Assembly: GCA_963813715.1 (NCBI GenBank)
Contig: CAWFAK010000005.1
Location: 1,120,001 to 1,184,000, forward strand
Length of the DNA: 64,000 bases
Direction: 5' to 3'
Source: an uncultured Planctomycetaceae bacterium
GTDB lineage: Bacteria > Planctomycetota > Planctomycetia > Planctomycetales > Planctomycetaceae
Made by a program: the position numbers and the translations under genes. Below the pieces are notes generated by a model. That model saw only the letters and a list, made by a program, of their open reading frames with translations, was not told the origin of the DNA and ran no database searches. Below, piece by piece: positions 1-64,000 of this stretch (positions within the stretch are counted from its first letter, which is position 1; the number at the start of each line of letters is the position of its first letter).

Positions 1-602
1 ATCCCCGGCGCGCTTTGAACAATCTCGGCCTTCTGTTTCCACTCGTCGTCCGATTGGACCAGCGCGGCGATTCGCTTCTCGAAGCGTCGGATCTGCTTGG
101 TGAGCGCGTCGACGCTCTCCTGAAGGCTCTTTTTAACAAACTTGCTGGCGACGTTTTCTTTGCGGTTCATTTCGGCGGTTCGCAGCTCGACGAGCTGCCG
201 GCGGCGGACGACGAGGTCTTGCAGTTCGAGCTGTTTTTCCGGGATTTTTGTCTGGGTCCGCGGCACGACGGCCTGCCCGAAGCGTGCCAGCACGGCCGCG
301 TCGATCCGATCGGTCTTGGCGAGGATTCCGCAGGCTTTGGCGAAGTCGCGGACTTGTCGGGGGTTGACGACCGCAACCTGATGGCCCGCGTCGATCAGTT
401 CGGCGACGAGGGCCCGCTCGTAACCGCCGGTCGCTTCCACGACGATCAAACACTCTCCGGGAGGAGGAAGCTTCTCTCGGAGTTGCCCTCGGCCCTTGGA
501 ATCGTTTGGCGGCTTGAGCGACGTTCGCTCAGGCAGCACGTGCACGTCGAGGGTCCGTTTGGCGATGTCGATACCGACGAAGGATTTGAAGGCGACGTCC
601 AT
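1..602 (-). CDS. IS110 family recombinase/transposase, N-terminal DEDD domain (runs off the window start)
   Basis: Manual minus-strand translation from ATG at 602: MDVAFKSFVGIDIAKRTLDVHV...CLIVVEATGGYER, with the GIDxxK and EATG motifs of IS110 RuvC-like domains. Absent from the ORF track because it has no stop in the window. Confidence 0.93.
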   Translation of the reverse strand, partial: MDVAFKSFVGIDIAKRTLDVHVLPERTSLKPPNDSKGRGQLREKLPPPGECLIVVEATGGYERALVAELIDAGHQVAVVNPRQVRDFAKACGILAKTDRIDAAVLARFGQAVVPRTQTKIPEKQLELQDLVVRRRQLVELRTAEMNRKENVASKFVKKSLQESVDALTKQIRRFEKRIAALVQSDDEWKQKAEIVQSAPG

Positions 603-605
603 GAC

Positions 606-800
606 GATGTCCCGTCCTTGCGAATGCGAGCTCGAGCGGCGACTGGCGCCACGACGGCTCTGACGGCTGTTCGGGCTGATCTCATGAGACCGGCGGCGAT
701 CCAGCTCTCCCACGGTCTTCTTGGACCTGAGGGCGGACGATCTACCGCCGGCCGCTGTGGGAAACCTTGCTTCGCTACGCTTCGCAAGCCTTCCCACAGC
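606..800 (-). ncRNA. Putative IS110 bridge RNA (5' hairpin, target-binding loop, donor-binding loop)
   Basis: Hairpin GCTGTGGGAA...TTCCCACAGC (754-800). Stem GGCCGGCGG...CCGCCGGTC (688-753) encloses GTCCGCCCT and TGGGAGAG. Stem CCCG...CGGG (611-675) encloses ACAGCCG and GCAAG. Confidence 0.75.
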
Positions 801-844
801 TGTCACCATCAAATGCGCAGATTGATCTTTTTTCAACATACAAG

Positions 845-1037
845 GGCCGGGGTGAGGGCGGATTTCGCGTCCCGTCCCGTCATGCGAATGTGTCCGGACC
901 GGATCGGCCGCCCCTCGTGGTCAACTATCTCGTGGTCAAACTCCCTATTGAAAGTAGTTGACCATGACCCTGACCACGACCCCTTCAGACTCTTTCCCCC
1001 CTCGCCCCGCCGCGGGAGAGGGGCCGGGGGTGAGGGG
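845..1037. repeat. REP-like CCCTCACCCC(C)GGCCC(C)TCTCCC elements: interrupted copy at 845-858, intact copy at 996-1037
   Basis: gggccggggtgaggg at 844-858 and gggagaggggccgggggtgagggg at 1014-1037, the latter with hairpin ccccctcgccc...gggagagggg. Confidence 0.75.
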
Positions 1038-1068
1038 GTCTTCGGGTCCCATCCCCGTTTCTAAATCA

Positions 1069-1164
1069 GTCCCGTCCCATTCTTTCCCCCTCGCCCGGCC
1101 GTCTCGGACAGGAGAGGGGCGATTTCGCCCGGGATTTTCTCGGTGAAACAACGTGTCCCGTCCC
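1069..1164 (+). repeat. Dispersed non-coding repeat, homologous to 34491-34602 and 34702-34747
   Basis: Core ggcgatttcgcccgggattttctcggtgaaacaacgtgtcccgtccc is near-identical at three places in the window. Confidence 0.8.
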
Positions 1165-1649
1165 GTTTGGCAGACCAGTCCGGACCGGGGCCCCTGTTCG
1201 CGAGAGTGTCCGGACCGGGCCCCGACCCCCATCGCCTCTCTTCTCTGATCTTGGACCACGCCTTCGGCGGATCTTCGACCTTGGACTTTAGACCTTGGAC
1301 TCGCTTGAAGGTGTCCCGACCCACCGGGCAGGTTTTGATCCAGGAGATTGGACTCGCTCACGTCGTGGTCACGCTTGCCGCCAACAGCGCGCACGCAACC
1401 GCTCGCGCAAAAAGCCGCTCTCTCCATTCAGCCATAAAATCGCCACTCGGCCAAGATCAGTTTTTCATTTTCTCGGGAAGCCCCGATGAGGAGCGTCACT
1501 CCGCTTGCCACGGTTGGTCAGCCCGTGGACATTGGGTGCCCCGCCGGATCGAAAGCCCCAGCGCGCCGACAGCTCCTTCTTAAAGGGCAATAACATATTT
1601 GATCCAGTGGACCCCGGGCGGCATGATGGCGAGCCGGAGGAACCACGCG

Positions 1650-2753
1650 ATGGGCGAAAAGCTCAAATGCGGACGCTGCGGCAACGAGCTGGATTTGACT
1701 GGGCATCCTGTCGGAGATCCGTTCGCGGCCATTGGATCTTTCCTGATCTGTGGCGGATGCAGTTTCCCGAATCCGGCCGATCATCATGCAGCCGATTTCA
1801 AGTTTGGCATCATCGCGCTGCTGGGCCGACCGTACACGAACATCAAGGTCAAGAACGACCTTTTGATCCCGGTCAAAGAAGCATTTGACCGCAACATGGA
1901 TCGGGTCGTGTCCCTCTCGCAACTGCCAAGAGCGCTAAGCCTGCACTGGCAATTTTTCAAGGAAGGTGGGCCTCCGCGCGTCGGTCATATGTCTGTAGGA
2001 GCACCACGTGAGGCACCGGAAGTGCGTCCAATCTGGACCTACATGAGACACGATCCGCAATTCAAACACGACGACGTTTACGCAAACGTTTCAAAGGGAG
2101 TGTCTATCGGCATCGAAACATTACTCGCGTCGATGATCATCGGTGCTTGGACCGCATTCGAGACTCTTGCCGGTGACATGTGGGAGGCGGCGGTCAATTG
2201 CCATTGGCAGATTTTGTCCGCGTTACAGGGCGCACCTCAGAAGTGGCAAAACTCCAATTCGTCTGATGACCGTGGCGATGAGCAAGAATCTCCAGAAGGA
2301 CGGGGCGGAAAGGCCGCCGAGAAAGGCCTCCCCCTGGGAGTCCTTCAAAATGGCCCAGGACTTTTTGATAAGCTCGGCACACTGCTAAGAAAGCAGAGGC
2401 GATACACCTTTCAAACGCTTCCGGTAATTCGCAAAGCGTACGGGCAAGCGTTTTCGCAAGAGTTTCGAACAGGTGCGCGATGCCCTGATCCATTCGTCGC
2501 TTGATCATTTAGCGGGTGTTCGAAATGCGTTGGTGCATCGCGCCGGAAAGGCGGACGGAAAATTCAAGCGGCAGCTTACCGGATGCAGTCACTTCAAAGA
2601 CATTAAAGAGAACGATCCGCTGAACCTTGATGGAGCGGTTGTGTCGAGTTTGTCGGCAACGTGCTCATCCAAGCGATCGAATTGGTTGTCGCGGTTGACA
2701 AATGGATTTGCGATCATCCACAGGATAAGCAGCGAACTGAAGAGTCCGGTTGA
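1650..2753 (+). CDS. Hypothetical protein: N-terminal CxxC..CxxC Zn ribbon and C-terminal HEPN-like domain (two frameshifts)
   Basis: GGAGG then ATG at 1650. CGRC...CGGC; IGAWTAFETLAGD; after a frameshift near 2465, VRNALVH (Rx4H); second frameshift near 2652; TGA at 2751-2753. Confidence 0.6.
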
Positions 2754-3026
2754 ATTAGAACAGCGCTGTTCGGCTTGCATAGGCGAAGGGGCGAGCACAT
2801 TGAACCGGGCTGCTCTACGGATCAAGATCCGTTTGAGTTAACTACCCTTCCGCAACCTTTCTTGCGCCGACCGGGCGACTCTGGCTGGCCGACGAGGTGG
2901 GCTGAGGGGTGCCTTGCCCGCAGATTCTTCAACCGAGTCTTTATCGGGCACGCCATCGCCCGCAGCAAGAACGCTGCCGGCCCATGTTTTGCCCGCGACT
3001 CGTCGCTCTGGCTAAAATTCCCGCCT

Positions 3027-3962
3027 ATGCCTCTGCTTGGATCTCATCTGTCGATCGCCGGCGGTTACTACAAGGCCGTCGAAGCTGCTGCCGCACTCCA
3101 GATGGATTGCGTGCAGATCTTCACCAAGAACAACAACCAGTGGAAAGGCAAATTTCTGTCGGCCGAGGACGTCGCCCTGTTTCGCGACGCGATCGAGCGG
3201 ACCGGCATTCGGATGCCGTGCGGGCACGACAGTTATCTCATCAACCTGGCGAGCCCCACGGAATCGCTCTGGCAGCAATCGCTCGAGGCCTTCGTGATCG
3301 AGATCGAACGGGCCGATGCGCTCGGTCTGGCTGGCCTTGTCATTCATCCGGGCAGCCGCGTCGATTCGACCGAGGAGGAGGGGCTGACGCGGATCGTGCT
3401 GGCGATCAACGAGGCCTTGCGACGCACGCCGCGCGCGACCGTGCAAATCTGGCTCGAGACGACGGCCGGTCAGGGATCGTCGCTGGGTCACCAGTTCGAG
3501 CACCTACGGACGATCCTCGACGGCGTCCACGAGCGTCACCGCTTGGGCGTGTGCGTCGACAGCTGCCACGTCTTTGCCGCCGGGTATCCGCTCAGCGGGG
3601 CGGACGAGTATCAAAAAACGATGGCGCATTTTGACACGGTCGTGGGAATCGACTGGATTCGCGCCTTCCACTTGAACGACAGCAAGCGAGAGTTGGGCAG
3701 TCGCGTCGATCGGCATGAGCACATCGGCAAAGGGCATTTAGGGCGCGAAGCATTCCGCAACATCCTCAACGATCCGCGTTTTGCCGCCCTGCCGATGTAT
3801 CTGGAAACGCGCAAAGGCATCGTCGACGGGCGTTCGCTCGATGCGATGAACCTGGCCGTTTTGCGGCGGCTGATGAAGCCCGCTGCTGCGAAGCCTGCGC
3901 GGGTCAAATCGGCGCCGTCAAAATCCGGCAGCCGCAAATCCGGAAAAGGCCCTAAACTCTGA
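3027..3962 (+). CDS. nfo: Endonuclease IV (AP endonuclease)
   Basis: LGSHLSIAGG, QIFTKN, HDSYLINLAS, HPG, LETTAGQG, DSCH, HLNDSK, DRHEHIG motifs. Confidence 0.95.
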   Translation: MPLLGSHLSIAGGYYKAVEAAAALQMDCVQIFTKNNNQWKGKFLSAEDVALFRDAIERTGIRMPCGHDSYLINLASPTESLWQQSLEAFVIEIERADALGLAGLVIHPGSRVDSTEEEGLTRIVLAINEALRRTPRATVQIWLETTAGQGSSLGHQFEHLRTILDGVHERHRLGVCVDSCHVFAAGYPLSGADEYQKTMAHFDTVVGIDWIRAFHLNDSKRELGSRVDRHEHIGKGHLGREAFRNILNDPRFAALPMYLETRKGIVDGRSLDAMNLAVLRRLMKPAAAKPARVKSAPSKSGSRKSGKGPKL

Positions 3963-4137
3963 CATCCTTGGCAAGTCACGGGCATCCTGCCTCTCCAGAC
4001 CGCTTCGCTCATTGCAGCCATTAAAGCCCTTTCAACTGGCGAAAGCGGTTCACGCCCGATCTTCGGAACCGTCGATCACAACCCAAGCGCGGGCCCAGTA
4101 ACCGCGTCGGGCCGTCGTCACTTCGAGGAACCGGGAA

Positions 4138-6574
4138 ATGAAATTCGAATCTCGCCTGCTGATCAGCCAGCTGTGCGCGGCCGGTGCGACGGGTCTCTTG
4201 TCGGCGTCGTTCATCGCCGGATGCGCGAGCGGCGAACGTGCGGGCAAGTTTTGGAACCAGGGAGACGTCGGGTCGTCGGATGCTTATGCGGCAGCCGCGT
4301 TGGCTCGCGACCAATCCTTTGCCGCGAATCCCAATCCGACGCTTCCCGCGGCCGGCGACAAGGTCGCTCCGGCCGGCGGCACGAAGGACGGCACCGGCCA
4401 CGTCGCCATTCCCGACACGTCGGATACGCCTCCGCCTCCTTTGGTGTCCGATAGCGATCCTTCGGCAAGCGCTCCAGCCCAGCCCGTTCCAAGCACTGCT
4501 GCGACGAGCAACGTCGCCGCCGGTCGCGGCACCACCGGAGCGGCCGCAGCCGGAGTCGCCGCTGGCAGCGTCCAAGTCGCCGGGGCCGCGGCCGGCGGTC
4601 GGATCATCGCCCCGTACGTGCAGAAGCGGCAGCCGACCGGCGTCGTCGACAACAATAGTCACGATAGCGAGATCGTGAAGCCCAAACAGGTTCTCGCCAA
4701 ACAGCTCGACCCGTTTGTGGAAACCGATGCACCGCTCTACGGGGCGCTGAACTCGATGCGACCGACGGCAGCGCCGGCGAGCGCAGTGGCTGGCACCTTG
4801 CCCGCCGCGCCGACGCCGATCGTTTCACCGCCTGCTTCGCCCAACGTTGGTCCCGCTTCGGTCGCTCCCGTTGCAATGAATCAAGCTCCGGTCAGCCCGG
4901 TGCCCCTCGATCCGACGCCTGCTAGCCCGGCGCCGGTCGATCCGACGCCCGTCGATTCGATGCCGGTCAATCCGGCTTCGGTCGGGCCGGCTACGGTCAG
5001 TCCGACTCTGTCTGCGGCGTCGAACCCGGCCGCCGCTCCGACGGGACGAGTTGCGATCCCCAACGGCAATGGATTCGGCGAATCGGACGGCACGATGCCT
5101 GCGCGCGTGCCGACGAGAACCGAGACAAACCCAGGCGCTCCGCTGTCGGCGTCGACTGAGCAGCCGACCGTTCCCGCCGCTCCGCCCACCGTGGTGAGCG
5201 CTCCGCCATCCGATGCCTTCGATCCGTCGTTGCCGGCGGAACCCGTCCTGCCGCGAGCCTCGACCGGTGGCCCGACATCCAGCAATTCCGCGACCATCGC
5301 GTCGCCCCTTGCCCCCCAGCCACCGGCCTCGTTTGTACCGAATGCCACTGCCCCCTCGAAGTCGACGTACTCCACGGTGCCGTCGCGGCCGCGGATCGGA
5401 GTTCGTCTGGGTGACGAAGACCTCGACACTGAGTTGAAGGAACCGCCGCACCGGGAAGACCGTCCTGTCGTCGAGCCGGCCTCCACGGACGCTGCGCCGT
5501 CGCTCCCGACAAGTGATGCAGCAGCCGCACCGTACGAAGTTGAGTTACATCACGAAGAGTCGACTCGCCCCTGCGTCGTACCCCCGTCACCGCCAGCTCC
5601 GCACCCCACGGGCACGACCGCGCCCTCCAAGTCGATTCAAGACACGTGGGAAAGCAGAAGAAGTTCAACTCCCGCGGTTTCGCCGAGCGCCGCCGCGCCT
5701 CAGGTGTCGCCTGCCGAACCTTCGTCGGTGTCGGCGCCGCCAGTCCCCGTGACGACTGCACCCGCGTCCCACGTCTCGGTGGAAACGACCTGGGAAGGAC
5801 CCGAGGCGCGATCGCAGCAACCTGCGTCGATCCACGCATCGGCAGCACCGTCTGTGGAGATGCAGATAGTAAAGCAGGCGAGGCCGAGAGAGTCGCGAGC
5901 GGCCGCTTCACACTCGGACACGCCAGCTCAAGTCGTGTCTGCGCGTGCCGGGTCTGAGGCGGCAGCGTCGCAGGTCGCCGTGCCGAGTCACACGTCTCGC
6001 AGCAACGCCGGGGCCGAGCACGAGAATTTCGTCGACGTCGCCCTCACCCGTCGAAGCCGTCGTCGGCCACGTCGGATCCGATCCGATGGTCTACGACTCG
6101 GCGTCGATCCACGGGCGCTACACCGGAGACGAGAACGCTCCGAGCAGTGTGTCGCCGCAGAGTGATGTGGTGGCCTCGCCGCTGAAGTCGCCGCCTGCCG
6201 CGGCTCCCGCGGTCTCGGCGAAACCAATTCCGCCCGCAGCGAAAAAGTCGATCCAGCGAGCCGATCCGTCGCCCGAAGGCAAGAGCGCGTCGTTCTGGGA
6301 TGAGTCGCAGGCGGCGCCGGCCGGTAAGCACACGGTCTCGACGGCCGAATTTTCGGTCGCCGCGCCGTCGATGCCGGCCGATGGGGACGAAGTTCGACCG
6401 AGCGTCGCCAATCCGGTCGGGATCTCGGGCGGGGCGCTCCCCGGCAACGCTGCGAGCAAGCCGGGGCCGGCCGGCTCCCGAGCCGGGCTGCTGGTCGGCA
6501 TGGTGATTGGATTGGCGATGAGTGCCGTCGTCTGGCGGCGCTGGCGACACAGCGGCGTGTCCGAGGCGAACTGA
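4138..6574 (+). CDS. Pro/Ala/Ser-rich disordered envelope protein, probable lipoprotein with C-terminal TM anchor (frameshift near 6030)
   Basis: Lipobox-like FIAGC, long low-complexity body, and C-terminal GLLVGMVIGLAMSAVVWRRWR in the 5945-6574 frame. Confidence 0.55.
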
Positions 6575-6849
6575 CGACGGCCGCCACGAGGTTGGCTTGT
6601 GCCGGTTTTGCCGCCCGTGCCGCCGCTGAGAGTGGCCGCGCTCGAGGCGCTGACGTTACTGTCGCGCGGCCGCGACCGGCGGCCGAGAAATCCGCCCGCT
6701 CCGCCCGGCCCTCCGCCGCCCGTGCACTATATTTGTGCGAGGCCGAAACCGCCCTGTTTCTGTCATCCCCGGCCAGGCCCAGACCATGCATCGCCCGACG
6801 GGCGCCTCAAGCGCGGCCCGCGATTACACGATGCCCTTGGAGAAATGAG

Positions 6850-7194
6850 ATGAGCGATCCTTGGAGCCGCCCGACGCTGAAAGACCTGCAGGACATCCTC
6901 GAACGGATTCACAAGCCGGAGACCGATAACCGGCGGGATATCGAGCGGCTGGAGCTGGCCGTCCCGGCCGAGGTCGTCACGCGCCGCGGCAACACGATCG
7001 ACGCCATGACGCGCGAGATCAGCCGCACGGGTATCGGCATGCTGCATCGTGGCGCGGTTTCGCCAGGCGAAGTCACGGTGAAGATGGCCGGCGACTCGCG
7101 GACGTTCGAGTACCGCGTGATGATCGAGTGGTGCGCGCCGTGCGACAATGGCATGTTCATGAGCGGCGGCCGCTTCCTGCCCCGCGAGAAGTAA
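6850..7194 (+). CDS. Stand-alone PilZ domain protein
   Basis: NRRDIER (RxxxR) followed by EISRTG (D/NxSxxG-like). GGAGA upstream of the ATG. Confidence 0.75.
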   Translation: MSDPWSRPTLKDLQDILERIHKPETDNRRDIERLELAVPAEVVTRRGNTIDAMTREISRTGIGMLHRGAVSPGEVTVKMAGDSRTFEYRVMIEWCAPCDNGMFMSGGRFLPREK

Positions 7195-7287
7195 CGCTCG
7201 TCGACAAGTGACACTTGGGCGAAGGGTGGCGCTCGATCGGGTCGGCGCGATCCAGTCTGGCTCAATGCCCGCGCCGGGCTGCAAAAC

Positions 7288-8082
7288 TCACTGAGCCTTC
7301 GGCTTGAAGAGCGGGCTCTTGAAGAGTTTCAGTCGATTGGCCCAGAACTTCACGAGCACGCTCAGCGTCGCGAGGCCGTAGACGACGCTGCGGCGAAAAT
7401 TGATGCTCGACGCTTCATCGAAGTAGCGGACGGGGACGGGCACGTCCCCCAGCTTGAAGCCGAACTGCACGGCCTGCGCGAGAAACTCGCTGTCGAAGAC
7501 GAAGTCGTCGCTGTTGCGCTCGTAGGGAATCGTCTCCAGCACTTCCCGGCGGTACGCGCGAAAGCCGCTGTGGAAATCGCCCAGGTTCTGCCCCAGGGCC
7601 ATGTTTTCCATGATCGTCAGCCAGCGGTTGAAGATGTATTTGTAGGTCGGCATCCCGCCGTCGAGCGCTTCTTTGCGGGTGCGAATCCGCGAACCCAGCA
7701 CCACGTCGCAAATTCCCAGCCGTAGAATCTCGACGGCGATCGGAATCACCCGGCTGTCGTACTGATAGTCCGGGTGGATCATCACGACGAACTCGGCGCC
7801 CAGGTCGCGCGCCTGGCGATAGCAGGTCTTCTGGTTGCCGCCGTAGCCGAGGTTCTTCGTGTGCTCGATCACCGTCAGCCCCAGCTCGCGGGCCACTTTT
7901 ACGGTGTTGTCGCGGCTGCAGTCATCGACCACGACGATCTGATCGACGGCTCCGGGCGGTATGTCTTCGACGGTCCGCTTCAGCGTGCGCTCGGCGTTGT
8001 AAGCCGGCATGACGGCGATGGTGCGGCCGCTGTGCGTAATTCCCCGGTTATGAAGGTCTTCGGCCGGCATGACGGACTGCAT
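7288..8082 (-). CDS. Glycosyltransferase family 2 (DPM1-like)
   Basis: [41 protein letters not shown]. Confidence 0.9.
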
Positions 8083-8252
8083 CAGGCGATTTCTCTGGGA
8101 ACTACCGAGCAAAAAAGAGTGCTCGATTTTCGTCAGCCCGCAGCCACAACACAAGTGCTGTGATTGGGCTCTCCCGAGGCGAACGCCGGGACAAAGACCG
8201 ACCCCGGCGCAGGCTCCCCCACGCGTTCCGAAAAGCCCTGTTCGCCGGACGC

Positions 8253-9971
8253 TTAGCTCGCCACCGCGGCTCCGGCCATGATCACCTGATTACGGCCCGT
8301 GTCCTTTGCCTGGTAGAGGGCCGCGTCGGCCGCCGCGATCAGTTCCTCGGACGCCCGGCCATGCTCGGGAGCCAGGGCCACACCGATACTCACCGTCACG
8401 CTGATTTGGCCCTGCTGCGAATGAATGGGCAGCACCTCGACGCTCGAGCGGATCGTTTCCGCAACCCAGGCGGCATCGTTCGCCGCAATGCCGGGCAACA
8501 GGATGGCGAACTCTTCGCCGCCGAACCGGGCGGCCAGTCCCGAGGTTCGCGTCGCCAGCCGCGACACGGTTTCCTTCAGCAGCCGGGACACGCAGCGGAG
8601 CACTTCGTCGCCCACCAGATGTCCGTAGCGGTCGTTGACTCCCTTGAAGCGATCGATGTCGACCATCAGCAGGGCACACTGGCCGCCCTGCGACGAGACG
8701 TGCCGCAGTGCGGCCGAAAGCTCGTTGTCGAACGTGCGGCGGTTCGACAGGTCGGTGAGCGGATCGTGACGGGCATGCCACTCGGAAACGGCCTGATGCA
8801 GCACCTTCAGCAGCGTTTCCGAAAGATAGCGAGCGGACCAGGCCAACAGTTGCGGCCGCACGTTCTCGAACGGCTCCTTCGCCTGTCGGGTGAGGCACAG
8901 CGCTCCCGCGATCCCGTTGGGACTGATGACGGGAGCGATGATGGCCGCGCCGATCAGCGAGTTAACGCCCATTCGCGCCAACTCCGACTCGTACAGAGTT
9001 TCGGGAGCTTTCCGCGAAATGGCCGTCTCGGCCAGGATGGCCTCGAATTCGGCGTGACGGCGGACGATGCCGGCCGGCAGCGGATCGCCGCAACGGCACA
9101 GCGGCTTGTACGAGCCGCGACCGTCCGGCGTAATCAGAAACAGCACGGCCCGCTCGGCCCCGGTCATTTCGCGGAGGCGATCGACGAACGCCTCGACCAT
9201 ATCGAGCGGCGACGCGTGCTTCTGATCGGTCACCGCCCGCAGTTCCATGATTTCATTGATCGATTGCAGCTGCTGATCGCGGACTTCCAGCTCCGTCGAG
9301 CGGCGGACGATGCCCGACAGGCTGCGCATCAGCCGACGGACGAGCTCCACCTGTTCCTCCAGCGGAATGCCGGGCGGAATGAGGGACGTCGTCACAATCA
9401 CGCCGGCCAGGCTCTCAGCGTCGCCGATTCCCGCGATAAACAGGCGGTCGAACCGCTGACGGTCGGCGGGCGACAGGCTCTCGCAGAGTCGCGTTCCCGC
9501 GAGGTCGTTGCGGCGGAAGGCGGCCACTCCCTCACTGGCAACGCGTTTGAGCAGCTCGCCGTCGACAACCAAGGCAGTCCGCGATTGTTCCGAAAGACCG
9601 CGCGAGTGGCGAATCGAATTGTCAGCCAGCGCCAGCGGAACGTACGCGGCAAAACCATCGCCGCCGTCGACCAGGCGGATGATGAGTTGTTCGAGCGTGC
9701 GATCCAGATCGAGCTCGCCGGTGAACTCGCGAAGGATCTGGTTTTCGAGCGAAGTCAGCGTGCGATCGCGGCTGACGGAGCGCAGATCTTTTTGGACGTC
9801 GTCAATCTGGCGACACAGCCGGTCTTTCAGCTCGCGCGACCGGTTCGTGCTGTAGAGGTAAAACATGTACTGCAGGGCACAAATCAGCATCACCGCGACA
9901 AGGTAGCCGCCGGAGACGGCTTGGTCGCAGAACTGAAAGAGAGTGTCGAACAGTGTCGCGATCGGCAACAT
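8253..9971 (-). CDS. Diguanylate cyclase (N-terminal TM, GAF-like, GGDEF)
   Basis: [51 protein letters not shown]. Confidence 0.92.
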
Positions 9972-10190
9972 GCAAAGCTCCGGGGATCTTGCGGGAAGAT
10001 GGGCCGACAAAGAAGGCGCAGCGGAAACGCTGCCCCGTCTGTGAAGGCTAGCTTACGCCCATTCACGTGGGTCGGACCGGTCGACATTCCCCGCCGGCGA
10101 GCGACTGTTCGGCTGGCGGTCGGGCGGCCCGTGACATTCCGGTTCTGCCGCGCTTGCGGAACAATCCGAAGAGAGCGGATAATTCGCTTG

Positions 10191-10940
10191 ATGAACCCAC
10201 TGTTGCGCTCTCGTTCGGGACGAGTTGGCCGTTCCGCGACCATTTTCGCCCTGTGGCTGTTGGTCGGCCTGGCGACTGGTTCGCTCCGCGCCGGGGATCC
10301 ACCGGCCGGACCGCAGCCGGACAAGCAGCCTCCCCCAACAGCGCCGGCAGCGGCGACCAAGGCGCCGGGCGAGAAGAACGGGGCGAAGAGCGAGTGGACG
10401 TCGCTCTTCGACGCGCAGACGCTCAAAGGTTGGAAGTCGACGGAGTTTGGCGGGGAGGGAAACGTCGAGGTTAAAGACGGGGCAATCTTGCTGGGGGTCG
10501 GCAACGACCTCACCGGCGTCAATTACGAGCGGCCCGTGCCGAACAACAATTACGAAGTCTCGCTCGAGGCGAAGCGCGTCGACGGCTCGGACTTCTTCTG
10601 CGGCCTGACGTTCCCAGTCAAGAAGGATCCCTGCAGCCTGATCATCGGCGGCTGGGGCGGCGGCGTGTGCGGTCTCTCCAGCATTGACGGGCTGGATGCT
10701 TCGGAGAACTCCACGACCAAGTATCGCGACTTCGATAACGGCCGCTGGTACACGATCCGGCTCCGCGTCACCGACGCTCGGATCGAAGCCTGGATCGACA
10801 AAGTGCAAATCGTGAATCAGACCCTCGCCGGCAAGAAGATCTCGATCCGCAGCGAGGTTGATGCGTCGCGGCCGTTCGGCATCGCCTCGTATCGCACGCT
10901 GGCCGCGCTGCGGAATATTCGGCTGCGCGAATTGAAGTAG
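10191..10940 (+). CDS. DUF1080 / 3-keto-disaccharide hydrolase family secreted protein
   Basis: Signal peptide; WTSLFDAQTLKGWK, GSDFFCGLTFPV, GGWGGGVCGLSSIDG, LRNIRLREL. Confidence 0.8.
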   Translation: MNPLLRSRSGRVGRSATIFALWLLVGLATGSLRAGDPPAGPQPDKQPPPTAPAAATKAPGEKNGAKSEWTSLFDAQTLKGWKSTEFGGEGNVEVKDGAILLGVGNDLTGVNYERPVPNNNYEVSLEAKRVDGSDFFCGLTFPVKKDPCSLIIGGWGGGVCGLSSIDGLDASENSTTKYRDFDNGRWYTIRLRVTDARIEAWIDKVQIVNQTLAGKKISIRSEVDASRPFGIASYRTLAALRNIRLRELK

Positions 10941-11013
10941 TTGTTGAGCCGCGTCGTTGGCGGCCATTTCTTCGTTCATGGCGGACGAATCGGTTTGCAG
11001 TAAGGGAGTGAGC

Positions 11014-12789
11014 ATGCCTCGGACCTGGCGGTTTCTGCCTCACGATGCCGCTCTGGTCGGGCAGGTGGCTGCCGATCTGCGCGTTTCGCCTCTGATGGCC
11101 CAGGTGCTGATCGCGCGGGGACTGCAGCACGAGGCGCCGAACTTTCTCAACTCCCGTTTGTCGGCGCTGCATGAGCCGGAGCTGTTGCCCGGGCTGCCCG
11201 ACGCGGCCGATCGGATCGTTTCGGCCATCAAGGCCGGTCGCCGCATCACGATTTATGGCGACTACGACGTCGACGGCGTGACGGCCACCGCCCTGTTGTG
11301 GCACTGCATCACGCTGGCGGGCGGAAAAGTCGACTATTACATCCCGTCTCGCATGGAAGAGGGGTACGGCATCAATTGCGAGGCGCTGCGGCAGCTGCAT
11401 CAGGACGACCCGCACAGGCTGGTGGTCAGCGTCGATTGTGGCATCACCAGCGTAGCCGAGGCTTTGCTCGCCCGCGAACTGGGCCTCGAACTGATCATTA
11501 CTGATCACCATCAGGCCGGCGCTTGGCTGCCGGAAGCGTCGTGCGTCGTGCATCCGCGGCTGCCTGGGGGCAGCTATCCCTTCGGCGAGTTGTGCGGCGT
11601 GGGCGTGGCGTTCAAGCTGGCTTGGGGCATCTGCCAGCGGCTGGGGGACGGCAAGAAAGCGTCGCCCGTGATGCGTGAGTTCTTGATCGGAGCGATGGGA
11701 TTGGCGGCGATCGGCACCATTGCCGACGTCGTTTCGCTGCGCGGCGAAAATCGGCTGCTGGTGAAATTTGGCTTGAAGAGTCTCCGCGAGCGGGCCGCTC
11801 CGGGGCTCAAGTCGTTGATGAAAGTGGCGCAGCTCGACGAGTCGCTCTCGATCGAGGCTGACGACGTTGCCTTTGGACTGGCGCCCAGGATTAATGCCGC
11901 GGGCCGACTGGGGCAAGCTCGCTTGGCGGTCGAACTTTTGACGACCGACAAGGCCGACCGCGCCGCGATGCTGGCTGTGCATCTCGACGAACTGAACAAG
12001 AGCCGTCGCTCGGTCGAGCTGAAAATTTTCAAGGAAGCCCGCGAGCTGATCTCCAATCACCCCCAATGGAACGACGCGCCTGCCGTCGTGCTCGCCGGCG
12101 ACACCTGGCACCCGGGGGTGATCGGCATCGTGGCCAGCCGGGTCGTCGAGCATTTCTCGCGTCCGGCGATCCTGATCGGCTTCAACGGACAGGCGACAAC
12201 GGGCCAAGGATCGGGGCGATCGCACGGCCGCTTCGATCTGCACGCAGCCCTCTCGGCCTGCGCCGTGCATCTGATTTCGTTCGGCGGACACCAGGCGGCG
12301 GCCGGCCTCAAAATCTCCAAGGATCGCATCGACGCCTTTCGCGAAGACTTCTGCCAATACGTGGCGGCCAACTACTCGACGGGCCCGCGTGACTCCGAGC
12401 TGGAAATCGATGCTGAAGTGCGGCTGGCCGACGTCACGCCGCGGGCGCTGAAAGAACTCGAGATGTTGAGCCCGTTTGGCGAAGACAACCCGCGGCCCGT
12501 TTTCGCGACGACGCGCGTCGAGCTGGCCGAACCGCCGCGCAAAATGGGGGAGGGGGAGCGGCATTTGTCGCTGCGAGTGCGGCAGCACAACACGACGCTC
12601 CGCGCCGTTGCCTTCGCCCGGGCCGACTGGGCTGAGCCGATCGCCCAGTTGGGCCGTCCGTTCTCGATCAGTTATGCCCCTGTCATTAATCGGTTTGGTG
12701 GCCACGAGCGCGCGGAGCTGCAGCTGATCGACTGGCAGCCTGATCCGTCGGTTGCGCCGGTGGCGGCGGCCGAGACGGTCCCGTTTTAA
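11014..12789 (+). CDS. recJ: ssDNA-specific exonuclease RecJ
   Basis: YGDYDVDG, VDCG, TDHH, GTIADVV, PRINAAGRL, GSGRS, GGHQAAAG, PFGEDNPRP. Confidence 0.96.
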   Translation: MPRTWRFLPHDAALVGQVAADLRVSPLMAQVLIARGLQHEAPNFLNSRLSALHEPELLPGLPDAADRIVSAIKAGRRITIYGDYDVDGVTATALLWHCITLAGGKVDYYIPSRMEEGYGINCEALRQLHQDDPHRLVVSVDCGITSVAEALLARELGLELIITDHHQAGAWLPEASCVVHPRLPGGSYPFGELCGVGVAFKLAWGICQRLGDGKKASPVMREFLIGAMGLAAIGTIADVVSLRGENRLLVKFGLKSLRERAAPGLKSLMKVAQLDESLSIEADDVAFGLAPRINAAGRLGQARLAVELLTTDKADRAAMLAVHLDELNKSRRSVELKIFKEARELISNHPQWNDAPAVVLAGDTWHPGVIGIVASRVVEHFSRPAILIGFNGQATTGQGSGRSHGRFDLHAALSACAVHLISFGGHQAAAGLKISKDRIDAFREDFCQYVAANYSTGPRDSELEIDAEVRLADVTPRALKELEMLSPFGEDNPRPVFATTRVELAEPPRKMGEGERHLSLRVRQHNTTLRAVAFARADWAEPIAQLGRPFSISYAPVINRFGGHERAELQLIDWQPDPSVAPVAAAETVPF

Positions 12790-12818
12790 GCAGCACCCCG
12801 GTTTCACGAGCACTCGGA

Positions 12819-13470
12819 TTGGCGAGCATCCCCGAGCTCCAGCGGCGACTGCGGGAAACGCTCGAGCGGCGTGGCATCACCGATCCGCGCGTGCTCGACG
12901 CCATTCAACAGACGCGTCGCGACTTGTTCGTTCCCGACGCGTTGCAGTACGCCGCCTACGACGACGATGCACTGCCCATCGGCGAAGGGCAAACGATCAG
13001 CCAGCCCTACATCGTCGCTCTGATGACGCAGGAGCTGCAGCTCTCGGGCACCGAAACCGTGCTGGAGATCGGCACGGGCAGCGGCTATCAGACGGCTATC
13101 CTCGCCCGCCTGGCGGCCCGCGTGGTGACGATCGAACGGATCGAGCGGCTCTCGCAGTCGGCCCGCCGCATCCTGGACGAAGTTGGGAGCCAGCAACGTC
13201 GAATACCTGGTGGGGGACGGGACGCTCGGAAATTCGGAGCGCGGGCCCTATGATCGCGTGATCGTCACCGCGAGCGCACGGGTCGTTCCCGAGCCGCTGT
13301 ACGAACAACTCAAGCCCGACGGTCGGATTGTCGCCCCGATCGGCGACGAAGAGTCGCAGCAACTGGTGGTTGTCGAAAAGACGGCCACCGGCCCCCGGCC
13401 GACCCCCTTGTGCGCCTGCCGCTTCGTCAAGTTGATTGGAAAGGCCGGATGGGCCACACCGGACGGTTGA
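12819..13470 (+). CDS. pcm: Protein-L-isoaspartate O-methyltransferase (frameshift near 13185)
   Basis: LPIGEGQTISQPYIVA, VLEIGTGSGYQTA; second frame GDGTLG..PYDRVIVTA..CRFVKLIG. Confidence 0.92.
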
Positions 13471-13625
13471 GCCGCGATATTCACAACGCAAACGACCCGG
13501 CCCTTGGCATTTGCGTTTCAAACGGAAGGTCGCGCTGCGGCGTACAAGACACGGCCCCGCCCCGCATCCCCCGATCGTTGGCTGTTGAGATGTCCTCAGG
13601 TCCGCGCGTTAGACAGGCTCGCCGC

Positions 13626-14312
13626 ATGTCGCTGGAACTAAGCAACGTCCTCAAGACCTATCGCGAGCCGGACGGCAATGTGCTGACCGTGCTCGACATC
13701 GAGCGATTTCAGATCGCCTCCGCCGAGCAGGTGGTGCTGGTCGGTTCGAGCGGCGGCGGCAAGACGTCGCTCTTGAACATCATTTCGGGCATCAGCACGC
13801 CCGACCGGGGGACGGTCACGATCGACGGGACTGAGATTACGCGCTTGCCCGAGGTTGCCCGCGACCGGTTTCGGGCCGAGCGAATCGGCTTCGTCTTTCA
13901 AACGTTTAATCTACTGCCCGCGTTCAGCGCACTCGAGAACGTGCTCTTGGGGATGAGCTTTTCCGGCAAGCGTGTCGATTCCAAGCGGGCGGCGCAGCTT
14001 TTGGAACGTGTGGGCCTGGGGCATCGCACGAGCCATCGGCCGTCGCAACTTTCCGTGGGCGAGCAGCAGCGGGTGGCCGTGGCGCGGGCACTGGCCAACC
14101 AGCCTTCGCTGTTGTTGGCCGACGAGCCGACGGCCAACGTCGACGTCAAGAACCAGGATCTGATCCTCGACCTCATTCGCGAGGCGTGTGCCGAATCGAA
14201 GGTGGCGCTGCTCATGGTGACGCACTCGCCCGACGTGGCGTCGCGGTTCCCGCGGGTCGACCGGCTGGAGAATTTCAACCGCGCTGCAGCGGGAGCGGGG
14301 GCCGCACGATGA
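13626..14312 (+). CDS. ABC transporter ATP-binding protein (LolD/MacB-like)
   Basis: GSSGGGKT, LSVGEQQRVA, LLLADEPT, VTH. Confidence 0.92.
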   Translation: MSLELSNVLKTYREPDGNVLTVLDIERFQIASAEQVVLVGSSGGGKTSLLNIISGISTPDRGTVTIDGTEITRLPEVARDRFRAERIGFVFQTFNLLPAFSALENVLLGMSFSGKRVDSKRAAQLLERVGLGHRTSHRPSQLSVGEQQRVAVARALANQPSLLLADEPTANVDVKNQDLILDLIREACAESKVALLMVTHSPDVASRFPRVDRLENFNRAAAGAGAAR

Positions 14313-15655
14313 ACCTGTTTTCGATCGCCTGGAAGAGCATCCGTCAGCGACTGTTGTCCTCGTCGCTGACGGCCTTCAGCGTTGCCCTCGGCGTGATGCT
14401 GATGGTGAGCGTGCTGGTGATCTACGGCATCATGGACCGCATGTTCAGCCAGCAAACGATCGCCTACCAACTGATCGTGGGGCCCAAAGGGAGCGATCTG
14501 CAGCTTGTGCTCAACACGGTCTACCGCGTCAGCGCCCCGCTGCAGAACTTGCCCTATCTCTACTACGAAGAGCTCAAGAAGGATCCGCGCGTCGAATTGG
14601 CGGTTCCATTCTGTCTGGGTGACGCCACCGAAAAGGGGGGCTTCCCCATCGTCGGCACCACGGAGGAATATTTCGAGCATCCTTTCACGCCTGGCCAGGA
14701 ATTCCAAATCAAGGGCAAATCCTTCACGGATTCCTTCGACGCGATCATCGGCTCCGAAGTGGCGCGGACCAACGCCTGGGATCTGGGGACGCAGTTCCAA
14801 CTCATCCACGGCGGAGCTGAATCGCACAAGCACGAGGAAAAGTTCACCGTCGTCGCCGTCCTGGCGCCGACCGGCACTCCCAACGACAAAACCGTCTTCA
14901 TCCACTTGAACGGCTTCTATGCCATCAGCGGGCACGACGCGCCGCTCAAAGAAGCCGTCAAACGCTGGCACGAGTTCAGCGGCAAGGGGACGAGCGATTC
15001 CGAGATCAACGCGGCCGCGGCCGAATGGGCCCAGAAGTGCGGCATCCCCATCGAAGAACCTCCGCACAAGCCCGGCGAGCATCATCACCACCACAAGGCG
15101 TGCGATGTCCAGAAAGAAGTGACCGCGATCCTCGTCAACATGAAGAGCGTTGCTCTGGCGGCCATGTTCAATGGCGAGATGAAGCGCGGCTACAAGGTGC
15201 AGGCGGTCAATCCCATTATCCCCATGCAGCAGCTGATGAGCAGCATCCTCGGCAATGTGCGGACCGTTCTGATTGTCATGACCGCACTCATCATCATCGT
15301 CTCGGGTGTCGGCATCTTCGTGAGCATCTACAACTCGATGTCCGACCGCCGCAAGGAAATCGCCATCATGCGGGCCCTGGGTGCGCAGCGACGCACGGTC
15401 TTTTCGATCATCCTGGCCGAATCGATCTTGCTGTGCTTTGGCGGCGGAATCCTCGGCATCCTCTTGGGACACGGCCTGGTCTTCGCCGCGGCCCCTGTCG
15501 TTCAAGAGCAGACGGGCCTGTTGATCAACCCCTTCGCCTTCGAGGGGATTGAATTCATCCTGCTGCCCGGCCTGATCGCACTGGCCTCGCTGATCGGCAT
15601 CGTCCCCGGCTTAGCGGCCTACCGCACCGACGTGGCCCGCGCGTTGGCAGATTGA
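14309..15655 (+). CDS. ABC transporter permease (FtsX/MacB-like) with His-rich periplasmic inserts
   Basis: ATGA overlap with the ATPase gene; GPKGSDLQLVLN, RRKEIAIMRALGA; SHKH and EHHHHH tracts. Confidence 0.9.
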   Translation: MNLFSIAWKSIRQRLLSSSLTAFSVALGVMLMVSVLVIYGIMDRMFSQQTIAYQLIVGPKGSDLQLVLNTVYRVSAPLQNLPYLYYEELKKDPRVELAVPFCLGDATEKGGFPIVGTTEEYFEHPFTPGQEFQIKGKSFTDSFDAIIGSEVARTNAWDLGTQFQLIHGGAESHKHEEKFTVVAVLAPTGTPNDKTVFIHLNGFYAISGHDAPLKEAVKRWHEFSGKGTSDSEINAAAAEWAQKCGIPIEEPPHKPGEHHHHHKACDVQKEVTAILVNMKSVALAAMFNGEMKRGYKVQAVNPIIPMQQLMSSILGNVRTVLIVMTALIIIVSGVGIFVSIYNSMSDRRKEIAIMRALGAQRRTVFSIILAESILLCFGGGILGILLGHGLVFAAAPVVQEQTGLLINPFAFEGIEFILLPGLIALASLIGIVPGLAAYRTDVARALAD

Positions 15656-15674
15656 AGTCGAGTTTGTACTCGCG

Positions 15675-17210
15675 CTACTGCTGCGACGTCTCCACAACCG
15701 TCAGCTCGATTCGCCCCAGCACGCGGATCAGCGGCAGGAAGCTCGTGGTCGGGGCGGGGCCGTTGTCGGCGAAGCTCGATTCGGCCAGCTTGATGTGGGC
15801 TGCTCCGATGCCCGCTTCGCCGGTGCCCAGCGTCGCATCGAGCGGCACCCAGTGGTCGCCGATCAGCGCTTCCGTCCACATGTGACCGCCGAATGACGAG
15901 AGCGGCTCGATGTAGACCAGTCCGACCGCAATCTTCGACGGAATGTTGCGGGCCCGCAGCATGGCGGCCAGGAAGACCGCGTGCTCGGTACAGTCGCCCT
16001 GCAGCGTGCGGGCGACTTCGCCGGCTGAGGCCAGGGCCGTCGAAAAGTCCTTTTTTTGCACCGCACCGTCGACGTACTTTTCCATCGCCACGGCGATTTG
16101 CGACGGCTCGACCAGGTTGCGGGCGGCCCGGTCGACGTGGATCAGGAGTTCGCGGTCGTTCGACTGCAGGAACTGCGACGGCTCTAAATACTGGCGATCG
16201 ATGCGGATGGCCCGATTGGCGGGAGCCGGCCGCACGTTGCGAACGGTGATTTCGCACTCGTCGGGCGCGGTGCGGACCACTTTCTGATTGGCATCGCTGG
16301 GGAAGAAGGGGGTCGGGTCCTCGCCTTTCATCTTGATGCGGTAGACGCCCCGCATGGTCGAGTGGGCCCGCGGAATGAATGTCGATTTGACGAGCGTGTT
16401 GACGGCAATATCGAGCCCTTCGCCGGCGATCTGTTTGAGGGCCTCCTCCGCCGTCACCGTGTAAGTGGTCAGCGTCTGGCCGAGCATTTCCGTCGTCGAG
16501 ACGATGACTTCGCCATGCTCGTCGAGGTAATCCTCGACCGGCGACTGGGGCATCAGCGATTCGACGACCGAGACGCGCAACAACTTCCGGCGATGACCGT
16601 TCAAGAGCGACACCGACTCCTGGCGGAGGGCCTTGAAGCGGACCTGTGAAACCTGCATCTGCTCGGGGACGAACGCCCGCATGTTGCGCGCGTCGCCCGG
16701 CTTGAACGGATACTCGTGCGGGTAGCGGTCGACGTACACGGGCGATTTGATCCCGCCGTCCCAAGGCAGCGTGAACTCGTGCGGCGCTCCCGCTACGGTG
16801 TTCTCGCCGACGAGGAAGTTGCCTCGCACGTGGCCGACGGTGCGCGTCGGTGCGGCCGGCGGATTTTTGACCTCATACGTGAATGACAAGAGTTCTCCGC
16901 TGGGCAGCTCCTCCGTTTCCTGCCGCGTTTGCATCTCCAGCGTCTGGCCGAACCGCTTGAGCGTGAGATGCATTTCGGTATCGGTCTTGATGATCGACTT
17001 GCCGTCAATCTGAGCGGGCCGCGTCAGCGTGTGCGAGTAACCGATGCGGGCCTTTCCCAGATAGGTCACCTGCCACGTATCACTGGTGCCGGCGGGCGGC
17101 TCGGCTTGTTTGGCTTCCGGGCGACGCGACTTCCGCGGTGGATCGGCCTGCGCGACGGCTCCCAATACCAGCATCCATGCGATGCCCAGCGAGATCAGCC
17201 TCGTCCTCAT
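15675..17210 (-). CDS. Secreted transglutaminase-like domain protein
   Basis: Signal peptide; triad motifs GDCTEHA, GHMWTE, WVPLDAT. Confidence 0.88.
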   Translation of the reverse strand: MRTRLISLGIAWMLVLGAVAQADPPRKSRRPEAKQAEPPAGTSDTWQVTYLGKARIGYSHTLTRPAQIDGKSIIKTDTEMHLTLKRFGQTLEMQTRQETEELPSGELLSFTYEVKNPPAAPTRTVGHVRGNFLVGENTVAGAPHEFTLPWDGGIKSPVYVDRYPHEYPFKPGDARNMRAFVPEQMQVSQVRFKALRQESVSLLNGHRRKLLRVSVVESLMPQSPVEDYLDEHGEVIVSTTEMLGQTLTTYTVTAEEALKQIAGEGLDIAVNTLVKSTFIPRAHSTMRGVYRIKMKGEDPTPFFPSDANQKVVRTAPDECEITVRNVRPAPANRAIRIDRQYLEPSQFLQSNDRELLIHVDRAARNLVEPSQIAVAMEKYVDGAVQKKDFSTALASAGEVARTLQGDCTEHAVFLAAMLRARNIPSKIAVGLVYIEPLSSFGGHMWTEALIGDHWVPLDATLGTGEAGIGAAHIKLAESSFADNGPAPTTSFLPLIRVLGRIELTVVETSQQ

Positions 17211-17240
17211 CTATTGTTCCTTCAAACGTTGGACTTGCGA

Positions 17241-18326
17241 CTAACCTTCCACGCAGTCCCACGACAGCGGTTCGCCGCGGCGGATCGTGCGGGCCGCCCG
17301 CTTGCCCAGAAGCCGCGGCAATTCTTTCGGTGGCAGGCCGTGTCCCGGCCGGATTGAACGGACGTTTTGTTCGGTGAACGGCTCGCCGGCCGCGATGTCG
17401 GCCACCGCGAACAGCGAGCGGCGGAAGACGCGGCTCTTTTCTTCGGCCGGGCTTAGCCCGTAATGGACGGTGCCGATTGCCGCCTCGGCCGCGCGAACGG
17501 CTCGCACCATCTCGGCGAACTCGGCCGGCTCGAGCGAAAAGGCGCTGTCGGGTCCGGGCGTTTCTCGCGAGAGGACAAAATGTTTCTCAATGAGACATGC
17601 TCCCAGCGCGACGGCCGCGACGGGGCAGGCGATGCCCAGCGTATGGTCCGAGAGGCCGACGGGGCACTGGAACGTCGAGGCCAGATGGCCGATCGTCCGC
17701 AGATTGGCTTCCTCGGCGGGCGCCGGGTAGGAGCTGGTGCACTTCAGCAGGGCGAGTTCGCGACAGCCCGCCTCCTGCAGTGCGGCGACCGCTTCCGTGA
17801 TTTCCTCGAGCGTCGCCATCCCCGTCGAGAGGATCACCGGCCGCCGCGTGGCCGCCACTTTCCGTAACAAGGCATGGTCGACCAGCTCGAAGGAGGCAAT
17901 CTTGTGCGCGGGCGGGTTGAGCGTTTCGAGAAAATCGACGGCCGACACGTCGAACGGCGTGGAAAAACAGCCCATCCCCAGCCGTCGGGCCTCTGCAAAC
18001 AGGTCGGCGTGCCACTCCCAGGGCGTGGCGGCCTCTTGGTAAAGGTCATAGAGTGTGCGGCCATCCCACAGCGTGCCGCCGGCAATGCGAAACTCGGGCC
18101 GATCGCAGCGGATGGTGAGCGTGTCGGCGGTGTACGTCTGCAACTTGACGGCGTCGGCGCCGGCTTCGTGTGCCGCCCACACAAGCTGCAGCGCGACCTC
18201 GCGTTTGCCGGCGTGATTTGCCGACAACTCGGCAACCAGATAGGCCGGATGACCGGGGCCGACTTGCCGCTGGCCCAGGTGCAAAACTGGCGACAAGCCT
18301 GAGTTGGAAGGTTGATCGATCATCAA
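17241..18326 (-). CDS. pseI: Pseudaminic acid synthase
   Basis: AELSANH, KLQTYTADT, KIASFE, LKCTSSYPA, GLSDHT, GPDSAFSLEP, C-terminal SAF domain. Confidence 0.93.
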   Translation of the reverse strand: MMIDQPSNSGLSPVLHLGQRQVGPGHPAYLVAELSANHAGKREVALQLVWAAHEAGADAVKLQTYTADTLTIRCDRPEFRIAGGTLWDGRTLYDLYQEAATPWEWHADLFAEARRLGMGCFSTPFDVSAVDFLETLNPPAHKIASFELVDHALLRKVAATRRPVILSTGMATLEEITEAVAALQEAGCRELALLKCTSSYPAPAEEANLRTIGHLASTFQCPVGLSDHTLGIACPVAAVALGACLIEKHFVLSRETPGPDSAFSLEPAEFAEMVRAVRAAEAAIGTVHYGLSPAEEKSRVFRRSLFAVADIAAGEPFTEQNVRSIRPGHGLPPKELPRLLGKRAARTIRRGEPLSWDCVEG

Positions 18327-18368
18327 TCCCAGTTGTACTGGGCCAGCCGCGGCCTGACGAGGTCGCTT

Positions 18369-18967
18369 TCAAGCTTGTCCCTGCGACCTGCGCCACTCGG
18401 CCCCGGCTTTCTCGAGGTCCGCAACGGGCGTGTCCCAACCCTTCGTCAGCAGATGGGCGACTTTCTCGCGATCGGCAACGCGGTGAAACGACCCCGGTCC
18501 CGCCTGTTTGGCCGCACCGCAGCTGCCTGTGCGGATGCGGCTCCAATGCTCGGCAAACAGTCCGGCGATCTCGGCCTGCAGCCGCGCGTAAGTCGAGCGG
18601 AGGGTCTCGGCGGCTTCGAATTCGACCAACTTTTGCGCGATGACATCGCCCGTGTCGATGCCTGCGTCCAGGTAGTGGATCGACACTCCCTTCGGCGTGT
18701 TCTCGATGAAGCTCCACAAATTCGGATCGGCGCCGCGGTTCCAGGGCAGATAAGAGATGTGCAGATTGACGGCCCGCTGTGGAAAGCGATTGAGCACGTC
18801 CGGTCGAAGGATGTGACGGAAGCCGTGCGAGACCAGAAAGTCGGCCTGCGTTGCGATCCAGGAACGCCTCGTCGAGCGGGTCCGCTCGTCTGCACGACAT
18901 GGCTCTCGGCCGATTTCAGAAAATCGAGCACGGCAGAATCAACTGGGCCTAGGAACAGTACCTTCAT
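18369..18967 (-). CDS. Sugar-nucleotide N-formyltransferase (PseJ-like; frameshifted N-terminus)
   Basis: NLHISYLPWNRGADPNLW, GVSIHYLDAGIDTGD; ATGA-coupled to pseG. Confidence 0.85.
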
Positions 18968-20074
18968 CTGCCGCCGCTCGTTTCGCGCAGGGCCGCCACG
19001 ACCCTGGCCGCCCCTTGGCCATCAACAAGTTGCCGGCATTTTGCCGCACACTGCGCCCGCAATGCTGCGTCCGAAACCATCCGCTCGAATGCGGAGGGCA
19101 GATCGGCCGTGCGACTCGAGGGAAATTCATCGAATGCGCACCGCGGCCCCCAGATGATCGAGCGCCGTCGCGATCGGCCGCTGATTCTCGGCCGCCACGA
19201 CTAACAGCATGGGCACTCCCAGGTATCCTAATTCATACACGGAGCTGCCCGCCGCCGTGATTGCCAGGTCGCAGTCTGCCATGATTTGAGGAACGTTGTC
19301 GGTCGCGACGTGCAGGACCATGCGATTCATCGTCGAGGCGAGCTCCTGCATCGCGGCGACGTGAGGATTGGCCGGGCCGATGAGAACATGAATTTCGCAG
19401 TCCGCCGGAATGCATGGCCACAAAACAGTCAGAAACTGGCTCGTCAGATTCTGCGAATCGGCTCCGCCCAGGGTCAGCAGGATCCGGGACACAGTTTCGC
19501 TTGTTGCAAGCCGCCTGGGAGTTCGCAGAAACTCACGCCGCAGCATTGCGTATTCACAGCCCAGCAGCAGCCGAGAATTGTGGGTTCGCTTTCCGTACAA
19601 GACGGCTGCCGCGCCGGCGTTTTGATTGAGGATCGCGTCGGCGTGATAGTTCTCGTGCCGGCCGTCGTCGTCGATGAACAACAGCCGCCACTTCACGTCG
19701 CGAAGTGCCAGTTGGTAGTTGGGTCCGAACGCATAACCGTCGAGGACTAACCATTTCGGGGCGATCGATTCGGCAAGGCGCCGTGTCTCTTCGAGATCGC
19801 GGTCGGTTCCGGGAGCCGCGTCGATTGTGGAGACGCTGCAGCCCTCAGTTTCCAGCCCCTGTGAAAGGAAGGGCGGCAGTTCTGTGCAAACAAACGCGAC
19901 CTTCCCTCCCGCGTCCTGCCAGGCCTGCGCGAGCGCCAGGCAGCGCATCACGTGTCCAGTGCCGATTGCCGAGTTGGCGTCGGCTCGGATCAGGAGCGTG
20001 CCGGGATTAGCCGAGGGAGTATTCAGGGCGATTCCTGCGGACTCTCGAGCGCTGCCAAGCACCCTCGGGCTCAC
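18964..20074 (-). CDS. pseG: UDP-sugar hydrolase PseG (frameshift near 19130)
   Basis: IRADANSAIGTGHVMRCLALA, LTLGGAD, AITAAGSS, AENQ. Confidence 0.9.
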
Positions 20075-20102
20075 GCCCGAGGCTCGCCGGTCGGTTTCTG
20101 GA

Positions 20103-23104
<3,002 letters not shown>

Positions 23105-23120
23105 TGCGAGAACCGCCTTT

Positions 23121-24207
23121 TCAAATGACGTCGGCGAAGGAGTCTTCGACGTGCCGGAAGTAATAGAGTCCCGCCAGGCAGAGCGCCCCATTGACGAGGA
23201 AGGAGATCATCACGCGGCCGGCAGCGATGGGAGTCGAGAGCGTGGCCGCCCGGAAGAATTCAATCGGCACGGTCATCGGATTGAGCCGCGCAAGCCATTC
23301 GCCCCGCGTCACGCGCTGCGAATTCGAGGAACCATGCCCTTCAGTCGGCGAGCTTTGCTGGTCTGAGTGCTCATCGCTGCTTGCGGCGGCTGCGGACGTG
23401 GACTCGGCTGCCGGCGATTGTTGGTTCAGGTAAATCACCGGCGTGGCCAGCAGCCAAATCCACAGCAAGAACGGTGACCGCGTGACGGAAGTCGCGATAG
23501 GAGACCGTGAGGGCAGCGATCAGCGTGCCGATGCCAACTGCGGCCAGCGTCAACAACACGGCGGCCAGCGGCAGGAGCACCATCTCGGCGCCGGGCAGAA
23601 TTCCGTACCACAGCATGAGTGCCAAGAGCACGACGAATGAGACTCCGAGATCGACCAGCGCGGCGGCCACCGACGCGAAGGGGATGGCCAGCCGCGGGAA
23701 GTAGACCTTGGTGACGAGCCCCTCGGAGCCGATCACGCTATTGGCGGCCGTGCTGACGGCGGTCTGAAAAAAGAACCAGGGGACCAACCCCGAAAGCACG
23801 AACACGGAATTTGGAAATTGGCCGTCGCTTGCCGGCGCGTAAGCATAGACAAACGCGACCATCGTCAGCACGGGCTGAATGATGGCCCACAGCACGCCCA
23901 ACACCGTCTGCTTGTAGCGCACCCGAATGTTGCGGAGCGTGAGCTGCCCGATCAGGTCGCGACACTTCCACAGTTCGCCTAGGTTGAGGGTGGGCCAACC
24001 GCTTTTGGGCGTGATGTGAATCTCCGGCAGCGGCGGCCCATCGGACGGCGAGTCGGGCAGGTCATGGGCAGGCGGGCCGGCAACGCCGACCGGAAAGGTC
24101 GCCGTTGCTGAAGACTCGGATGGGCGCGCGTGCGCGTCTGTTCTGGCATCAAACCACCTTCGCCGCCGTCCGCGCGGACGTGCGCCGGCCTGGGAATCGG
24201 CCCGCAC
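23121..24207 (-). CDS. ABC-2 polysaccharide export permease (Wzm-like; frameshift near 23465)
   Basis: RVRYKQTVLGVLWAIIQP, LVTKVYFPR, YRDFRH, TPVIY, LNPMT, EDSFADVI. Confidence 0.85.
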
Positions 24208-24522
24208 AATGGGCCAGCTTCGATTCTAGCAGGCCCTGGAAACCGCAAACAACGCGGTGTTTGGCTGGATCGTTGCCGGCTCAGGCTGCGGCTCCGACAG
24301 CCTTGCCAGCAGAATAACGGTCGAGTTTTGAGCCGCAGGGATGCTTCGTGCGCGGCTCTTTCGCGCTGAGCTTTCGCACGATCTGCGAATCGGCGCGAGC
24401 AACAGGCGCCGCGGTGCTTGCGGGCTTTGCAGGGAGTTTTTTGGTTGAAGCGACTTCTCCGGTCGTGTCGATATTGACGACGGTCTCCTGTGCCGCGCTA
24501 GGAGTCCGCAAGGATTGCGACT

Positions 24523-25986
24523 TTGAAGTGGTCCGTGCTACCGGCTGTTTTCGCCGCCCTGCTCGCGCCGGGCTGCGCGATCATTCAGATCGGGGTCACC
24601 AATCCGATCCCCGGTTTGTCGACCGTGGCTGTTGCGCCGTTTCTGAACCTGAGCGCGGAACGGGCCACCGACGGTCGCCGATTTGCCCTCGCGTACGCCA
24701 CCGAGTTGCAAAAGGTCCCGGGCTTCGAGGTCGTGCCCGTCGGCGTGACCGAGACAGCGATGGTCGACGCCAAGATCGATCTCAACGACGTCGACGACGT
24801 GCTGAAACTGGCCAAAGTGCTGCGGGTTGATGCCGTCGTCGTCGGCGCGATCACCGATTATTCGCCCTACTATCCGCCCCGCATCGGTCTGCAGGTGAAC
24901 TGGTATTCGCCGCGCCCGTGGGCCTTCTATCCGGGAATCCAAACCGAGCCGCAAACACGCCAGCAGCTGAACGACTGGGATAAGCAACAGCTGGACGATT
25001 ATCACGAAAACCAGCGACGTGTGCTCAACTCCTGCGCTCCGGAAACGCCGTTCTGGCAGCGTATGTACAACTGCTTCAAGACGTGGCCGGGAGTCCGCAA
25101 CCTGTACGGAGAGCCGTCACTGGCGCTCAACAGTCCGTTCAGCAGCCCGCTGGGTTACGACCCACGGCTGGTCTGGCGGGCCCAATCGCCATTGTACGAT
25201 TCGCCTTATGGGGCCGCGGAAGCGATGTCCCCCGACGGCACGCCGGCCGGTCCGCTGACCAAAGTCGCCCATTACCAGGAAGCGAACGCCACGCAGGAAA
25301 TTGTGCCGTCGGGGCTGAGCAGCTCGACTCCGCCAATGCCGTTACAGAACTCCGATCAGAAGCTGGTGCCGGTGCCGCGCGGCGGCGCGGATGGACAGGA
25401 CGACGATCCCGATGGGGACGACCCCGACCGGCCCGACGCCAAGCAGAAGTCGCAGCACACGGTTCCACCGCTTCCGGCGCCCGCTCATTCTCCCCGAGCT
25501 CTGCCTGAGCCCCGCGGACTGGGGGCGTTCGGCGATGGGGCAGGGGGCCTGCTGGGCGAACCCTTCGCACCCGAATCATCGTTCACGCCGCCGGTGCCTG
25601 GGATTTTGGGGTCCTCCGCGGATCCACTGCCGATGGACAACGGTCCGCCAAAATTGGCGATCAAGAACCCATGCCTGGCTCCGCTGCCCCCGCAACCGAA
25701 CCCGTTTAACGCGGCCCAGCCGATTCAGCCCTGGCAGCTCGATCCTCATCAGCCGTTGATGTCGTACACGCGAATCTTCGATGGGGCGGATGGCGAGCTG
25801 GTGGCGGCCCTGCGCGACTATGTCGAGTTGAACGGCGACCTCAGGAGCGGCGGTTGGGAGGAATACCTGCACCGCAGCGAGGATTACATCCGTTTCTGCT
25901 CGTATCGCATGATCCTGGAGATGCTGTCGCTGCACGGCGGGGAAGGAAAGCATCGCCTGGTTTTGAAGTTCCGAAAATACAAATAG
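24523..25986 (+). CDS. Hypothetical lipoprotein
   Basis: LLAPGC lipobox; VAVAPFLNLS and DAVVVGAITDYSPYYPPRIG (CsgG-like alpha/beta pattern); Pro-rich middle. Confidence 0.7.
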   Translation: MKWSVLPAVFAALLAPGCAIIQIGVTNPIPGLSTVAVAPFLNLSAERATDGRRFALAYATELQKVPGFEVVPVGVTETAMVDAKIDLNDVDDVLKLAKVLRVDAVVVGAITDYSPYYPPRIGLQVNWYSPRPWAFYPGIQTEPQTRQQLNDWDKQQLDDYHENQRRVLNSCAPETPFWQRMYNCFKTWPGVRNLYGEPSLALNSPFSSPLGYDPRLVWRAQSPLYDSPYGAAEAMSPDGTPAGPLTKVAHYQEANATQEIVPSGLSSSTPPMPLQNSDQKLVPVPRGGADGQDDDPDGDDPDRPDAKQKSQHTVPPLPAPAHSPRALPEPRGLGAFGDGAGGLLGEPFAPESSFTPPVPGILGSSADPLPMDNGPPKLAIKNPCLAPLPPQPNPFNAAQPIQPWQLDPHQPLMSYTRIFDGADGELVAALRDYVELNGDLRSGGWEEYLHRSEDYIRFCSYRMILEMLSLHGGEGKHRLVLKFRKYK

Positions 25987-26190
25987 CCGGCGCCGCCCGA
26001 CGGCCGATATCAGAGGAGGCAATTCCCGTGCGCGCGTATCGTACCTCCCCCTGTGCCGACTCAGGCCGAGTTCGGAGCTTGGGGTGCCGCCCGGGAACGC
26101 CCGGCAACGCCAGCCAGTCGACGTCATCCGATTCGTCGGACGAGCGGCGAGTGCCGGACTGTTCCAGGTCAATCGGGGAGGCTGACCTCT

Positions 26191-26424
26191 GTGGAACGCG
26201 GGATGAACGTGCTGGCGCTCGTCAAGGGGAGCGAGCGCTACGTCTTCTTGTACGACGACGAAAGCCATCGCGCGTTGCTGCAGACGATGGGCCGCTTTGC
26301 GGCGGACGCCGACCTGAGCTTCACCTGGTATGACGCCGCGGTGCTCAGCCAGAAGGTCCGCCGCCTCCGCGATGAGCAACGCACCCAGGCGGCGACGCCG
26401 CAACGGTTTCCCGACCTGACGTAA
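26191..26424 (+). CDS. Small hypothetical protein
   Basis: GGGGAGG then GTG; NVLALVKGSERYVFLYDD...LSFTWYDAAVLSQK; GC3-rich codons. Confidence 0.75.
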   Translation: MERGMNVLALVKGSERYVFLYDDESHRALLQTMGRFAADADLSFTWYDAAVLSQKVRRLRDEQRTQAATPQRFPDLT

Positions 26425-26531
26425 GCCGTGCGCGGGCGTCCAGTCGGTCGCCACGACCTCGCGAGCCCGCCTGACGTTTGCCCGCCTCGGCAGTGCGCCG
26501 CCGCAGCGAATCGGTCGCGCAAGAGTGAGCG

Positions 26532-27587
<1,056 letters not shown>

Positions 27588-27890
27588 CGGCCCCCGGCAG
27601 GCTCTCAGAAGCTGCAGAGGGCCAACCCCGTCGCGAGCCGAGTAGCCCAGGGCCGCTGAGCGAAGACCGACAGCAAGCTGTCGGCTTGGGAAAGTGTGCG
27701 ACTCAAGCGACTGAGCCGGACGCCCAATCTGCCACCGCTGACGCCACGAGATCGTACGCGCCCGAAGCAACGGGTTGCGCGTCACGTGCCAGTCTGCAGT
27801 CAACTTCCCCCGGCGACTACCCGCGGCGAACGACCTCGTTCGCCCAGCGGGCCCAACCGCCCCCGGGTGCAGGGGCCACGCCCCTGCCTG

Positions 27891-29787
27891 CTAGTCTTTG
27901 TAGAACTTGGTGAGTTCGGTGTACGTGAGCGGTTCTTTGATCGAGTCGGCCGTGAGGCGGACGCCGAAGCGGTGGTTGCCTTCGGCTCGGGCTCGGACGT
28001 GGACGCGGTAGATCGCCGCTTTGCCCGGCTCGAGCAGCGGCAGCGGCCGGAACGTCAACTGGTCCTTGGACTGGGCGACGGTTGTCGCGCCTTCGGTGCG
28101 GACCAGCTCGAGCACGGCCGGCAGATCGCAGGCGACACAGACGTTTTCGGCCGCCTTCGAGCCGTCGTTGCGGACATGGATTTCAAATCCCGTCTCGACA
28201 CCGACTTCCACCGGATCGCTTTGTTTGAGGATTTCGACGGCCAGCGAGGCCACGCCGTCGACGACCGTGTCCAATTTCAGCTCGCAGCGAGCCCCCTGCT
28301 CGGAGACGGCCGCCACAGCGTGTTGGCAGTGCCCGATCTGCGTGCTGGCCAGCTCGAGCTTGACCGGCGTCGATTTTCCGACGTCGAGGTGATCGAGGTG
28401 CCAGGTGACCGTCCGGGACAGCTCGTCAAATTCGCCACCCTGGTCGGCCCGCACGAAGCGGAATCCTTCCGGCACGACATGCGTGACGCGGATGTTGTTG
28501 AGCGGAGCGCCGCCGTCGTTGGTGACGGTCGACACGTAGTGGGCCTTGCGTCCGACGTAGCGGAAAGTCGGCCCGTCGACCGCGACTTTGAGACTCGGCG
28601 CGATGACATGAATGTGAGCAGCGAACTCGCGGTGCAGATCGTTTTCGGCCGAGGCGTGTACGGTGATTTCCTGCTCGCCACCCACGACGGCGATCAACGG
28701 CAGCCGCACGACGCGGGATTCGCCCGGATTGAGCGAGCCAACCTGCACGATCAGCTGTTCGCCTCGGGCGGCCTCTAGACCCTTGGTGAGGCGGGCTTCG
28801 ATCGCCACGTGGTGGGCGACTCCCGTGCCGGGGTTATTGACGGTGATCGTCTGGGTGGCCGGATCGCCAACCATCAATTCTTTCGGCCCGCGGACGGCGA
28901 TCGCCAGCAGCGGCTCTTCGACAGTGAAGGTGTTGGAGGCGGCCGAGCTGAACCGCACGGAGGCCGTCGTCGCCAGTTCGCCGCGGCGGCTGGGGACCAG
29001 CTTGATGTGAATCACCCGTTCTTCGGCACCGCCCAGCGAGGCGAACGACCAGGTGACATGGTCCTGGTTGTCGGCCGGCATCGGGTCGGCGTGTGTCAGG
29101 CGGACGGTCGGCGGGAAAAAGGCGTCGACCATGAGGTCGCGAGCCGGCGTATTGCCGGTGTTTTTCACGACCAGGTCGCACTGGCATTCCAATCCGACGA
29201 CGATCGGCGATTTCTTGACCCATTGCAGGCAGATCGTCGGTGCGTGCGAGGCGTCGAGTCCACCGACCGCACCCGAGGCGACCCCCGCGGACGACGCGCC
29301 GTGAGCTGACGAAGCGGCGGGCAGCGTCGGCTCGGTCCCCCAGTCGGACGACTTGGACGGGTTGGCGTGTGCGCTGCTCGGTTCGTCAAACGGAGAAGCG
29401 CTGGCGGCCGGGTGATGGCTCGCCGCCTGAGCGGCCTGAGCGGCATGCGTTGTCGCGGCGGCGGACGGTTGGGCAGCCGCTGGTTTTCGCGTGGCCCCTT
29501 GAACGGAGAACGATGAGTGGTTCGGCGACCGCCGGCGTCGCGGTCGGGGCCGGAACTGGTTCGCTGGCGAAGGGATCGAACGCCGGCGACTTGGGAGCCG
29601 TGCTGATCGGATCCGTCAGGCTCACGCCGGGCGACCGCGTGGCCGGCGGCGCAGTTGGCGCGGCTGTCGGCTCGGCGGGAGGCAAATTCGGTGGCGGTGT
29701 GAACGCGTCTCCCTCGACGGCGACGGCCAGACTGCCGGCCGAGGCGGCCAAGATACATGATGCGACTATTTTCGAGACGTTTCGCAT
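27891..29787 (-). CDS. DUF11-repeat (OmcB-like) secreted protein (frameshifts in the low-complexity N-terminus)
   Basis: Repeated beta modules VKNTGNTPARDL, VNNPGTGVAHHV, VTNDGGAPLNNI, VRNDGSKAAENV; signal peptide MRNVSKIVASCILAA. Confidence 0.8.
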
Positions 29788-30003
29788 CCCACAACTCCTT
29801 CGCGGACGAACCAATCGCACTGACCGAGTGCCATCGTTTCCACAAAATGGCTTGTCAATCTGTATCGGCCGTAGGGGTCGTAGGACATGAGCGGAGCAAA
29901 AATCGCGAAGCGCTGCGAGAGGCTTTGGGTTCTCGCTGCAGACGAAGCCGCAAAAAACGCACGCGCGCCAACGTTGTGCGCGCAAAGCAAATGCCGACCC
30001 TCC

Positions 30004-30792
30004 TCAGCGCGAGGGACGCTGCGCGAGTTCCGCTCGGGCGGCGGCGATTGTTTGCATCGTGCCTTTCCGCAGCAGCACGAAGTCAGCCCCCACGAGGAGC
30101 CATTGCACGCCGCGGTGAGCCCAGTCGGCCAACTCACTTGGTTCGGCGCTGCTGCCCAGGCCGACGAACTTGTTGGCCGCGCGAGCGCGCTTAATGACGA
30201 CATCAATCGCCTTTTGCACGTCAGGGTGGTCGTAGCGGCCGATGTGGCCCATCGAGCCGGCGAGATCGTTCGGACCGATCACGATGCCCGACAGCCCGTC
30301 GGTCGCCAGAATCGCGTCGAGATTTTTGACGGCGTCAGCGTGCTCGATCTGCACGTTGACCATGATCGATTCGTCGGCCGCCTGACAGAAGGCGGGGCCG
30401 GTGTCGCGACCGTATCGGCTCGCACGGCGCGGCCCGAAGCCGCGGATGCCCTTGGGGGGATAGCGGCACGCGGCGACGGCGAGGGCTGCCTCCTCGGCCG
30501 TCCGAATCAACGGCACGATCATCGCCGGGGCGCCATTGTCGAGCACCGGCTTGATCAGCACCGGGTCGTTCCAGGCGACGCGGACCAGCGGAAAGGCCGA
30601 CGTTCCTTTGACCGCCATCAGGTGCGATTGAATCGTCTCGAGCGTCAGCGGACCGTGCTCGGCGTCGATCCAGACAAAGTCGAGCTCGCCGGCCAACAGC
30701 TCGGTGATCGCCGGGTCGTTGAACGTGATGGCTGTGCCGAAGCAGACTTCGCCGCGCAGCATTTTTTCGCGAAAGGGATCGAGGGTGAGCAT
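30004..30792 (-). CDS. HpcH/HpaI aldolase family protein
   Basis: DFVWIDAEHG, VRV, RYPPKGIRG, QIE, IGPNDL. Confidence 0.9.
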   Translation of the reverse strand: MLTLDPFREKMLRGEVCFGTAITFNDPAITELLAGELDFVWIDAEHGPLTLETIQSHLMAVKGTSAFPLVRVAWNDPVLIKPVLDNGAPAMIVPLIRTAEEAALAVAACRYPPKGIRGFGPRRASRYGRDTGPAFCQAADESIMVNVQIEHADAVKNLDAILATDGLSGIVIGPNDLAGSMGHIGRYDHPDVQKAIDVVIKRARAANKFVGLGSSAEPSELADWAHRGVQWLLVGADFVLLRKGTMQTIAAARAELAQRPSR

Positions 30793-30953
30793 GAGGGCTC
30801 CGGCAGTTTGACGGGCGGGGTGGTCCGGTGATTTCGCGCGTCGGTTGTCGACGGCTCTGGTCCTCTTTATTGTCCAGCCATCGGTCGAATTCAATCGAGG
30901 CGCCAGTTTCAATCGAGGCCCCAGTGCTCGTCGCCCAATGGAGCGAGGCCCGC

Positions 30954-31576
30954 GTGGACATTCGCGAGTTACGGCCATCGGAATTTGTCGCGGCGGCCCG
31001 GCTGCTGACCCCGCGATGCACGAGAATCCGATCGACGTCGCCGTCTTCGGCCCGGACCCGGATCGCCGCCAGCGCGTGCTGTTTCCTTTCTTTCGCCGCG
31101 AGCTGACGGGGCTTGCCGGGCGGGGCCTGTTGATCGGCGCCTTCGACGCGTCCGTCATGCAAGGCGTCTGTTGCATGGCCCGACCGGGCCGCTGTCAGCC
31201 GACGTTCGGCGAAAAAGTGCGAATGATCGGCACACTGACGGCCAGCGGCGCGCTCGACGCGATGCCACGGCTGGCGGGCTTTGTGGGCGAGTGGGCACGC
31301 CATGATCCGAAACAGCCACATTGGCACGTGGGTCCCGTCGGCGTCGATCCGCAGTCGCAGGGTCGGGGCGTCGGCAGCGCGCTCATCGCCGACTTTTGTC
31401 GCCGCATGGATGACGCCGGCGACTTCGCCTATCTGGAGACGGACAAGCGCGAGAACGTGCCGTTCTACGAGAAGCACGGCTTCAAAGTCGTGCACGACGG
31501 ACCTGTGCTCGGCCTGCAGAACTGGTACATGTCGCGGCAAGCGCGGCGGGGCAAGACCGCATCGCCTCCCGAATGA
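30954..31576 (+). CDS. GNAT N-acetyltransferase (frameshift near 31010)
   Basis: HWHVGPVGVDPQSQGRGVGSAL, AYLET, NVPFYEKHGF. Confidence 0.85.
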
Positions 31577-31608
31577 TTGCAAGGTGGGAATCGATCGCTC
31601 TCGCGTGT

Positions 31609-32736
31609 TCAGACGGCGGCCGCCTTGCGTGTCTTGCCGAACACTGCTTTGTTGAGCGCGGGCATCAGCTCGTTCTGGTACAGCTCGAGGCTGCGGAGCC
31701 AGGCGTCCTTGTCGTCCCAGTCGTAGCTCATCGTGACGAGCGAACCGATGGGGCCCGTCTCCTCGATCAGCGCCAGCAGCCGGCCCAGCACGTGATCGAC
31801 GTCCCCCGCCAGAATCTGCTCCGACATCAAATAGTCGAGCTGGCAGTCGGCGTCGCTCATGTTGGGGTCGCGCTTGTAGATGCGGCGGCCCAGGCCTTTG
31901 TCGAACAGGCGGCCGATGTACTGGTAGTTCTTGCCGAGTGAATTCGTGCGGGCTCGCTCTTGGGCCTCGCGGGTGGTGTCGGCCAGGAAGATCGAGCGGG
32001 CCACTTTGAACTTCGAACGCTCGGCCGGGCGATCGGCTTCGTGGGCCGCCTTCTCGTAGGTCTTCCACAAGTCGGCCACAACGTTGCCGGCGATCAGACA
32101 GTGGGCGAACGGGTTGAAGCCCATCCGGCCCGCGTATTTCATGCTGTACGAATCACGGCTCATGCCGGGAATCGAGATCGGCGGATGCGGCTGCTGCAGC
32201 GGCTTGTGGATGTAGCCGATGCCCGTTTCCTCGTCGACGGTTTTGCTGAGCCGCACGGTCCAATACTTGCCCTCGATCTCGTAGGGCGGGTCGTTCGCCC
32301 AGAGCTTGAGGATCATGTCGGCCGCCTCAAAGCTCATCGCGCCGCCGTCTTTGGGGTCGACGCCGAACAGTTCCTGGTCGGAGGTGACGCTGCCCGGGCC
32401 GAAGCACAGGTTGAGGCGGCCCTTCGACAGGTGATCGAGAAATGCCAGCCGGCCGGCAACGTGGGCCGGATGATGCTGCTGCAGGCAGACCGGCGCCGGT
32501 CCCATGCGGATGTTTTGTGTTTCGCCCAGAGCGCGGCCGATGAAGATTTCGGGCATCACGATCGGCTCGTATTTCATCGTGTGATGCTCGCCGATCCAGA
32601 ACTCCTCGATGCCCAGCTCGTCGGCCCGGACGATGAGCTCGAGGTCTTCGTCGAAGCTCTGCGCGAGGGGCTTGGACGGATCGTGATACGGCATGATGAA
32701 CACGCCGGACTGGATGTGATCGAAGCGCTCGGTCAT
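31609..32736 (-). CDS. LLM-class flavin-dependent oxidoreductase
   Basis: FIMPYH, ADELGIEEFWIGEHH, HHPAHVAGRLAFLDHLSKGRL. Confidence 0.9.
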   Translation of the reverse strand: MTERFDHIQSGVFIMPYHDPSKPLAQSFDEDLELIVRADELGIEEFWIGEHHTMKYEPIVMPEIFIGRALGETQNIRMGPAPVCLQQHHPAHVAGRLAFLDHLSKGRLNLCFGPGSVTSDQELFGVDPKDGGAMSFEAADMILKLWANDPPYEIEGKYWTVRLSKTVDEETGIGYIHKPLQQPHPPISIPGMSRDSYSMKYAGRMGFNPFAHCLIAGNVVADLWKTYEKAAHEADRPAERSKFKVARSIFLADTTREAQERARTNSLGKNYQYIGRLFDKGLGRRIYKRDPNMSDADCQLDYLMSEQILAGDVDHVLGRLLALIEETGPIGSLVTMSYDWDDKDAWLRSLELYQNELMPALNKAVFGKTRKAAAV

Positions 32737-32859
32737 CCGGGTTCCTTCGCGTGAGGAGGCGAGAGGGGAGGCTTCCTACCGGTGGGCGACGAGGCGATCA
32801 GTGCGGCAAATCGAAGGAGATTCACTGTACATTCGCCCGGAGGGGGTCACAAGCACTGG

Positions 32860-32964
32860 GTGCCACGGGTGCTCTTCGAGCGCGCGGCATGATGCCGTTC
32901 AGTTCACCAACGGTCTTTAGCAGTCGTAAGAGCACGGCTGAGTCGAGGCACTCAGCCGTGGCAC
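32860..32964. repeat. REP-like palindromic element (GTGCCACGG...CCGTGGCAC)
   Basis: Inverted ends at 32860-32868 and 32956-32964; internal hairpin cacggctgagt...actcagccgtg. Confidence 0.55.
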
Positions 32965-33040
32965 TCGAATGCGAAATGAAACCTGTAAGCCGCTACGGCG
33001 ACTTGTCAGATCTGAGCAAATCGGAGGCAACTATCGGACC

Positions 33041-33069
33041 TTGCAGGGGTTGGGGGTGTCAGATATGTT
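33041..33069 (+). promoter_or_regulatory. Candidate sigma70 promoter of tRNA-His
   Basis: TTGCAG-17 nt-TATGTT ending just upstream of the tRNA. Confidence 0.45.
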
Positions 33070-33086
33070 GTGCGCCGTTAACCCAT

Positions 33087-33161
33087 GGTGGGTATAGCTC
33101 AGTTGGTTAGAGCGTCGGTCTGTGGCACCGAAGGTCGCGGGTTCGAGTCCCGTTACCCACC
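33087..33161 (+). tRNA. tRNA-His (GUG), with encoded G-1 and no encoded CCA
   Basis: Acceptor GTGGGTA/TACCCAC, D-arm, anticodon arm TCGGT-CTGTGGC-ACCGA, T-loop GGTTCGAGTCC, discriminator C. Confidence 0.97.
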
Positions 33162-33442
33162 CGTTTTGTTTTTATAGAGTGGACAGCCGCATCGGATCGC
33201 GGCTTCGCACGAGACGCTCGCCTGCCACGAACAATCGCCGCCCCCTGAATAACTGACGCCGGCCCGCTTTTGACGGCAGCACGGCGCTCGCCTGCCGCGA
33301 ACTGGCCCCCACCCAAAACGACGTTTCCGGCCCGATAACTTCCCCAGCAATTTGTCAGAATCCGTCCCTCGGCCGGCGGACGCCGGTCCATCCCGCGCTC
33401 TAGAATGACAGCGGGTCGATACGGAAGCGGGAACAGAGCCTG

Positions 33443-34414
33443 ATGGGCACGTTGATCGAATGGGCGGCGTTCAACGTCTTCCTGATCGTGCTCGTCGCGA
33501 TTGATCTGGGCGTCTTCAGCCGCAAAGCCCACGTCATCCACGTCCGCGAGGCCATGATCCGCTCGGCCATCTGGGTGGCGGCGGCACTGGCTTTTGCCGG
33601 CTTCATGTGGTGGCGCAAAGGGGCGGGCTCTGCCCTCAACTACCTCAACGGCTACCTCGTCGAGGAAGTGCTCAGCGTCGACAACCTGTTCGTGATGCTG
33701 ATCATTTTTTCGTACTTCCAAGTGCCGCGGCATCACCAGCATCGCGTTTTGCTCTGGGGCATCTTCGGCGCGCTCGTGATGCGGGGCGTGTTCATCGTTT
33801 GCGGCGTCGAAGCGATCGAGCGGTTTCACTGGCTGCTTTATCCGCTGGGAGCCTTGCTTGTCTACACCGCCCTCAAGCTGCTGGTGAGCGAGGAGCAGTA
33901 CGATCCCGAACGCAACTGGTTCCTCCGTTTTTCGCGGCGTTACCTGCCCATCACGAAGACGTACTGCAAGGACCATTTCTTCACCCGCGTCGACGGCCGT
34001 TGGATGATGACGCCGCTGTTCGTGGTGCTGTGGGTGATCAACACGACCGATCTGCTCTTCGCCATCGACTCCGTGCCGGCGGTCATTGGCGTGGTCAAAC
34101 CGCCCGACGCGTTCATCGTTTACTCGTCGAACGCGTTCGCCATCGTCGGCCTCCGCAGCCTGTACTTCGCCCTGGCGGGCATGATGGACGCGTTCCATTT
34201 CCTGCGGTACGGCCTGGCGGCCATCCTGGCGTTCGTCGGCGTCAAAATGATGATCGACAAATGGGTCGACGTGCCGAACTGGATCGTGCTGGCCACCGTC
34301 GGCGGCTGTCTGGGAATCTCGATCGGCGCCTCGCTGCTGTTCAAGAAGCCCGAGGCGCCCCCCGAAGGCGAATCCCTCGGCACCACGGGCGAGCGGGTTG
34401 AGACGGCCGGCTAG
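33443..34414 (+). CDS. TerC/Alx family membrane protein
   Basis: GYLVEEVLSVDNLFV, QHRVLLWGIFGALVMRG, DLLFAIDSVPA, SNAFAIVGLRSLYF. Confidence 0.93.
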   Translation: MGTLIEWAAFNVFLIVLVAIDLGVFSRKAHVIHVREAMIRSAIWVAAALAFAGFMWWRKGAGSALNYLNGYLVEEVLSVDNLFVMLIIFSYFQVPRHHQHRVLLWGIFGALVMRGVFIVCGVEAIERFHWLLYPLGALLVYTALKLLVSEEQYDPERNWFLRFSRRYLPITKTYCKDHFFTRVDGRWMMTPLFVVLWVINTTDLLFAIDSVPAVIGVVKPPDAFIVYSSNAFAIVGLRSLYFALAGMMDAFHFLRYGLAAILAFVGVKMMIDKWVDVPNWIVLATVGGCLGISIGASLLFKKPEAPPEGESLGTTGERVETAG

Positions 34415-34448
34415 TCGGTGACCGGCTGGTGCGGACGCGAATTCGAGG

Positions 34449-34953
34449 CGTCCCGTCCGAATCAATCCCGTCCCAGTCCCGACGGTTCGAGTCCCGTCCC
34501 ACTCTTTAGTCCCTGCCCGGGGTCATTTCGGCTGGGGAGGAGCCGGGGGCGTGAGGGGCGATTTTGCCGGGGATTTCTCAGTGAAACAACGTGTCCCGTC
34601 CCGTCCCACCGCGGGGTGGGCCGACTCAAGCCGGCGTCCCGCGTCCAATTCCGACGGGAGGGTCTCGATTCCGATCTCCCTGTCGCCCGAGAACGGTCCG
34701 AGGCGATTTCGCCGGGATTTTCTCGGTGAAACAATGTGTCCCGTCCCAGGGTCCCACGTCCGGTGGGGCAGACTCAAGCGGGTGTCCCGATTGCGAGTCG
34801 TTCCCAAGCCGAGGTGGTGGGGCATTTTCCCTTAGTGAAAAAGGATCCCCCACCAGCAGGGATCTCTTTTGCCCCACGGCGAAATTTAATCCCCACCGCC
34901 GCGCCCCGTCCGATCCCGACTATGCAACGAGCGAAACCCGTGTCCCGTCCCAC
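34449..34953 (+). repeat. Cluster of GTCCCGTCCC motifs with two imperfect ~85-bp direct repeats (34557-34641, 34702-34789)
   Basis: Direct alignment: ggcgattt..gccggg..tttctc.gtgaaacaa.gtgtcccgtccc...gtggg...gactcaagc.gg.gtcccg. Confidence 0.8.
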
Positions 34954-35168
34954 CGTCCAGATGTTGTTCGGCACCGGCGCGCACCCCGAACGACTCCGCC
35001 ACAAGCGGCTTCAGTCAACCTACCGCGCCGAGCAGCGGGCAAAGAACCCCGAGTTTCTACGCGCCTGGAAACAACTCGGAAAATTTCCGACGGCGGCGAG
35101 TGAGAGTTCCCCAGGGACCTGCCCTCGAGGCTGGTCAGGCGGTGTCCACCGCAGTCCGTTCGCCACGG

Positions 35169-35609
35169 TCACCGGTTCAAGTACATCAGTGCGTCGTACG
35201 CCAGCAGTCCGAGGAATTTCAGAGCGATATTCCAGATGACCGCCTCAGTTAAGTTGAGCGGCTCAGACCTGAGGGACGAGAAGGCGTCGATGCAAAGCCA
35301 GATCAAGAAGAGTGCGAAGACAAAGGGGTACAGCCTCCTCAGCCAATTTTGGCGAGAGATGCTGCTGGGACGGCAGTCGGGGCATTCGATTCCGATCGGC
35401 CCGATCTCTGAGAGTCGCCAGAGCGGATCGTATGCGTGTTGGCGACGAAGCAGCGAGGCAACGAGCGCATACACCACCAAGCCGAACCAGGGCTCAACAC
35501 CACCCGCCATGTAGGGGAGCGACCCGACGACCCCAAGCGCGACAAAGCCCGCAAAAATCCAATTGACTGAGCGTTCGCGAGCCGATGGGATCGATTGCGC
35601 GTTTGTCAT
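35169..35609 (-). CDS. Hypothetical membrane protein
   Basis: ORF with about four hydrophobic segments and one CxxC; no family recognised. Confidence 0.4.
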   Translation of the reverse strand: MTNAQSIPSARERSVNWIFAGFVALGVVGSLPYMAGGVEPWFGLVVYALVASLLRRQHAYDPLWRLSEIGPIGIECPDCRPSSISRQNWLRRLYPFVFALFLIWLCIDAFSSLRSEPLNLTEAVIWNIALKFLGLLAYDALMYLNR

Positions 35610-35700
35610 TCGCACGTTCCTTCGATCGCGGCTGCCCTTTAAATACCCGACAAACTCGGCCCAGTGACGTCCAGAATTGGCGAGAGCCGCGACCGGAGGT

Positions 35701-35805
35701 TGTCTCACCCCGTTGGGACTCAAGACGGGCCGCATTGGTTCGGCGAGATCCCAGGCCTGCGCTGCGCTCCGACCTGGGCTATAAATGTCTCGCCCCGTTG
35801 GGGCT
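35701..35805. repeat. REP-like element between amidohydrolase and hypothetical gene
   Basis: tgtctc(a/g)ccccgttggg(a/g)ct at 35701-35720 and 35786-35805, around hairpin cccagg...cctggg. Confidence 0.6.
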
Positions 35806-35876
35806 AAAGGCCCGGGTCAACACCGTCGGCGTGCCCGGGCTGCGCTATCGACTCTCGTCCCGCCCAGGTCTCTGCC

Positions 35877-38660
35877 CTACCAGCCCATCCAACCCAGGCA
35901 GCACGGGATCTCCGGGCTCGATGTGTAGATCCGGTCGGCCAGCGAGACCGGCTTGTGTTGCGAGCGGTCGTAGACCAGTTTGCCGTCGACGAGCACCGCG
36001 ACCACGTGCGTCGAGTACTCGAACGGATCGCCGTCGTAGAGCACCACGTCGCCGATCTTGCCCGGCTCGAGGCTGCCGTATTGCGAGTCGACTCCCAGGA
36101 TGCGGGCGGCATCCAGCGTGATCGACTTCAGGGCCGCGTCGCGTCCCAGGCCGTACACCATGGCCATGGCCGCTTCTTGCCGCACGACGCGCGTCTTGGG
36201 CACGTAGCCTTCGGCCCCGGCGCCGATCGCGATCGGAATGCCGGCGTCCGCCATGCTCGCCGCGTTGCCCAGATAGCTGTTGATCGTCTCGATCGACTCG
36301 GCATGCTGCATCGTCGGATGCACGATCAGCGGCACCTTGGCGGCCGCGATTTGGTCGGCGACGAGATAGGCCTCGGCACCCAGGGCCAGCTTGCCGTCGA
36401 GATGAAACTCGTTGATCAGCCGCAGCGCCGTCATCAGGTCGTCGGCCTTCTGAGCGGCAAACAGGGCCGAGACCTTGTGGTCGAGCACGGCCCGCAGCGA
36501 TTCCATCTTGAGGTTGGTATCGAGCGGCGGCTCGCCCGCCTTGGGCGACTCGCGCTTCCGCCGATAGTTGACCGCGTCGGTGAAGGCTTTGCGGACGATG
36601 GCGGCCGTGCCCATCCGCGTTCCCGGTTTTGCGCCGCGGTAGGCCCGCTTGGGCGCTTCGCCCAAGTTGAACAACAGCGACTCGGGGAATTTCACGGCCA
36701 TCGATTCGACGTTCGTGCCGTGCGTGCGGAAGACGCCTGTCACGCCGGCGATGACGTTTTCTCGCCCCGGGCAGACGTGCACCACGGTGACGCCTTGCTC
36801 GAGCAAGAAGCGCAGCAGCGGCTCAGCCGGATTGAACCCGTCGAGCACGCGCACCTCGGCCTGGTCCGGGATCCGACATCTCGTCGGCGTCCTGGTCGGC
36901 GGCAATGTTGTATTGTCCGGAAAGCGGCACGATGCTGTTGGCGTCGATCAGCCCGGGCGTGACCGACACGGCCGAGATCACCGGAAAGTCCGGCCGGAAT
37001 CTCCACGCCGGCCCGCGGTCCGACGGCGGCCACTTTGCCGTCTTTGATCACCACGACGGCGTCTTCGATCGGCTTCTTCGCGACCGTGATAGAGTCGGCC
37101 GGCCAGAATCACCGCGTTGTTTCCCGCCGCGCCCGGGCGCTGCGCCTTCTCCGGCACGGCCGGCGCTTTGACGGCGGGCAGCGCGTGCACCATCGGCTTG
37201 GGCGCGGGGAACTTGACGCGGTTGCCCAGCAAGAATCCGCCCACCTGGTAGCGGCGGTCCTTCTCGTCGGCCAACCGGAAGACGGGCTTGCCGTCGATGT
37301 ACGTTTCGAGCACGCGCGAATAGACGCTGAACGGTTCGCCGCTCAGGACCACGAAGTCGGCGTCTTTCCCTTTTTCGAGCGAGCCGATCTTGCTGTCGAG
37401 GTGCAGGGCCTGCGCGGGGGCGAGCGTCACCGATTGGAGGGCCAGCTCGGGCGACAGTCCGCCGCGCACCGGGATGGCGGCCGTCCGCAGCAGGAAGCGG
37501 CTTTCGGTCACCGGATCGTCGGTGTTGACGAGTACCTTGATGCCGGCCTTGGCCAGGTCGGCGCCGCAGTTCTCGGTCAGCTCGACGACCTCGGCCTTGC
37601 CGCCCGGGCTGTCGGGAATGGTCATCGAGACCGGCACGTTGTGTTTGGCGATCTCTTTGACGACTTTGTACGACTCGGTGCCGTGCTGGATCACCAGCTC
37701 GAAATTGAATTCGTCTTTCAGCCGCAGCACGGTGAGAATGTCGTCGGCCCGGTGCGTGTGGAAGTGGACCGTCCGCTTGTGCTGCAACACTTCGACCAGC
37801 GGCTCCATTGCGAGATCGACGTCCGGCGCGGAGGCCTTTTCGCCCGCGGCCAGCTTTTTGCGGTAGGCGTCCCACTTGGCCATATAGTTCTTGGCCGCCA
37901 GGAATTCGCCGCGCTGCAGGGCGGCGACTTTCATTCGCGTGCCGGGGGCCTTGGCCTTGCCGCCGTACGCCCGCTTGGGGTTTTCGCCGTTGGCCATCTT
38001 GAGTCCGCCGAGCACGTCCGGCGACTCGATCCACATCTGCTCGGGCGTGTACCCGCGGAGCTTGACGTAGATCGTCTGCCCGCCGATGACGTTGCCGCTG
38101 CCGGGCATGATGTTGGCGGCCGTCACGCCGCCGGCGTTGGCCATGCGGATCCCGGGATCGTAAGGGTTCACCGCGTCGAGCGCCCGGACGATGCCCTGAA
38201 CGGGTCCGGTCATCTCGTTGCCGTCGCTGTTGGCTTCGACGGCCGGTCGCGAATAGACCCCCAAGTGCGAGTGCGTATCGACGAGTCCCGGAATGATCAC
38301 CTTGCCGGCCACGTCGATGACTTGTGCGTGGGCGGGGACGGTCGTTTTGCCGACCGGGCCGACGTCGAGAATCTTGCCGTCGGAAACGACCAGGACGCCC
38401 GGGTCATAAATCGGCCCGGCCGCCGTCAGGATTCGGGCCCCCTTCAAGGCGAACACGGGAGCTGTCACTTCGGTCGCGCTTCCCGTGCTCGTCATCGGAG
38501 ATGTCGGGGTGGCCGGAGCCGCTTGCTTGCTGCGGTCCGCCTTTTTGCGCGCCTTCTTGCCCGCCGATTTGCTGCTGCTGGGCGGTCCGTCGTCGGCGGC
38601 GAAGGTGAAGGTGGTGGCCGCAAGGAGGGCGAGCAGCGACATCAACAACCGGCGGGACAT
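35877..38660 (-). CDS. Secreted amidohydrolase with two tandem amidohydrolase domains (frameshifts at 36870-37090)
   Basis: Domain 1: PGLVDTHSH, KMANGENPK, HTHRADD, GSLEKGKDAD. Domain 2: PGLIDANS, FNLGEAPK, GSLEPGKIGD. Confidence 0.85.
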
Positions 38661-38833
38661 ACCAGGCTCCAAACTGCGCGGGACAAAGAATCTGTGTAAT
38701 TCCCGAGTATGAGGCAGAAGACGCAGACTTTGCAACTCGATTCGCCCCCGTCCTTGAACTGGGTGCTTGAACCATTAGGATGAAACGCGCCTGTCGCCGC
38801 ATCGACCGATTCGCGCACCCGAGAGATGCCACC

Positions 38834-39886
38834 ATGCACATCCCCGCCCCTTCTGCCGGCCGTACACCCGTGTTCGCGCTCCTGCTTGCCGCCCTCGCCG
38901 CGCCGAGCGTCTTCGTCGCGCCGGCGCATGCCCAGGCGACGCGGAACTTCCCCGTGATCGGCACGATTCATCGGCTCGATCCGAAGCTCGATGAGCTGAT
39001 TCCCAAGGACGCCAAGATCGAGGTGCTTAGCAGCCGCTTCCAATGGGCGGAGGGACCCGTGTGGGACAAGGCGTCCGGCACCCTCTTCTTCTCCGACGTG
39101 ATCGCCAATCAGACCATGCATTGGAAGGAAGGCGAGGGGGTCAGCGTGTACCTGCGACCCTCGGGGTACACGGGGCCCATTCATCCGCGCTACAGCAAAG
39201 AGCCCGGCGCGAACGGCCTGATGATCGACCACGAAGGCCGGCTCATCTCGTGCGAGCACGGCGACCGCCGCCTCTCCATCCTCACCAAGGGGGGCGGCAA
39301 GCGGACGCTCGTCGACAACTACGAAGGCAAGCGATTCAACAGCCCCAACGACGGCTGCATCAAGTCCAACGGCGACATCTATTTCACCGATCCGCCGTAC
39401 GGTCTGCCGGAGCAAGAAGGCCCGCCGCGCGAGCTCGACTTTTGTGGCGTCTACCGGCTGGCGGCCGACGGCAAGCTGACGCTGCTGACCAAAGAGATGA
39501 CGCGTCCCAACGGCATCGCCTTCTCGCCCGACGAAAAGACCTTGTACGTCGCCCAGTCCGATCCGAAGGAGGCGATCTGGAAGTCGTTTCCCGTGCTCGC
39601 CGACGGCACGCTTGGCCCGGGCAAAGTCTTTTTCGACGTCACGTCGAGCGCCGGCAAAATGCCGGGGTTGCCGGACGGCATGAAGGTCGACAACCAGGGC
39701 CACCTGTTCGCCACGGGCCCCGGCGGCTGCTACGTCTTCACGCCCGAGGGGAAGGTGCTGGGCCGCATCGAAACGGGCGAAAAGACGGCTAACTGCGCCT
39801 GGGGCAACGACGGCACCGTCCTTTATCTGTGTGCCGACATGTACCTGTGCCGCGTGAAGACGACGACCAAGGGCGGCGGGTGGTAG
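38834..39886 (+). CDS. SMP-30/gluconolactonase family protein
   Basis: WAEGPVW, GANGL, FNSPND, YFTDPPYG, PNGIAFSPDE, PDGMKVD. Confidence 0.93.
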   Translation: MHIPAPSAGRTPVFALLLAALAAPSVFVAPAHAQATRNFPVIGTIHRLDPKLDELIPKDAKIEVLSSRFQWAEGPVWDKASGTLFFSDVIANQTMHWKEGEGVSVYLRPSGYTGPIHPRYSKEPGANGLMIDHEGRLISCEHGDRRLSILTKGGGKRTLVDNYEGKRFNSPNDGCIKSNGDIYFTDPPYGLPEQEGPPRELDFCGVYRLAADGKLTLLTKEMTRPNGIAFSPDEKTLYVAQSDPKEAIWKSFPVLADGTLGPGKVFFDVTSSAGKMPGLPDGMKVDNQGHLFATGPGGCYVFTPEGKVLGRIETGEKTANCAWGNDGTVLYLCADMYLCRVKTTTKGGGW

Positions 39887-39899
39887 CGGGGAGCTGACG

Positions 39900-40214
39900 T
39901 TGCGCAGTCTGTCCGTCCGTGTGGTGCCCATCAATCGCCCAGAAGTCGCTCCGTTCGCGATGCCGGACCGCTTTCGGCACGACATCACTTATTTTGTGAC
40001 GTCGCCGGGCGAGAGCGGGGCGCCGGCTTCGCTCGGGGAGAATGAGTGGTGGGTGCGGCTGGCCGATGCGCGGGAGTTCTATGACGAGGGCATTCTGCGG
40101 ATTGTGTCGCCGCTCGACAGCCAGTCGACCGCCGAGCTGGAAATCACGGAAGAGCAGGAAGCGTGGCTGCGGTGGATGATCGATAACCAGATCGAGCACA
40201 TCAGGCTGGCATGA
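39900..40214 (+). CDS. Hypothetical protein
   Basis: Coding-like ORF with ATGA overlap into the HAD gene. Confidence 0.6.
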   Translation: MRSLSVRVVPINRPEVAPFAMPDRFRHDITYFVTSPGESGAPASLGENEWWVRLADAREFYDEGILRIVSPLDSQSTAELEITEEQEAWLRWMIDNQIEHIRLA

Positions 40215-41029
40215 TCGATTGGGTGTTTTTGGACGTCGGCAACGTCCTCTTCAACGACGATCCGCAGAACTTCGAAGGCTATCGGCTGCTCTTCGACACG
40301 CTGCGGATCCGCCATCCCAGCTATTCGTTCGACGAAATGATGGCCGAACGGGAACAGCGGGCTCGCGTGGGCGAGAATTTCATCCTGCACACGATCGCCA
40401 AGCGGATGCTGCCGGAGGACGAGGCGAAATTGAGCCTCCGCAACATTCGCCAGCTGTTGATCGAAACTTACGACCGGCACAACGTGTGGGACGAGCAGCA
40501 TCGCGGCGTGCTCGAACAGCTCCGCGCCCGCTGGCGGCTGGGCATTATCGCCAACCAGCCGGCCGAATGCCGCAACAGCCTGGTCCGCCGTGGGCTGCTC
40601 GAATTCTTCGACGTCGTGGCGATCAGCGACGAACGGCATCTGCACAAGCCCGACCTCGCCCTCTTTGCCTGGGCTCTCGAGGAAGCGGGTTGCGATCCGG
40701 CGCACAGCGTGATGATCGGCGACCGCCGCGACAACGACATCGATCCGGCGAACCGCTCGTCGATGCGCACGATTCTGTACCGCTGGCCCGACTGCCGCAG
40801 CAAAGGGTGGAACCCGGACAGTCCGCTGGCCCAGGCGTTTCTCGATTCGTGCGACCGCGTGGCCCTGTTTTCGGCCGTTCCGCGTCGGAGCCGAGCCCGA
40901 CCGCACGATCGCCGCGCTGGCCGAAGCGCCCTCCGCGGTGGCCGCACTCGACGGTCGGGACTGACTGCGGCGGCTCTGATACAATCCCGTCGCTCGTGTG
41001 ACAGAATGCCGCCTGGAATATCTGAATGA
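40211..41029 (+). CDS. HAD-superfamily hydrolase (C-terminus probably frameshifted)
   Basis: FLDVGNV, IANQ, KPD, MIGDRRDNDI. Confidence 0.88.
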   Translation: MIDWVFLDVGNVLFNDDPQNFEGYRLLFDTLRIRHPSYSFDEMMAEREQRARVGENFILHTIAKRMLPEDEAKLSLRNIRQLLIETYDRHNVWDEQHRGVLEQLRARWRLGIIANQPAECRNSLVRRGLLEFFDVVAISDERHLHKPDLALFAWALEEAGCDPAHSVMIGDRRDNDIDPANRSSMRTILYRWPDCRSKGWNPDSPLAQAFLDSCDRVALFSAVPRRSRARPHDRRAGRSALRGGRTRRSGLTAAALIQSRRSCDRMPPGISE

Positions 41030-41141
41030 CGAAGCACGAATGACGAAAGAAGCCCTAAGCACGAAACCCGAAGTGAAAGCTATCTGCATTCGGGCTTAGG
41101 TTATTCGATCATTCTTTCGTCATTCGTGCTTCGTCATTCAG
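41022..41141. repeat. 120-bp palindromic element with perfect 30-bp inverted ends built of heptamers
   Basis: ctgaatgacgaagcacgaatgacgaaagaa (41022-41051) is the exact reverse complement of 41112-41141. Confidence 0.85.
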
Positions 41142-41183
41142 GCTTCCCAATTTCGGCTGGGCTCCGGGACGACTCACACCACC

Positions 41184-41958
41184 ATGTTTCCGTTCTTCGG
41201 ACTGCATCAATTGCTGAACTGGGAGACCTCGGGGCCGTTCGGGCTCTTTGTCACCGGTCTGACGGTCTGGATGCTGATCGAGTGCCTCCGCCGCGATCCC
41301 GAGCGGCAGATGTGGTGGTGGATCATCATGTTTCTGCCGGGGATCGGTCCGCTCGTTTATTTCTTTGTCCGCTGGCTGCCGACGCACAACGTGCCCGCGC
41401 CGCGGTGGGTCGCCGGACTGCGGCGCGGGACGGAAATCCGTCGACTCGAGTCGTCGGCCCGCCAGATCGGCAACGCCTACCACTTCGTGCACCTGGCCGA
41501 CGCCCTGCGGGAGACGGGCCAATTCGACCGGGCCGCCGACGCCTACGCGCGGGCCATCGAAAAGGAGCCGGCCAACCTGGCCGCGCTCTGGGGCGCGGTG
41601 CAGGTCGACATGCACTTCAAGGATTACGACACGGCGCGCGCAGCGGCTGGAGCAGGTGCTCAAGATCGATCCGCAATATAAATTCGGCGACGTCTCGCTG
41701 CTGTACGCCAAAGCGCTGCTGGAGCTGGACCGCGTCGAAGAGGCAACCGCCCATCTGCAGAAGCACATCCGCCGCTGGCGTCACCCCGAGGGGCTCTACC
41801 TCCTGGCGTGGCTCGACTCACAAGCGGGCCGCACCCAAGACGCCCGCGACAACCTGCAAGCCATGCTGATGGAAATCGAATCGAGCCCGCCCCCCATCGC
41901 CCGCAAGCAAGGCTCGTGGCGCCGCCGCGGGCTGGCGCTCCTGCGAAAGATCGGCTAG
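41184..41958 (+). CDS. Membrane-anchored TPR protein (frameshift near 41640)
   Basis: N-terminal WWWIIMFLPGIGPLVYFF (PLDc_N-like) followed by TPR helices. Confidence 0.8.
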
Positions 41959-42023
41959 GGCGGAAGAGCTTGTTTGTCATAATAGTCAGGCCAGCCACGC
42001 CATTTGCGGTATGGAAATTCAGG

Positions 42024-43029
42024 ATGGCCGAAAGCTCATACCCTAAGCCGGTCGCCAACGTCGTTGCCACGCTGACGGAAATCTGCCGGCATCAGAAAGA
42101 AACGCAGCTGGTTGAACTACTTGAGATTCCCATTCGCGTTTCGATGAAACTGGGTATGACAATTGGAACGGCGGTACGACAACCTGGCGCTACGCCTCGA
42201 AGTACCGACCGCCATGTTTGCGTCGGTTCAACCCCGCCTTTCGGATGTCGAGAAAAGCCTTCTGCAGAAGCTCGATTTCTTAGACAGGCTGCACCCAAAT
42301 GACCCGATCGGTGAAGTTGCAATTTCTCCCATTAGTGCCTTGAGACAGCCCTTGGCCAGCGCATGGCACCGTCCGATGTCGACGTACATCGGCTGTGGAA
42401 GGATGGTCATCTCCGCCTCTTCTTGAGCCACATTTCTCGGTACAAGATTGAAGCGTCCGCCCTCAAAGATACACTCGCGAAACTAGGCATTGCCGGCTTC
42501 GTCGCACACCAAGACATTGAGCCCAGTCTCGAATGGCAAAATGAAATCGCGTTAGCCCTAAGATCGATGCATGCACTGGCTGCACTATTGACCCCAGATT
42601 TCCACCGCAGCAACTGGACCGATCAAGAAGTGGGATGGGCCCTCGGTCGAGACATTTCCGTGTTACCGGTGCGATTGGGCACCGACCCATACGGTTTTAC
42701 TGCGAAGATACAGGCAATCTCGGGGTCGCTCGACGACCCGGTGGCACTCTCAGAGCGCGTCATGCAAGCGTTGCTTCTCAATCGACAGACGCGCGGGCAC
42801 ATGCGGCGTGCGCTTGTCGGAAGATTTGAGCAATCGGATTCCTTTGCCGAAGCCAAGCGACTGAAGCAAATTGTCGTAGCAATTAATGATTTCAGTGAGG
42901 AAGAAAAGGATCGCCTTCGGAAGGCCTGCGTAGAGAACGATCAAGACGCGGAATCGGGGAGTGGCGGACGCCATCTACGAGGCATTTGGAAGGCCAAGAG
43001 AAATGCCTCATGACGACGTTCCCTTCTGA
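42024..43029 (+). CDS. TIR-domain protein with N-terminal YDNWNGG domain (several frameshifts)
   Basis: LRLFLSH, FVAHQDIEPSLEWQNEI, LLTPDFHRSNWTDQEVGWALG (TIR catalytic Glu), LPVRLG; ends HDDVPF-stop. Confidence 0.85.
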
Positions 43030-43355
43030 TCTCGCTGGCGTTTGAACCGACTCTGCCAGAACACTGCGGAACTCTCGCCAGATGAAATGCCGTGGCACTG
43101 GCCAACCCCTCACGGCTTTTCGCTTCGTATCCAGTCCGCTCCGGCATCGACATCGCTGCACTGTACTTCACCGAGCCTGACCTCACCGCAAATCGATTTT
43201 TTTGTGGCTTTCTCTCGTCGCGATGTGGTCTTATTGCGATTAGGGCCACTTAGACCCAGCTCCCTTTCCCTCGATGGGCCCAAAAGTTAACTCGATCAGG
43301 TCTTCCTCAACCATCTCGGAAGCCCGTCAATGAGAACGATACTGGTGAGGAAAAC

Positions 43356-44896
43356 ATGGCTAGGAAAGGTGGACCCACCGCTAAGCTGAACGTGATCCTG
43401 CTGAAAACCTCGGTCAAGAAATTCGTCGAAGTGCTCAAAACGGATCACGGTCTATCGCCAATTAAACTCAGTAAGGCGATCGGCGATTCCTCGGCGCTCT
43501 ATGTCAAGAGGCCTCAAAACGACCCACCGGCGTGGCAGAAGTTCTTGCGCTGGTGACGGACGAGCCACTGAAACTCGGCAATGCATCGAGTTCGGCGGTT
43601 CTTTTTGTAGAGGCTGAAGGCCGGCGACTGGCGTTTTGTTTTGGTCACGGCCGTAGCGAGCTCTCGCCGGACGTCATCGAAGGTGGCTTCGGGCTAAAAG
43701 TTGCCCTCAACCGCGTTGATCCAACCAAGCTGCGGAGTGTCGACGCACGCACGATTGAAAATGGCGTCACGACGAAGCGACTCCGAACGAGTCGCGACGC
43801 TGAACTGTCATCGTTTAGGTTAGACATCGCCCGCGACCTGCTTCGGAAGCTTGTCGGCCAGCCAGATGATCCATCCTTTGCGACGAAAGTCGTCGGGTCA
43901 GACGCATTGACAATCCACGCGCGGCATGATCACGGCTGGCGGTCTCGGTGCAAAGGGCAAGCAGATTCTCGCAGCATACAAGGATACTAAATACAAAAAG
44001 CACTTTGACTGGGTCGTCGTCTGGCGGCGGTCACCGATCCGGGACTCAAGGCAGAACTTGATGCAAAACTGGCACGCTCTCTATCGAAGCGGCACCTAGA
44101 CAACATGCACGTGGCGGAATTAGATCGCCGATTGGAATCTGGCAAGGTCACGGAAAGCAGGGAACAGATTTCCCCACCTTGCCCTAGAATTAGCTTGAGG
44201 TATTGGCGATGCTTCGCGATCACGGCAAAAGCTTAGGTCATACCAAGTAAGAGCGCAATTCGCCGGAACCGAAAGTTTTTTGCGCAGGGATCGATTTACT
44301 CGTCGCTTGTCTGGGAGACCAGGCACAAATCCCAGCTCTACGCCTTGGTTGATGGCAACTGGTACGCGGTCGAGGCCAAGTATTCGGAAAAGGTGTCCAA
44401 GTTTGTTCAAGCCATCCCGTGCGTAGCCGGTCTCTCACTTCCAGACTCAAAGGCAGGCGAGAAGGAAGGTGACTATAACAGTCGCGTTGCAAAGGCTTCT
44501 TCCGATTTGTTCTTGCTTGATCGACGGTGCGTCACGCCAGATGGCAGTGCAACGGAAATCGAATTCCGTGACCTCCTTCCGACCACAAGCACCTGATCTG
44601 ACGGACGGTCAGTCGTGGACCGTGATGTTGGTCCGTTACTGGTCAGGCCCCGTGGGCTCAGTTGCGTCCAGACCAATACGGAGCGACCCGGAATTATTCC
44701 GCAGGGTCACGGTCGAGCTATGGCAGACCCTCTGCTGGACCGGGCAATGTCGACCTCTACGCCATCGTTGCCAAGCCGAACCCCAAATGGCCGTTGTCTC
44801 TTCCATTTTTCAGCCAAGTCAACTTGATGCACAGTTGTAGGCTTCTCGACGGGCTCGGCTTCAGGTATGGCGCTTGCGCTCATCAAAGAGGTATAG
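43356..44896 (+). pseudogene. TIGR04141/DUF6119-like protein, heavily frameshifted (decay or assembly error)
   Basis: SSAVLFV..RLAFCFGHGR, FGLKVALN..LRSVDAR, DGNWYAV, KEGDYN, IEFRDL..KHLI, YAIV..LPFFSQVNL, found in successive frames. Confidence 0.75.
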
Positions 44897-44974
44897 TCGG
44901 TGCCGGGCGCATGGGCCAACTTGCGCAGAAACAGTCGTGTGCACTCGACACAGCAAAGGTTCCGCGAATTTCCG

Positions 44975-45503
44975 ATGAGCACGAACATAGTCATCGTTGG
45001 GCCATTTAAGGTCCCCTTCCGCCACGCGACGGTCGGACTTGCCAAACACGTCGGCACTGGGGAGGCCAAGGAATTCTGGAAACAACCGGATTCCGAAGAG
45101 AATTTCTAAGAAGCAAGGATGCTATGTCTTTGCAATGCGTGCCTCGAAGGGATTCAAACGTGGTACGTCGGATACGAACAAGTTCTCTGGAATGGAGCGC
45201 TGCGAGCATCACAAGCTGAACGAAGCAACGAGGTTCTGTTCCAAGGCCCAAGGGAACTCCGGTGATGTTTTTCGCGGTCCTTCCCGGCAAAAGAGTGAAA
45301 ATCGCCAAGGGTGTGATTGCAGACGTGGAGAAGTTCCTGATCCAGTCGGCAGTTTACCGAAATCCCGATCTCAAGAACGTGCAGATGGCCAAGGTTCCAG
45401 AATGGACGATTCAGGGAGTGGTGCGGAGTCAAAAGGGCAGCCACCCAAAGTGGCGGTGCGATTTCGAAAAATGATGGGGCTTGAATTACCGCGGCGGCGG
45501 TAG
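44975..45503 (+). CDS. Small GIY-YIG-like nuclease (frameshifted)
   Basis: Reconstruction: QGCYVFAMRASKG..WYVG...VEKFLIQSAVYRNPDLKN, giving GxY / YVG / E / PxxN. Confidence 0.6.
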
Positions 45504-45641
45504 ATGGTCCGGTTGCCGCGGAAGTTGGGCTAGCTGTTCGCCCGGAGGGCGGCAGTCGAAGGGTCTCGCTTGCTGCCAATCTCAATTGCATGCAAGCCGC
45601 GTCGATATTGGGGTAGGACAGTGGCTGCGAGGGGAAGCGGC

Positions 45642-47369
45642 TTAGCGGTTCGCGTTGTACAGCGAGCCCATCAGTTGTCGCAGCTTGTCTTCCGGATAGA
45701 GGCTGAAGGCGAATTCGCGATCGTGTAACAGCGAGTGGGTCGCCAGGCGGCGACGGATTTGTGACAGCTCGTCGGACGCGTCGGCCGTTAACGAGGCGGC
45801 CTTCTCCGCCAGGCGGTGGTTGATGTCCTGCATTTGGCGGAACCGCTCGAAGTTGCCGGCCGGCTGGCGGAACGGGCGCGCGTGACTCGCCTGGTCGTTC
45901 TTCGGAGTGGCGGAGCTGGCGGCCATCGCGGACAACAGGGCCGACTTCTGGGCGATGAGTTCGCGCGTTTCGGCGTCGCCGGTGGTCGCCAGATGTCGAT
46001 CGGCGTTCCAGCGCAATTCGCGGAGCAGTCGCACGCGGCGGGTTTCGTCCTCGGTGGACACGGAGCCCTTCTCGGTCAGCGGCAAGTACAGGCTGGCGGT
46101 CAGCGTGAGGAAACCGGGAGGCGTCACGCCGAGGAACCGGCACATGATGCGGTCGGTCATCTCGTCGTACTTCGCCCCGCCGATGCCGTGCACGAACAGA
46201 TCGGCCAGGCAGAGTCGCGAGAAGAGGGTCGTGGTGAGGGCGCGGGCGCGGAAGCGAATTCCCTGTTCGGGCAGCTTGCGGAGCACTTCGACGGCACAAC
46301 ACGCATCGCAGCCGGGAGAGAGCCGCAAGCGGGCGAACTCGGCCTTGCCGTCAGAGAGCACGATCTCGCGCCCCTCCTGCCCGGCAAAGACCCGCGAGCG
46401 GACCGAATCGCCTTTTCGCCAAACCCAGAACGGCGCTTCGTAACAGTCGCCCTTGCTCTTCAGCTCTGGGACCGGATGAGTCTTGCTGCGAATGTGGTTC
46501 ACCTGGCGGAATTCGGCCAGGACCTCGTTGTGCACGGCGACGAAGCGAGGCAGGTGAGCCAGGATGTGGCCGGCGAACCAGAGGAATGGATCGAGCTCGC
46601 ACATGCGGCTGATCGGCAACTCGAGATTCGTGACGCCCCACCGCCGCTCGAGCCGCAGCCGCGAGGCGATCAGACAGTCTTTGAGCAACGGAGACTTCTG
46701 CGAGGCGCGCACGGCGTACGGCCATTGCTCGCGGAGCAGAGGATCGACCTGCCACTCGGCCATCTTGTCGCAGACCCGCTCGCCGAAGCTCTCGAACAGC
46801 GGGCGGTCGAGGATGGCGTTTTCTTCCCACGGTCCGCGCGGGCGGTCGGTGTCGAACGGCACGCGCTCGATCCGCGGCTCAGCTTGGCCCGATTGGACGG
46901 GCACGCGGATCGAATTAGCCGACATGAGATCGGTGTCGACCGACAGATTGAGCGACATGCCGCCGGTGCGCGTCGCCATTTCGTGGACGGCGAAGTTCTT
47001 CGCCCAGACGCCCGGGTGATAGAGCGCCGGCTGGTGCCCGGCCACAAACAACAGGTCAATGGTCGAGGCGGCCGTCAGATCGGGCTCGCCGGCGCCGTCG
47101 GCCGAGGCCGTGGCGTTGAGCAGCTCAGCCGTGTAGTCGCGGGCCGCGCTCAGCACTTCCTCGCGGGTCCAGGCCCGCATCTGCGCCAGCGTTCGCCCCT
47201 GCAGGTTGAAGTCGCCCGCGAGCGCCGCGTGGTTGTGCTTGGCGACGTCGAGCGCAGCAGGCAGCGGCGGATCGGCCAATACGGCGAAGTCCTGCCGGGG
47301 CGTGCGGAGCGACCGGCCATGCCAGGACGGTTCGCTCACATTGCAGGGTATGGGAGGAATGGCAGGCAC
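45642..47369 (-). CDS. Conserved hypothetical protein, distant BshC-like
   Basis: AGHQPALYHPGVWAK, VDTD, FVHGIGGAKYD, coiled coil and HDRE, in the order of BshC motifs. Confidence 0.6.
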   Translation of the reverse strand: MPAIPPIPCNVSEPSWHGRSLRTPRQDFAVLADPPLPAALDVAKHNHAALAGDFNLQGRTLAQMRAWTREEVLSAARDYTAELLNATASADGAGEPDLTAASTIDLLFVAGHQPALYHPGVWAKNFAVHEMATRTGGMSLNLSVDTDLMSANSIRVPVQSGQAEPRIERVPFDTDRPRGPWEENAILDRPLFESFGERVCDKMAEWQVDPLLREQWPYAVRASQKSPLLKDCLIASRLRLERRWGVTNLELPISRMCELDPFLWFAGHILAHLPRFVAVHNEVLAEFRQVNHIRSKTHPVPELKSKGDCYEAPFWVWRKGDSVRSRVFAGQEGREIVLSDGKAEFARLRLSPGCDACCAVEVLRKLPEQGIRFRARALTTTLFSRLCLADLFVHGIGGAKYDEMTDRIMCRFLGVTPPGFLTLTASLYLPLTEKGSVSTEDETRRVRLLRELRWNADRHLATTGDAETRELIAQKSALLSAMAASSATPKNDQASHARPFRQPAGNFERFRQMQDINHRLAEKAASLTADASDELSQIRRRLATHSLLHDREFAFSLYPEDKLRQLMGSLYNANR

Positions 47370-47410
47370 GAGTTCGGAGGGGGCACAGTGTGACGTGGCT
47401 AGGCTCGCTA

Positions 47411-47446
47411 TGTAGAAGGTCGTTGAATTGTAGAAGGTCGTTGAAT
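47411..47446. repeat. Perfect 18-bp tandem duplication
   Basis: tgtagaaggtcgttgaat twice. Confidence 0.9.
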
Positions 47447-47636
47447 TCGGATGGAAACACCAGGGTCGGCCTCAGCGACGCAATGCCTAAAAGCGAATTG
47501 CACCGGAGGCAGATTGCACTTGTCAGTCCAACCCGCGTCCCCGCGGACGCAGAATGTCACCCTCCCTCAAAAACAAACGGGTCACCGAACTGGGTGCCGC
47601 GGACCGCCGCCTCCCCGGGTGGTCATTCTTCAACCA

Positions 47637-48504
47637 TCAGCTCTTGGCGTCGCAGCGGGCCTGACGACCCTCCCGTGCGGCGGGGCAGAAACCGAGGGCC
47701 TCGATCTCTTTGTCGAGCACCGATTGATAGTGGGCCATCCGCCGGCGTCCGTCGTCCAACGAACCGCCGAAGGAACGGCGCCTCGTCCAGATAGACGAGG
47801 GGAACGGCAAACTCCACGATCCTCATGCCGAAGGCCGCCGCCTGCACCCACAACTGCAGCGGCATGGCATAGCCCGTGTCGGTGATTTTGAACTGCTTGA
47901 GCGATTCGACTCGATAGGCCTTGAAGCCGCAGAACGCGTCGGTCAGATCGAGGCCGAGCCGGTCGTTGACAAGCTGGGTAATTTCCGCGTTGATCTTGCG
48001 GCGTTCCTCGGGGGGCTTGCTGTTCCCCTCGAAGGTGTGCAAGTAGCGGCTGCCGGAGATGATGTCGATCGGCCGCTCGCTGGGGGCCGCGTTGAGGGGA
48101 AACACGGCGGCCGCCAGCTCGGGAATCAAGCGCGGCTGATGTTGGCCGTCGCAATCGATGGTTACGAGAACGTCATACTGATGTGCGATGGCGTAGTCGA
48201 AGGCTGTGCGCAGGGCCGCGCCGTAGCCTAAATTGTGCGGATGCGTGAGGACCGTGATGCCCGGCTCGCGGGCCAGCACGTTCGGCGTATCGTCTTTTGA
48301 GCCGTCGTTGACGACGAGAACATCCTGGCTGTAGCGGCGGACTTCCGCCAGCACGTCGGGGATGTGTCGCGCTTCGTTATAAACGGGAAGCGCGGTGAGG
48401 CAGCGAAGGGTGCCGCCAGAAATGGAGCCGCCCGGACACGGGCTGGGAGAGGCCTCGTCGGAGGTTTTACATGGAGGGTCGCTCGAAAGAGGTTCTGGCG
48501 TCAT
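47637..48504 (-). CDS. Glycosyltransferase family 2 (frameshift near 47780)
   Basis: LPVYNEA, VNDGSKD, NLGYGAAL, DCDGQH, SGSRY, TDAFCGFKAY. Confidence 0.88.
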
Positions 48505-48880
48505 GCGTCGTTGGTCCCTTTCGAGTCACCTGTTGAGGAAAAACCGTCACGATCGGCACTGTGGACTGTCGTTGCCTGTGGAAACGTGGTTGGGGAATGT
48601 CGCCTTTCCGACTGATCCGTTTGTCCGGGAATGTTCAGTTTTTAGCCCGGAAACGCCATTTTAGACGCACCCAGAGGTGAGTCAACGAGCCGGTTCGCGC
48701 ACAAGGCAAAGAGGCGAATTTTTCAACCGCTCGCCGGCAGATTCGATTCTCTCGCGATTGTTGCTGATTCGATGCTCGAAGTGATATCATCCCGCGCCGT
48801 CTGACAAGGGCCCTGGTCTGCCGTCACGCGAGCCAGCGGCGGACCTGGTTCGGACCCGTTTGCATGAGCCGCCCGAATTC

Positions 48881-50198
48881 ATGAAGCCGCTCGAACAGGC
48901 CATTCTCGACAAATCGGCGCGAGTGGGAGTGATCGGGCTGGGCTACGTCGGCCTGCCGCTGATCAACGCGTTTGTGTCGGCCGGCTTCCGCACGCTTGGC
49001 TTCGACGTCGACCAGCGCAAGGTCGACGCGCTGAACGACGGCCGCAGCTACATCAAGCACGTCGACTCGACGGTCGTCTCGAAGTGGCGCAAGGCGCAGC
49101 AGTTCGAGGCGACGGCCGACATGTCGCGCCTGGCCGAAGCCGACGCTTTGCTGATCTGCGTTCCGACGCCGCTCAACGACAGCCGCGACCCGGATCTGGT
49201 CTTCGTCGAGAAAACGGCCGACGCGATCGCCGCCGCCCTGCGGCCCGGGCCAGTTGATCATTCTGGAGAGCACGACCTACCCGACCACCACGCGAGACGT
49301 CGTGCTACCGATCTTGGCTCAAAGCCGTCTCAAGCCGGGGACCGACTACTTTCTGGCCTACAGCCCCGAGCGCGAGGATCCGGGCAACCCCGATTACACG
49401 GCGGCCGGCATTCCCAAGGTGGTGGGCGCGCTCGATGCGGCGAGCCTCAAGCTGGCCCAGCAGCTCTACTCTCAGGCCATCGTCAAAGTCATTCCCGTCT
49501 CCAGCCTCGAAGTGGCCGAGGCCTGCAAGATCCTCGAGAACACTTACCGCGCCGTGAACATCGCGCTCGTCAACGAGCTGAAGATGCTCTACGACCGCAT
49601 GGGCATCGACGTCTGGGAAGTGATCGACGCGGCCCGCACCAAGCCGTTCGGCTTCCAGGCGTTTTATCCCGGCCCGGGGCTGGGCGGGCACTGCATCCCG
49701 ATCGACCCGTTTTATTTGACGTGGCTCGCCCGCAAGCAGGGGCTGCCGACGCGATTCATCGAGCTGGCCGGCGAGATCAACTCGCGGATGCCCGAATACG
49801 TCGTCATGCGTCTGGCCGAGGCGCTCAACGACGTGGGCAAGCCGATCAACGGCAGCCAGATTTGCCTCTTGGGGATGGCGTATAAGAAAGACGTCGACGA
49901 TCCCCGCGAGAGCCCGTCGTTCGTGCTGATGGAAATGCTGCTGGGCCGCGGCGCCAAGGTCACCTACAACGATCCGCACATCCCCCGTCTGCCCGCGATG
50001 CGGCACCACAAGGTGCCCGACATGACCAGCACCGAGCTGACGCCCGAGTTCCTGGCCTCGCAGGACTGCATCCTGATCGCGACCGACCACTCGGCCTACG
50101 ATTACGACTTCATCGTCCAACATGCGAAGCTGGTGATCGACACCCGCAACGCGACGAAGAACGTCAAGCAGGGCCGCGAGAAGATCCGCAAGGCGTGA
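48881..50198 (+). CDS. Nucleotide-sugar dehydrogenase (WbpA/WecC-like; frameshift near 49253)
   Basis: GLGYVGLP, ICVPTP, LESTTYP, YSPERED, KILENTYRAVNIA, GLGGHCIPIDP, DPRESP. Confidence 0.93.
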
Positions 50199-50223
50199 AG
50201 GGCGCTGGGCTCTGGCCGAGCGG

Positions 50224-50365
50224 CGTAGGGTGTGACAAGTCCGCACGGCGGACGCAGGCACACCATCTGTCGTGATCGATCGTAATCGGATAGGACGGTC
50301 GCGCGCGACCGTAACCAGATGGTGTGCCAGCGGCCGCGCGGCGGCCTCGACACACCCTACGGGAT
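50224..50365. repeat. REP-like doublet (CGTAGGGTGTG...CACACCCTACG)
   Basis: Inverted ends at 50224-50234 and 50351-50361; inner ggcacaccatctg/cagatggtgtgcc. Confidence 0.8.
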
Positions 50366-50398
50366 TTAATCATTCATTCTGCGCCGCGATGACCCGCC

Positions 50399-51518
50399 AT
50401 GGCCCTCACTGAACTCCGGGTCGCCGGTTACCGCTCGTTGAGAGACGTGCGGCTGCCGCTGACACAGCTGAACGTCGTCGTCGGCCCCAACGGCTCGGGG
50501 AAATCGAATCTTTATCGCGCGCTTTGGCTGATTGCGGAGATTTGCGAAGGGGGCTTCGCGCGGGCGATCTGTCGCGAGGGAGGGCTCGTGTCCGCGATGT
50601 GGGCCGGCCCGCGCACGAACACAAAACCCCTGCGGATGGAGCTCGGTTTCGGGACCGAGGACCTTAGCTTCTTGCTCAGCTGCGGCTTTCCACCCCCGCC
50701 GCCGCCTCCGACCGCCTTCGGCTACGACCCCTATATCAAAGAGGAGGCCGTGTGGATCGGCCGAAAGCGGAAACCAACCACGACGCTGCTTGAGCGGTCC
50801 GCGGGGATGACTTCGATCCGCGACGTCGAGGGGCGCCGCGTCGAGTATCCACTGGTGCTTTCCGAGAACGAATCGGTCCTCGCGCAATTCCGCGAGCCCC
50901 ATCGATTCCCTGAACTCTTCGCCTTGCGCGAGGCCGTGCGCGGCTGGCGCTTTTACCATCAGTTTCGCACCGACGAGCAGGCCCCGCTGCGATCACCTCA
51001 AGTCAGCGTGCGGACGCCGGTGCTCAGCCACGACGGCAACGATCTGGCCGCTGCGTTGCAGACTATCACCGAGGTCGGGGATCGCGATCGCCTGTACGAG
51101 GCCATCTCCGCCGGGCTGCCGGGCCGCATGTTGAGGATTCAAGCAACGGGCTCGGCCGGGGCGCACAAGTCGCCGCAGGCCACCGAACTCTCGGTCGCTC
51201 TCGATACGGAGGGTTGCGCGGCCCCTTCTGGCGCGAGAACTCTCCGACGGGACGCTGAAATTTCTCTGCCTGGCGGCCGCCCTGCTGAGCCCGAGACCAC
51301 CGGCTCTGATTGCGCTCAACGAACCCGAGTCGAGCCTCCATCCAGACCTGTTGCCGGCGCTAGCCCGAATGATCGTCGACGCGGCGGAATTCTCGCAAAT
51401 CTGGGTCAGCACGCACTCCAGTCAGCTGGCCGCTTCGATCCGAGAGATCTCCGGCACCGATCCGATCGAACTGGAGCTCTTAGACGGCGAGACTCGGATC
51501 CGGTCGTCGGACGACTGA
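50399..51518 (+). CDS. ABC/SMC-like AAA ATPase (COG4637-like; frameshift near 51225)
   Basis: GYRSLRD, GPNGSGKSN, ELSDGTL, LNEPESSLHP, VSTHS. Confidence 0.88.
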
Positions 51519-51540
51519 GATCCGCGTGTCAGCAACGGAC

Positions 51541-51585
51541 GGTGTGCCAGCGGCCGCAAGGCGGCCTCGAGACACCCTACGGGAT
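51541..51585. repeat. Second copy of the REP half (direct repeat of 50321-50365)
   Basis: 42 of 45 bases identical by manual comparison. Confidence 0.85.
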
Positions 51586-51691
51586 GCAATTCTGCGGCTT
51601 GCGGAGGCACGCCTTGGCAAGGCCTTGCGCGAGAGATTACGGTATCCATTGGCCTTTCCCGTCTGTCCCGCGCAGAGAATCACGAGCGCTC

Positions 51692-53543
51692 ATGCTCCCG
51701 CCAAGTTCCGAGCTCGGAACCGGATCGAACTCCCGTCTTGCGCGATTCGGCATCTGGATCGTGGTCGGGCTCTACCTCGTCGCGGTGCTGGCGGTCAATC
51801 CGTTCCGCGAATGCCCCGTGCGGGACGACTGGGCCTACGCCTGGTCGGCCTGGCGGCTGTTGGCGACGGGCCACTATCTGGCGCACGACTGGGCGTCGGC
51901 CAATACGCCCTTTCAGGCGGCCTGGGGGGCCGCGTTCTGCCTGCTGTTCGGCAATTCGTTCATCGCGCTGCGCTGCTCGACGATCGTGCTGGCCGTGCTG
52001 GGGCTATTCGGCCTTTCGCGCTCTGGCACGCGAGCACGGCTTGAGCCGCGGCGCGGCCGATCTGCTGAGCGCTGTGCGTCGCGTCGTGCTCGATCTTCTT
52101 CAAGCTGAGCCTCAGTTACATGAGCGACGTCCCCTTCGCGGCGCTCGTGACCATCGCCGTTTTGTTCTACACGCGGGCCGTCCGCGGCATGCGCTGGACC
52201 GACTGGATCGCCGGCTCACTGGCGGCGGCGGCGACCGTCGGCACGCGACAATTCGGCGTGGTGCTCGTCGCGGCGGTCGGGCTGGTCTGGCTCTTCGATC
52301 GCCGCCGTTGGACGCAATGGAAAGAGTATGCGGTCGGCATTTCGTTGCCGGTGTTGGCCGCGGCCTGGCAAGTCAACCAGGGCTGGAACCATCCGAACTG
52401 GGCGGCCGGTTTTCAGGTCTACCGGGCGCGAAACTATTTCGCGTCGGGCGCGTTTTTCAAACAGTTGCCCTGGCGTCCCGGAGCTATCGTCGAATATCTC
52501 GCCTGGTTTCTGGTGCCGCTCGTCATTCTGGCGGCACTCGGTGTCGTGCGCGAAATTCGCAAAGACCGCAGTGACGCGCCCGGCGCCTCGCCGCCAAGTC
52601 GACGGCCGCTGGCGACGCTCGCTTTGTGGATCGTCGTCTTTTCCCTGAACGTCGTGTACGGCTGGAAGGTTTTGGGCTACGCGTACCACACGCCCAACTT
52701 TCAGGGCTCGCACGCGCTCATGCCCTTTCTGCCCGATTGCTACGACATCCTCGAGGTGTTGGGCGAGCCCGTCCGCTGGGCGGCGACGCTCTTTGTGATC
52801 GTCGGAGCCGCGCTGTTTGCCCGATTGATCGTGGCCCGCGTCGCGCGGCTGGGGCACCGGTGACGCGCATCAACTGGCTTACTGCGTGCTCGACTTCACG
52901 GCCCTCTTCCTGGCGGCGATCAGCCTGGTCTTCAATCAGTTCACCGACAATTATCTGGTCCCGCTTGTGCCGTACGCGGCCATCGCCGTCGGCCAGCCGC
53001 TGGCGGAACTGCTGTGGGCGCGGCGGCGGGCGGTCGTCGCCTGTTGCCTGCTGCTGTTTGTCGGCGCGGCGATTTGGACGCGCGAAGATCTGGCCAAGGA
53101 CGAGGCGATGTGGAGCCTGTCCGCTCGGTTGCACGACCAGGGCATTCCGCCGCAACAGATCTTCTCGGACTGGAAGTGGTTCTTCTTTTGGAACTTCGAG
53201 GACGCGGCCGAGCAGGGCCTGTTTCATCCCGACACCTCTTATGCGTACTTCTTCGACGAGTGGATGGCCCCCGACCGCCAGTTCGCCGAGTATCGCGTCG
53301 TGCATGAGTTGACGCCGCCGCCCGGCGAACGTTGGGAAGTGGTCGACACGGCACACTATTTCAGCGTCTATGCCCGCGGCCAGGAAACGTTTTACGCCGT
53401 GCGACGAACGCGCGACGAACCGGCCGTGCCTTCCCGCGCCGCATCGTCTGCTCTGCCCGCCGCCTCCGGCAACACGGCCGTGCCGAAAGCCCCGCCTGCC
53501 GCGCCGAAAGGCGCCACGTCGAAAGGCGGAGCGAAGCCATGCA
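51692..53543 (+). CDS. GT-C (GT39/ArnT-like) membrane glycosyltransferase, copy 1 (frameshifts)
   Basis: NPFRECPVRDDWAY, MSDVPF, TRQFG, many TM helices. Confidence 0.8.
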
Positions 53544-55321
53544 GCGCACCTGCGACTTCGCCCAGCGTTGTTGCTCGCGCGCCATCCGGCCTCAGCGGCT
53601 GGCCCGGCCTGTGCCTGGTGATCGGCCTGTATCTGGCGGCGGTCGCGGCCGTGAATCCGCTCCGCGAGTGCCCCGTGCTCGACGACTGGGCCTACGCGTC
53701 GACCGTGCGGCACCTGCTGCAGACGGGCACATACAAGCTCGACGATTGGGTGGCGCCCAACATGCCGTTTCAAGCGTTGTGGGGCGCGGCGTTCTGCCTG
53801 GTGCTGGGCGATTCGTACATCGCGCTGCGGCTGTCGACCGTCGCGCTCACCGTGATCGGGCTGATCGCCTTTCGAGCGCTGGCTCGCGAGCACGGCCTGA
53901 ATGGACGGGCGGCCAATTTGGCCACCTTTTGTCTCGCCTCGTCGTCGTTGTTCTTCCGCATGAGCCTGACGTTTCAGACGGACGTTCCCTTCCTGGTCAC
54001 GCTGATCGTGGCCCTCTGGCTCTACACCCGCGCCCTCCGCGTGATGACAGTGCCCGCGTGGGCGGCGGCCGCGGTGGCGGGTTCGGCCAGCATTCTGACG
54101 CGACAGTTCGGCGCCGCTTTGGTCGCCGCGCTCGGCGTGTTGTGGATGTTCGATCGTGGGCGATTCGCTCGCTTCAAGTACTACGCGCTCGGCATCTCGC
54201 TGCCGGTCCTCGCCGTTGTGTGGCAGTTGTATCGCGGTCTGTTCTATTCCAACTGGGCGGCCGAGTCGGTCTTGTTTCGCCAAAGGCTCTTTTTCTCGCG
54301 AGGGCATTTTCTCCGCGTGCTTCCCTGGCGGCCGCTCGTGCTCGTCGAATACCAGGCACTTTGGCTCGTGCCGTTGGTGCTGTTGGCCGCCTGGGCGACC
54401 GCTCGCATGCTTTTCAACCGGAACGCAAAAGATTCGCCGGCGGAGGGCCCGCTGTCGCGAAGCGCGTCACTGGCCTGGCTGGGCGGCTTCTTGCTGTTGT
54501 TCACGGCGGGCGTGGTCTACGGCTGGAAGACGATCGGCTACGGCTACAACTCGTCCGACTTTCATGGCAACACGGCGCTGATGCCGTTCCTGCGACACAC
54601 GTACGATCTGTTGCTCGTGCTGGGTGAGCCGGTGCGCTGGGCGGTGACGATCTTCGTCGTGGTCGGCGCGGCGCTCATCGCTCGCGTCTTCGTCGAGCGT
54701 TACGCCAGCCTGTTGACCGCGGCGCCGGGAGCCGTCCCTCCGCCGACGCCCCGTGAATTGCTACTCGACTTGACGTCGCTCTTTCTGCTCGGCGGCAACC
54801 TGGTTTTCTTTCAGCAGTGGGATTCCTATCAGCTGCCGTTTCTGCCGCTGGCGGCCATCGTGCTCGCGAAGCGATACGAAAGACTGTTGCTCGCGCGGAG
54901 TTGGGCCGTGGCCGGCTGTTGCCTGGCGATGCTGGCGGGCTCGGCGATTTGGACGCGCGAGGATCTGGCGAAGGGCGACGTGCAATGGATTCTGGCTGAG
55001 CGACTGCGCCAAGAGGGGATTGCGCCACAGAACATCGCCTCGAGCTGGGAGTGGTTTGCCTACTGGAACTTTCCCGAGTTCGTGCGGCAGGAAGGCAAAC
55101 GGGCCAGCACGGAGATCCCCAAGTTCCTTGGCGAAGACGGCTGGCAGGGGCGCAATCGCATTGCCGCCGAATACTGGATCGTCCACGAGCCGCGGCCGCC
55201 GGCAGGTTCACCGGAAACCTGGACCATCGTTGGCGAGGCCGACTACTTCAGTGTCTACGCTCGTCGCCGCGAACGGTTTTACGCCGTACGACGCTCGCCG
55301 GCACCTGAGCAACGCTTTTGA
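53539..55321 (+). CDS. GT-C (GT39/ArnT-like) membrane glycosyltransferase, copy 2 (paralogue)
   Basis: NPLRECPVLDDWAY, QTDVPF, TRQFG; colinear with copy 1 to YFSVYAR..FYAVRR. Confidence 0.8.
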
Positions 55322-55346
55322 GTTCGCCCAAGCGCGAAAGCGCATC

Positions 55347-55362
55347 CTTTGTATTGCAAAGT
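55347..55362. promoter_or_regulatory. Palindromic operator 1 (CTTTG-N5-CAAAG)
   Basis: ctttgtattgcaaagt upstream of the membrane protein/regulator pair; near-identical to 56458-56476. Confidence 0.65.
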
Positions 55363-55426
55363 CTTCGGCCTGACGGTATCCTGACACCAGTTCGCCGTGA
55401 ACACGTTGATTGCCGGGGAATCTCGC

Positions 55427-56038
55427 ATGGAACTTCAGGAAGCCTTGGCTCAGATCGCCGAGATCCGCGACCACCTTGCCCGCACCGAGACGTTCGAGGG
55501 TTATCGCTCCGCCACGGTGGCGGCGTCCGGGCTGATGGCGATTGCCGCCGCCGGCGTGCAGGCGGCCTTCGTTCCCGATCCTCTGGGCCGGCTCGATGCG
55601 TACCTGGGGCTGTGGGTGGGCGTGGCGGTGGTCAGCATTGTGCCGGTGGGCATCGAGATGCTGATCCGCTGCCGCCGAGCGAACTCCGAGACGGCCGCGC
55701 GACTGACGCGGATGGCCGTCGAGCAGTTCTTGCCCTGCCTGGTCGTGGGGGCGCTCATCACGGTGGCGATTGCCGTCGTCGCTCCCGAAACGGCCTGGAT
55801 GCTGCCCGGACTCTGGGCGCTGGTGTTCGGGCTCGGGGTTTTTGCGTCGGCCCGGCTCTTTCCGCGGCCCGTCGTGTGGGTGGCCGCCTACTACCTCCTG
55901 GCTGGGACGGCGTGCCTCGCCAGCGGCAAGCGGTTCGAGCCACTCTCGCCTTGGATGATGGCCGCGACCTTCGGCGTGGGACAGTTGCTGGCGGCGGCGA
56001 TTGTCTACCGCTGCGTGGAGCGCAAGCATGTCTCGTGA
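55427..56038 (+). CDS. Multi-pass membrane protein (regulator-associated)
   Basis: MELQEALAQIAEIR then about six TM helices; overlaps the regulator start. Confidence 0.8.
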   Translation: MELQEALAQIAEIRDHLARTETFEGYRSATVAASGLMAIAAAGVQAAFVPDPLGRLDAYLGLWVGVAVVSIVPVGIEMLIRCRRANSETAARLTRMAVEQFLPCLVVGALITVAIAVVAPETAWMLPGLWALVFGLGVFASARLFPRPVVWVAAYYLLAGTACLASGKRFEPLSPWMMAATFGVGQLLAAAIVYRCVERKHVS

Positions 56039-56429
56039 TCGCAAGCCGGCGCGGCGCGACTCGGGGCGTTTTGCCTACGAGGGGCTCGAGCGGGCCATCC
56101 ACGAAAAGGCCCGCCTGGGCATCCTCACGTCGTTGATGACGCGCCGCGAGGGGCTGCTCTTCACCGAATTGAAAGCACTCTGCTCGCTGACCGACGGCAA
56201 TCTCAACCGCCATCTCAAGGTGCTGCAGGAAGCCGGGCTGGTCGACGTCTGGAAGGGCTCGCAAAAAGGGAAGCCCCAAACGCTCTGCCGGCTGACCACC
56301 GACGGCCGCCGCCGTTTCCTCGAGTATGTCGCCGTGCTGGAACAGGTTATTTCCGACGCCGCGGCCGCTCGGACGGCCACCTCGAAGTCGACCGCCCGCG
56401 ATCTCCTGGGAGGCTGGTCGCCGGCCTGA
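56028..56429 (+). CDS. Winged-helix transcriptional regulator (HTH_34-like)
   Basis: IHEKARLGILTSL, FTELK, LTDGNLNRHLKVLQEAG, LTTDGRRRF. Confidence 0.9.
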   Translation: MSRDRKPARRDSGRFAYEGLERAIHEKARLGILTSLMTRREGLLFTELKALCSLTDGNLNRHLKVLQEAGLVDVWKGSQKGKPQTLCRLTTDGRRRFLEYVAVLEQVISDAAAARTATSKSTARDLLGGWSPA

Positions 56430-56457
56430 GAATCGCCGTCAAATTTTTTTGGCTCAT

Positions 56458-56476
56458 AACTTTGTAATGCAAAGTT
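56458..56476. promoter_or_regulatory. Palindromic operator 2 (AACTTTG-N5-CAAAGTT)
   Basis: aactttgtaatgcaaagtt, 50 bp upstream of the ispH start. Confidence 0.7.
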
Positions 56477-56525
56477 GTTGAGTAAGGCTTGTGAATCGGA
56501 CTGTGGCGGACGAAGGAGGTCACCG

Positions 56526-58178
56526 ATGAAAGTCTTGCGTGCCGATGCGATGGGAATTTGCTTTGGCGTTCGCGACGCCCTGGCGATGGCCGCTGCCCTG
56601 CCCGATCCGGTCAACACCACGATTCACGGCGAGCTGGTGCACAACGAGACCGTGCTCGTCCAGTTGCGCACGCGCGGCTTTCGCATGACGGCCGAGACCG
56701 AACGCGACTCGCTGCCGCCCACCCAGGACGTACTGATCACGGCTCACGGCATCAGCGACCGCGAGCGACGGCGACTTGAGGGAGCAGGCAAACGGCTGAT
56801 CGACACGACCTGCCCGCTCGTCGAACGCGTGCACCGCGCGGCCCAGGCTCTGCAAGCCGACGGATACCACGTCCTCGTCCTCGGGCGGCGAGCGCATGCC
56901 GAGGTCCGCGGCATCGTCGAAGACCTGACCGCGTACAACGTGCTGGAGAGCCTGGAGGATGTTGTCGACTTCGGACAGGCGAAGCTCGGCCTCGTTTGTC
57001 AGACGACCACTCCGCCCGATCTGGCGAAGCAGATCCTCGCCGCCGTCCGTGCTCGCAATCCGGCTTCCCAGGTCCGCTTTGCCGACACGATTTGCCAGCC
57101 GACGCGCGAACGGCAGCAAGCGCTCGAGCGGCTGCTTTATAAGGTCGACGCGATGGTCGTCGTCGGCGGCAAGAACTCGAATAACACGCGACAGCTCGTC
57201 GAGCGCTGCCGGGCCGCGAACGTTCCGGTCTGGCACGTGCAGGACGCGGGCGGGCTTGCCGAGTGCCGTTTCGACGGCCACCAGGTCATCGGGCTGACGG
57301 CCGGCACGTCGACGCCGGACGAAACCATCGATGCGGTCTACGTCGCGCTGTGCCGGTTGCCGTCCGGGGTGCCGAACACGTCGCGACAGTGGGTGCGGCA
57401 TTTCCACGCGAATGCCGACACGCCGGCCGACATTCCCTGGGACGATCCGCGGCGACTCTCGGCCGTCGAGCGGAGGGCCGTGCTCCGCTCGATTCAGATT
57501 TTCCAGCTCGGCGAGAGCGGGGGCGGCAGTCGGCTGTTGCGGGCGGCCGAGACCTATTGCCGGCAGACCGGCGATCGCCACTATCTCAAGGCGCTACGGC
57601 TCTTCATTCGCGAAGAGCAGCACCATGCCGAATTGCTCGCGCGCTTCTTGAGGCGGGAGGAGACCGAGCTTATCGGCCGGCAGTGGACCAACGGCATCTT
57701 TCGCCGCTGCCGCAATCTGGTCGGGCTGGAGTTGATGCTGGCGGTGCTGTTGGCCGCCGAGCTGATGGCCCGCGTGTATTACGCCGCGCTCAGCCGGGCG
57801 ACGGACGATCCCGTGCTGCGAGCGATCTGTGGGCGGATCCTTCGCGACGAGCGCTGGCACGTGCGGTTCCAGTGTGATCGCCTGGCACACATGCGGGGCG
57901 AGCGCCGGCGATCTCTAGGCCTGTTGACTGGCGCGGCCGAGCGGATCGGCTTTAGGGTCGTGTGCGTCGCGGTCTGGATGAATCACGCCCGCGTGTTTCG
58001 AGCGACGGGGATCGGCTTTGGAGCGTTCTGGCGGCGGACGGGACGCGAGCTTGATCTGGCCCGCCGGCTCATCGGTGCGACGACGCGGCAAGCGGCGCGA
58101 GTTAGTTCGATCTTGCCGGCGGCTGCGACACGCGGTGAATCGATCGTCGCAGGAAGCCCAGCACTGTCCAGCCGGTGA
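56526..58178 (+). CDS. ispH: IspH (HMBPP reductase) fused to a C-terminal ferritin-like di-iron domain
   Basis: AGGAGG RBS; GICFGV, LVHN, TAHG, DTTCPLV, HAEV, QTT, DTIC, NSNN, AGTST; then in frame QLGE, EEQHH, AE, DERWH. Confidence 0.88.
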   Translation: MKVLRADAMGICFGVRDALAMAAALPDPVNTTIHGELVHNETVLVQLRTRGFRMTAETERDSLPPTQDVLITAHGISDRERRRLEGAGKRLIDTTCPLVERVHRAAQALQADGYHVLVLGRRAHAEVRGIVEDLTAYNVLESLEDVVDFGQAKLGLVCQTTTPPDLAKQILAAVRARNPASQVRFADTICQPTRERQQALERLLYKVDAMVVVGGKNSNNTRQLVERCRAANVPVWHVQDAGGLAECRFDGHQVIGLTAGTSTPDETIDAVYVALCRLPSGVPNTSRQWVRHFHANADTPADIPWDDPRRLSAVERRAVLRSIQIFQLGESGGGSRLLRAAETYCRQTGDRHYLKALRLFIREEQHHAELLARFLRREETELIGRQWTNGIFRRCRNLVGLELMLAVLLAAELMARVYYAALSRATDDPVLRAICGRILRDERWHVRFQCDRLAHMRGERRRSLGLLTGAAERIGFRVVCVAVWMNHARVFRATGIGFGAFWRRTGRELDLARRLIGATTRQAARVSSILPAAATRGESIVAGSPALSSR

Positions 58179-58335
58179 TCATGCCGACTCCGTAGGTGGC
58201 CCCGATCAACACGGCCACGGTGGTGGTCACCGTCCGATCGAGATACTTGAGCGTCACCTCGTCGCGGTTTTGCAGCACGAACAGTCCGACGGCCCCCAAC
58301 AGCACCACCAAGATGAATCCGTAGATCATCTTCAT
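58102..58335 (-). CDS. LapA/DUF1049-like small membrane protein
   Basis: FVLQNRDEVTLKYL between two TM helices; AGGAG RBS. Confidence 0.7.
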   Translation of the reverse strand: MKMIYGFILVVLLGAVGLFVLQNRDEVTLKYLDRTVTTTVAVLIGATYGVGMITGWTVLGFLRRSIHRVSQPPARSN

Positions 58336-58362
58336 CGTGTCAGTCTCCTGGTCGCTTGCGCG

Positions 58363-58569
58363 TCACAAGTTCCACGAGAGCAAAAACAGGACCGCGAACA
58401 GCGCCGCCATCGAGACCAGAATCGTGACGAACAATCGGGCCGATCGCCGCAGGATCTGCGGCGGATACTCGAACCGGGTGGCGCTGTAGACCAGGCTGAC
58501 CGTCAGCGCCAGCGGCAGCAGGTACCAGCTGGCGTGGGTTTTGTCGGCCAGGATCAAAAACGACTGCAT
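58363..58569 (-). CDS. Small two-TM hypothetical protein
   Basis: WYLLPLALTVSLVYSATRFE, co-oriented with its neighbours. Confidence 0.7.
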   Translation of the reverse strand: MQSFLILADKTHASWYLLPLALTVSLVYSATRFEYPPQILRRSARLFVTILVSMAALFAVLFLLSWNL

Positions 58570-58608
58570 GCTGCAGATTCCTTGAGGCGTCATTCGCGGA
58601 GCCGATTA

Positions 58609-59512
58609 TTAAACCTTAGGCGCTGCGATCGGGGGAGGCGCCGGCGGAGGCTGGGCAGGCGGCACGGCTTTGACCGTCTTCTCGGCCGACGAGCTGGCGG
58701 CGGCCTTTTGTTCGGCGTCGCTGCCGTCTCCGTAGCCGTAGGCCGGACCTTCCACCGCGTCCAGAATCACCAGGATGTTGAGCAGGCCGGCGATCATCGT
58801 GAAGGTCATCGCCAGCTCGTGAAACTTGCCGAGTGTGCGGTGCAGCGAGAGGTAGTATTCGTCGTCGGGCGGAGCCTCGAAGCGATCGACGAGCTTGCGC
58901 GGAAACTTGCCGCTGAGCCGGCCGATCTGTTTGAGGCGGATCGCTCGCGTCGACGACGTCGACTGAGAGAAGCTCGCGTTCGGGATCGGCCGAGACGGCT
59001 TTGCCAAACTTGGGAGTGCCCCCCAGTGACAGCGTGATCTCTTTTTTGTCCTGGGTGCCGGTGAATTTGCCCTGCACCACGCGGCCTTCGGCGGGCTTGG
59101 TCCCCGCCCTAAGTTCGATCTGCCCCGTTACCGCGCCGTCGGCCAGGTTGGCGGTGCGGTCCTGCATGTGCAACATTCCGTGAAAGGGAGCGTTGAGCGG
59201 CGCGGACAGGCTGATTTCATCGACGTTCGTGCGACTCTCGTAACGCCGCGCCTGCATCAGGGACGGCAGCGCCGGCAAACCGACGAAGACTTGCGCGTAA
59301 TAGGGATTCAGAAAGTTCGTGGGGTCCTTCTTCCAGTAAACGACGCTCCAGTTCCCGAGTGCCATTCCGTAGAAGAAGGTCACCAGCACGCAGGTGCCGC
59401 AAAGGATGCCTTTGAAATAGCGGCCCTGGTAGACGTGTCCCGCGCCGGGAAACAAAAAGGCCAAGACGCCGGCCAGATACCGGTTTTTAAACGGGATGCG
59501 GGGATCAAGCAT
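58609..59512 (-). CDS. DUF6677-like membrane protein (frameshift near 58950)
   Basis: AGVLAFLFPGAGHVYQGR and ELAMTFTMIAGLLNILVILDAVEGP. Confidence 0.75.
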
Positions 59513-59702
59513 GCGAATCAAATTTCCGGGCAAACCGGCGTTTTTTTGGCGGAACACTGCTTCGAGTGGGAACACCGCGGCGGGCCAAGCGTAGAACCGG
59601 CCGTATTTTAGGCGCAAGCCAGATTGGGGCTAGGGAGGGTTCGACGCATGCCCCTCCCGAGAGGCACGCCAGAACGCGCAGTGCGCACTGCGGTCGGCGG
59701 CC

Positions 59703-61136
59703 TCAGGCCGACTGGGAGCGCAACACCACGTTCGGCCGATAGAGCAGCGCGACCGGCAGCATCACGGCGGCGGACATCGCGAAGATCCAGCTCTCGCGAA
59801 TCTGCAGGATTCGGCAAGCCTCGATGACCAGCAGATAAAAGACGGCCGCCAGCATGATGCCGATCCAATTGATGAGATTCATCGCGCCGATCATGCGTCC
59901 TTTTTGCTCGGCCGGCGGACGAACCTGCATGATCACGGCCAGCGGCACATAGAAGAAGCCGGCGAAGAAGCCAACGCCCACCAGCAGCACGCGGCAGGCG
60001 ATCTCGAACAGGCTGGTCGGCCGCAGCATTTCCACGACCGACTCGGGAGCGCGGACGGGAAGCGATGTGGCACTCGTCTCGCCGGCGGGAATCTCCGCAG
60101 CCTTCGCGGTTTCGGACGAGCCGGCTTCCGAGGCCGCCTTGCTCGGGGTCAGAGAAACGCCGGCGACGCTGCCGATCACCGCCAAACCCGACAAGCAGAC
60201 GACGATGCCCCACGCGCCGAGCTTCACGAAGCCGACGCGAATCTTGCCGCGCGCCGCTCCGCCAGCCCACAGACAGCCGACCATGATGCCGACGGCCATG
60301 CAGACTGACAGCAGACTCGTGCGTCCGTCGCCGTAGTTCATCTGCAGTTTGCCGAAGTCGTTGACCGAAGGCTGAATCACGCCGCCCAGAAACCAAAACA
60401 ACGACGAGATCACCAGCACCAGCATCAACGGCCGGTCGGCTTTCAACATCCGCCAGGTCTCGCCGCTGATGAACAGGGCCGAAGGCGTGAATTTGAGTCC
60501 CGGCTGCGCGATGGGCGTGCGGCGAATGACCAGCGACGTCAGCGTGCCGGTGACGGCGATCCCGATGCAGACCGCGCTGCCGATCCAGAGGCGATCGTTG
60601 TACCACTCCTTGATAAAGCCGGCGAGCGCCATCCCCAGGATGATCGACAGAAACGTCGTCATCTGAATCATGCCGTTGACCTGCGGCAAGTCGCGCTCGC
60701 GAAACAGCTCGGGCAGGATGCCGTATTTCGGCGGCCCGAAAAACGCGCTGTGGGTGCCCATCAGAAACACGACGGCCAACAAAAAGATCATGCGGCCGTC
60801 CGTCGAGTGCAGTGCCAGGAGCCCGGCCGTCATCACACCGATCTCGGCGACCTTCATCGCCACGACGATGTGCACCTTGCTCATGCGATCGGAGAGAAAA
60901 CCGGCAAATCCGGAGAAGAGCACGAAGGGGAGGGCGAACAGCAGCAGCGCGGCCCCCTGATCGTTTTTGCCCGTCTCGCGGAAGTAATCGACGCAGATCA
61001 GCAGCACGAGCTGCTTGAACAGGTTGTCGTTGAAGGCCCCGAAGAACTGCGTGAAGTTCATCCCGTGGTACGAGACGTCGTGCCACAGGGGCGGGCGGGG
61101 ATCGGGCTGGGAGAGGTCGGGGTTCGCCGAAGCCAT
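59703..61136 (-). CDS. MFS transporter (LplT-like)
   Basis: TQFFGAFNDNLFK, LPFVLFSGFAGFLSDR, HSAFFGPPKYGILPE. Confidence 0.9.
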   Translation of the reverse strand: MASANPDLSQPDPRPPLWHDVSYHGMNFTQFFGAFNDNLFKQLVLLICVDYFRETGKNDQGAALLLFALPFVLFSGFAGFLSDRMSKVHIVVAMKVAEIGVMTAGLLALHSTDGRMIFLLAVVFLMGTHSAFFGPPKYGILPELFRERDLPQVNGMIQMTTFLSIILGMALAGFIKEWYNDRLWIGSAVCIGIAVTGTLTSLVIRRTPIAQPGLKFTPSALFISGETWRMLKADRPLMLVLVISSLFWFLGGVIQPSVNDFGKLQMNYGDGRTSLLSVCMAVGIMVGCLWAGGAARGKIRVGFVKLGAWGIVVCLSGLAVIGSVAGVSLTPSKAASEAGSSETAKAAEIPAGETSATSLPVRAPESVVEMLRPTSLFEIACRVLLVGVGFFAGFFYVPLAVIMQVRPPAEQKGRMIGAMNLINWIGIMLAAVFYLLVIEACRILQIRESWIFAMSAAVMLPVALLYRPNVVLRSQSA

Positions 61137-61359
61137 AAAGCCCTAACGTGGGGGGGTGTGGGGCGAAGTCGCGATGATCCTACCGGATTGTCATCGCGGG
61201 CGGAATTGCGGAGCCTTCGCTGAGTTAACGACACACGGTTAGGAACGGGCGCACACAGTTAAGAACGCGGGTGAGAACGTGGGCGATGACAGGGCGTCCG
61301 CGTGCGGATACAGTTGAGGACAGCCCCACCCCGATTCCCACCTCTTATACAGGCGACGA

Positions 61360-62409
61360 ATGATGGCTCGCGCAACGCCACTCGCCGCGATTTTTTTGGG
61401 CTTGTGCCTGTCGCCGCACGCCCAGGCCGACGCAGCAGCCCCGGCTCCTCCCGTGCCCCGGGAGCAAGTCCAGCGGGCGGTCGACCGCTCCATCGGCTAC
61501 CTGCAAACCGAAAGTGGCAACTGGCTGAACACGCGCCGCTGTGCGGCCTGTCATCATGCCGGCATGCCCCTCTGGGCGCTCAATGAAGCCGACAAGCTGG
61601 GCTACGCCATCGACAAGAAGTTCATGGCCGACAAGATCGAAGCGACACTCGGAAGCCCGGACAAGCTGATCGCGGTCAAGCTTGTGCCCGGCCCGAAAGA
61701 TCCTCCGGACACGCGACCGCTTGCCCGAGGCCTCAACATGGGGCTTCCGTTCCTGGCGGTCGCCGGACGTTCGTTCCCGACTTTAAGCGAGGGCCAGAAA
61801 CAGAGCCTGAGCTTTATTACCGAGGAGATCCTCAAGAAGCAGATGAAAGACGGCTCGTGGGAGTTCTTTCTCAGCCGGCCGCCGATCAACGAGACGCAGC
61901 TCACCGACGTCGGCTGGATCCTGATGGCGCTGCAGGCCGATCCGGCCAGCGTCACGTCTCAGCCGCAGCGTGTCGCACTGCAAAAAGGGGTCGCCTGGCT
62001 CGCCGACACCAAGCAGCCCGACACGTACCAGAGCAAGGTTTTGAAACTGTTGCTGGCGATCCGCGCCGGCAAAGCCACGAGCGATCTCCAGCCGCAGATC
62101 AACGAATTGCTCGCCGCACAACAGCCTGACGGTGGCTGGCGACAACTCCCCGAAATGAAGAGCGACGCCTTCGCGACCGGGCAGACGCTGTACGTGTTGT
62201 CGCTGGCGGGTTATACGGCCGAGCGCCCGCAAATGAAGCGTGCCATCGCCTTTCTCGTGACGACGCAAAAGCCGGACGGCAGCTGGCCGATGACGTCGCA
62301 CGCCTCTCCAGACGGGAAGCCCGGCCACGCCAAGCTGCTGACACCCATCACGTGCGGGGCAACTTCCTGGGTGACGCTCGGCTTGTCGCGAGCCGTGCCG
62401 AAACGCTAA
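61360..62409 (+). CDS. Secreted prenyltransferase/squalene-cyclase-repeat protein
   Basis: Signal peptide; QMKDGSW, QQPDGGW, QKPDGSW repeats; CAACH. Confidence 0.8.
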   Translation: MMARATPLAAIFLGLCLSPHAQADAAAPAPPVPREQVQRAVDRSIGYLQTESGNWLNTRRCAACHHAGMPLWALNEADKLGYAIDKKFMADKIEATLGSPDKLIAVKLVPGPKDPPDTRPLARGLNMGLPFLAVAGRSFPTLSEGQKQSLSFITEEILKKQMKDGSWEFFLSRPPINETQLTDVGWILMALQADPASVTSQPQRVALQKGVAWLADTKQPDTYQSKVLKLLLAIRAGKATSDLQPQINELLAAQQPDGGWRQLPEMKSDAFATGQTLYVLSLAGYTAERPQMKRAIAFLVTTQKPDGSWPMTSHASPDGKPGHAKLLTPITCGATSWVTLGLSRAVPKR

Positions 62410-62768
62410 TGGAACCGCGAACCGAGCTGCTAAGGGTCGACGAAAGTTTTCACATCCAGGGGTACGGGCTCGTCGTCCACCCGGATTTCTCCGTCCCGAA
62501 CGGCTGGAAAAACCAGGTCGAAACAGTCGTCGTGGAAAAGCCCGACGGGCAGAGGTATGAGTCAATCGCTCAATTCAACGCGGTACATTTCAATGTGGCA
62601 TTCGATTCGACGGACGTAATGGGTGCGATTGATCGACGTTGGCGAGTCATCGCGTTGTTGCCGAACACAGCAAAGGATGATCTGCCGGCGGGCAGCAAGA
62701 TATTCGTTTCGCGCGAACTCAGAGACAAGCTCCATTCAGTCCAAGCGATCGAGAATTCCGAGGAGTAG
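62409..62768 (+). CDS. Hypothetical protein
   Basis: TAATG overlap with the upstream gene; beta-rich 119 aa ORF. Confidence 0.55.
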   Translation: MEPRTELLRVDESFHIQGYGLVVHPDFSVPNGWKNQVETVVVEKPDGQRYESIAQFNAVHFNVAFDSTDVMGAIDRRWRVIALLPNTAKDDLPAGSKIFVSRELRDKLHSVQAIENSEE

Positions 62769-62830
62769 CAATCCTCGGTCTTGCGAGTGTCGCCTTCAAG
62801 GAGCCCCGCACTTCCGTGCGATGCTCTTAA

Positions 62831-64000
62831 TCACTCGATCGTCTCCACGTCGAGCCAGTTGTCGCCGGCCGACAGGTCGACGACGAGCGGCACTTCCAGC
62901 TCCATCGCGTGCTCCATTTCGTGCCGCACCATGTCGGCCAGCTCGCGGACGTGCTCTTCGGGCACCTCGAAGACCAGTTCGTCGTGAATTTGCAGCAGCA
63001 GCTTGGCGGGAAATGAGGCGGCGCGGAGGCGGTCGGCCAGTCGCAACATGGCCCGTTTGATCAGGTCGGCCGCCGAGCCCTGAATCACCGCGTTGATCGC
63101 CGTCCGCTCGGCCAGGTTGCGTTGCATGCGGGTGATCGCTGCCGGACGAATGCCGGAGATCGGACGGCGGCGGCCGAGAATCGTATGCGCGTAGCCCGTC
63201 CGATGGCAGTCGCGGAGAATCTGCTGCAAGTAGCGGGTCACGCCGGCGTAACGCGTGAAATAACTGTCGATGAATGCGCCGGCTTCGTCCGGATCGATGC
63301 CCAGCGCGGCGGCAAGGCCAAACGGGCTCTGGCCGTAGATCACGCCGAAGTTCACCGCCTTGGCGATTCGCCGCATGTCGGACGTGACGTCGGCTTCCGC
63401 CACGCCGAAAACCTCCTGAGCGACGGCCGAGTGAATGTCGGCCCCCTCGCGGAAGGATTCTTGCAGGGCCTTGTCGCGACTGAAGTGAGCCAGCATCCGC
63501 AGCTCGATCTGCGAATAGTCGGCGCACAAGAGCTTCCAGCCCTCGGCTGACGCGAGAAACGCTCGGCGGACACGGCGGCCTTCTTCTGTGCGGATCGGAA
63601 TGTTTTGCAGGTTGGGATCGCTCGCGCTCAGTCGACCCGTCGCCGCGACGACCTGGTTGAACGAGCAATGAATCCGCCCCGTCTGCGGGTTGACCATCTT
63701 GGGCAGCGCGTCGAGATACGTGCCCTTGAGCTTCGAGAGCTGCCGTTGCTCGATGATCTTGGCTGGCAGCGAGTGTTGCAGGGCCAGTCGCTCGAGCACA
63801 TCCTGATCGGTGCTGGGGCCCGTCTTCGTCCGCTTGAGGACCGGCAGCTTCAGTTGCTCGAACAGCACCTTGCGGAGCTGCAGCGGCGAATCGATGTTGA
63901 ACTCGCCCCCCGCCTCGCGATAGATGTCGTTAACGATGGCGGACAGGCGGCGCGTGACGTCGGCGCTCTGCCGGGCCAGCTCGTCGCAGTCGACGCGGAT
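62831..64000 (-). CDS. polA: DNA polymerase I, C-terminal polymerase domain (partial)
   Basis: TGRLSASDPNLQNIP, ADYSQIELR, AKAVNFGVIYG, NAVIQGSAAD, LQIHDELVFE. Confidence 0.97.
   Translation of the reverse strand: MRVDCDELARQSADVTRRLSAIVNDIYREAGGEFNIDSPLQLRKVLFEQLKLPVLKRTKTGPSTDQDVLERLALQHSLPAKIIEQRQLSKLKGTYLDALPKMVNPQTGRIHCSFNQVVAATGRLSASDPNLQNIPIRTEEGRRVRRAFLASAEGWKLLCADYSQIELRMLAHFSRDKALQESFREGADIHSAVAQEVFGVAEADVTSDMRRIAKAVNFGVIYGQSPFGLAAALGIDPDEAGAFIDSYFTRYAGVTRYLQQILRDCHRTGYAHTILGRRRPISGIRPAAITRMQRNLAERTAINAVIQGSAADLIKRAMLRLADRLRAASFPAKLLLQIHDELVFEVPEEHVRELADMVRHEMEHAMELEVPLVVDLSAGDNWLDVETIE

Follow-up and report, generated by a model that had tools for sequence, protein, structure and literature searches.

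The question raised by this locus is whether the long noncoding stretch that precedes a recombinase gene, at one edge of the window (the whole 64,000-nucleotide stretch of DNA that was analysed, G000:C5:1120001-1184000), encodes an RNA that directs a mobile element to the very repeat in which the element sits. The element is of the IS110 group, lies on the minus strand and spans G000:C5:1120844..1119628, where it is cut off by the window start; its length is 1,217 bp in the window copy, and 1,217–1,220 bp is the range for the element as such. A long left end upstream of the gene (242 nt, window 603–844, minus strand) is found together with a short right end (24 noncoding nt past the stop codon), and the window feature is very probably one terminus, the left, of an IS110-group insertion sequence, with an IS621-type bridge RNA encoded in it. 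The parts referred to in the following paragraphs, in window positions, are these:

1..602, minus strand: 5' part of the recombinase gene (residues 1–200; PF01548, E 9e-26), with the rest of the gene and the right end beyond the window start.
603..844, minus strand: putative bridge RNA gene, the 242-nt noncoding left end, 94–100% identical across the nine genomic copies.
614..675, minus strand: predicted donor-binding loop module (element positions 170–231).
615..616, minus strand: candidate donor-loop handshake guide GA, its G complementary to target position 7 (C).
617..625, minus strand: candidate right donor guide, AUUCGCAAG, in discontiguous pairing with the first bases of the element, CTTGTAT, and invariant in the clade.
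663..670, minus strand: candidate left donor guide ACAGCCG+U, equal to the last 7 nt of the right end (segment ACAGCCG, 664–670) plus a G.U pair at the core C.
690..751, minus strand: predicted target-binding loop module, with outer stem CCGGCGG/CCGCCGG plus GAUC/GAUC and inner hairpin GGUC-CAAGAA-GACC.
703..704, minus strand: candidate target-loop handshake guide CU, its C complementary to donor position 7 (G).
705..711, minus strand: candidate right target guide GGGAGAG, the reverse complement of CT plus CTCCC.
728..737, minus strand: candidate left target guide, the 10-nt 5' side of the target loop, UCCGCCCUCA; its register is uncertain and it is the most variable left-end segment in the clade.
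755..799, minus strand: predicted 5' stem-loop (element positions 46–90).
835..840, minus strand: -10-like hexamer TATGTT, which pairs with the right-end TTGAAA (17-nt spacer) solely once the ends are joined.
843..844, minus strand: CT core at the left junction; the second CT, at the right end, is outside the window.
845..861, minus strand: left flank, CCGCCCTCACCCCGGCC, which comprises arm 1 and the spacer of the REP-like unit that the element interrupts.
1005..1047, minus strand: intact sister REP-like unit with the uninterrupted target ...CCGGCCC CT CTCCC..., which reads CCCCTCACCCCCGGCCCCTCTCCC.

The limits of the element and the sites of its copies can be read directly from the DNA. On the minus strand the element starts with CTTGTATG at window 844, abutting CCGCCCTCACCCCGGCC (window 861–845). 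Its right end lies beyond the window, at G000:C5:1119628, and reads ...AAACACAGCCGCT up to the junction and CTCCCAGCGG after it, the terminus of the window copy being ...GAAACACAGCCGCT, then CTCCCAGCGG outside the element. The original prediction, which was made from the window sequence, had placed there an end close to ACAGCCG-CT and a flank resuming with CTCCC(A), and both are present (the flank is CTCCCAG). A BLAST search with the element retrieved nine full-length copies in the genome (94.5–100% identity), all of which start with CTTGTATG, end with ACAGCCGCT, carry the CT core at both junctions and continue into CTCCC on the right. Eight of the nine interrupt one identical position of a REP-like unit, with a left flank CCCTCACCCCG(G/A)CC(C), and the ninth, with left flank GTGTCCCGTCCC and site CC-CT-CTCCC, adjoins a reversed REP-like unit; the expectations of a CTCCC right flank, and of copies that do not sit in unrelated sequences, are borne out by these positions.

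The REP-like unit is composed of arm 1 (CCCTCACCCC), GG, arm 2 (CCCTCTCCC), a loop and arm 3 (GGG(C/A)GAGGG). Free CCCTCTCCC sites amount to 124 in the genome, 74 of them with arm 3 downstream and 42 with arm 1 upstream, and strict hairpin units amount to 46; from these two counts the repeat exists in tens of copies, not in hundreds, and its earlier description as a high-copy REP must be replaced by that of a moderately repeated sequence. An empty version of the site is observed as well: a contig from a soil run joins L001 568 to 1784 and omits 1,215 nt (1,217 minus 2, with two ambiguous bases), retaining one CT, which makes the joint scarless. This joint occurs in three of the four public soil runs compared, with a shorter side of 141 nt in one of them and 22 nt in the other two.

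The protein belongs to the family expected for such an element. The window fragment (first 200 residues, ATG at window 602) matches the DEDD domain of IS110 transposases, PF01548, and an intact 317-aa paralogue contains both PF01548, the RuvC-like DEDD domain, and PF02371, a Tnp domain with a conserved serine; the intact protein matches the solved IS621 and ISCro4 recombinases over residues 7–307 with E 3e-42, a match at the family level. The GID, EAT, TDxxD and SG motifs are aligned in the ISCro4 alignment, and the putative catalytic residues of P0001 (D12, E56, D98, D101 and S237) would, from that alignment, be the equivalents of D11/E60/D102/D105/S241 of IS621. In the species-genome scan, the nearest proteins outside a close clade of soil MAGs labelled Planctomycetaceae share at most 63% identity.

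The 317-aa frame is intact in three of the nine copies, one of them at G000:C5:1086648, and has indels in the other six, which are either decayed or mis-assembled. The window copy is without 3 nt beyond the window edge (element positions 971 and 1077–78), and its frame shifts after about codon 243 into a segment with one in-frame TGA. The contigs of all four soil runs compared have the missing letters at both places. It is quite possible, if somewhat short of an even chance, that this copy is a dead relic with a broken recombinase gene, which at most supplies RNA to the intact copies, a role that would fit the report that the ISPpu10 recombinase acts in trans (bioRxiv 10.64898/2026.03.19.712850). 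Nevertheless, the indels are located in short runs (GCGCGC, AAA), the kind of place in which long-read assemblies err, the left end keeps the same target and donor loops as most of the other copies, and the three intact copies could mobilise this one, which probably depends on their recombinase. Of the claim that the locus holds a new bridge recombinase, the family domains and the match to IS621 are retained, and the gene of the window copy itself is frameshifted.

Having established the ends and the protein, the RNA can be considered. The left end folds at -106.8 kcal/mol, more stably than shuffled sequences (z -3.99; 2 of 200 shuffles equal it), into a 5' hairpin, a stem-bounded target loop with an inner hairpin and a second, similar module, the donor loop. 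Relatives were gathered from three sources: a sample of the phylum, with matches in 12 of 400 other genomes and none above 53% identity; the species-genome scan, with 37 loci; and a metagenome scan with a 20-nt donor-loop word, with 16 loci, 13 of which have the target-loop architecture of the clade. The covariation set was an alignment of 15 representative left ends on a structure drawn by hand. In this set 83.4% of the cells are paired (35–43% with the partners slid) and 31 of the 40 pairs show a compensatory change; the observed covariation values were attained by none of 500 shuffles on four of five measures and by 3 of 500 on the fifth.

The individual helices behave in the same manner. 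Helix 1, in the 5' stem-loop, is compensatory in 14 of 14 pairs and paired in just 70% of the cells, because the distant relatives align poorly there; helix 2, in the target module, is 91.5% paired with 10 of 12 pairs compensatory; and helices 4 and 5, in the donor module, are 85% and 94% paired. RNAalifold independently recovers the outer stem of the target loop, with compensatory changes at 8 of 8 outer pairs, and a divergent genomic copy has exchanged a G-C for an A-U pair in that stem. The covarying two-loop structure that had been anticipated among homologues is therefore found. A scan of window 1–3000 against Rfam gave no family at threshold, the only hit being sX15 (E 0.22, 25.3 bits against a threshold of 55).

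One link between this RNA and its target is the right target guide. GGGAGAG immediately precedes the 2-nt handshake position, is exact in 9 of 9 genomic copies and is exact in 25 of the 26 close-clade elements with a known right flank, the exception being L075 (one G.T). It had been noticed that these letters are the reverse complement of the continuation of the sister repeat, which is literally so. Among the 15 representatives, the reverse complement of CT plus the five right-target bases (RT5) is exact at the cognate loop position in 11, with eight different right flanks, and the remaining four have an IS621-like 4-nt guide, GUAG or UCAG; non-cognate pairings mostly give three to six mismatches. 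As to the length of 7–8 nt previously assigned to this guide and considered long, seven paired bases (5 nt plus 2 of the core) are indeed found, and such a length is not unusual, since the same 11 of 15 relatives have an exact 7-nt guide; Durrant et al. (2024; PMC11208160) had already described orthologues, some in number, in which the RTG exceeds the IS621 one in length.

A sister lineage (about 85% DNA identity) carries GGGUGAG and sits at CT-CACCC, in arm 1 of the same repeat. In L044 and L078 the GGGUGAG loop is present at CT-CACCC, and L037 and L047 are located at CT-CACCC too, with the target loop lost. Read from these guides and flanks, the switch of one base in guide and target is a natural retargeting between the two arms of one repeat. 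L037 and L047, from a third Planctomycetaceae MAG, are sister-lineage copies whose left end is partly or wholly missing (truncation at element positions 237 and 500) and whose right end, at CT-CACCC, is retained. A separate case is L063, on a contig of Cupriavidus sp. (49% protein identity), in which the same guide GGGAGAG occurs at CCC-CT-CTCCC of a Cupriavidus palindromic repeat; to judge by the letters, the two elements seem to have converged on repeat arms that are alike.

The donor loop agrees with the ends of the element itself. In 37 of the 39 elements examined, the donor loop repeats the 7 nt found just ahead of the terminal CT. The automatic right-end finder missed L030 (right end with a 1-nt deletion) and L058 in this count. 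On the other side, the complementarity of CAAG to the element's own CTTG, already pointed out in the original prediction, extends to a right donor guide that fits the 9-on-7 pattern on CTTGTAT, as in the discontiguous guide A157–G165 reported for IS621 (PMC11208160; PMC11208158). In the rule given by Hiraizumi et al. (2024; PMC11208158), the partner of a handshake base is position 7 of the non-cognate DNA, not that of the cognate one. In the target loop this relation is found in 15 of 15 representatives, with L051 covarying as U:A; in the donor loop it is found in 13 of 15 by script, and in 14 of 15 after L015 was read by eye (the script had picked a later CAAG, inside the gene), with L045 covarying as A:T. 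No handshake base pairs with its own donor position 7.

These agreements bear on the most sceptical reading, in which the matches between loops and flanks are due to chance and the left end is merely a structured 5' leader of the transposase mRNA. The left-end RNA is here a prediction from sequence, and C-rich, low-complexity sequence inflates short matches, as is seen for the left guide; however, the right guide, both donor guides and both handshake positions all agree, guides and handshakes covary across relatives with different flanks and ends, and the cross-controls of the right guide are clean. This reading is strongly disfavoured, its probability being very small indeed. The claim that this is an element of the IS621 type, with a bridge RNA directed at the REP-like repeat in which it sits, is upheld by the right flanks (9 of 9), the sites (8 of 9) and the covariation.

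The contribution of the left target guide is more difficult to define. The 5' side of the target loop is concluded to be the left guide, of uncertain register and contribution. In register A, that of the earlier note (G plus UCCGCC, then CU for the core), 2–4 of 7 positions match in the 14 type-1 elements for which the left flank is known, and the best 9-mer match is 6/9 (range 5–6/9), compared with 4–7/9 for non-cognate pairings. More distant relatives reach 7–9/9, clearly above their controls; the CU is located at loop positions 8–9 in most relatives and at 7–8 in type 1. In register B, with eight paired and two linker bases as in the left donor guide of IS621, 3–5 of 7 positions match, and in type 1 there are 5/7 plus a G.U in 10 of 14 elements. 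The match of GCCCT to the left flank plus CT, on which the first proposal relied, is literally present; it consists of only three informative bases and the invariant CT. Natural left-guide mismatches are reported to be mostly 0–2 (Durrant et al., 2024; PMC11208160). The sole perfect 14-mer for register A (GTCCGCC-CT-CTCCC) is at minus-strand offset 926088 of C5, outside REP-like units, and is unoccupied.

The loops themselves are diverse. Seven of the ten columns of the 10-nt left loop vary, and there are seven distinct loops in the clade, in elements that are at least 85% identical and all placed at the same REP position. The type-2 loops, UCCACCCCGA and UUGACCCCGA, do not follow their left flanks: whatever the register, they offer no U to the core T. 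They share 7–8 nt with CACCCCG(A/G), a stretch of the REP that is 4 nt away from the crossover. On this basis it is possible, if on the whole unlikely, that the machinery is unchanged and the target is chosen by the 7-nt right guide and by the shape or context of the REP hairpin, with the left guide contributing little or nothing beyond the core-adjacent bases, a rule that resembles the sequence-plus-structure rule proposed for ISPpu10. The diversity of loops at one position and the background level of left-guide matches speak for it, as does the presence of arm 1 upstream of eight of the nine insertions compared with 42 of the 124 free CCCTCTCCC sites, and ISPpu10 is reported to require a target stem-loop besides pairing (bioRxiv 10.64898/2026.03.19.712850). 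Some loops nonetheless track their left flanks: L071 has A instead of G in the loop and sits at a REP variant with A in the matching left position, and the loop of L077 fits its flank at 7/9, ungapped.

Moreover, occupied sites outscore the 718 free CTCTCCC sites against the left guide, with register B means of 4.62 and 2.22, respectively. A register B score of 5 is reached at six of the eight occupied sites and a score of at least 5 at 50 of the 718 free ones, a comparison that REP membership confounds, so that REP context and left sequence cannot be isolated from one another. The hairpin of ISPpu10 includes the left target and the one described here includes the right target, which weakens the parallel. 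Register B separates occupied from free CTCTCCC sites better than register A. A tentative proposal, held with rather low confidence, is that this Planctomycetaceae-associated clade has a target loop with a donor-loop-like 8+2 layout, in which the left guide would never pair with the core T and would match its natural target at about 5/7, specificity being carried by the 7-nt right guide as it reads the 5' arm of the hairpin. Were the 8+2 reading true, a poorly matched left guide would be tolerated in natural bridge systems to a far greater degree than the IS621 screens suggest, given an extended right guide.

Three other accounts of the weak left match were considered, and none was adopted. 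Pairing of the left loop with arm 1 of the REP, 14 nt upstream, is perfect in the window copy only (UCCGCCCUCA equals the flank TCCGCCCTCA at 10/10) and was rejected as a general rule, since the other copies share 6–8 bases; arm 1 and arm 2 both contain GCCCTC, and a guide that fits arm 2 automatically fits arm 1. A one-base bulge in the target, with CCG(N)CCCT facing CCGCCCU, would give seven contiguous pairs at several sites, misfits the CCGGCCC sites and is no more than an idea. The recombination called 'half-match' (bioRxiv 10.64898/2026.08.31.748434) concerns, as that report presents it, the donor loop versus the target loop, not the left versus the right guide, and the weak left guide is therefore left unexplained by it.

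Judged from sequence, and apart from the degree of left-guide complementarity, which at 6/9 or at 5/7 plus a G.U does not exceed the cross-controls, the features of an IS110-group bridge-RNA element are found here: the recombinase domains, the ends, the core, the layout of the RNA, the right and donor guides, the handshakes and the promoter consensus. As described by Durrant et al. (2024; PMC11208160) and Hiraizumi et al. (2024; PMC11208158), IS621 of E. coli shares with this element a two-domain DEDD/Ser recombinase, a long left and a short right end and the CT core; the start of the element, CTTGTAT, equals the right-donor bases derived for IS621 (PMC11208158). The likeness extends to the 5' stem-loop, target and donor loops with inner hairpins, the handshake positions, a junction promoter (predicted here), a REP target, a 9-on-7 right donor guide (AUUCGCAAG here) and a left donor guide of 8 nt, after which come two linker bases. 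The differences from the published IS621 are that the RNA would be about 215 nt long, if its start follows the -10 box, compared with 177 nt; that the right target guide has seven paired bases, compared with four in wild-type IS621; that the left guide matches its natural target at 5–6/9, compared with a single G.T mismatch; and that the right target is within the 5' arm of the repeat hairpin, whereas the IS621 site is apparently at the 3' end of its repeat. This last point comes from three REP sequences printed in the IS621 papers, which end ...CGGCCTAC or ...CAGGCCTACG, letters close to those of the reported IS621 target ATCAGGCCTAC (PMC11208160; PMC11208158), a likeness which suggests that the site is at the 3' end of that REP. 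The targeting of REPs is classical for IS621 and other IS110 elements in the accounts of the same two papers.

ISPpu10 and ISPpu9 of Pseudomonas putida are also of the IS110 family and have several copies in REPs (bioRxiv 10.64898/2026.03.19.712850; PMC12288879). The target hairpin that has been proposed as a second layer of specificity in ISPpu10 arises from the left target and a 5' extension, whereas the hairpin described here consists of the right target and the downstream arm; the relationship between the two was compared at the family level.

Elements of the IS1111 group, with the seekRNA of Siddiquee et al. 2024, reportedly share the recombinase family and the RNA-guided principle. In these elements the right end is described as the long one and as the location of the guide RNA, downstream of the gene, and subterminal inverted repeats of 7–17 bp are reported for them (PMC11208160). 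In contrast, it is the left end that is long here (242 nt, compared with 24 nt on the right), and the donor bases are bordered by an inverted repeat of just 3 bp, AAC/GTT; these two properties exclude the IS1111 layout.

When the ends are joined in silico, TTGAAA-17 nt-TATGTT is formed across the junction, a sigma-70-like consensus that may not be that of the host phylum. The geometry is identical in nine of 14 representatives; a further one has a spacer of 18 nt, another shows different candidates and the last three show none. A junction promoter has been reported for IS621 (Hiraizumi et al., 2024; PMC11208158). The element or its near-identical kin was found in 20 soil or rhizosphere runs from 16 studies; six of these are RNA libraries, kept, like the rest, as contigs only, a form that cannot show a transcript. 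A higher summed depth over the target loop, considered as a sign of expression, is accounted for by variant contigs.

The anatomy, the copy sites, the agreement of guides with flanks, the covariation and the empty site are observed here; transcription, RNA binding and catalysis are the steps that we infer, and they can be ordered as follows. By analogy with IS621, the element would excise as a circle, and the joining of its ends would create the promoter (right-end TTGAAA, 17-nt spacer, left-end TATGTT) that drives the bridge RNA and the recombinase. The donor loop would hold the joined ends, with AU..GCAAG paired to the left-end CTTGTAT, and the target loop would hold the REP-like repeat, with GGGAGAG paired to the top strand CT-CTCCC, in the 5' arm of the repeat hairpin, and with its 5' side paired only in part to the bottom strand to the left. 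The DEDD/Ser recombinase would exchange strands at CT, assisted by the handshake bases (the target-loop C for donor G7 and the donor-loop G for target C7).

The element is a new natural bridge-RNA element, of which the mechanism itself was already described in 2024, and is otherwise an ordinary member of a family with thousands of catalogued orthologues. Among the papers searched, none joins bridge RNA with Planctomycetes. The interest of the element is that it comes from a little-studied phylum, has well-defined limits and offers clean material: nine copies in one genome, sister lineages in assemblies and in soil contigs, an empty site and a one-base retargeting. Two of its properties may be of use in engineering, namely a 7-nt right guide alongside a badly matched and fast-changing left guide, and loop variants some of which are without a base for the core T.

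Some minor observations concern the arrangement of the copies. Two pairs of insertion sequence copies in the same orientation are found at G000:C5:1206700-1209468 (331 nt apart) and G000:C16:500666-503780 (677 nt apart), and the pair on C5 unites the common target loop with the divergent one. The divergent target-loop variant, with all seven of its changes, also appears in low-depth soil contigs (L001 1607–1699, runs X3 and X11), which means that both types of loop co-occur beyond the source genome. Finally, the decamer GGGACGGGAC, present as such or as its complement at window 869–878, occurs 363 times genome-wide, often flanking REP-like units and insertion sequence copies.

Follow-up and report, generated by a model that had tools for sequence, protein, structure and literature searches.

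The question raised by this locus is why an IspH enzyme should be joined to a ferritin-like di-metal domain. IspH is an O2-labile Fe-S enzyme that performs an essential step of the MEP pathway and serves as a drug target, and its conserved fusion to a metal centre of an O2-reactive kind comes as a surprise. The gene is located in a 64,000-nucleotide stretch of DNA, called the window below, from an uncultured soil bacterium of the Planctomycetaceae.

The fusion gene and its IspH half

The open reading frame of the fusion occupies positions 56526..58178 of the forward strand and encodes 550 amino acids followed by a stop. It runs from an ATG at 56526 to a TGA at 58176-58178 and is uninterrupted by stops; its extent is supported by sequence reading, by homologues and by contigs that bridge the junction. 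This agrees with an earlier note on this DNA, according to which IspH continues in frame and without a stop into a second domain. Direct reading of the sequence also reveals AGGAGG, which resembles a ribosome-binding site, 6 nt before the ATG (56514..56519, + strand). A scan of positions 55200-58500 for sigma-70 promoters, with a consensus that may not suit those of planctomycetes, returned no sites, and the lone terminator-like site in the same region is inside the reading frame on the opposite strand.

The IspH/LytB domain comprises residues 1-275 (56526..57350, + strand), as delimited by profiles and by alignment to solved chains; it belongs to a clade of IspHs that accompany the cassette described below. 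It scores 236.4 bits against PF02401 LytB (cut-off 24.5) and 228.1 bits against TIGR00216 ispH_lytB (cut-off 187.85), and its closest solved relative is the A. aeolicus IspH (137 bits). The cysteines C12, C96 and C190 (codons 56559-56561, 56811-56813 and 57093-57095, + strand) coincide in the alignment with the cysteines that hold the cluster in the solved chains of A. aeolicus (3dnf) and E. coli, and they are invariant in 28 of 28 IspH sequences. His, Glu, Thr, Ser and Asn residues of IspH have substrate and proton-relay roles. Here H39, H74, H124/E126, T160-T162, S218/N219/N220 and S262 match the conserved motifs of the solved chains, and H39, H74, H124, E126, T161, S218, N220 and S262 are invariant among the 28 sequences. 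The N-terminal half is, as judged from these matches, an intact IspH of the HMBPP reductase type and is predicted to be active. Profiles and solved-chain alignment agree with the earlier description of a complete IspH that has all three Fe-S cysteines and the catalytic motifs.

The presence of a second, canonical ispH in the genome had been raised as a point to check, and two such genes are found elsewhere in it (312.9 and 311.8 bits). The fused copy is therefore a third, dedicated paralogue. It is 31% and 30% identical to these two E. coli-like copies. The cassette IspHs form one clade (SH-aLRT 98; 31 rows, 28 of them cassette-linked) in a tree that, like the tree of the di-metal domain, is a quick IQ-TREE tree supported by SH-aLRT values only.

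At residues ~276-287 (57351..57386, + strand) a short ordered junction, defined by the full-length model and the bridging contigs, leads from the last helix of IspH to the helix that opens the di-metal domain. In this model (pTM 0.71) the blocks covering residues 270-290 have a pLDDT of 90-92, with helices at 265-276 and 286-298, and the linker is conserved in the alignment of fused orthologues. Residues ~526-550 (58101..58175, + strand) form a poorly conserved, low-confidence C-terminal tail (pLDDT 26-41), which overlaps a convergent LapA-like gene (ORF 58102-58335, - strand).

The junction, whose confirmation the earlier note had called for, is spanned without indels by independent DNA contigs of 14.8 kb and 3.5 kb from two other soil studies. 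It is also spanned by two contigs from metatranscriptome libraries, which, being contigs, indicate presence and not transcription, strand or level. LytB is present in 31 of 31 homologues of 302-963 aa, and the fusion is kept in 31 protein clusters. The fused form occurs in four Planctomycetaceae MAGs and at 6 of 80 metagenome loci of the di-metal domain, and the tree of that domain contains a second, distant fused clade (L040/L052/L060). Two separate genes joined through a sequencing or assembly error would fit the 5 of 11 IspH-linked metagenome loci at which the two domains are separate genes, but such an artefact is hardly credible given the identical in-frame junction in contigs of other studies, the recurrence of the fusion in the MAGs, the protein clusters and the distant clade, and the ordered and conserved linker. 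The IspH-Fer gene encodes a genuine, conserved two-domain protein. The earlier note did not recognise this architecture as described, and full-text literature searching likewise found no description of an IspH-ferritin fusion.

The di-metal domain and its family

The ferritin-fold di-metal domain, here called Fer, comprises residues 280-~525 (57363..58100, + strand), as derived from alignments, an AF2 model and structure comparison. Its ligand codons are those of E330 (57513-57515), E363/E364 (57612-57617), H367 (57624-57626), E412 (57759-57761), E442 (57849-57851), H445 (57858-57860) and H487 (57984-57986), all on the + strand. None of E330, E363, E364, H367, E412, E442 and H445 varies among 27 fused orthologues. 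The ligands and H487 are invariant in all 58 sequences of a wider alignment that includes 57 free-standing homologues, as are R396, S322 and Q327. The ligands E330, E364-x2-H367, E412 and E442-x2-H445 all sit in predicted helices. E/ExxH/E/ExxH ligands are characteristic of centres that activate O2 or act as ferroxidases. In R2 the radical-bearing Tyr follows the first ligand His at a distance of four residues; the residue at this spacing in Fer, counted along the sequence from H367, is an invariant Leu (residue 371).

The AF2 model of Fer has a pLDDT of 90.7. Its fold assignment is based on VIA-align, which gave Z 19.4 to the RNR protein R2F-2 (1uzr) and to R2lox (4hr0) across 228-234 residues and Z 18.9 to the ADO-like 5ux2, compared with Z 11-13 for small ferritins, rubrerythrin-like proteins and Dps. 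It is of the large R2/R2lox/ADO kind and not of the small kind seen in rubrerythrin and bacterioferritin. Foldseek against the PDB yielded nothing at E<=0.001, the best match being R2lox (E 3e-3, TM 0.62, probability 1.00). A Fer profile run against PDB sequences gave generic matches only, namely de-novo di-iron bundles, R2lox, EncB, DesA2 and bacterioferritin. In profile searches Fer falls below every Pfam and NCBIfam cut-off: Rubrerythrin PF02915, 20.4 (cut-off 22.8); AurF PF11583, 15.3 (29.6); FA_desaturase_2 PF03405, 12.3 (22.7); R2lox NF006202, 13.4 (315); and EncB NF058679, 18.8 (90). No hemerythrin-type (RIC/YtfE-like) family is among its Pfam matches at E<=1. A complex prediction of the IspH domain with Fer scored 0.00 (mark 0.32) and is given no weight either way. 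Taken with its modelled structure, Fer appears to be a family of di-metal carboxylate proteins, so far uncharacterised, whose ferritin fold resembles that of R2, R2lox and ADO. The E/ExxH/E/ExxH ferritin-like domain proposed from the letters of this DNA is upheld by the invariance of its ligands in the 58 sequences and by the R2-type fold of the model.

The Fer family has 1839 representatives at E<=1e-3, mostly of 240-290 aa, and the majority are free-standing proteins of ~260 aa. Among 401 Planctomycetota genomes 7 have it, and full-text literature searching found nothing on it. At the 80 metagenome loci the gene directly upstream of Fer is IspH in 11 cases (6 fused, 5 as separate genes) and UppS in 10; HTH_34 alone is upstream in 7, and the remaining 52, many of which are short contigs, have neither IspH, UppS nor HTH_34. 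When the count is confined to the 46 loci whose sequence extends 900 nt or more upstream, the numbers are, in the same order, 9, 4, 3 and 30. These counts derive from tblastn HSPs, and the ORF picking in foreign loci is a length/GC3 heuristic that can miss or mis-call genes; L070, where UppS and Fer seem to be fused but the frame changes within, was counted as separate. UppS-Fer fusions are found in P0148 and its cluster-mate P0245 (509 aa), and Fer is fused to DAGK_prokar (DgkA) in P0126. UPF0047 is also among the enzymes attached or next to Fer. The tree of Fer requires two changes for the IspH-fused label and scatters the IspH-adjacent rows, which indicates that the linkage of Fer to IspH is recurrent. 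The neighbours of the unlinked loci are heterogeneous and include QueF, DAO with a Rieske oxygenase, redoxin, Sel1 and MoxR. A redoxin/AhpC-like gene neighbours Fer in one clade, and genes for envelope glycans (PMT_2, Poly_export, RmlA/D) are frequent neighbours.

The putative regulatory cassette

The fusion gene is the last member of a small cassette, in which a ~205-aa membrane protein is followed by an ArsR-like HTH_34 regulator and then by a cargo gene, here the IspH-Fer fusion. The membrane-protein gene (55397..56038, + strand; ~205-213 aa), recognised from homologues in other loci, matched no Pfam or NCBIfam family. Its homologues, at 40-55% identity, occupy the same position elsewhere, and the family is present in 73 of 401 Planctomycetota genomes. 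The winged-helix regulator gene (56001..56429, + strand) overlaps it by 38 nt and matches PF13601 with 71.7 bits (cut-off 27). Weak matches of the regulator to ArsR/SmtB, SdpR-like and SufR models are all below cut-off. The position of the HTH_34 gene is conserved among the loci, and full-text literature searching found nothing on HTH_34/PF13601.

A 17-nt palindrome, ACTTTG-N5-CAAAGT, is found twice, once before the operon of the regulator and once before the cargo gene. Copy 1 (55346..55362, CCTTTGTATTGCAAAGT, one mismatch) is upstream of the membrane-protein gene and keeps this position in related loci. Copy 2 (56459..56475, ACTTTGTAATGCAAAGT, exact) is a putative operator 51 nt upstream of the fusion ATG, and other loci likewise keep it ahead of their genes for IspH, Fer and UppS. 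The window contains two such boxes compared with 0.03 expected. In 139 non-redundant loci (811,547 nt) there are 77 boxes with at most one mismatch, 26 of them exact, compared with 0-3 in 20 shuffles. Sixty-seven of the 77 have a cassette gene no more than 250 nt downstream of them (membrane protein 22, IspH 23, Fer 19, UppS 3), and a box is present at 8 of 43 testable Fer loci that have no linked cassette. Genome-wide, the present genome has three exact boxes compared with 0-1 in 20 shuffles. Boxes with up to one mismatch number four, no more than the 4-6 in shuffles, so that one-mismatch matches are uninformative at this scale. The two further exact boxes adjoin small ORFs of unknown kind, a DUF4153 gene and a gene for a beta-propeller protein, and no isoprenoid genes were seen beside them.

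An IspH paralogue follows HTH_34 in 15 of 25 loci centred on the membrane protein. A gene of the geranylgeranyl-reductase family is found in three, its matches (118-136 bits) being below the NCBIfam cut-off of 158.8 bits. A B12-radical-SAM gene, identified by generic matches, comes directly after HTH_34 in two and after IspH in one more. Across bacteria the unit appears, from gene order and sequence matches, to carry or control IspH paralogues, UppS, Fer, geranylgeranyl-reductase-family flavoproteins, B12-radical-SAM enzymes and polysaccharide exporters. The membrane protein, HTH_34 and the palindrome would together make up a conserved, previously undescribed candidate regulatory unit for isoprenoid enzymes. 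As such it is a compact, testable candidate regulon governing spare isoprenoid enzymes in Planctomycetota as well as in soil bacteria of other groups.

Possible functions and comparison with known systems

The reading that we prefer, if tentatively, is that Fer oxidises an isoprenoid or polyprenyl lipid in an O2-dependent reaction and is co-induced with an extra C5 supply. HTH_34 would bind the box as a repressor and would be freed by a signal sensed via the membrane protein. The IspH half would then add to the supply of IPP/DMAPP. In the Fer half, O2 used at a di-iron (or Mn/Fe) centre would serve in the hydroxylation or desaturation of a lipid derived from isoprenoids, the likeliest candidates being prenyl or polyprenyl (di)phosphates. 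The idea of an isoprenoid substrate is suggested by gene fusion, adjacency and the shared box. The earlier note had offered two alternatives, a specialised isoprenoid or lipid enzyme and a self-protecting or self-repairing IspH. The first is favoured because Fer is adjacent or fused to UppS and fused to DgkA, neither of which has an Fe-S cluster, and because the shared regulon also holds geranylgeranyl-reductase-family genes; the second has lost ground, for reasons given below.

Several observations run against an isoprenoid-lipid oxidase. IspH, UppS and HTH_34 are all absent from 30 of the 46 Fer loci that have at least 900 nt upstream, and most cassette IspH paralogues occur without Fer. Fusions to IspH outnumber those to UppS, which fits a protective role too, and the two other exact boxes of the genome adjoin genes without an isoprenoid link. 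A bolder and distinctly doubtful extension of the oxidase reading makes the membrane protein, HTH_34 and the box a widely distributed homeostasis regulon for isoprenoids or carrier lipids, in which the membrane protein would monitor a membrane isoprenoid, for example the polyprenyl-phosphate pool, and free the repressor. Fer would then be the O2-dependent enzyme proper to this regulon and a new class of soluble di-iron prenyl/polyprenyl-(di)phosphate oxygenases, and the fusion would couple C5 supply to modification.

In the protective alternative, Fer would scavenge O2, H2O2 or NO, or re-metallate the [4Fe-4S] cluster, and the IspH would be an oxidant-tolerant, stress-induced spare. The oxygen lability of its fusion partner speaks for such a role, and so does the status of this ispH as a regulated third paralogue beside two housekeeping copies. 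Fer is fused at 6 of the 11 IspH-linked loci but clearly fused at none of the 10 UppS loci, the known UppS fusions being P0148 and P0245. The weak rubrerythrin match (20.4 bits, cut-off 22.8) and that to encapsulated ferritin, the faint metalloregulator and SufR-like similarity of HTH_34, and the redoxin/AhpC-like neighbour in one Fer clade point the same way. UppS and DgkA, however, offer no Fe-S cluster to protect, and Fer resembles the substrate-oxidising or radical-generating R2/R2lox/ADO group (Z ~19) more closely than the peroxidase and ferroxidase bundles (Z 11-13). The lack of a hemerythrin-type match, the many cassette IspH paralogues that do without Fer, and the invariant R396, H487, S322 and Q327, which suggest a specific ligand site, also argue against protection. 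We regard protection or repair as rather unlikely.

A di-metal site that reads O2, iron or redox state could instead gate the activity or stability of the linked enzyme, with no turnover of lipid. Sensor modules are often attached to or beside varied enzymes, as Fer is with IspH, UppS, DgkA and UPF0047; Fer is part of a tightly regulated unit, and the ordered junction and full-length pTM of 0.71 are compatible with gating. Yet most Fer proteins are free-standing, none of the 58 sequences has lost the six-ligand set or the further invariant residues, which is the pattern of enzymes, and no known sensor family matched Fer in profile searches, which makes a sensor quite improbable.

The carboxylate-bridged metal pair might also serve as a Lewis acid towards the diphosphate group of prenyl or polyprenyl diphosphates, as in a cytoplasmic C55-PP phosphatase that supplies the carrier lipid. 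The products or substrates of IspH, UppS and DgkA are all prenyl (di)phosphates or lipid phosphates, the Arg and His that are invariant beyond the metal ligands could provide a phosphate-binding site, and the envelope-glycan neighbours are frequent. Such a non-redox hydrolase, pure inference on our part, is highly improbable: ferritin-fold phosphatases are absent from the structural matches of Fer, and the ligand set is of the O2-activating or ferroxidase type.

Repeated fusion or adjacency to IspH, UppS and DgkA, together with the shared putative operator, provides the first functional handle on ~1,800 Fer sequence clusters that have no Pfam model. If Fer oxidises polyprenyl lipids, or conditions IspH for air, it would represent a new enzyme class in bacterial isoprenoid or carrier-lipid biology.

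The fusion shares with the solved IspH/LytB enzymes (3dnf; E. coli 3ke8/3f7t) the passing of both the PF02401 and TIGR00216 thresholds and the Cys/His/Glu/Thr/Ser/Asn motifs. It differs from them in its separate cassette-linked clade, its 275-aa C-terminal di-metal domain and the palindromic box upstream. Other IspH fusions involve cytidylate kinase and UbiA. The bifunctional IspH/ribosomal protein S1 (NF000907) likewise has IspH at its N terminus, and model positions 1-274 align, but the present fusion reaches 219 bits where the cut-off is 624, and its C-terminal partner is unrelated to S1. In the accessible part of PMC11192765, the sole IspH paralogues mentioned are those of plants.

Fer has the ferritin fold of R2lox (4hr0, 5dcs, 3ee4) and of the class I RNR R2 proteins (1uzr, 2uw2) over ~230 residues (Z 19.3-19.4, rmsd 3.0) and follows the same E/ExxH/E/ExxH logic. 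Its identity to them is only 11-18%, it falls outside the Pfam families, it has the extra invariant His487 and Arg396, and its context is isoprenoid rather than nucleotide or fatty acid. The fold is also similar to that of ADO-like chains (5ux2, 4rc5; Z 16.6-18.9) and of desaturases (Z 14). The acyl-ACP desaturase family PF03405 is matched weakly (FA_desaturase_2, 12.3 bits for the fusion and 27.0 bits for the tandem relative P0099) and occurs in 20-81% of the members of Atlas clusters neighbouring Fer. In contrast to the ADO and desaturase proteins, Fer has a conserved neighbourhood without fatty-acid or ACP genes.

The cassette resembles SdpR/SdpI, which we take, by way of analogy, to be an ArsR-family autorepressor paired with a ~200-aa membrane protein. 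In both, a small polytopic membrane protein and an ArsR-like winged-helix regulator share one operon with a box before it. The cassette regulator, however, scores 16.7 bits against the SdpR model (cut-off 100), and its membrane protein has no SdpI family match. A parallel on the enzymatic side is BioE (PMC12704756), a ferritin-like di-iron oxygenase whose function was assigned recently and which is paired with a repressor, BioL. BioE, too, is a formerly hypothetical protein of this kind beside a dedicated regulator, and it acts on a lipid chain; by the description given there, it is set apart from Fer by its biotin operon and its MocR/GntR-type regulator.

The fusion gene and its IspH half

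The fusion gene (56526-58178, +) is a single reading frame of 550 codons without internal stops, which begins with an ATG 6 bases past an AGGAGG and ends in TGA. An earlier note, made from the sequence alone, had described an IspH running in frame into a di-iron-type domain, and this description holds. Searching with the ferritin-fold domain (Fer, residues 280-550) gave 31 proteins, 363-565 amino acids long and 57-98% identical, and a precomputed LytB domain is present in all 31. The same fused gene is found in four Planctomycetaceae MAGs. The junction, which the note had singled out for checking, is spanned with no indels by 14.8-kb and 3.5-kb DNA contigs from other soil studies. It is also spanned, again with no indels, by two metatranscriptome-library contigs (57150-57620 and 57279-57515), which, being contigs, attest its presence in RNA libraries rather than its transcription. 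In a full-length AlphaFold model (31-row alignment; pLDDT 84.6, pTM 0.71) the junction is ordered (residues 270-290, pLDDT 90-92), and only the last ~27 residues and the loop 387-395 are poorly predicted. By these four lines of evidence the fusion is genuine, and the chance that it is an artefact is negligible.

The 14.8-kb contig belongs to a related strain (run X1, record 1) and is missing 23 nt at window position 56485, between the palindromic box described below and the start codon; thus the leader varies in length, with the fusion frame intact. A convergent 77-residue membrane ORF resembling a LapA domain (58102-58335, -; PF06305, 27.1 bits, slightly below the cut-off of 28) overlaps the final ~77 nt of the fusion frame (58101-58178, +). 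The protein tail under this overlap is of low confidence and poorly conserved, except for the terminal SSR.

Residues 1-275 score 236.4 bits against PF02401 (LytB, curated cut-off 24.5) and 228.1 bits against TIGR00216 (ispH_lytB, cut-off 187.85). The best solved match is Aquifex aeolicus IspH (3dnf, 137 bits); Escherichia coli IspH chains were aligned too. C12, C96 and C190 occupy conserved-motif positions in these alignments, H39, H74 and H124/E126 lie on conserved motifs, and the QTTT, NSNN and TSTP motifs align as well, which bears out the complete set of Fe-S cysteines and His/Glu/Thr/Ser motifs recognized earlier. The functional roles of these residues are known from the IspH literature. 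The core residues are invariant across a 28-sequence alignment that includes canonical copies. At every level of sequence comparison the N-terminal half is an IspH/LytB member, and its activity is predicted.

Three LytB matches are present in the host genome (7.49 Mb in 18 contigs, 82.6% complete). Two of them are canonical genes of ~315 residues (312.9 and 311.8 bits), where the earlier note had proposed looking for one, and the other is the fusion (238.7 bits), whose IspH domain is 30-31% identical to the canonical proteins. The fused copy is a dedicated paralogue, the third IspH of this genome. A quick maximum-likelihood tree was built from 54 IspH domains, with SH-aLRT values as its only support; in it the IspHs linked to the regulatory cassette described below form one clade (SH-aLRT 98) of 31 rows, 28 cassette-linked and 3 with flanks devoid of the cassette. 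Housekeeping IspHs of other Planctomycetota fall outside this clade, as does the host's canonical pair. Five further Planctomycetota genomes (G099, G108, G119, G083 and G044) have two or three IspH homologues each, one of the cassette type, 53-60% identical to that of the window, and the others housekeeping (~30%).

The Fer domain and its associations

No Pfam or NCBIfam model matches the Fer half above cut-off; the best scores were 20.4 for Rubrerythrin (cut-off 22.8), 15.3 for AurF (29.6) and 18.8 for EncB (90). The E / ExxH / E / ExxH spacing pointed out in the earlier note corresponds to E330, E363/E364-x2-H367, E412 and E442-x2-H445, all invariant in 27 fused orthologues. The same predicted ligands, together with H487, R396, S322 and Q327, are invariant in 58 sequences, 57 free-standing homologues among them.

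Modelled alone (58-row alignment), Fer is all-helical with a pLDDT of 90.7 and a pTM of 0.85. A VIA-align comparison with 48,161 PDB representatives gave the highest scores for the class Ib ribonucleotide reductase subunit R2F-2 (1uzr; Z 19.4, 228 residues, rmsd 3.0), the R2-like ligand-binding oxidase R2lox (4hr0; Z 19.4), human R2 (Z 19.3), an aldehyde-deformylating-oxygenase-like protein (5ux2; Z 18.9) and bacterial multicomponent monooxygenase subunits (Z ~18). Acyl-ACP desaturases (Z ~14), AurF and CmlI (Z 12-13) and the small ferritin, bacterioferritin, Dps and symerythrin bundles (Z 11-13) scored lower. Foldseek ranked R2lox first, though only with an E-value of 3e-3. By these scores the modelled Fer belongs with the large ferritin-like di-metal carboxylate proteins of R2 type, a group in which O2-activating oxidases and oxygenases, along with radical generators, predominate. 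Fer has an invariant Leu at +4 from H367, which would correspond to the position of the radical Tyr in R2. Sequence and modelled fold both place the Fer half in the ferritin-like di-iron superfamily, with metal binding predicted. It is not filed under R2, R2lox, ADO, desaturase, AurF or rubrerythrin, because it falls below the cut-off of every curated family tested.

A Fer-family HMM found 1,839 representatives of 50%-identity clusters at E<=1e-3 (749 at E<=1e-30), nearly all 240-290 residues long. ESM-Atlas neighbors, which serve as leads only, are clusters labelled 'ferritin-like' or 'hypothetical' from Verrucomicrobiota, Actinomycetota, Myxococcota and Pseudomonadota. Pfam analysis of 13 longer representatives from the HMM search identified LytB fused to Fer in two (P0120, P0131) and a truncated LytB in a third (P0187). 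Another, P0148 (509 residues), joins Fer to UppS (PF01255, 238 bits; TIGR00055, 222.8 against a cut-off of 109.55), and its cluster holds a second such protein, P0245. Fer is also joined to a prokaryotic diacylglycerol/undecaprenol-kinase domain (DAGK_prokar, P0126) and to UPF0047, annotated at source as secondary thiamine-phosphate synthase (P0106), and is doubled in tandem in P0099 (573 residues).

Scanning metagenomes with the Fer alignment yielded 527 confirmed loci. Neighbors were counted in the best 80, which are the most query-like, carry no taxonomic labels, include many short contigs and are partly related, hence non-independent; neighbor ORFs were chosen heuristically, and the counts come from tblastn with the window's proteins. 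Immediately 5' of Fer lies IspH in 11 of the 80 (6 fused in frame without a stop, 5 as separate genes), UppS in 10 (separate genes, gaps of 35-134 nt; L070 is ambiguous) and the HTH_34 regulator alone in 7, and tblastn found none of the three upstream in 52. Among the 46 loci whose upstream sequence reaches 900 nt or more, the counts were 9, 4, 3 and 30, respectively. On a quick Fer tree with SH-aLRT support only, the fused state corresponds to two changes, one in the Planctomycetaceae clade plus L054 and one in the clade of L040, L052 and L060. The IspH-adjacent loci are scattered over this tree, and by this sequence evidence linkage of Fer with IspH is recurrent rather than inherited from one event.

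The cassette and its palindromic box

In the window the fusion gene is preceded by a gene for a 213-residue membrane protein of no family (55397-56038) and, overlapping it by 38 nt, a gene for an HTH_34 winged-helix regulator (56001-56429; PF13601, 71.7 bits), which matches the ArsR/SmtB, SdpR and SufR models weakly, each below cut-off. In other loci the pair is followed by an IspH-Fer fusion, by IspH and Fer, by UppS and Fer, by Poly_export and Fer, or by Fer on its own. Of the 401 Planctomycetota genomes sampled, 73 have a member of the membrane-protein family and only 7 have Fer. Cargos were surveyed in 25 of the best membrane-protein loci. Cassette-type IspH directly follows HTH_34, with Fer absent, in 15; a geranylgeranyl-reductase-family flavoprotein is present in 3 (TIGR02032, 118-136 bits, under the cut-off of 158.8), and a B12-binding radical-SAM gene directly follows HTH_34 in 2 and IspH in 1 more. 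In the remaining loci unrelated convergent genes lie opposite.

The window contains two copies of a 17-nt palindrome, ACTTTG-N5-CAAAGT, against 0.03 expected by chance. One copy (55346-55362, one mismatch) lies before the membrane-protein gene and the other, exact (56459-56475), 51 nt before the fusion ATG. With at most one mismatch, 139 non-redundant loci (811,547 nt) contain 77 boxes, 26 of them exact, compared to 0-3 in 20 shuffles. For 67 of the 77, a gene begins no more than 250 nt downstream (membrane protein 22, IspH 23, Fer 19, UppS 3). The box also precedes free-standing Fer lacking a linked cassette, in 8 of the 43 such loci whose upstream sequence is 150 nt or longer and in loci from three GTDB genomes (L010, L012, L013). 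This pattern is the signature of a putative operator that serves both an autoregulated operon for the regulator and the genes it targets, presumably bound by HTH_34. Three exact boxes are present in the host genome, where 20 shuffles gave 0-1. Of these, the two beyond the window (C5:597165-597181 and C8:660686-660702) may mark extra regulon members; one lies between divergent family-less small ORFs and the other between a DUF4153 membrane-protein gene and a 303-residue beta-propeller-like gene.

Other genes were noted in these surroundings. In two related loci (L048, L056) a Wza-like Poly_export gene, whose best NCBIfam match is a PEP-CTERM exopolysaccharide export model, below cut-off, fills the slot between HTH_34 and Fer held elsewhere by IspH or UppS. 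Two PMT_2/GT-C-type glycosyltransferase genes (52120-55321, +) lie immediately upstream of the window's cassette on the same strand, and a PMT_2 gene lies two genes 5' of Fer in one metagenome clade (L025, L035, L044, L046, L072). Such enzymes use polyprenyl-phosphate-linked sugars. A 349-residue ORF 3 kb downstream on the same strand (61360-62409, +) has the alpha-alpha-toroid repeats of squalene-hopene cyclases and prenyltransferases (PF13249, 38.1 bits; PF13243, 36 bits) and is too short for a cyclase. Another ORF, of 569 residues (50399-52108, +), has at its N-terminus an ATPase head of the AAA_15/AAA_21 (AbiEii-like/SMC-like) kind; it could encode a defence-type ATPase and seems to have no connection with the fusion.

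Possible function and comparison with known systems

The protein unites in one chain an intact IspH paralogue and an R2-type di-metal domain, both under purifying conservation. A conserved palindrome precedes the gene, and the other cargos of the unit are isoprenoid enzymes. The IspH half would add to the IPP/DMAPP supply, and the Fer half would bind two metal ions and activate O2 for the hydroxylation or desaturation of a lipid of isoprenoid origin, with a prenyl or polyprenyl (di)phosphate as its probable substrate. Judged from sequence, predicted structure and gene context, such an oxidase is the favoured though tentative reading, since isoprenoid diphosphate and carrier-lipid metabolism is common to IspH, UppS and DgkA, two of which have no Fe-S cluster to protect. 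The proposal, one of two in the earlier note, that Fer protects or repairs its own IspH agrees with the bias of true fusions towards this Fe-S enzyme and with the logic of a spare paralogue. It is nevertheless unlikely, given that Fer is also linked to UppS and DgkA, that its fold is R2-type and not rubrerythrin-type, and that many cassette IspHs occur without Fer. A sensor role for Fer is improbable, and so is its action as a non-redox di-metal hydrolase on prenyl diphosphates.

A full-text literature search, with subscription journals mostly outside its coverage, returned nothing on an IspH-ferritin-like fusion, the Fer family or HTH_34/PF13601. IspH fusions as such are known, and an IspH/S1 model exists (NF000907); new here, as far as this search reaches, are the IspH-Fer architecture, the FDO family with its first functional context and an undescribed regulon. 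HTH_34 would repress through the box until a membrane-associated signal lifts the repression, a logic similar to that known from ArsR-type repressors whose partners are small membrane proteins.
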